A stretch of DNA of 64,000 nucleotides from assembly GCF_030013595.1 (NCBI RefSeq), contig NZ_CP122768.1. One strand, given 5' to 3'. A program made the position numbers and the translations under genes. The DNA comes from Escherichia coli. GTDB lineage: Bacteria > Pseudomonadota > Gammaproteobacteria > Enterobacterales > Enterobacteriaceae. The notes beneath the pieces are model-generated. The model was not told where the DNA came from. It did no database searches and was given only the letters and a program-made list of their open reading frames with translations. Below are positions 1 to 64,000 of the stretch, piece after piece. Numbering within the stretch: the first letter of the stretch is position 1; the number at the start of each line of letters is the position of its first letter.

Positions 1-20748: not shown

Positions 20749-21501
20749 GTGAAAATCTGCTTAATTGATGAAACAGGCACCGGAGACGGTGCCTTATCTG
20801 TTCTGGCGGCCCGCTGGGGGCTGGAGCACGATGAAGACAACCTGATGGCGCTGGTGTTAACGCCGGAACATCTGGAATTGCGCAAGCGTGATGAGCCAAA
20901 ACTTGGCGGCATCTTTGTTGATTTTGTTGGCGGAGCGATGGCGCACCGACGCAAATTCGGCGGCGGACGTGGGGAGGCAGTGGCGAAAGCGGTGGGCATT
21001 AAAGGCGATTATTTGCCGGATGTGGTGGATGCCACTGCAGGACTTGGGCGCGATGCCTTTGTGCTGGCTTCAGTCGGCTGCCGCGTGCGGATGCTGGAGC
21101 GTAATCCAGTCGTTGCCGCATTGCTCGACGACGGCCTGGCGCGTGGTTATGCGGATGCGGAAATCGGCGGCTGGTTGCAGGAACGTTTGCAGTTAATTCA
21201 CGCTTCCAGCCTGACGGCGCTGACCGATATCACCCCGCGCCCGCAGGTGGTCTATCTCGATCCGATGTTCCCGCATAAGCAGAAAAGCGCGCTGGTGAAA
21301 AAAGAGATGCGCGTGTTCCAGTCGCTGGTGGGGCCGGATCTCGACGCTGATGGATTGCTGGAGCCTGCACGCTTGCTGGCGACCAAACGCGTGGTAGTAA
21401 AGCGCCCGGACTACGCGCCGCCGCTGGCGAATGTCGCCACGCCAAACGCGGTTGTCACCAAAGGGCATCGCTTTGATATTTATACAGGTACGCCGGTGTA
21501 A
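20749..21501 (+). CDS. rsmJ: 16S rRNA m2G1516 methyltransferase
   Basis: 250 aa from GTG start ([14 protein letters not shown]...) immediately after prlC. Confidence 0.8.
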
Positions 21502-21505
21502 AAGT

Positions 21506-21537
21506 AAAGCAGGGTAGCGTTATCGCTACCCTGCTTT
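21506..21537. terminator. Bidirectional hairpin terminator between convergent rsmJ and dtpB
   Basis: aaagcagggtagcg-ttat-cgctaccctgcttt, perfect 14-bp stem. Confidence 0.6.
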
Positions 21538-21549
21538 CTGCAAGAATAA

Positions 21550-23019
21550 TTAATGGCTTTCGGGCGTCGCAATCATTCGTTTCAGCCACGGCACCATCAG
21601 CAGCATCACCACCGCAACGCCCAGCGTAACCAGGCCAATCTTACCAAACACGTTGGTATAGACGGGCAACGTCTCAAGCGGATCGGTAATGTTGTCTGGT
21701 ACTGCGGTAAATGTTGCCACATAGCCGCCCAGCAAGAACGCGGCAGCCTGCGTCAGGAACCACATCCCGAGAATAAAGCCCATCAAATGCTGCGGCACCA
21801 GGGCAGCAATCATCGCCAGACCCAGGGCGCTAATAAACAATTCACCCAGGCTCTGGAATAAGTAAACCAGCACAATAAACCACGGCGATGTCAGTCCTTG
21901 GGCATCCGCAAACCACATTCCCGCAGCTGCAGCCGTCAAAAAGCCCAGTGAGCACATAAACATGCCGAGAGTAAATTTCATCGGCATAGAGAGGTCTTTG
22001 CCTTTGTTACCCAGATGCGTGTAAATGCCTGCCAGTATTGGGCTGGCGAGTACCACCCAGAACGGGTTAAGCGCCTGGAAGCTGACCGGGTTGATGGAAA
22101 AGCCGAGAATTTCATGATGCACGTTGTTGATGGCAAAGAAGTTCAGCGACGTTGGCATCTGGGCGTAGAGAATGTAAAACACCACCGCTTCGAGCATCAG
22201 GACAAAGGCGACAAACATTTTATTGCGCCCGGTTTTATCCAGCTTGAATGCCTGACGAAAGAAAATGATGGTGACGACGATGGAGAGAACAATCAGCACC
22301 AGATTGGCGACTTCTACGTTGTGCATCAGCCATGCACAGACGAAGATCATCACCACGCTGCCAAGTAACACGTACAACAGTTTGCTGAAGCTCATCGGCC
22401 GGAAGTCGGGTTCAGAACCAATGTCTTTCACCATTCCGCGACAGGCGATGTAAACCAATAGCGCGATAATTAATCCCGCACCGCACAGGTTGTAGGTGAC
22501 TGAATAGCCGAATCTATCAGCGATCACAGGGGCCAGCGATAACGCTATCAACGAGCCGATGTTGATCGACATATAGAACAGGGTAAATGCGCCATCAAGC
22601 CGCGGATCTTTCGGCGGATAGCACTTCGAAAGCAAGCTGGCTGGGTTAGCTTTAAACAGGCCGTTACCGACAGCGATAGTCCCCAGGGCGATGAAAATCA
22701 GGTCAGGCTTAAGTAGCGACAGGCCGGTCATGAAGTAGCCAATCGCCAGCACAAGTGCTCCGAGAACAATGGTGCGTTTGGTCCCCAGCAGGTGGTCGCC
22801 GACATAGCCGCCAATGGAAATGAGGCCATAGACCAGCGCAGCAAAAGCACCAAAAGTGACAAAAGCCTGTTCTTGCGAGAATCCAAGCTGCTTAACGAAG
22901 AAAACCGCCAGTACGCCCTGCACGCCGTAGTAGCCGAATCGCTCCCATAACTCGACAAAAAAGATCATGAAAAATGGGCGAGGTTGCTGCAGCATCCCCA
23001 TGGGTGTTGTTGTATTCAT
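21550..23019 (-). CDS. dtpB: Dipeptide/tripeptide:H+ symporter (POT family)
   Basis: 489 aa MFS/POT transporter; N-terminus [32 protein letters not shown]. Confidence 0.9.
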
Positions 23020-23287
23020 ATTTATTAACCTTCCAATACCATCCTGAAAAGTATGAACGCGTAAGGGATAACGCGCGAAAAAGTTTACATCTGTCAGAGA
23101 TTCTTAATATTGATGCGGTGAATAGATTAATACACTATTACAACAGAAAATAACCAGCTGATCACACTAATGATGGAAAATATGATGGTGTTAAATGTTG
23201 TATTGGCAGGGGATTTTGATTGCGTACGCAGACCGTAGGCCAGATAAGGTGTTTACGCTGCAAGGTAACAAGGCGCGCCAAAAAGCA

Positions 23288-23312
23288 AAACGCCCGCATA
23301 TGCGGGCGTTCA
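23288..23312 (-). terminator. Rho-independent terminator of uspA
   Basis: Hairpin cgcccgca-ta-tgcgggcg followed on the minus strand by a U-rich tract. Confidence 0.65.
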
Positions 23313-23334
23313 GGAACACGTCGTAGAGGGAAGA

Positions 23335-23769
23335 TTATTCTTCTTCGTCGCGCAGCGGAACAATCAGCATATCAACGTGAACGGTGTTGATCAGCTGACG
23401 TGCGGAAGACATCAGTTTGCTCCAGAAGTCCTGGTGGTGACCACAAACCACCAGATCCATATCATATTTCTTGATTGCATCGACCAGAACCTGGCCCAGG
23501 TCGCCGCTGCCGCTCAGGGTTTCAGTGATTGGGTAGCCTGCATTAGTGGAAAGCTCGGTCAGCGCATGATGTGTCTCTTCAGAGATGCGTTTCTGCATAT
23601 CACCCAGATTCACATCAATAAGCCCGGTGTATAGGTCAGAGTAGTTTACATCTACGTGGATCAGAGAAACTTTCGCATTATAGGGGCGAGCCATAGAGAC
23701 TGCTTTCTCTACCAGAACTTTGCTTTCCGGGGAGAGATCGACCGCGATGAGAATGTGTTTATAAGCCAT
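23335..23769 (-). CDS. uspA: Universal stress protein A
   Basis: 144 aa [27 protein letters not shown]... Confidence 0.95.
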
Positions 23770-24159
23770 AGTGTTACTCCTTCCATAAAGTTGTCGATGA
23801 CTGGCCAGCTAGCGTTTCTTGTGCCGTTACGTCACCCGCGTCCTGCGAACTACGTGCGCGGGGCTAACCCAGCCGTAAAGATTCAGTGTTAAGACCATCC
23901 TTACCTTATAGCGACCCGGATGATCCGTCAATCCGCCTTGCTTACCCGTTAGATAAACAAATTTTCGACATGAATATATTGATAGTGGTTAACCTTCTGG
24001 AAAAAAAACAACCTGATCTCCTACACTATCTATAGAGCCGCTCGGATGTTGGTCACCACAAAAGCGGTTTCTCCAGGACCTGGTGTTAACTGATTGGCAG
24101 CGTATCGGGAGCGGTAGCCCCGGGGTGGAACTCCGCGGGCAGGTCGCCGGGGAGGAGGT

Positions 24160-24495
24160 ATGATAAGCACCGTCGCATTATTTTGGGCTTTATGTGTCGT
24201 TTGCATTGTTAACATGGCGCGCTATTTCTCATCACTACGCGCGTTGTTAGTGGTACTGCGTAACTGCGATCCATTGCTCTATCAATATGTTGATGGAGGG
24301 GGCTTTTTTACCTCACATGGCCAACCCAACAAACAGGTGCGTCTCGTTTGGTATATCTATGCCCAACGTTATCGCGATCATCACGATGATGAGTTTATTC
24401 GCCGCTGTGAGCGGGTGCGTCGGCAGTTTATTCTGACCAGCGCATTGTGTGGTCTGGTGGTGGTCAGTCTGATTGCATTGATGATTTGGCATTAA
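24160..24495 (+). CDS. uspB: Universal stress protein B (small membrane protein)
   Basis: 111 aa, two hydrophobic segments; divergent from uspA. Confidence 0.9.
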
Positions 24496-24520
24496 GCAAT
24501 TCAGCAAAAATAACGCATAA

Positions 24521-24556
24521 AAAAAGCGGGCCAGTAAACTGACCCGCTCGTTTTGG
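24521..24556. terminator. Bidirectional terminator between convergent uspB and pitA
   Basis: Hairpin agcgggccagt-aaact-gacccgct flanked by A-run upstream and T-run downstream. Confidence 0.55.
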
Positions 24557-24565
24557 TGCGTGCGA

Positions 24566-26065
24566 TTACAGGAACTGCAAGGAGAGCCAGTACAGCCCGC
24601 CGGAAAGCAGTACCGCAGCTGGAAGGGTAAACACCCAGGCCATCAGAATACTGGTCACGGTTTTACGCTGTAAGCCGCCGCCATCTACCACCATCGTCCC
24701 CGCGACAGAAGAGGAGAGTACGTGAGTGGTGGAAACCGGCATCCCGGTATAACTCGCCAGGCCGATGGACACTGCCGCCGTCATCTGGGCAGACATCCCC
24801 TGAGCGTAGGTCATGCCTTTCTTACCGATTTTCTCACCGATAGTCGTTGCCACACGACGCCAGCCAATCATCGTACCGATACCTAACGCCAGCGCGACCG
24901 CCATGATGATCCACACCGGTGCATACTCGATGGTGCTAAGCATGTCGGACTTCAGTTTCTTCAACAGGCGCTGATCGTCAGCACTCACGCCAGGCATCTT
25001 CACCACTTTGTCGATAGTGTCAGAAACGCACAGCATAATGCGGCGCATCTGGCTACGTTGATCAAGCGACAGCTTGTCGTAGCTTTCCACATCGGTAGTC
25101 AACATGCCTTTCAGGCGGTTGAGCGCGTTAATGGTATTCGACGGATGGCAATGGAACTCCGCGGGTTGCGTTACGCCAGCTTCCGGAGCCGGTACTAACT
25201 GATCAGCACCGGTAGCCTGTTTCAGCAGCGCAGGATGCTGCTCAAAGTAAGCTTCGACGTTGTTGATGGCATCACGGGTACGGGTGATTTCGTAGCCAGT
25301 GGCATTCATGTTCACCACGAAGCCTGCTGGCGCGACGCCAATCAATACCAACATAACCAGACCAATGCCTTTCTGACCATCGTTCGCGCCGTGCGAAAAC
25401 GCCACGCCGATAGCGGAAAGGATCAGCGCAATACGCGTCCAGAACGGCGGCTTTTTCTTGCCGTCTTTCTTTTCACGCTCCGCTGGGGTCAGGTGGATAC
25501 GGGCGCGTTTCTTGGTGCCGCTCCAGTAGCGACGCAGCAAGAAAATCAGACCGCCAGCAAACACCAGGCCGACAATAGGGGAAACGATCAGAGAACCGAA
25601 AATACTTAATACTTTCGGGATATTGAGTGCATCCACCACTGACGTCCCGGTCATCAACGCATTGGTTAAACCAATCCCGATGATCGCGCCAATCAGCGTA
25701 TGAGAGCTGGATGCAGGTAAACCAAAGTACCAGGTACCCAGGTTCCAGATAATCGCCGCCAGCAACATAGAGAACACCATGGCAAGGCCATGAGACGATC
25801 CCATATTAAGCAGCAGATCCGTCGGCAGCATATGCACAATGGCATAGGCAACACTCAGACCACCCAGCAAAACACCCAAAAAGTTGAATACCGCCGCCAT
25901 AACCACGGCGAGCTGAGAACGCATCGCGCGGGTATAGATAACGGTTGCCACGGCGTTGGCTGTGTCATGGAAACCATTGATGGCTTCGTAGAACAGCACA
26001 AAAGCCAGTGCAAGCAATAATAACAGCCCGGTATGCAAATCCAGGCCAGCAAACAAATGTAGCAT
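24566..26065 (-). CDS. pitA: Low-affinity inorganic phosphate transporter
   Basis: 499 aa PiT-family membrane protein with [12 protein letters not shown] motifs. Confidence 0.95.
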
Positions 26066-26296
26066 AGGACGTTACGCCATTTTGAGGACATGAACGCGGC
26101 GCATTATCAGTGACTTTCGCGGCGCGGGCAAAGTGAAATATAGACTTTTTTTGATTTGCCTCCTGTATGGATTTCACTCAAAAAATAATTATCTTATATA
26201 ATTCAGGCAAATACTTCCTTTTAGTAATATTGATGCTGGTGCGACCACTGAGGAATCTTTACAATTCACGCCCGTTTTTTCTTAGAGGAGCGCAAC

Positions 26297-27499
26297 GTGG
26301 AAAGGTTTGATGCCATTATTATAGGCGCTGGTGCGGCGGGTATGTTCTGTTCTGCGCTGGCAGGTCAGGCAGGGCGCCGGGTTCTGCTGATCGATAATGG
26401 TAAAAAACCAGGGCGCAAAATCCTCATGTCTGGCGGTGGGCGCTGCAACTTTACCAATCTTTATGTCGAACCGGGCGCTTATCTGAGCCAGAATCCGCAT
26501 TTTTGTAAATCTGCACTCGCGCGTTTTACCCAGTGGGATTTCATTGATCTGGTCAATAAACACGGCATCACCTGGCACGAGAAAACGTTAGGGCAACTCT
26601 TCTGCGATGACTCCGCGCAGCAGATTGTCGACATGCTGGTGGATGAGTGCGAGAAGGGCAATGTGGCCTTCAGATTGCGTAGCGAAGTGCTGAGTGTGGC
26701 GAAGGATGAAACAGGCTTCACGCTTGAACTGAACGGCATGACTGTCGGTTGCGAAAAGCTGGTCATCGCGACCGGTGGACTGTCAATGCCGGGGCTGGGC
26801 GCGTCGCCGTTTGGTTATAAGATTGCCGAACAATTTGGCCTCAACGTGCTGCCGACCCGCGCGGGCCTGGTGCCATTCACTCTGCATAAACCGTTGCTCG
26901 AAGAGTTACAGGTGCTGGCGGGCGTGGCGGTACCTTCCGTGATTACCGCTGAAAACGGCACCGTTTTCCGTGAGAACTTACTCTTCACCCACCGCGGCTT
27001 ATCTGGACCGGCGGTGTTGCAAATTTCCAGCTACTGGCAACCGGGTGAATTTGTCAGTATCAATCTGCTACCGGATGTGGACCTCGAAACCTTCCTGAAT
27101 GAGCAGCGTAATGCACATCCGAATCAGAGCCTGAAAAACACTCTGGCGGTTCATCTACCGAAGCGGTTGGTTGAACGTTTACAACAACTCGGGCAAATCC
27201 CGGATGTCTCGCTAAAACAGCTCAACGTGCGTGACCAACAGGCACTGATTAGCACATTGACCGACTGGCGCGTACAACCCAACGGCACTGAAGGCTATCG
27301 CACTGCCGAAGTGACGCTCGGCGGCGTGGACACCAACGAACTCTCTTCACGGACGATGGAAGCGCGCAAAGTGCCTGGGCTGTACTTCATCGGCGAAGTG
27401 ATGGACGTCACCGGCTGGCTGGGGGGCTATAACTTCCAGTGGGCGTGGTCGAGTGCATGGGCTTGTGCGCAGGATTTGATTGCAGCGAAGTCGTCCTGA
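26297..27499 (+). CDS. yhiN: HI0933-family flavoprotein (NAD(FAD)-utilizing dehydrogenase)
   Basis: 400 aa; N-terminal FAD-binding IIGAGAAG motif. Confidence 0.85.
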   Translation: MERFDAIIIGAGAAGMFCSALAGQAGRRVLLIDNGKKPGRKILMSGGGRCNFTNLYVEPGAYLSQNPHFCKSALARFTQWDFIDLVNKHGITWHEKTLGQLFCDDSAQQIVDMLVDECEKGNVAFRLRSEVLSVAKDETGFTLELNGMTVGCEKLVIATGGLSMPGLGASPFGYKIAEQFGLNVLPTRAGLVPFTLHKPLLEELQVLAGVAVPSVITAENGTVFRENLLFTHRGLSGPAVLQISSYWQPGEFVSINLLPDVDLETFLNEQRNAHPNQSLKNTLAVHLPKRLVERLQQLGQIPDVSLKQLNVRDQQALISTLTDWRVQPNGTEGYRTAEVTLGGVDTNELSSRTMEARKVPGLYFIGEVMDVTGWLGGYNFQWAWSSAWACAQDLIAAKSS

Positions 27500-27761
27500 G
27501 CTATTTCCTAAAGATGAAAATTATTAGAGTCGCATTAAAAATGAGCTAATTTTGATAGTGGTTATCTTGTGATTATTTTCTAATGAGCCTGTGAACTGAA
27601 ACCCTCCAGGCTTAACATAAGGTGGAAGGAAAGGTGATTGAAAACTCACCCAGTGGCCAGATCTTTATAAAATATGAACAGGCTGAAAAAATCAGCAACT
27701 TTGCTGTTTTTTTATACTTAACCACTATGCATTAATGCTGCGTTATTTCATGATACCTAAG

Positions 27762-27798
27762 AAAAACCAGCGTTACGCAAATAATCAACGCTGGTTTT
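27762..27798 (-). terminator. Terminator hairpin downstream of yhiM
   Basis: accagcgtt-N12-aacgctggt followed on the minus strand by a U-run. Confidence 0.5.
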
Positions 27799-27814
27799 AA
27801 CCGGTACGTTGCAA

Positions 27815-28867
27815 TTATTTTTTAGCAGAACCCGCTTCTAATATTGAAACGATTGAGAACAACGTAAAGCATACCGCTCCCAAACCGACCAGAACCCGCG
27901 AAGGAATAAAATACCCTATGTCGGTCTGCGCCATTTCCGCAAGAAACGATGCCAGGAAAAGGCAAAACAGGCAGGTGAAGACGGGAATCATCGGTATTCT
28001 GTTGGCTAACGAACAGGTACGTCTCCAGACCAGTGCCAGTAGCCAGACTTTTGAGAATATGCTGTAACAGATCATTCCGAGGCAAATGAGGATAATGCCG
28101 GGAGCCAGTCGGGCGCTTGCATCGGAGCTGACTAACACGTATATGCCCTGCAGCACCGTGATTGAGCCGAGAATAATAACCCAATAACACCACAGCCAGT
28201 GCTCTTTGGATGAGAACGTATTACGTGTTTGATGGACGATTGTGGCAACAAGGCCAATTAGACAGGCACAGATTGCGGTTAACCCAAGCAATACGTGACC
28301 GGCGACATAATGCGGAGTTATGTCGGCACTACGTAACAGCGTAATAGACCAAATGAAACCGAGCAGGGTGAGTAAAACGGGAACGGCAATGAGGCAATTA
28401 CCGATTAATGACGAATAAGCCTGTACCGGTGTTCCATCGCTCTTGCTCCCTGCTGCGTTTTTGGGAATGAGCAGAAAGTGACCGGATGACGCTGCCACTG
28501 TCGATACACAGGCGGCAATCATACCAACGCCAAAAATAACATGGCCGGCAACAAACTCGTCTGCCATCACATCATTGCCTGCTAACAGTGCCCAACCCCA
28601 TATCATGGTGATAATTGACCCCGCATAGCCAATAATGGGGAACAATGTATTGTAAAACGTATTAACGCCGCGCGTGAGCTGCGAAATGATAATAAATGCG
28701 GTAGTGAATAATGCCAGGCATATGGCTGCCAGAGAAATCAGCACATGACCCGCGACGAAATACTCACTTTGCCCAGAACTTTCCAGCACAAAGCCACCTA
28801 ACGCGATACAAATTAAGCCCATAATTAAAGGGATTAATTTGAAAAGCCACCCGATATATATGTTCAC
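27815..28867 (-). CDS. yhiM: Inner membrane protein YhiM (acid resistance associated)
   Basis: 350 aa from GTG start; multiple repeated FVAGHV membrane segments. Confidence 0.8.
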   Translation of the reverse strand: MNIYIGWLFKLIPLIMGLICIALGGFVLESSGQSEYFVAGHVLISLAAICLALFTTAFIIISQLTRGVNTFYNTLFPIIGYAGSIITMIWGWALLAGNDVMADEFVAGHVIFGVGMIAACVSTVAASSGHFLLIPKNAAGSKSDGTPVQAYSSLIGNCLIAVPVLLTLLGFIWSITLLRSADITPHYVAGHVLLGLTAICACLIGLVATIVHQTRNTFSSKEHWLWCYWVIILGSITVLQGIYVLVSSDASARLAPGIILICLGMICYSIFSKVWLLALVWRRTCSLANRIPMIPVFTCLFCLFLASFLAEMAQTDIGYFIPSRVLVGLGAVCFTLFSIVSILEAGSAKK

Positions 28868-29249
28868 TTTAAACTCCTCAGGTATCCCTGCTAATATTGA
28901 AATGTGCATTAATGATAATTTCAGCCTGTTAATATAATGACGAGATATCATTAAAGACAAATGCATAGCATAACTATAGCGGGATTTACTTTGCAGAGCG
29001 CTACTTTTCAGCGTTCAAAAGGCCATGGTAAATAAATATTTATCCTAAGATTAATTCTTATTCTGTTGTTTTTTACAATTATCTTCCAGGGAGGGATTCT
29101 TTTTCATTATTTGGTAAAAGACCGGATGGTATCGGTGCTTAAAATCATCGAACATATAAGTATTATTGCTTTGTATCATCGTAAAAATGTCTTTCAGACA
29201 TGTGTCATTTATTTTGTTACTAACAAGTCAAAAATATCATGGGTTATTT

Positions 29250-30839
29250 ATGAAAGTATTTCACAATATATTTAAGCACATCTCTTCAAACCATCAAGAT
29301 AAGCATCCAGATAAAGTTAACAGTCATCAACACCATGGCAAGGTTGATAAAAAACATCGTTCAAAGATAGTTGAAATTGATAAGCTGGATAAACATTCGC
29401 AAATAGATAACGATTTTGGCCTGCATATCATCTATTTCCTGCAACATGGCTGCTGGAACGTAACTGAACATAGTCCTCAGATAGAAAAACTATGGTTTTA
29501 CAATAGTGAGCCATCTATAGATATTAAAGAATATAATAGTTTCGCCGATAATACTACTGACACGTTTATCTTTACAATTATACCAGACAATAACCATGTG
29601 ATAAAATTATCGTCTCCCATTACCGTTACGATTGAGCGAAAGGACGGTTATTATTTTATTAATTTCTCCGGGGATAAATCTGACATAATTTATAAAGTTG
29701 GTGGGTTTTCTATCATAGAGAGAAATTTCTTTACTCTTCTTAGTGGTAATTTCAAACCTGACTGGCGTTGGGCTGTCTCTAAAGAGACGTTTACTAAGGA
29801 AAAGTTTGATAGCTATGTTGAATCTGTTTTTTCAAAAATAGACTTTTATAAACAGTGTGGTGTGATTAACCCAAAAAATCCCAACACGGCTTATTTTGGC
29901 GATACAGATGGAAGAGTGGGCGCTGTACTTTATGCATTGCTCGTTTCAGGGCATATAGGCATCAGGGGAGAGGGGTGGAGTTTATTATGTCAATTATTAA
30001 AACACGAAGACATGGCTTCATTCGCATATGAAAATAAAAAATTGAAAAAACTCTTCACTTTATTAGATACGAGAGACATGATCTTGAATGAGTTGCATCA
30101 ACATGTTTTTTTAAAAGGCGATGCGATTACCCCTTGTATCTTCCTTGGGGATCATACAGGCGATAGATTTAGTACTATTTTTGGTGATAAATATATCCTT
30201 ACTTTGCTAAATTCTATGCGAAATATGGAGGGTAATAAAGATAGTCGTATAAATAAAAATGTCGTCGTTCTGGCTGGAAATCATGAAATCAATTTTAATG
30301 GTAACTATAGTGCACGACTAGCAAATCATAAACTCTCTTCCGGTGATACATATAACTTAATTAAAACGCTCGATGTTTGTAATTATGACTCAGAAACGAA
30401 AGTTTTAACCAGTCATCACGGAATAATAAGAAATGAAGAAAATGAATGTTATTGTCTAGGTGCTTTGCAGGTTCCATTTAATCAGATGAAAGACCCAATT
30501 GATCCTGAGGAATTAGCAAATATATTTAATAAAAAACATAAACAACACATGGATGATCGTCTTATCCATCTAATTAGAAGCAATGCTATAGCATCCACAC
30601 CTGTATATGACAATTATTTTAATAACACTACTGCTTTCAGACCAAAACCTGAAGATATCTTCAAATGTGGACAGACGCTCAAAAAAAGTAAACAGAAATA
30701 TGGCCATTATGGATTAGGGGTAGATCAGCATCAAAAAATTGATAATTATACCATGGGGCTAAATTCCTGGAAGATAGCACCTAACGAACGTGGTGATAAA
30801 AAAGGTGTCCCAGGGCTTAGTTGTTTTCAATCTCATTAA
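29250..30839 (+). CDS. DUF4049-family protein, intact YhiL/YhiK-type; paralog of YhiJ
   Basis: 529 aa AT-rich ORF (start trimmed to MKVFHNIFKH); shares YFGDTDGxVGAVLYAL, FLGDxTGDRFS, LAGNHE and HHGI motifs with yhiJ. Confidence 0.7.
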   Translation: MKVFHNIFKHISSNHQDKHPDKVNSHQHHGKVDKKHRSKIVEIDKLDKHSQIDNDFGLHIIYFLQHGCWNVTEHSPQIEKLWFYNSEPSIDIKEYNSFADNTTDTFIFTIIPDNNHVIKLSSPITVTIERKDGYYFINFSGDKSDIIYKVGGFSIIERNFFTLLSGNFKPDWRWAVSKETFTKEKFDSYVESVFSKIDFYKQCGVINPKNPNTAYFGDTDGRVGAVLYALLVSGHIGIRGEGWSLLCQLLKHEDMASFAYENKKLKKLFTLLDTRDMILNELHQHVFLKGDAITPCIFLGDHTGDRFSTIFGDKYILTLLNSMRNMEGNKDSRINKNVVVLAGNHEINFNGNYSARLANHKLSSGDTYNLIKTLDVCNYDSETKVLTSHHGIIRNEENECYCLGALQVPFNQMKDPIDPEELANIFNKKHKQHMDDRLIHLIRSNAIASTPVYDNYFNNTTAFRPKPEDIFKCGQTLKKSKQKYGHYGLGVDQHQKIDNYTMGLNSWKIAPNERGDKKGVPGLSCFQSH

Positions 30840-31100
30840 AACTCCATGAATACGGTGGTATATCTTTTTAATCCTGCCAGTATTTCATAGTTTTTCTTAA
30901 TCGATTGTAGAGGCATGTTCTGATGACGCCTCTACAATCTTTAGGGACTTTCTCTACTATGAGATAAGAAATTTCATATTATGCTTTAAGGCTGAATGAT
31001 TTGTGCAAAATATAATTATTTTTCCATCGAACATGAGGTGTTTGTCATAAGATTAAATGATAACTATGTATTCCTCGCGGTGAATTGTATGAGGTAAAAG

Positions 31101-44910: not shown

Positions 44911-45960
44911 TCATCCCGGTAACCGACTTTTCGGTCTGCCTGGCCCCAGTAAAATCGCCAGTTTGCTACCGCCTTTCGTAGTTTCCATCCAGATTTTACA
45001 CACGCTGGTTAATGGCACCGAAAGTAGCATCCCTACCGGGCCGAGCAGCCATCCCCAAATTAACAATGAAAGAAATACCACCATGGTGGACATCCCTAGG
45101 CGATGGCCCATCATCCGTGGTTCTAAAATATTGCCGATGACCATATGGACCACTAAAAACAATGCGCCGACCAGAATACATTCGTAAATACCATTAAAAA
45201 GCAGCACCTGAACCATTGGCGGTACGGCGGAAATTACCGCGCCGATATTGGGCACGTAGTTGAGCAAAAACGCCAGTACTGCCCACATCAGCGCAAACTG
45301 TACGCCCATTAGCGCCAGCCCCAGCCAGACGATGACACCTGTCCATAAACTGAGTAGCGTCTTCAATGCAAGATAGTGCGAAACGCCTTTAAGTGCGCGG
45401 TGTAATCCTGCGATGTGAATCTGTGGGTTATTCAGCGCAAAACGCATTTTGTAAGGGACGTGGCGCACTTCAAACAGCATGAAAACTACGGTCATCACCA
45501 GCAAAAGCACGCTCGCCATTGCCCCGGAAAGCCCGGTCATTAGCGCCGTGGTGAAGGTAACCACTTTTTCCGAGTCCATCCGCTGCAGTATTCGCTCCGG
45601 CGACATATGCAAATTAAGAAAAGGCAACATCTCCTGCAATTTAAAAAGTTTGCGCGTCAGCTCCTTATTAAACTTCGGCAGCATAGAGATAAATTCGTTA
45701 AACGATGCCGCCAGTACGCCGACCAGCGCAGTTAGTGCGATCAGCATCACCACCACCACAATCGTAATGGCAACGGGGCGTTGTACTCCCCGACGAATAA
45801 ACCAGGTGACGAGCGGGTTGAGGACGATGGCAAAAAACAGCGCCAGTCACAGCTGCACAATGATATCTGCCGCTGCGTGAATGCCCGCGAGGATCACTAC
45901 CAGCGAGGCCAGCTTGAGCAGAATGTGCATGCCCGTTTTATCGGGTTGAGGGGTTTCCAT
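44911..45960 (-). pseudogene. yhhT: AI-2E/PerM-family transporter YhhT, interrupted by in-frame TGA at codon 38 (45847..45849)
   Basis: N-terminal ORF (METPQPDKTGMHILLK...IIVQL) ends at TGA and the same frame continues directly into the 282-aa downstream ORF; total 349 codons. Confidence 0.7.
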
Positions 45961-46091
45961 TGGGGCTTCCTTGTGACTTTTTGTATTAAGTGTAGCGGGA
46001 GTCACGCCAGCAATATTCTGATTCTTACTGCTGATTTTCACGTCAGCACGTGGTAAAAATGAAACACTGTTGTAAAAATGTGGTGATCCTC

Positions 46092-47309
46092 ATGCCCGAA
46101 CCCGTAGCCGAACCCGCGCTAAACGGATTGCGCCTGAATTTGCGCATTGTCTCCATTGTCATGTTTAACTTCGCCAGCTACCTCACCATCGGGTTGCCGC
46201 TCGCTGTATTACCGGGCTATGTCCATGATGTGATGGGCTTTAGCGCTTTCTGGGCAGGATTGGTTATCAGCCTGCAATATTTCGCCACCTTGCTGAGCCG
46301 CCCTCATGCCGGACGTTACGCCGATTTGCTGGGACCCAAAAAGATTGTCGTCTTCGGTTTATGCGGCTGCTTTTTGAGCGGTCTGGGATATCTGACGGCA
46401 GGATTAACCGCCAGTCTGCCCGTCATCAGCCTGTTATTACTTTGCCTGGGACGCGTGATCCTTGGGATTGGGCAAAGTTTTGCCGGAACGGGATCGACCC
46501 TGTGGGGCGTTGGCGTGGTTGGCTCGCTGCATATCGGGCGGGTGATTTCGTGGAACGGCATTGTCACTTACGGGGCGATGGCGATGGGTGCGCCGTTAGG
46601 TGTCGTGTTTTATCACTGGGGCGGCTTGCAGGCGTTAGCGTTAATCATTATGGGCGTGGCGCTGGTGGCCATTTTGTTGGCGATCCCGCGTCCGACGGTA
46701 AAAGCCAGTAAAGGCAAACCGCTGCCGTTTCGCGCGGTGCTTGGGCGCGTCTGGCTGTACGGCATGGCGCTGGCACTGGCTTCCGCCGGATTTGGCGTTA
46801 TCGCCACTTTTATCACGCTGTTTTATGACGCTAAAGGTTGGGACGGTGCGGCTTTCGCGTTGACGCTGTTTAGCTGTGCGTTTGTCGGTACGCGTTTGTT
46901 ATTCCCTAACGGCATTAACCGTATCGGCGGCTTAAACGTAGCGATGATTTGCTTTAGCGTTGAGATAATCGGCCTGCTACTGGTTGGCGTGGCGACTATG
47001 CCGTGGATGGCGAAAATCGGCGTCTTACTCGCGGGGGCGGGGTTTTCGCTGGTATTCCCGGCATTGGGCGTAGTGGCGGTAAAAGCGGTTCCGCAGCAAA
47101 ATCAGGGGGCGGCGCTGGCAACCTACACCGTATTTATGGATTTATCGCTTGGCGTGACCGGACCACTGGCTGGGCTGGTGATGAGCTGGGCGGGCGTACC
47201 GGTGATTTATCTGGCGGCGGCGGGACTGGTCGCAATCGCGTTATTACTGACGTGGCGATTAAAAAAACGGCCTCCGGAACACGTCCCTGAGGCCGCCTCA
47301 TCATCTTAA
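46092..47309 (+). CDS. yhhS: MFS transporter
   Basis: 405 aa from MPEPVAEPALNGLRL; 12-TM MFS-like. Confidence 0.85.
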   Translation: MPEPVAEPALNGLRLNLRIVSIVMFNFASYLTIGLPLAVLPGYVHDVMGFSAFWAGLVISLQYFATLLSRPHAGRYADLLGPKKIVVFGLCGCFLSGLGYLTAGLTASLPVISLLLLCLGRVILGIGQSFAGTGSTLWGVGVVGSLHIGRVISWNGIVTYGAMAMGAPLGVVFYHWGGLQALALIIMGVALVAILLAIPRPTVKASKGKPLPFRAVLGRVWLYGMALALASAGFGVIATFITLFYDAKGWDGAAFALTLFSCAFVGTRLLFPNGINRIGGLNVAMICFSVEIIGLLLVGVATMPWMAKIGVLLAGAGFSLVFPALGVVAVKAVPQQNQGAALATYTVFMDLSLGVTGPLAGLVMSWAGVPVIYLAAAGLVAIALLLTWRLKKRPPEHVPEAASSS

Positions 47310-47312
47310 AAC

Positions 47313-47870
47313 TTACTGAATAACCAGCGTATTAATGATGTTTTCTGCGGTGGTCTGCGCTTTTTGCTGATCGTCAGCGGGCAGCGTAATTTGCATGGTC
47401 AGCAGTTGATTACCCACGTTACCCAGAATAACGGAAGAGTACGCCGTCTGGCCTTTCGCGGAGATAATGCTGTCTAACTGCTGCATTTTGTGACCTTTCA
47501 GCTCAATGGCTTTATTGGTTACCACTTGCAGCTGCGGATCGCGGCTACGTTGCTGATCTTCCAGACGCTTCGCCAACACCGCCAGATCTTCTTTCGGATC
47601 ATCGCCCATGATGACGATGACTGCTTTCTGCCCGGTGGCGTCGGACCAGACATGCATGTTATTGGCCTGCGTTCCCAGCTTACCGCTCTGGTCGGTCATA
47701 TCCGCTGGCAGCGAGAAACTTAACTTGCCATCAAGCAGGTTGACGGGATTTGCGGCAGCATTACTTTCCGCGACCGAACCCTGCGCCGTAGCGTTAGTGT
47801 CTTTATCATCACAGGCCGCAAGCCCCATAACCAGCAGGCCAATTCCGACATATTTAACCAGATTGCGCAT
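47313..47870 (-). CDS. dcrB: Periplasmic lipoprotein DcrB
   Basis: 185 aa from [22 protein letters not shown] (lipobox). Confidence 0.85.
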
Positions 47871-47942
47871 TGACTTCTTCCTTTCGATAAACGGCCATAA
47901 CGGCTCATTCATCCATCTTATCACAACTCTGATAACGAACCT

Positions 47943-48608
47943 TTAACTCGCCTGCAAAGCGTTGATTTCAGATTTATCTGCCAGTCTTTTCAACAGCATA
48001 TTGAGTAATACGCCATACATTGGCAGGAAGAAAACGATACTGATTAACACTTTGAAACAGTAATCGACCAGCGCGATTTCCATCCAGTGTTCAGCCATAA
48101 AGGCATCGGGGCTACGCCAGAAGGCAATGAAGAAGAAGGCCAGCGTGTCGCTGACGTTACCGAACAGTGTGGACGCTGTCGGTGCCAGCCACCAGCGGCG
48201 ACTCTGACGCAGGCGGTTAAAAACGTGCACGTCGAGGATCTGGCCCAGCGCGTAGGCCATGAAACTGGCGGTGGCGATACGGGCGACAAACAGGTTGAAG
48301 TGAGCGAGTGCGCCGAATCCCTGCCAGGAGCCCATATAGAACAGCGACGAGATGACGTAGGAGATCAGCAACGCCGGGATCATCACCGCAAAGATGATAC
48401 GACGGGCCAGCGGTGCGCCAAAAATACGCACGGTCAGGTCGGTAGCAAGGAAAATAAACGGAAAGCTAAACGCGCCCCAGGTGGTATGGAAACCAAAAAT
48501 GGAGACGGGAAGCTGAACCAGATAGTTACTGGAGGTGATCACCAGAAGATGAAATAACGATAACCAGAACAACGCCTTATAGCGTTGAGTTTGCGAGAAA
48601 ACGTTCAT
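47943..48608 (-). CDS. yhhQ: Queuosine precursor transporter (YhhQ family)
   Basis: 221 aa polytopic membrane protein. Confidence 0.85.
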   Translation of the reverse strand: MNVFSQTQRYKALFWLSLFHLLVITSSNYLVQLPVSIFGFHTTWGAFSFPFIFLATDLTVRIFGAPLARRIIFAVMIPALLISYVISSLFYMGSWQGFGALAHFNLFVARIATASFMAYALGQILDVHVFNRLRQSRRWWLAPTASTLFGNVSDTLAFFFIAFWRSPDAFMAEHWMEIALVDYCFKVLISIVFFLPMYGVLLNMLLKRLADKSEINALQAS

Positions 48609-48828
48609 ATTGTACCTTTTTGATTAACCATTGGGGTGAGGGAACCCAATACGTACGACACGTCTGTTACCTTAACATAATAACGTGCTGACCCTTTTTT
48701 CGAGCCGCCGCATGATACTGCTTTACGTTGACAATGCAATGGTTAATTTTCACGCAATCGTTAACCTGGTTTGCTTACGGACTCACAGGGCGTAAACTAG
48801 CGCCGTTTTTTTATGTGATGAGAAGAAA

Positions 48829-49074
48829 ATGACCGATCTCTTTTCCAGCCCTGACCACACACTCGACGCACTTGGCCTGCGCTGCCCGGAACCAGTAATG
48901 ATGGTGCGCAAAACAGTGCGCAATATGCAGCCAGGTGAAACGTTGCTGATTATTGCTGACGATCCGGCGACGACCCGCGATATTCCTGGGTTTTGTACCT
49001 TTATGGAACACGAATTGGTTGCGAAAGAGACGGATGGACTGCCTTATCGTTATTTGATTCGTAAAGGCGGTTGA
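48829..49074 (+). CDS. tusA: Sulfur carrier protein TusA
   Basis: 81 aa with conserved LRCPEPVMM active-site Cys motif. Confidence 0.95.
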
Positions 49075-49175
49075 TGGGGGCAGATTGGCTTCGATGCCGC
49101 CTTTTCCCCTCACCCTAACCCTCTCCCCAGAGGAGCGAGGGGACCGATCGCGCTCAATGTTGCGATCGGTTTGCC

Positions 49176-51374
49176 TTATTTCCTGCGCAACAGCCTTAAC
49201 GCATTCGCCGTCACCAGCACCGTCGCACCGGTATCTGCCAGCACTGCCAGCCACAGTCCGGTCATCCCTAACAGCGTCGTGACGAGGAAAACACCCTTCA
49301 GCCCCAGCGCAATAGTGATGTTCTGGCGGATATTGGCGTGAGTGGCGCGTGCCAGTTCAATCATTTGCACCAGGCCGCGCAGGTGGTTATGGGTTAATGC
49401 TGCATCGGCGGTTTCCAGCGCCACGTCTGTGCCGCTACCCATTGCAATCCCGATGGCGGCAGCTTTCATCGCTGGCGCGTCGTTAATACCATCACCGACC
49501 ATCGCCAGCGGCGCATGTTGATTCAGCTCGGTCACCGCTTTGACTTTATCTTCCGGCAACAGGCCCGCTTTAAATTCCAGCCCCAGTTCCCCGGCGATTG
49601 CCGCCGCTGCGCGTGGATTATCGCCGGTGAGGATCACTCCTTTAACCCCCAGCGCGTTCAGTTCACTGATAGCAGTTGCAGCATCGGCGCGCAGGGTATC
49701 CTGCAACGCAATGATACCCAGCACGTCATCATTACGTACTACCAGCACTACCGTTTGCCCGGCGCTTTCCAGTTCATTAATCAAACCAGCAAATGCAACA
49801 GCCGGATGTTTTCCGGCAGCGCATATCAACACGCGCTCACCGTTAACCTGCGCTTCAATGCCAGACCCAACCAGCGCCCGCTGTGATTGGGCGGCGGGAA
49901 TGGCGAGTTCAGCAACCTGTGCTTCGCGCACAATGGCTTGCGCCAGTGGATGCGTCGCGCCTTGCTCGACCGCCGCTGCCAGTGTCAGCAGTTCGGATTC
50001 ACTAATACCCGTTGCCGGATGAATCGCGGTAACGCGCGGTTTACCGACGGTCAGCGTACCGGTTTTATCAAACGCCACCTGGGTAACACGACCCAGTTGT
50101 TCCAGCGCCGCTCCGCCTTTAATTAACGCCCCACGACGCGCTGCTGCTGCCAGCCCGGAGGTAATCGCCGCAGGCGTTGAGATAACTAACGCACACGGGC
50201 AGCCAATCAGCAGCAGCGTCAGCCCTTTATAAATCCACTCCTGCCAGCTGGCGGCAAACAGCAGCGGTGGCACCAGCGTCACCAGCAGAGCGACGGCCAT
50301 AATCGCGGGCGTATAGATACGGCTGAAACGGTCGATAAACCGCTCAATGGGTGCGCGACGCTCTTCGGCTTCTTCGATCAGTTTCAGAATCCGGTCAATG
50401 GCGCTGGCACCCGGTTCTGACAGCACTTCCAGCGTTACCAGACGGTCTACGCTGGTGGCACCAGCAGGGACTTTATCGCCCGTTGCGCGCTCCACCGGAA
50501 TGGATTCGCCGGTCAGGGCGCTTTCATCAAAACTGGCAAACGGTGAGAGCAGTTTACCGTCGGCAGGCAAACGTCCACCTGCGGCGACTTCAATCACATC
50601 GCCAGGGCGCAGGCTGTTAATCGCCACCTCTTCACGCTCACCGTTACGCAGGCGCGTGGCGGTTTCCGGTTTCAGCGCCATTAACGCGCTAACGCCCTGA
50701 CGCGCGCGGCTGGCGGCCCAGCCTTCCAGTCGTTCACCAATCAAAAACAGCAGCAACACCATCGCAGCTTCAGCCGTTGCGCCAATAAACAGCGCACCAA
50801 TAGCGGCTACGCTCATTAAGGTTTCAATGGCGAAGTAGCTGCCGGATTTGATCAGCCGTAATGCCTGACGAGCAATCGGGTACAGCCCAACCAGCGTGGT
50901 CGCGATAAACGCCAGTTGCCCGAACGGATGATTGAACTGCTCCAGCCCCCAACTGATTGCCATCAACACGATTAGCGTAATCAGCGGCAAATTCTCTTTC
51001 AGGCGTGATGTTTGCGGTTCGTCGGCGGACTGTTCATCGCGCAGGGAATAGCCCGCTTTTTGCACCGCAGATTCAACTTGTGCACGAATGTCATTGTCGG
51101 CATCGACCACCAGTTTTTCGGTGGCGAACAACACCTGCACCTGATTCACGCCTGCAAGCTGGCGCACGGCATTTTCTACCTTGCGCGCACAGGCGGCGCA
51201 GTCCATGCCGCTGACTTTCCAGCTATAGCGGGTGCCGGAGACGTTTTCAGAGAGCGTTGGCGTGCTGGAACATGCGCCGTCGCAGCAACAGTCGTTGGCG
51301 TTCTGTACCGTGGTTAGCGGTTTGAACGCAGCAAATTGAGGGGCTTTCTTGCCGTGATTGTCAGGAGTCGACAT
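49176..51374 (-). CDS. zntA: Zn/Cd/Pb-translocating P-type ATPase
   Basis: 732 aa with GMDCAAC metal-binding motif, CPC transduction motif and DKTGTLT phosphorylation site. Confidence 0.95.
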   Translation of the reverse strand: MSTPDNHGKKAPQFAAFKPLTTVQNANDCCCDGACSSTPTLSENVSGTRYSWKVSGMDCAACARKVENAVRQLAGVNQVQVLFATEKLVVDADNDIRAQVESAVQKAGYSLRDEQSADEPQTSRLKENLPLITLIVLMAISWGLEQFNHPFGQLAFIATTLVGLYPIARQALRLIKSGSYFAIETLMSVAAIGALFIGATAEAAMVLLLFLIGERLEGWAASRARQGVSALMALKPETATRLRNGEREEVAINSLRPGDVIEVAAGGRLPADGKLLSPFASFDESALTGESIPVERATGDKVPAGATSVDRLVTLEVLSEPGASAIDRILKLIEEAEERRAPIERFIDRFSRIYTPAIMAVALLVTLVPPLLFAASWQEWIYKGLTLLLIGCPCALVISTPAAITSGLAAAARRGALIKGGAALEQLGRVTQVAFDKTGTLTVGKPRVTAIHPATGISESELLTLAAAVEQGATHPLAQAIVREAQVAELAIPAAQSQRALVGSGIEAQVNGERVLICAAGKHPAVAFAGLINELESAGQTVVLVVRNDDVLGIIALQDTLRADAATAISELNALGVKGVILTGDNPRAAAAIAGELGLEFKAGLLPEDKVKAVTELNQHAPLAMVGDGINDAPAMKAAAIGIAMGSGTDVALETADAALTHNHLRGLVQMIELARATHANIRQNITIALGLKGVFLVTTLLGMTGLWLAVLADTGATVLVTANALRLLRRK

Positions 51375-51416
51375 GGCATCCTCCGGTTAAGTTTTTTCTC
51401 ATTAACCGAAGGATAC

Positions 51417-51438
51417 ACTCTGGAGTCGACTCCAGAGT
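51417..51438 (-). promoter_or_regulatory. ZntR (MerR-family) operator within the zntA promoter spacer
   Basis: Perfect 22-bp palindrome actctggagtcgactccagagt between -35 TTGACT and a -10-like hexamer with 20-bp spacing, upstream of the zntA start. Confidence 0.75.
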
Positions 51439-51447
51439 CAAGTTTTA

Positions 51448-52074
51448 TCAGAGATACAGCGAGCGGACGATGAGGAAATGACCGGCAAAGTAGCAGGCCG
51501 CAGCAATCGCGTTATCCGCACGGAAGCGGCGGCGATAGTGGCTCCCCAGCCAGACAAAGTTACTGATAAACAGCAACGAAGCGCCAACAAACGCAGAGAG
51601 CGCCGGAGCGGTCGGACGGAAGAACCAAAGTTCACCTGCCAGCCACACCATCACCAGCGTCATGCCGATAAACGTGCAGATAGGCCAACGGTACTCTTCC
51701 AGCCGCGTCCAGATAATCGCCAGTAACAGCGCACCCAGAACCAGCAACACCAGTGGCAGAGGCCAGAAGAAAGAGAGCGTCATCTGACTGGCGAAATAGA
51801 TGGTGTACAGCAGGTGCGAGAGGAAAAACGCGCCGATGGCGTACATCAGACGTTGACGTGGCAACAGGGTTAGCGCATCGCCCAGCAGTGAGGCGCACAG
51901 CCCCGCCAGCACCAGATAGCTAATGGCGTCGAACATCGGCGCTTGCCAGGCCAGTAACAGCAGGAGAAGAAGGGTTAACGGTTTAAACACCCAGCGTTGC
52001 CAGGTTGGCCCACGATACGATGCATCCACAGATAGCCATGCGGAAAGACAGACAGCGATAAACGACCAAAGCAT
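51448..52074 (-). CDS. yhhN: Inner membrane protein YhhN
   Basis: 208 aa polytopic membrane ORF. Confidence 0.8.
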
Positions 52075-52214
52075 CTTAGTTCCTTGAATTCGTTATTTTT
52101 TCGTAAGCGGAATGCCTACGGTCTTGCTTCCAGTTTAGTGGCGAGGGTGGACGGATGACAACACCATAACTGGCAGGGTATGCTTAATTCCGCATTTTCC
52201 GATGAGGGATAAAG

Positions 52215-52574
52215 ATGAGCAAACCACCTCTTTTCTTTATTGTTATCATTGGCTTAATCATCGTCGCCGCATCGTTTCGTTTTATGCAACAACGACGGGA
52301 AAAAGCTGATAATGATATGGCTCCGCTCCAGCAAAAGCTGGTGGTGGTGAGCAACAAGCGGGAAAACCCGATTAACGATCGCCGTTCGCGCCAGCAGGAA
52401 GTGACTCCGGCAGGCACCAGTATGCGCTATGAGGCAAGCTTCAAACCGCAAAGCGGAGGAATGGAGCAGACGTTTCGCCTCGACGCCCAGCAGTACCACG
52501 CCCTGACAGTGGGCGATAAAGGTACGCTGAGCTATAAAGGAACGCGCTTTGTCAGCTTTGTTGGCGAACAATAA
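52215..52574 (+). CDS. yhhM: DUF2500-family membrane-anchored protein YhhM
   Basis: 119 aa with N-terminal TM segment. Confidence 0.8.
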   Translation: MSKPPLFFIVIIGLIIVAASFRFMQQRREKADNDMAPLQQKLVVVSNKRENPINDRRSRQQEVTPAGTSMRYEASFKPQSGGMEQTFRLDAQQYHALTVGDKGTLSYKGTRFVSFVGEQ

Positions 52575-52576
52575 GG

Positions 52577-52846
52577 TTATTTTTTAACTTTAAATTTCTT
52601 CTGCCAGACCAACAGTTCAAACACGCCGAAAAGGAAAATCCGCACCTTTTCGGCGGTGGTCATCTGCGGGCCATCTTTCGGTAAAGTGGATTTCAATAGC
52701 GCCAGTTGCATACCATGCATCAGCACGGTAAAAATCAGCGCCACGTTAACGAAAATATTCAGCGGGCGCGGGAAGGGATGCACCAGATTGAGGATTAAAA
52801 ATCCCCAAACGCAGAGCATTAACAAACGACCAATATTAATCAGCAT
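52577..52846 (-). CDS. yhhL: Small inner membrane protein YhhL (DUF1145)
   Basis: 89 aa from MLINIGRLLMLCVWGFLILNL; start overlaps rsmD stop. Confidence 0.75.
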   Translation of the reverse strand: MLINIGRLLMLCVWGFLILNLVHPFPRPLNIFVNVALIFTVLMHGMQLALLKSTLPKDGPQMTTAEKVRIFLFGVFELLVWQKKFKVKK

Positions 52847-53432
52847 CACTTTCTCCTTGTGCTTCGCGTTGATACAGCCGATAAGCCACCTGACCCGCCA
52901 CTTTTTCCCGATGTAATGACCAGTTTGCCGGAACAGTGGGCAGACCGTTTTCGACTTCGCTTTCGACATAAATCAGGGCTTCGTCAGCCAGCCAGCCGTT
53001 ATCTTCCAGTAAATTTATCGTCTCTTCTAACAAGCCACGGCGGAACGGTGGATCGACAAACACGATATTATGCGGTGTGCCTTTTTGCGCCAGGAATGAC
53101 ATCGCGTTGCTGTTCACCACGCGTGCATTGCCTGCTTTTAGTGTCGCCAGATTCTTAATTAACTGCTGAGAAACTGCACGATCCATCTCAATCAACGTGG
53201 CCCCCGCAGCGTAGCGCGATAACGCTTCCAGCCCCAGCGCGCCGCTCCCGGCGAAGCAATCCAGACATTGGGCGTCAACAATGACCGGAGCCAGCCAGTT
53301 AAACAACGTTTCGCGTACGCGGTCGGTGGTGGGCCGCAGACCTGGGCTATCAGGAACCGGGAGTTTACGGCCTCGCCACTGCCCGCCAATAATGCGGATT
53401 TGGCCGCTGCCGGAATGATTCGGTTTTTTCAT
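52836..53432 (-). CDS. rsmD: 16S rRNA m2G966 methyltransferase
   Basis: 198 aa with SAM-binding DCFAGSGALG motif. Confidence 0.9.
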   Translation of the reverse strand: MKKPNHSGSGQIRIIGGQWRGRKLPVPDSPGLRPTTDRVRETLFNWLAPVIVDAQCLDCFAGSGALGLEALSRYAAGATLIEMDRAVSQQLIKNLATLKAGNARVVNSNAMSFLAQKGTPHNIVFVDPPFRRGLLEETINLLEDNGWLADEALIYVESEVENGLPTVPANWSLHREKVAGQVAYRLYQREAQGESDAD

Positions 53433-53581
53433 GATAAATTGCTCAATCCGCCAGATAACACATACTTGCAGGCGGTGATGTGAATTAAGTTAAGTGATAG
53501 ACTATTTCATCATTTTTTTAGCTGCTATGTACATAGCGTTAACGCTGTGCCATGAAGCAACAGCGAGGAGTGTAGTCGCAA

Positions 53582-55078
53582 ATGGCGAAAGAAAAAAAAC
53601 GTGGCTTTTTTTCCTGGCTGGGCTTTGGTCAAAAAGAGCAGACCCCGGAAAAAGAGACAGAAGTTCAGAATGAACAACCAGTTGTAGAAGAAATCGTTCA
53701 GGCGCAAGAGCTTGCGAAGGCTTCTGAACAAGCCGTTGAAGAGCAGCCGCAGGCGCATACTGAGGCCGAGGCGGAAACTTTTGCTGCCGACGTTGTGGAA
53801 GTCACTGAACAGGTTGCTGAAAGTGAAAAAGCGCAGCCTGAAGCGGAAGTCGTTGCACAGCCGGAACCGGTCGTAGAAGAAACGCCGGAGCCAGTGGCTA
53901 TCGAACGTGAAGAGCTGCCGTTGCCGGAGGACGTCAACGCCGAAGAGGTTTCGCCAGAAGAGTGGCAGGCTGAAGCGGAAACCGTAGAGATTGTCGAAGC
54001 GGCGGAAGAAGAAGCGGCTAAAGAAGAAATCACCGACGAAGAGCTGGAAGCACAGGCGCTGGCTGCCGAAGCGGCAGAAGAGGCGGTGATGGTGGTTCCT
54101 CCGGCAGAAGAAGAGCAGCCGGTGGAAGAAATCGCTCAGGAGCAGGAAAAACCGACCAAAGAAGGTTTCTTCGCGCGCCTGAAACGCAGCCTGTTAAAAA
54201 CCAAAGAAAATCTTGGTTCCGGATTTATCAGCCTGTTCCGCGGTAAAAAAATCGACGATGATCTGTTTGAAGAGCTGGAAGAACAGCTGTTGATCGCCGA
54301 TGTGGGCGTGGAAACCACACGTAAAATTATCACCAATCTGACTGAAGGCGCATCCCGCAAGCAGCTTCGTGATGCCGAGGCGCTCTATGGCCTGCTGAAA
54401 GAAGAGATGGGCGAGATTCTGGCGAAAGTCGATGAGCCGCTGAATGTTGAAGGTAAAACGCCGTTCGTGATCCTGATGGTGGGCGTCAACGGTGTGGGTA
54501 AAACCACGACGATTGGTAAGCTGGCACGTCAGTTTGAGCAGCAGGGTAAATCGGTGATGCTGGCGGCGGGCGATACTTTCCGTGCGGCAGCGGTTGAACA
54601 GCTTCAGGTCTGGGGTCAGCGCAACAATATTCCGGTGATTGCCCAGCATACCGGTGCGGATTCCGCCTCTGTTATCTTCGACGCCATTCAGGCAGCTAAA
54701 GCGCGTAATATCGACGTCCTGATTGCCGATACCGCCGGACGCCTGCAGAACAAATCGCACCTGATGGAAGAGTTGAAGAAAATCGTCCGCGTGATGAAGA
54801 AACTCGACGTTGAAGCGCCGCATGAAGTTATGCTGACTATTGATGCCAGCACCGGGCAGAACGCGGTAAGCCAGGCCAAACTGTTCCACGAAGCCGTTGG
54901 CTTAACCGGCATCACGCTAACGAAACTGGACGGCACGGCGAAAGGCGGGGTAATTTTCTCGGTGGCTGACCAGTTTGGTATCCCTATCCGCTACATTGGT
55001 GTCGGCGAACGTATTGAGGATTTGCGTCCGTTTAAGGCGGATGACTTTATAGAGGCACTTTTTGCCCGAGAGGATTAA
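53582..55078 (+). CDS. ftsY: Signal recognition particle receptor
   Basis: 498 aa; acidic Glu/Ala-rich N-terminal domain then NG GTPase domain (GVNGVGKTTT, DTAGR). Confidence 0.95.
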   Translation: MAKEKKRGFFSWLGFGQKEQTPEKETEVQNEQPVVEEIVQAQELAKASEQAVEEQPQAHTEAEAETFAADVVEVTEQVAESEKAQPEAEVVAQPEPVVEETPEPVAIEREELPLPEDVNAEEVSPEEWQAEAETVEIVEAAEEEAAKEEITDEELEAQALAAEAAEEAVMVVPPAEEEQPVEEIAQEQEKPTKEGFFARLKRSLLKTKENLGSGFISLFRGKKIDDDLFEELEEQLLIADVGVETTRKIITNLTEGASRKQLRDAEALYGLLKEEMGEILAKVDEPLNVEGKTPFVILMVGVNGVGKTTTIGKLARQFEQQGKSVMLAAGDTFRAAAVEQLQVWGQRNNIPVIAQHTGADSASVIFDAIQAAKARNIDVLIADTAGRLQNKSHLMEELKKIVRVMKKLDVEAPHEVMLTIDASTGQNAVSQAKLFHEAVGLTGITLTKLDGTAKGGVIFSVADQFGIPIRYIGVGERIEDLRPFKADDFIEALFARED

Positions 55079-55080
55079 CA

Positions 55081-64000: not shown

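Follow-up and report, generated by a model that had tools for sequence, protein, structure and literature searches.

An in-frame opal codon in yhhT is very probably a recent, clone-specific loss-of-function allele in a natural Escherichia coli clone

In the 64-kb stretch of Escherichia coli DNA analysed here (the window), the AI-2E family transporter gene yhhT is interrupted by a TGA at codon 38. The lesion is very probably a recent, heritable and clone-specific nonsense allele, and its sequence predicts loss of function. The proposed course of events is as follows: a single T>G transversion converted the Leu38 codon TTA to an opal stop in the ancestry of a small natural clone of E. coli, once its branch had separated from the one that leads to two pig isolates, HCP5S3_I2 and LCP30S3_I5. 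Ribosomes would still start at the native start codon and would terminate after 37 residues, releasing the first helix (H1) and the start of the second (H2), and the remaining ~940 nt of the message would be left mostly untranslated. A product restarted at ATG72 would begin inside H3, without H1 and H2, and would be non-functional. UGA-C may be read as Trp by a minor share of the ribosomes, a few percent at most.

An event of this kind is already known: it is an ordinary gene knockout, with nothing that challenges current understanding. It is unlikely that the allele is not null, either by read-through of UGA-C to an L38W protein or through production of the 37-aa H1 peptide along with the ATG72 product, or that selection, and not drift, fixed the yhhT and chuW lesions together in this clone. 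If the allele were non-null or its loss selected, the clone would be a natural tool for finding the role of YhhT.

The interrupted yhhT frame and its ancestral codon

The interrupted coding sequence lies on the minus strand (44911..45960). On translation, the frame comprises 37 codons (METPQPDKTGMHILLKLASLVVILAGIHAAADIIVQL), a TGA, 311 sense codons and the natural stop, where intact alleles comprise 349 codons and a stop. The TGA occupies 45847..45849 (minus strand, mutated base 45848) in the raw context CAG CTG TGA CTG GCG, with C as the next base (UGA-C). An earlier note on this DNA, made from the letters alone, had reported an in-frame opal stop at codon 38 and a frame open for 311 codons beyond it; the raw sequence and the translation confirmed the coordinates, the codon number and the open frame.

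Two remnants are left on the minus strand: an N-terminal one of 37 codons (METPQ...IIVQL, 45850..45960), the exact product of which is on record, and a C-terminal ORF from ATG72 (278 codons and a stop, 44911..45747), which is the one emitted by gene callers. In the mechanical ORF list the gene is split into two pieces, one N-terminal (64 aa/37 aa, ending at 45847) and one of 282 aa (44911..45759). The native Shine-Dalgarno-like (SD-like) sequence AAGGAAG (45966..45972, minus strand) is intact, as seen in the raw sequence and by anti-SD scoring. Downstream of yhhT, at a distance of 54 nt, acpT (44269..44856, minus strand) is intact in the ORF list and has zero differences from its counterpart in HCP5S3_I2.

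The identity of the gene as yhhT, an AI-2E family transporter, as named in the earlier note, was supported by a profile match, by synteny and by near-identity to annotated yhhT. The intact YhhT of HCP5S3_I2 matches Pfam PF01594 (E = 1.5e-84) over residues 14-328 (model positions 2-326 of 327), and the gene order of the window is the conventional one (yhhS | yhhT-acpT-nikA), so that the profile match and the position between yhhS and acpT/nikA that characterise an intact ortholog are both found at this locus. The intact gene (b3474; WP_085459106.1 in HCP5S3_I2, WP_001300885.1 in K-12) occupies the same locus with the same synteny and has TTA at codon 38, whereas the window has TGA and its frame is broken after 37 residues. 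The uninterrupted frame for the whole six-helix, two-hairpin protomer is thus missing from the window: the stop removes about 92% of the PF01594 domain (residues 14-328), although the 278-aa remnant is still recorded as matching this profile. Among the complete E. coli genomes, 5,425 of 5,426 carry yhhT at 95% identity or more. The possibility of a chance ORF was rejected, since the interrupted frame and an annotated intact yhhT have all but 1 of 1,050 nt in common (99.9% identity).

Upstream of the gene, in the yhhS-yhhT intergenic region, the 18-mer ATGAAACACTGTTGTAAA (46059..46076) is unchanged from the K-12 PhoB site; in K-12, this sequence is a PhoB ChIP-chip site, or PhoB-box-like site, upstream of yhhT (PMC3465305). 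The broken gene seems to have kept an intact promoter region.

For the ancestral codon, the window was compared with intact alleles. The closest complete genome, that of the pig isolate HCP5S3_I2 (NZ_CM149870.1), has a yhhT identical to that of the window at 1,049 of 1,050 positions. The sole difference is at gene position 113 (T in the relative, G in the window), which changes TTA (Leu38) to TGA; on the plus strand, the ancestral A at 45848 is replaced by C in the window. The K-12 gene is identical at 1,031 of 1,050 positions (19 nt different) and has TTA at codon 38, as do VCSW5 and three B2-type genomes. Since A at 45848 is shared by the closest genome and by the outgroup VCSW5, the window state is derived. 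The stop stands where intact orthologs, the nearest relative included, have a sense codon, as in a nonsense pseudogene. By codon, the differences between the window and K-12 yhhT are 14 synonymous and 4 missense, which indicates that yhhT is normally under purifying selection.

These comparisons agree with the earlier note in that the lesion is a point mutation, a single base differing from the yhhT of the closest genome. The note had favoured TGG (Trp) as the ancestral codon, and in this it was mistaken: every comparator examined (HCP5S3_I2, K-12 and others) has TTA. The comparison with K-12 and other strains that it proposed did yield intact alleles, with TTA and not TGG at codon 38; its statement that TGG in reference alleles would refute the lesion does not apply, the ancestral codon being TTA; what matters is whether TGA recurs in independent assemblies of the clone, and it does.

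Predicted fate of the message and of the protein

The consequences for the protein were assessed with TqsA (YdgG), the cryo-EM structure of which is available (PDB 7NB6). Of the four E. coli AI-2E paralogs, YhhT is the nearest relative of TqsA (46% identity). YhhT has been purified, and its pentameric state was deduced from its size and from side views (PMC9475539). The YhhT of HCP5S3_I2 was aligned to 7nb6 without gaps (residues 8-339 to 8-339, E = 5.6e-90), and because the alignment is ungapped the helix boundaries of TqsA (H1 7-29, H2 31-57, H3 61-109; PMC9475539) can be transferred to YhhT. On that basis, the stop would interrupt the horizontal helix H2 after its first seven residues, and the 37-aa remnant would consist of H1 and seven residues of H2. 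The packing of H1 between neighbours is vital for the pentamer in TqsA and YdiK, and H2 crosses TMH5 at the domain interface (PMC9475539). Export of AI-2 has been proposed for TqsA only, which is a different gene, and the window allele would provide at best H1 and an H2 stub. Translation of the 37-residue peptide is expected, because the native SD-like sequence and the start codon are intact.

The stop is a UGA followed by C, which is reportedly the weakest stop signal of E. coli. UGA_C is also cited as a weaker terminator (PMC9841425), and in a K-12 reporter the read-through of UGA by Trp-tRNA in competition with RF2 was ~2% at 37°C and ~4% at 25°C (PMC10570021). Position 38 is hydrophobic in H2 (Leu in YhhT, Ile in TqsA) and might tolerate Trp, in which case the allele would be leaky and functional full-length YhhT L38W would be produced. 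The K-12 values, however, depend on a weak RF2: the K-12 variant is unusually weak and B-type RF2 terminates better at UGA (PMC5373646), and a natural isolate is likely to carry the efficient RF2 (prfB lies outside the window). For a membrane protein that is poorly expressed to begin with, a yield of a few percent probably falls short of function, and fold and Rfam scans around the stop found no sequence or structure that stimulates read-through. Functional leakiness is improbable on these grounds, and full-length L38W protein is expected to reach trace levels at most in a natural isolate.

Resumption of translation beyond the stop was considered at the first in-frame start codons, GTG68-GTG71 and ATG72. 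Only ATG72 has appreciable anti-SD complementarity: the SD-like sequence GGUGGUGG upstream of it is predicted to pair at -6.2 kcal/mol, as strongly as the native site (-5.4 kcal/mol). ATG72 would be the only plausible reinitiation site; it is the start chosen by gene callers, its 278-aa product retains the PF01594 match, and given the SD-like sequence a truncated protein may be made. On the other side, 34 codons (99 nt) separate ATG72 from the stop upstream of it, and the SD-like element leaves almost no spacing, since it abuts the start codon. By the ungapped TqsA alignment, the product would begin inside H3, would lack both H2 and the H1 on which the pentamer depends, and is not expected to function. 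A gene re-started at GTG68-ATG72 that yields an N-terminally truncated but working transporter is therefore a distinctly poor prospect. The earlier note had suggested that restart at a downstream GTG or ATG be checked for such a transporter: the SD-like site and the 278-aa ORF were there, but the spacing is poor and the predicted product is without H1 and H2.

Comparable pseudogenes with a single nonsense change occur in E. coli and Shigella lineages, and the textbook analogue is the rpoS amber allele (codon 33) found in some K-12 stocks, with downstream reinitiation. Both cases are early point nonsense changes in a conserved gene, fixed in a clone and with a possible restart downstream. For rpoS amber, a functional truncated product has been reported; the yhhT restart product, unlike it, would lack structural elements needed for assembly.

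If yhhT and acpT are co-transcribed, Rho-dependent polarity on acpT is possible, as the early stop in yhhT is predicted to place ~940 nt of mostly untranslated message ahead of acpT. The first 78 nt past the stop are C-rich and G-poor (32% vs 24%), which may be taken as a weak hint of such polarity. No minus-strand terminator or promoter was found between yhhT and acpT with a weak consensus scan, which also missed any yhhT promoter.

Frequency and authenticity of the TGA allele

For allele queries, a 33-mer centred on the mutant base was used, such that every 28-base megablast seed had to include this base. With the TGA 33-mer, no match was found by megablast in the 5,426 complete E. coli genomes, while the positive-control TTA 33-mer was found exactly in 4,159 of them. 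In a sensitive-mode search, the TGA 33-mer was found with one mismatch in 4,159 genomes and with two mismatches in 1,265; three sampled members of the latter class have TTA together with a synonymous CTG>CTA change at codon 37. An exact 41-mer with TGA was found in no JGI metagenome contig, a result that tells only of the rarity of the allele.

The allele was recovered in data other than the window. The exact 278-aa and 37-aa products carry neighbouring NCBI accession numbers (STE04256.1 and STE04257.1, respectively), and the 37-aa product is also recorded as MDM9318289.1; the former is present on 52 contigs and the latter on 103 (longest contig 3.43 Mb). The NCBI draft GCA_021649585.1 carries the TGA and is 100% identical to the window over 34911..55747 (20,837 nt). 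The Logan assembly of SRR30668470 carries it as well, with one SNP (41072) relative to the window in 14,223 nt, and owing to this SNP elsewhere SRR30668470 is regarded as a separate isolate.

Were the TGA a sequencing or assembly error, the true codon would be TTA and yhhT intact; such a reading would fit the rarity of the allele, absent from all 5,426 complete genomes and from the JGI metagenome contigs. It is contradicted by the presence of the TGA in independent data (the STE04256/STE04257 genome, GCA_021649585.1 and SRR30668470), in which the allele is thus reproduced, and the site lies outside homopolymers and outside Dam/Dcm motifs. The chance of an error is accordingly very small, and assembly-level evidence excludes an error in a single genome for practical purposes.

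Programmed recoding, with the UGA read as selenocysteine or deliberately read through, has nothing in its favour other than the codon itself and can be set aside as having a negligible chance: all orthologs examined have Leu (TTA) and TqsA has Ile, with neither UGA nor Cys conserved at position 38; the codon is one mutational step from that of the closest relative; no SECIS-type hairpin was found on folding the 60 nt that begin with the UGA (MFE -8.6 kcal/mol; shuffled sequences averaged -10.95, z = +0.91, and 169 of 200 folded at least as well as the native sequence); no Rfam match at E <= 1 was found in 44700..46200; and no tRNA gene was found in the 64-kb window.

Codon 37 (45850..45852) is the site of a common synonymous CTG/CTA polymorphism, 1,265 of 5,424 genomes being in the two-mismatch class. 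In addition, a draft contig (GCA_012930485.1, JABAWO010000023.1) from another lineage, with 97.9% identity, breaks off exactly at the first base of codon 38 and so mimics the 37-aa product. This contig end, and the roughly two-fold number of contigs with the 37-aa fragment, raised the idea that codon 38 is a mutational hotspot. This idea was dropped, as no other stop allele of independent origin was found at this codon; at least part of the excess of 37-aa contigs is explained by partial genes at contig ends near the codon 37 polymorphism.

History of the window, chuW and the clone

Across the 64 kb, 25 SNPs and two 1-bp indels separate the window from HCP5S3_I2, and the window lacks a ~35-kb Tn7-like sil/pco element of that genome. 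By outgroup polarisation, 11 SNPs were placed on the window branch: 5 synonymous, 2 missense, 2 nonsense (yhhT and chuW) and 2 intergenic. Their spectrum comprises 7 G:C>A:T, 1 G:C>T:A, 2 A:T>T:A and 1 A:T>C:G changes. The seven derived transitions are without exception G:C>A:T, with no A:T>G:C change among them. Such an AT-biased spectrum is that expected of recent and largely unselected mutation, and it argues against import by recombination. A mutator signature was considered, the yhhT change being an A:T>C:G (mutT-like) one, and was rejected because this is only one of the 11 derived SNPs and the spectrum is normal. The loss of yhhT appears young, as the gene has undergone no further decay.

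Nonsense changes make up 2 of the 9 coding SNPs, against ~3.4% of the possible coding SNPs in these genes (P = 0.03-0.04). This excess was set aside as evidence of selection, since the P value is post hoc and the window had already been flagged.

The second nonsense lesion is in chuW (2391..3728, minus strand), in which codon 228 is changed from TGG to TAG (amber; stop at 3045..3047). The earlier note had counted chuW with yhhT as two point nonsense lesions in 64 kb, and the in-frame stop at codon 228 was found as described. A TGG-to-stop change does therefore occur in the window, and belongs to chuW and not to yhhT. Two further window-derived substitutions are present in chuW (A126S at 3353 and a synonymous change at 2598), so that 3 of the 11 window-private SNPs fall within its 1.3 kb. 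The 227-aa N-terminal fragment of ChuW is on record as STE04219.1, from the same NCBI genome as STE04256/STE04257, and is found on 51 contigs; three contigs with this fragment have 0, 1 and 2 SNPs relative to the window in 3.7 kb.

The two lesions are alike in that both are point nonsense changes on the same branch, recorded in the same NCBI genome and on similar numbers of contigs (51 for chuW and 52 for yhhT). They differ in that chuW encodes a radical SAM enzyme of anaerobic heme degradation, was interrupted by a G>A transition to TAG and carries two more derived substitutions. Together, the lesions would be markers of a single, small natural clone within which there is some diversity; we infer their co-occurrence across all isolates from the similar contig counts and the one shared NCBI record.

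For annotation, yhhT should be treated here as a pseudogene with an ancestral TTA, and not as two small genes as in STE04256/STE04257. The yhhT TGA and the chuW amber codon can serve as a SNP lineage marker for the clone. Its isolates would be natural yhhT knockouts, with intact yhhT in the nearest complete-genome relatives HCP5S3_I2 and LCP30S3_I5, and could be used in the search for a phenotype of YhhT, an AI-2E paralog (TC 2.A.86) for which no test of substrate or phenotype was found in the literature. An apparent induction of yhhT by lithocholic acid in Nissle 1917 was discarded, having been traced to an rRNA-like read artefact.

Other features of the window were recorded as follows. The Tn7-like element of HCP5S3_I2 (~35.1 kb, NZ_CM149870.1 309782..344898) carries tnsA/B/C/D-like genes and the sil and pco silver/copper resistance clusters. 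It has TGT...ACA ends with AAAGTTGTA repeats and a 5-bp ATTGC target duplication, and sits 16-20 nt before the yhiN stop; the corresponding site of the window, at the 3' end of yhiN (27479..27483), is empty. At 10089, within a hypothetical gene (ORF 10069..11184, minus strand), the window differs by a 1-bp indel from HCP5S3_I2, in which the ORF is intact (407 aa); isolate 362, whose copy of the gene carries a frameshift annotation, shares the shorter state of the window. A window-derived C>T at 29240 could affect the ribosome-binding site of a DUF4049 gene, whose start (29250) lies 10 nt further downstream. Finally, a hicA/hicB toxin-antitoxin pair is located between yhhJ and nikR (38085..38716).

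Follow-up and report, generated by a model that had tools for sequence, protein, structure and literature searches.

The GC-Rich Element Between tusA and zntA of Escherichia coli: Almost Certainly a BoxC Copy, Joined to a Single-Copy Hairpin and Possibly Acting at RNA 3′ Ends

Introduction

The genes tusA and zntA of Escherichia coli converge on a short spacer that holds a GC-rich, structured element, and the question raised by this locus is what that element is and whether it does anything for the two transcripts that run into it. A first-pass annotation, made from the sequence alone, had described a C-rich tract, a purine-rich partner and a perfect 9-bp hairpin as one element, had seen no T-run in either direction, and had suggested a repeat-family element or a protein-binding structure. 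Here we follow up this description in a 64-kb stretch of E. coli DNA (the window, to which all positions refer unless K-12 coordinates are given).

One repeat family of E. coli, BoxC, is central to the answer. BoxC came to notice in the early 1990s near envM/fabI, and a repeat survey cited in PMC2267715 gives it a length of 56 bp and about 32 copies. It was later described anew as the “potential intrastrand triplex” (PIT) element (Hoyne and Maher, 2000, 2002) and then named TMECO (Holder et al., 2015; PMC4666352).

Results and Discussion

Layout and Folding of the Spacer

All three of the pieces described earlier are present in the 101-bp spacer (Table 1). The C-rich tract had no match at up to 3 mismatches in shuffles of the window. 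Folding of both RNA strands, a check proposed along with the first-pass annotation, yielded −45.0 and −46.7 kcal/mol for the two strands, lower than dinucleotide shuffles by z = −3.0 on each. A search of 1.2 kb against Rfam in E-value mode returned sub-threshold chance matches only (the top one, Hrs13, at 19.7 bits against a gathering threshold of 52), so the spacer corresponds to no known structured RNA.

Table 1. Features of the tusA-zntA locus, in window coordinates; the BoxC assignments are those argued for in the text.
Feature	Position	Strand	Description
tusA (sulfurtransferase)	48829..49074	+	Transcript would carry the C-rich BoxC strand
tusA/zntA convergent spacer	49075..49175		101 bp
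BoxC, full element (assigned with near certainty)	49095..49156	−	G-rich strand is zntA sense; ~56-62 nt: 5′ flank GAGCGCGATCGGTC, 36-nt core, 3′ flank GAAAAGGCGG
C-rich tract CCCCTCACCCTAACCCTCTCCCC	49106..49128		
G-quadruplex-type motif GGGGAGAGGGTTAGGGTGAGGGG	49106..49128	−	Two G blocks of BoxC
PIT/TMECO core, type A	49106..49141	−	36 nt: CCCTCGCTCC-TCT-GGGGAGAGGG-TTA-GGGTGAGGGG, a C block, then two G blocks
Purine-rich partner AGAGGAGCGAGGGGA	49129..49143		
Allelic base	49134		+ strand A (− strand T in C block); G/C in K-12 and every other copy examined
Perfect 9-bp inverted repeat ACCGATCGC-N10-GCGATCGGT	49143..49170		Left arm 49143..49151; right arm 49162..49170
T-rich tail TTGCCTTATTTC, interrupted	49171..49182	+	Follows the hairpin in the tusA sense; shares 49176..49178 with the zntA stop codon
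zntA (Zn/Cd/Pb P-type ATPase)	49176..51374	−	Transcript would carry the G-rich BoxC strand

A Copy of the BoxC Repeat

Twelve other K-12 loci, all of them intergenic, were taken by their published coordinates and gave 17 further BoxC copies, which were aligned to build a profile. In nhmmer searches this profile aligned to 49168..49073 on the − strand (67.9 bits, E = 1.9e-20), with posterior probabilities peaking over 49156..49095 and with similarity that may run weakly to ~49086. The locus itself is already catalogued: Table 1 of Holder et al. (2015; PMC4666352) lists copy no. 16, of type “A mm,” at K-12 3,608,684-3,608,719 (CCCTCGCCCCTCTGGGGAGAGGGTTAGGGTGAGGGG), and this interval falls between zntA (ending at 3,608,649) and tusA (3,608,751-3,608,996). 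The core in the window equals copy no. 16 at 35 of 36 bases, and the aligned spacers of the window and of K-12 have 3 differences in 101 nt.

On sequence grounds, the element at 49095..49156 is almost certainly a copy of BoxC, alias the PIT element or the TMECO intrastrand-triplex motif, and there is hardly any doubt that it is the tusA-zntA copy listed for K-12, joined to a single-copy hairpin. It shares with the family its sequence, a length of ~56-62 nt, GC-richness, an intergenic site and dispersed multi-copy spread, and no categorical difference separates the two; what is particular here is one derived C>T change and the recruitment of a flank into an extra hairpin. The element is BoxC by every sequence test and, since both the family and the locus of this copy are already described, it is ordinary and calls for no new category.

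Uniqueness of the motif in the genome had been raised earlier as a ground for doubt, and it is not what we found. Of 5,426 complete E. coli genomes, 5,425 contained a 48-nt BoxC segment, with 1-33 places in a genome and a median of 18, whereas a 40-nt segment of the hairpin had a median of one place per genome in the same 5,426. The guess of a repeat family is thus borne out for most of the feature. The view of the three pieces as one element needs correction, in that the hairpin segment is single-copy and only its left arm belongs to the repeat. Within the window, the profile found a single copy, at tusA-zntA, and the search for others gave nothing beyond chance (GGGGAGAGGGG at 29965; a half-site at 48631..48647, E = 2.1).

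Alignment of 20 copies showed that, on the G-rich strand, the type A copies have the 36-nt core in common and, on either side of it, the flanks GYGCNCNGANCGGTC (5′) and GAAMAGGC (3′). The conserved unit therefore exceeds the 36-nt triplex core, and flanks plus core come close to the 56 nt first quoted for BoxC.

Core Allele, Pairing and the Triplex Motif

Read on the − strand, the core at 49106..49141 is CCCTCGCTCCTCTGGGGAGAGGGTTAGGGTGAGGGG. The base pair that closes the stem between C block and G block covaries among the copies (5 of 21 have T-A there and most have C-G), which favors a paired structure in BoxC. The covariation also bears on the suggestion of a protein-binding structure, for which we found no support. 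The only hints that the element might be a protein-binding site were that the family is strongly conserved in sequence and that each arm of the hairpin has a GATC (Dam) site; no binding protein for BoxC, PIT or TMECO is reported in the literature consulted (PMC4666352), and covariation preserves pairing rather than sequence. We consider a protein-binding site extremely unlikely.

The base at 49134 distinguishes the window allele and was A in 6 of 8 diverse strains. It converts a C-G pair of the stem between the C block and the first G block (C:G1) to T·G, in a stem that already has a G·A mismatch. The predicted RNA hairpin is weakened from −18.6 to −15.0 kcal/mol in the tusA sense and from −24.6 to −22.8 kcal/mol in the zntA sense. 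Like copy no. 16, the window core consists of a C block, a 3-nt loop, a G block, TTA and a second G block. It misses the strict TMECO pattern, CCCTCNCCC-N3-6-GGGNGAGGG-N3-GGGNGAGGG, by one base (CCCTCGCTC in place of CCCTCNCCC), whereas the K-12 allele matches it, and with both a G·A mismatch and a T·G pair in its C:G1 stem it also exceeds the one mismatched stem position that the ITxF rule permits. Both rules are narrowly missed because the T·G pair adds to the existing mismatch, and the window allele falls into the class called “TMECO mutated” by Holder et al. (2015; PMC4666352).

This motif has been linked to events at the DNA level. Following Holder et al. (2015), the G-rich strand, when single-stranded, could fold into a purine-motif triplex or a G-quadruplex, stall polymerase and make the spacer a hotspot for deletion and rearrangement. 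Consensus TMECO oligonucleotides fold as an intrastrand triplex in vitro according to CD and NMR, are very stable (Tm 70-82°C), and in the full-length form were found by NMR to be a triplex rather than a G-quadruplex; in vivo, footprinting did not support the triplex (PMC4666352). The two G blocks of BoxC are the sole (G3+N1-7)x4 match on either strand of the window, but the second non-Watson-Crick position in the stem of the window allele should weaken a triplex. The variability of the locus, on which this explanation also draws, is taken up with the alleles below.

The 9-bp Hairpin and Its Flanks

The left arm of the hairpin lies inside the conserved BoxC flank and the right arm is unique locus sequence. 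The hairpin is real, but it is one of several in the window, where perfect 9-bp stems with loops of 3-12 nt gave 32 nested matches at ~14 sites against a dinucleotide-shuffle mean of 3.4. With G·U extensions the RNA stem reaches 12 pairs and −18.1 kcal/mol on the + strand. GATC sites occupy 49146..49149 in the left arm and 49164..49167 in the right, each within a self-complementary CGATCG. The full hairpin segment was carried by 4,570 of the 5,426 complete genomes (about 84%).

An intrinsic terminator would have a U-rich tract of about 7-8 nt directly after its stem. Here, 3′ of the stem, the + strand reads TTTGCCTTATTTC, a T tract that is weak and interrupted, with 3 consecutive T and then GCC, and the − strand reads CCCCTCGCTCCTCT, which has no U tract. 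The earlier statement that neither direction has a T-run is therefore right for the zntA side but not for the tusA side, where a lenient consensus scan flagged hairpin and tail as terminator-like; such sites numbered 3 in 1 kb against 1.1 expected by chance.

The flag, together with a perfect GC-rich stem of this stability in a convergent spacer, could mean that the hairpin alone is a plain bidirectional intrinsic terminator to which BoxC is irrelevant. Its likeness to a canonical intrinsic terminator lies in a GC-rich stem-loop that comes directly behind a stop codon and in some T residues 3′ of it in the tusA sense. It differs in that the T tract is broken after three T on the tusA strand and missing on the zntA strand, and in that the tables of Adams et al. 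(2021) call no 3′ end at the hairpin; furthermore, the tusA strand has a Rho-dependent region farther downstream. A plain terminator is, in our assessment, very unlikely.

Alleles of the Spacer in Escherichia and Other Genera

Within Escherichia the tusA-zntA spacer is polymorphic, ranging from 101 bp to 1.1 kb. The loci compared were L003 (275..543), L004 (276..830) and, downstream of tusA, L005 and L006. The 101-bp form found in the window is the common E. coli allele. A second allele keeps BoxC and the left arm of the hairpin and continues with ~170 bp of REP/BIME sequence, and its right arm pairs at 6 of 9 positions. A third allele (L004) has no BoxC core, keeps GGACCGATCGCGCTCAAT, and is followed by REPs and then by a 102-aa hypothetical ORF. 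This last allele had suggested that BoxC ends just left of GGACCGATCGC; this boundary was rejected, as the 20-copy alignment places GYGCNCNGANCGGTC within the family, and L004 is thus a core deletion and not an empty site. The ORF is membrane-like (WP_000385055.1, L004 490..798), and, by similarity of the spacer DNA, the GTDB reference E. coli and E. albertii each have a related one. In the 1.1-kb spacer of E. albertii, a degenerate BoxC remnant is accompanied by a REP, the same ORF and a hairpin that pairs at 8 of 9 positions around a 17-nt loop.

For other species, loci were found by a TusA-based scan of reference genomes. A Pseudocitrobacter MAG carries an intact type A BoxC at the tusA 3′ flank in the same orientation as E. 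coli, and in four Enterobacter species a type B-like BoxC, again in the E. coli orientation, lies 10-26 nt past the tusA stop (L007, L008, L010 and L012, at about 1445..1500). In Citrobacter, Klebsiella, Kluyvera, Lelliottia and Enterobacter quasihormaechei, REP-like palindromes follow tusA in place of BoxC. The spacers compared in other genera also include L016-L028, L074 and L084.

In the other alleles and species the hairpin is imperfect (6-8 of 9 pairs) and longer-looped; the perfect form is restricted to the common allele, which lacks the REP cluster of other E. coli alleles. On the simplest reading, BoxC, a loose hairpin and REPs would be old at this site, and the common E. coli allele would later have lost the REPs while its hairpin turned perfect and short-looped. 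The perfect hairpin would then be a chimera of repeat flank and unique sequence in an allele that lost its REPs, which is mildly new.

In a sample of 8 diverse, non-independent strains of E. coli, all with the common allele, BoxC and hairpin (49098..49175) had 1 variable site in 78, compared with 32 in 350 for the coding flanks (48900..49074 and 49176..49350; Fisher p = 0.017), although this low diversity could also reflect gene conversion among BoxC copies. The first 23 nt past the tusA stop held 4 variable sites in the same strains.

TMECO loci are reported to vary more than control loci (PMC4666352), and a spacer that is so strikingly polymorphic, with or without the BoxC core, the REP/BIME sequence and the extra ORF, would fit a DNA-level triplex or G-quadruplex that provokes rearrangement. 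The variable alleles also hold recombination-prone REP elements, however, so BoxC need not be the cause, and in the common allele BoxC and hairpin are unusually invariant. Taken with the footprinting and the weakened stem described above, these observations make an effect through such DNA structures improbable in our judgment.

We also looked for signs of mobility. A clean insertion with target-site duplication, as expected of a MITE-like element, was not seen when filled and core-less alleles were compared. BoxC matched 3 of 50,697 phage records and 423 of 72,556 plasmid records; with so few phage matches and several of the plasmid records being chromosome-sized, there is no sign of a mobile carrier. 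Two 174-kb records labeled “Campylobacter phage” (MG065686.1 and MG065691.1; H71 and H72) have three BoxC-like matches each at 94% identity, unexpected in a Campylobacter virus and perhaps a sign that these records include enterobacterial sequence. BoxC is not known to be linked to a RAYT-type transposase.

RNA 3′ Ends at BoxC Hairpins

We compared the K-12 BoxC copies with the curated Term-seq data in supplementary file 1 of Adams et al. (2021), with offsets checked against published coordinates. At six copies other than the one studied here, an RNA 3′ end lies 2-10 nt past the predicted base of the BoxC hairpin (NC_000913.3 positions 164636+, 624567-, 632098+, 3781065+, 4231270- and 3959467-), with lldD having its primary 3′ end at 3781065+. 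In five of these six copies the RNA is the C-rich one, as it would be in transcription from tusA. The text of Adams et al. (2021) does not mention BoxC. A further strong 3′ end, at 624680(-), lies 4 nt ahead of a BoxC core.

In the tusA-zntA spacer itself (K-12 3,608,5xx-3,608,8xx), supplementary file 1 of Adams et al. (2021) calls no 3′ end. The same study reports a Rho-termination region on the tusA strand, antisense to zntA (K-12 3607955 (-)), ~0.8 kb past the tusA stop, with upstream/downstream reads of 90/24 without and 128/100 with bicyclomycin; these reads could stem from an internal antisense promoter instead of read-through from tusA. A second Rho region, at K-12 3606645 (+), lies in the zntA sense within the first 200 nt and hints at premature termination of zntA. 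Rho-dependent transcripts have been described to end just past stable stem-loops without a U tract, to which exonucleases trim them (Dar and Sorek, 2018). In reporter assays by Hoyne and Maher, as cited by Holder et al. (PMC4666352), PIT elements had neither promoter nor terminator activity.

The 3′ ends at other copies, the Rho region past tusA, the trimming described for Rho-dependent transcripts, the folding of both strands, the low diversity of BoxC and hairpin and the recurrence of stem-loops 3′ of tusA across genera suggest a role at the level of RNA; the lack of a called 3′ end in the spacer, the reporter assays and the weakness of the T tract count against it. We infer that the paired, adjacent stem-loops may form a 3′-end structure for both converging transcripts, a proposal whose chances we put a little short of even. 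In the tusA direction, the 9-bp hairpin and its weak T tract would act as a leaky intrinsic terminator; transcripts reading through would be stopped by Rho inside antisense zntA and then trimmed by 3′-5′ exonucleases back to the stem-loops. In the zntA direction, hairpin and BoxC stem-loop would be exonuclease barriers only, since this direction has no T tract, and would act after Rho-dependent termination as REP elements do. No regulatory role specific to the tusA-zntA locus is implied. The existence of E. coli alleles without the BoxC core speaks against a 3′-end role and indicates that the BoxC element is dispensable. Taken as a whole, BoxC identity combined with this 3′-end mechanism is probably the best explanation of the locus.

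A broader form of the proposal, to which we hold only tentatively, is that BoxC hairpins in general, including that at tusA-zntA, are orientation-dependent determinants of RNA 3′ ends, either REP-like exonuclease barriers or weak terminators. As part of it, and just as tentatively, the BoxC flank may have been co-opted as an arm of the perfected hairpin after the REP cluster was lost. If true, a repeat family that has lacked a function for 30 years would have one, and the retention of a BoxC or REP stem-loop 3′ of tusA in several enterobacterial genera would be explained. The 3′ ends at BoxC hairpins, obtained by re-reading existing Term-seq tables, suggest a modest and testable RNA-level role and are mildly new.

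For such a role there is a parallel in the REP/BIME family, whose members stabilize mRNA 3′ ends and form Rho-associated 3′-end structures. Both would be transcribed intergenic repeats that form a stable stem-loop without a U tract and have RNA 3′ ends just downstream, and REPs are found at the tusA-zntA spacer of further E. coli alleles and of other genera; BoxC differs in belonging to an unrelated sequence family. A REP consensus pattern (GCCKGATGCGRCGY, up to 2 mismatches) had no match in 49075..49175, with REP-like matches elsewhere in the window, e.g., at 59334.

The 3′-end proposal has to be weighed against the view that BoxC at tusA-zntA is a neutral or selfish remnant, a non-autonomous dispersed repeat without function, and that the perfect hairpin is a by-product of the REP-cluster deletion, possibly followed by quasi-palindrome correction. 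In agreement with this view, the right arms of the alleles differ by a 7-nt deletion and by base changes that perfect the stem, the core is absent here in some E. coli, and K-12 copies sit in convergent, divergent, tandem and intra-operon spacers, i.e., in no consistent position. Published work has assigned no function to BoxC (PMC4666352), and the literature searched gave no later functional paper on BoxC/TMECO. Against it stand the Term-seq 3′ ends at the hairpins of six K-12 copies, the recurrence of BoxC or REP stem-loops 3′ of tusA across genera in constant orientation, the low diversity of BoxC and hairpin within E. coli, and the presence of the full hairpin segment in most complete genomes. 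We regard a functionless leftover as less likely than not, if quite possible.

Apart from the spacer element, a terminator-like hairpin was observed on the other side of tusA, in the divergent yhhQ-tusA spacer. It consists of GGCGTAAACTAGCGCC followed by GTTTTTTTAT, spans 48789..48804 (+) with a tail to 48814, and lies ~25 nt upstream of the tusA start codon on the tusA strand. Possible readings are a leader, an attenuator or the end of a short transcript from upstream.

Follow-up and report, generated by a model that had tools for sequence, protein, structure and literature searches.

The question raised by this locus is what controls zntA, a gene that starts shortly behind a co-directional neighbour, and what part a perfect palindrome in the gap between the two genes plays in that control. 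The locus lies at 51375-51447 of the window, by which we mean the whole 64,000-nucleotide stretch of Escherichia coli DNA that was analysed. A first-pass annotation had taken it for the zntA promoter, reading TTGACT and TATCCT on the minus strand across a 20-bp spacer that it called typical of the MerR family, together with a perfect 22-bp palindrome for the regulator ZntR. In the order in which an RNA polymerase travelling from yhhN would meet them, the elements are these:

51448..52074, minus strand: yhhN, 208 aa, the co-directional upstream gene (from the list of open reading frames; yhhN/lysoplasmalogenase in K-12 and other genomes)
51450..51448, minus strand: yhhN stop codon TGA
51441..51436, minus strand: -35 hexamer TTGACT of the zntA promoter, PzntA (direct reading; the same in K-12)
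51417..51438, no strand: ZntR operator, 22-bp palindrome ACTCTGGAGTC/GACTCCAGAGT, equal to the published ZntR consensus
51435..51416, minus strand: 20-bp spacer ctggagtcgactccagagtg between -35 and -10 (direct count)
51415..51410, minus strand: -10 hexamer TATCCT (direct reading)
51403, minus strand: expected transcription start, an A, the 7th nt past the -10 (inferred from the usual sigma-70 distance between -10 and +1)
51384..51380, minus strand: zntA Shine-Dalgarno sequence GGAGG, 5 nt ahead of the ATG (direct reading)
51374..51372, minus strand: zntA start codon ATG
49176..51374, minus strand: zntA coding sequence, 732 aa, Zn(II)/Cd(II)/Pb(II) P-type ATPase (NCBIfam NF033775)

The downstream open reading frame matched NF033775 over residues 1-732 of 732 with 1448 bits against a cutoff of 1240, and RefSeq labels identical loci yhhN and zntA, so that 51375-51447 is the complete 73-bp yhhN-zntA intergenic region. 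This region was 100% identical to that of E. coli K-12 MG1655; in a 161-bp alignment to MG1655 only 2 differences were found, both in yhhN (of 88 coding positions). The naming of the promoter therefore holds, since the gene behind it is zntA by NCBIfam and the intergenic region is that of K-12, and the comparison with the characterised K-12 promoter that had been proposed as a check gave identity from end to end. Nor was there any mismatch to the defined zntA operator, the 22-mer being equal to the published consensus (PMC1526738). The strain of the window is nevertheless not K-12. A 701-bp stretch that takes in the coding flanks was 95-99% identical to most E. coli genomes and reached at least 99% in just 48 of 5425 complete genomes, whereas the 73-bp intergenic region was at least 99% identical in 5369 of the same 5425. 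That the short region is kept so much better than the longer stretch indicates purifying selection on it, and the regulatory region is, judging from these alignments, more constrained than the genes beside it. No ZntR homolog was found in the 64-kb window. In K-12, zntR lies about 167 kb from zntA. Of 5426 complete E. coli genomes, 5425 carry zntR, and judging from the species it is very likely present in this strain too, outside the window.

The optimal spacer of a sigma-70 promoter is 17 bp, and that of PzntA is thus overlong. As expected from this, PzntA did not appear in a standard sigma-70 scan in which spacers of 16-18 bp were allowed. Only one other pair of the form TTGAC[AT]-N19/20-TAnnnT occurs in the 64-kb window, at 60274 on the plus strand, and no palindrome accompanies it. 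The -35 of PzntA follows the yhhN stop codon after a gap of 6 bp, and the -10 stands 35 bp ahead of the zntA ATG. Direct reading and counting on the minus strand bore out TTGACT, TATCCT and the 20 bp between them. The description of this spacer as typical of the MerR family had to be corrected, however: the usual length in the family is 19 bp, and 20 bp is a peculiarity of ZntR. The literature agrees for the most part, since the K-12 promoter has been described with TTGACT as its -35 and ZntR as the MerR-family exception with a 20-bp spacer (PMC3431237), and 20 bp is also given by PMC7911910, while PMC9189660 gives 19 bp for PzntA, where the direct count with TTGACT and TATCCT is 20.

The palindrome itself is composed of 11+11 nt with 100% complementarity and no gap, its dyad centre falling between 51427 and 51428, exactly as perfect as the first-pass annotation had it. 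It overlaps the final 3 bp of the -35 and takes up 19 of the 20 bp of the spacer. The ZntR site has been defined as a 22-bp palindrome with the consensus ACTCTGGAGTCGACTCCAGAGT, placed inside the 20-bp promoter spacer (PMC1526738), and PMC3431237, citing Brocklehurst 1999 and Outten 1999, describes DNase I protection by ZntR across such a region. No second match to the operator turned up in the window at up to 3 mismatches, and 100 dinucleotide shuffles gave 0 matches. By an analytic estimate, 0.015 perfect palindromes with a half-length of at least 11 are expected in 64 kb, and the window has two, the ZntR operator and one at 23289-23310. The latter is trailed by TTTTGCTTTTT on the minus strand and is therefore an ordinary intrinsic terminator.

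To follow the operator across species, we scanned a species-level genome collection with the 16-bp operator core alone. Hexamers and spacing were left free, and they thus form an independent test. The scan listed 120 stretches, from which Salmonella, Yersinia and Serratia are missing, and all figures given here are figures among the matches listed. At least 64 core sites had a ZntA homolog starting at most 400 bp downstream. In 63 of the 64 listed zntA loci, the 22-mer was unchanged, TTGACT was present, and a -10-like hexamer stood exactly 20 bp on (TATCCT in 31, TATGCT in 20, CATACT in 4 and another TAnnnT in 8). The exception, L081 from a Phycisphaerales MAG, has CTCGAC in place of the -35 and TAATCT at the -10 position. 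The other 63 listed loci come from about 25 enterobacterial genera, including Citrobacter, Enterobacter, Klebsiella, Raoultella, Kluyvera, Kosakonia, Pluralibacter, Trabulsiella, Pantoea and Erwinia. Among them, 29 consecutive bases are invariant, made up of CTTGACT, the dyad and GTG, and these are followed by TA and then by a variable -10 interior, while the sequence upstream of the -35 varies. The Shine-Dalgarno sequence is kept as GGAG(G/A) or GGAAG in the listed orthologs, and the gap between the yhhN stop codon and the -35 measures 3-8 bp in nearly all listed Enterobacteriaceae loci.

The core alone says less. Outside the zntA context, CTGGAGTCGACTCCAG occurred with MerR-type promoter geometry in 39 of 56 listed loci, in 33 of which TTGAC directly adjoins the core, giving a 19-bp spacer, while the remaining 6 show the 20-bp geometry; the 17 further listed occurrences are without promoter geometry, and about 70 chance matches to the core are expected in a collection of that size. 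As such, the 16-bp core is, from these counts, not diagnostic of ZntR. What supports the assignment here is the complete 22-mer, together with a spacer of 20 bp, the position ahead of zntA and the sequence identity with K-12.

We conclude that the locus is almost certainly PzntA, the sigma-70 promoter of zntA under the MerR-family regulator ZntR. The anatomy, the match with K-12, zntA as the downstream gene and the deep conservation of operator and register are observed; ZntR binding to the identical sequence and its Zn-dependent activation come from the literature. The flip of PzntA from repression to activation by zinc has been measured (PMC9189660), no ZntR operator other than PzntA is known in E. 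coli (PMC4507017), and the promoter is reported under the control of ZntR only (PMC9189660, PMC4507017). For MerR-type promoters in general, a spacer of 19-20 bp places the -10 too far off and at the wrong angle. Once its ligand is bound, the dimer puts a kink of about 90 degrees in the centre of the dyad and undertwists the DNA there; the -35 and -10 come about 7 angstroms closer together, the phase angle falls by 72 degrees, and RNA polymerase sits on the DNA face opposite to the dimer (PMC9909328). At PzntA, a ZntR dimer binds the 22-bp dyad, which occupies the stretch from the -35 to the -10. With 20 rather than 17 bp between them, the hexamers are too distant for sigma regions 4 and 2 and do not face them in phase, hence a low basal activity, and apo-ZntR on the dyad keeps the activity of PzntA low. 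By analogy, binding of Zn(II), Cd(II) or Pb(II) would make ZntR kink and undertwist the operator centre, and this distortion would shorten and rephase the spacer. RNA polymerase on the opposite DNA face could open the -10, and transcription would begin a few bases downstream, as expected at A51403. Among structures, ZntR is represented by 1Q08 only, which is without the DNA-binding domain and accordingly gives no ZntR-DNA structure, while CueR has been solved bound to DNA (4WLW) and to RNA polymerase (6LDI), and structures are available for other relatives too. The distortion mechanism for ZntR thus draws on biochemistry and on analogy with its relatives.

Besides the operator, the region holds a second inverted repeat, which in RNA is predicted to fold the promoter back onto the ribosome-binding site of zntA. 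Its parts are:

51416..51376, minus strand: predicted hairpin, with 5' arm GUAUCCUUCGGUUAA at 51416..51402, loop at 51401..51391 and 3' arm UUAACCGGAGGAUGC at 51390..51376
51361..51372, minus strand: zntA codons 1-5 (the G of the ATG plus TCGACTCCTGA), nearly repeating the centre and right half of the operator

The 5' arm takes in the -10 and the stretch directly behind it, and the 3' arm spans the Shine-Dalgarno sequence. The hairpin alone has a minimum free energy (MFE) of -20.9 kcal/mol (z = -6.4). Codons 1-5 form an inverted repeat with the left half of the operator (51436..51425; 92% complementary), and an outer helix is predicted in which this left half pairs with the AUG G and codons 2-5 (51372..51361). 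For the 91-nt RNA from the yhhN stop codon to codon 5, the MFE was -37.1 kcal/mol (z = -7.1), a stability reached by 0 of 200 shuffles; an RNA starting just past the -10 was as stable as its shuffles (z = 0.02). In the window's hairpin, 4 of 4 Shine-Dalgarno positions are paired with an unpaired probability of 0.00, and opening the stretch from the Shine-Dalgarno sequence to the AUG was computed to cost 20.2 kcal/mol in the read-through RNA versus 7.1 kcal/mol in the RNA from the expected +1. Because the 5' arm holds the -10 hexamer, most of the arm must lie ahead of any start from PzntA; transcripts begun there would lack it, and the hairpin could form only in RNA that comes from upstream. 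A terminator scan found no T-tract terminator between yhhN and PzntA on the minus strand, no Rfam family matched 51200-51650 at E <= 1, and a literature search found no paper on such a structure for zntA.

When the orthologous segments were folded, z was below -3 in 51 of 52 distinct listed segments, with a median z of -6.0, and 3-4 of the 4 Shine-Dalgarno positions were paired in nearly all listed Enterobacteriaceae. The structure given above had 88.8% of its cells paired among the listed orthologs, against 28-57% in controls with slid partners. Double changes occurred at 4 pairs, and the covariation score was reached by 0 of 500 shuffles; G-U wobbles were found at three pairs, in 7-9 listed sequences each. 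Compensatory variants include CUUCC/GGAAG in Pluralibacter, where the Shine-Dalgarno sequence itself is altered, GGGU/ACCC in the Klebsiella group and CCGCG/CGCGG in Trabulsiella. The compensatory changes are confined to a few clades and thus represent few independent events. Between read-through RNA and RNA from +1, the opening cost differed by a median of 9.7 and by more than 2 in 62 of 64 listed loci. The unpaired probability averaged over Shine-Dalgarno sequence and AUG in the long RNA gave a mixed picture across loci, while the measures based on the Shine-Dalgarno sequence alone and on opening energy showed a strong effect in the TATCCT-type lineages and a weak one in the TATGCT-type. From these folding predictions, the fold-back hairpin is probably real, and the fold-back from promoter to ribosome-binding site is the only part of the locus that may be new.

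Both repeats could be read in other ways. The operator palindrome might serve mainly as a terminator or RNA-stabilising hairpin, for yhhN or for an antisense RNA on the plus strand, instead of as a protein site. It would form a 9-bp stem with a 4-nt loop in RNA and starts 9 bp past the yhhN stop codon, and a simple scan returned a terminator-like site on the plus strand, with the stem at 51417-51438 followed by CAAGTTTTAT. On the yhhN strand, however, the stem is followed by GUGUAUCC, which has no U tract, and the local fold of the palindrome is unremarkable (z = -1.24). The plus-strand T run derives from bases upstream of the -35 that are unconserved between genera, and no plus-strand gene ends there, the preceding 2.2 kb being filled by zntA. 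Moreover, the 22 bases are invariant over about 25 genera among the listed loci without compensatory variation, which points to a site of protein recognition rather than an RNA stem, and PMC1526738, PMC3431237 and PMC4507017 document the binding of ZntR to the sequence. An intrinsic terminator as the main role was rejected for the missing U tract on the yhhN strand and the unconserved T run on the plus strand, and we consider a mainly RNA-level role of the palindrome highly improbable. The inverted repeat past the -10, in turn, might be a DNA site for a second dimeric regulator rather than an RNA structure. It is centred near +10, its inner arms in most genera other than E. coli read TAATGA...TCATTA and resemble half-sites of a Fur box, and yhhN-zntA of Y. 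pestis fell in a Fur-like expression cluster (PMC2231364). Yet the spacing of the arms is unlike that of a Fur box, the inner arms are absent in E. coli, PzntA of E. coli is reported to be regulated by ZntR alone (PMC9189660, PMC4507017), and the G-T wobble tolerated at three pairs, in 7-9 sequences each, is disfavoured in a DNA palindrome. A second regulator seems very unlikely here. A Fur box in the leader was rejected, as the half-sites match and the spacing does not, and so was a second promoter using TATCAT in the leader of other genera, for which no -35 stands at 17 bp and whose motif is absent in E. coli.

A further reading adds to the explanation by a ZntR promoter and does not replace it. 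In read-through RNA, the -10 region would sequester the zntA Shine-Dalgarno sequence and so insulate translation of zntA against transcripts from yhhN. The anti-Shine-Dalgarno sequence CCUUC/CCUCC plus CGGUUAA would fold onto the ribosome-binding site of zntA, and the left half of the operator could base-pair with the AUG and with codons 2-5. Ribosomes would translate the read-through RNA poorly, leaving it exposed to termination by Rho or cutting by RNase III, and the only source of ZntA would be the transcripts that ZntR activates, which begin past the 5' arm. The G-U wobbles fit a zntA-sense RNA rather than a DNA palindrome. When the upstream sequence was shuffled in the 33 TATCCT-type loci, the opening cost dropped to 8.7, and 3 of 396 shuffles reached the observed value. 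In nearly all listed Enterobacteriaceae the yhhN stop codon is separated from the -35 by 3-8 bp. This close spacing and the lack of a T-tract terminator on the yhhN strand of the window suggest read-through, and in arrays of Y. pestis yhhN-zntA behaved as one co-expressed unit (PMC2231364). There is also a precedent, in that IS10 hides the translation signals of its transposase in transcripts from external promoters (PMC13181058, citing Davis, Simons and Kleckner 1985). On the other hand, RNAalifold on a MAFFT alignment from -10 to ATG returned an empty consensus structure. The effect was weak in the 19 loci of TATGCT type (Enterobacter, Kluyvera), with an unpaired probability of the Shine-Dalgarno sequence of 0.25 vs 0.18 and an opening cost of 10.9 vs 7.1-8.2 after shuffling, a value reached by 13-28 of 228 shuffles, and the Erwinia locus showed no effect. 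Some of the complementarity would be there in any case, given that GGAG/CUCC occurs in the operator and that CCGG is self-complementary. Furthermore, the operator's own hairpin forms earlier in transcription and would compete with the outer helix. Weighing the two sides, we regard translational insulation by the fold-back as a tentative hypothesis, possible on the folding models but on balance rather unlikely.

The promoter-operator of PzntA and ZntR is already known and is found here in an E. coli strain other than K-12; the finding matters only as the correct annotation of the single known ZntR target of E. coli, to which the comparison across genera adds a clean phylogenetic footprint. PzntA is a textbook case of a promoter activated through distortion of its DNA, and many biosensors for zinc, cadmium and lead are built on it. 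If the fold-back acts as proposed, it would account for a tightly regulated promoter standing directly behind a co-directional gene without a terminator, and it would keep a pump that could deplete the cell of zinc under strict control of ZntR. PzntA reporters that include upstream transcription would then be translationally silenced. It would also place an inhibition like that of IS10 in a core metal-homeostasis gene, with promoter elements forming the inhibitory arm.

Set beside known systems, the locus has the same -35, spacer, -10, dyad and leader as PzntA/ZntR of E. coli K-12, with no differences in the regulatory region. PmerT under MerR (Tn501, Tn21) and PcopA under CueR (E. coli) likewise have a dyad between -35 and -10 and an overlong spacer, and PmerT shares the -35 TTGACT (PMC3431237). 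In MerR-family promoters, as in PzntA, one dimer both represses and activates through DNA distortion (PMC9909328). PmerT and PcopA differ from PzntA in a spacer of 19 bp instead of 20 (PMC3431237), in their half-site sequences and in the metals. The promoters that carry the core in other phyla (Actinobacteria, Chromatiales, Paenibacillus and others) share the operator core and the distance from the core to TAnnnT, but mostly have a 19-bp spacer, have CC/GG as outer half-site bases where ACT/AGT is found here, and stand before genes other than zntA, namely those of aldo-keto reductases, MerR proteins, HMA-domain proteins and thioredoxin-like proteins. As for the predicted fold-back, its nearest parallel is IS10/Tn10, where sequence upstream of the element's own start is complementary to the ribosome-binding site, as the folding models suggest for PzntA, and where only outside transcripts can form the inhibitory hairpin, as would hold for the predicted zntA structure. 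The two would differ in that zntA is a housekeeping metal-efflux gene and not the IS10 transposase, and in that the 5' arm at zntA would be its own -10 and operator.

By direct count in the window (51410-51441), the spacer between TTGACT and TATCCT of the ZntR-controlled zntA promoter (PzntA) is 20 bp long, as also given in Permina 2006, Hobman 2012 and Baya 2021, whereas it is 19 bp according to Parisutham et al. 2022 (PMC9189660); the mismatch is probably due to where the hexamers are drawn. Besides the ZntR operator, the window holds one other perfect 22-bp palindrome and, besides PzntA, one other TTGAC[AT]-N20-TAnnnT pair:

23289-23310, perfect 22-bp palindrome AACGCCCGCATATGCGGGCGTT
60274, plus strand, TTGACT-20-TATCAT pair

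On the minus strand, the palindrome is followed by TTTTGCTTTTT and lies directly past the end of a minus-strand ORF; it is a typical intrinsic terminator. The spacer of the pair at 60274 contains no palindrome, and the pair is therefore probably a chance occurrence.

Comparing 51100-51800 with other genomes, we found that the window strain is not K-12. This segment matches that of the pig isolate HCP5S3_I2 (NZ_CM149870.1) with 100% identity; for most E. coli genomes the identity is 95-99%. Despite the divergence of its flanks, the 73-bp region between yhhN and zntA does not vary in about 99% of E. coli genomes. A predicted hairpin lies in this region:

51376-51416, minus strand, predicted RNA hairpin with GUAUCCUUCGGUUAA (the -10 hexamer and following bases) as one arm and, complementary to it, UUAACCGGAGGAUGC (the Shine-Dalgarno region of zntA) as the other

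The hairpin has a predicted energy of -20.9 kcal/mol (z = -6.4). Among the matches listed, 51 of 52 orthologous segments keep it, and compensatory changes occur in its arms. For the alignment of orthologs between the -10 hexamer and the ATG, RNAalifold returned no consensus structure, and the hairpin effect is weak in the TATGCT-type lineages (Enterobacter and Kluyvera). As modeled, the hairpin would form only in RNA reading through from yhhN, the co-directional gene upstream.

The operator centre and right half, GTCGACTCCAGA, are repeated in zntA codons 1-5 as aTGTCGACTCCTGA (51361-51372). This copy is exact (ATGTCGACTCCAGA) in many genera, including Enterobacter, Klebsiella, Kluyvera and Raoultella, and differs at synonymous sites in Citrobacter. 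The codons are predicted to pair with the operator left half (51425-51436) in read-through RNA, and they may also act as a weak additional ZntR half-site.

In most non-Escherichia genera (leaders of L003-L121 from the genome scan, e.g. GGTTAATGAGAAAATTATCATTAACC), the inner arms of the hairpin are TAATGA...TCATTA, and TATCAT and ATTATCA are present; the window leader has none of these elements. The motifs look like Fur-box half-sites and a -10-like element, and yhhN-zntA of Y. pestis has been grouped with Fur-regulated genes (PMC2231364). A Fur box in these leaders was rejected, as the half-site spacing is wrong.

In two stretches from unclassified Enterobacteriaceae (L041, 14280-14295; L103, 3718-3733), a near-ZntR operator, TTGATT-CTGGAGTCGACTCCAGAGTC-TACATT/TACCCT, has the 20-bp geometry and precedes not zntA but a gene for a small secreted protein (MKKGQMLMIALLAQSLVLPAWA...). 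Some enterics may have a second ZntR-type target here. The 16-bp operator core CTGGAGTCGACTCCAG was found, among the matches listed, in MerR-type promoters of Actinobacteria, Chromatiales, Paenibacillus, Acidobacteria and others:

L012, L018, L019, L023, L034, L065, L071, L083, L096, L113 and others, loci with the 16-bp core in MerR-type promoters

In most of the non-zntA promoters listed, TTGAC abuts the core, giving a 19-bp spacer. The downstream genes encode aldo-keto reductases, MerR-family and HMA-domain proteins, thioredoxin-like proteins and a periplasmic protein with a AHDPIFGIGPHVL motif. Since CTGGAGTCGACTCCAG serves MerR-type promoters with such other cargo, the half-site is common to a broader subgroup of the MerR family whose cargo is not related to zinc.
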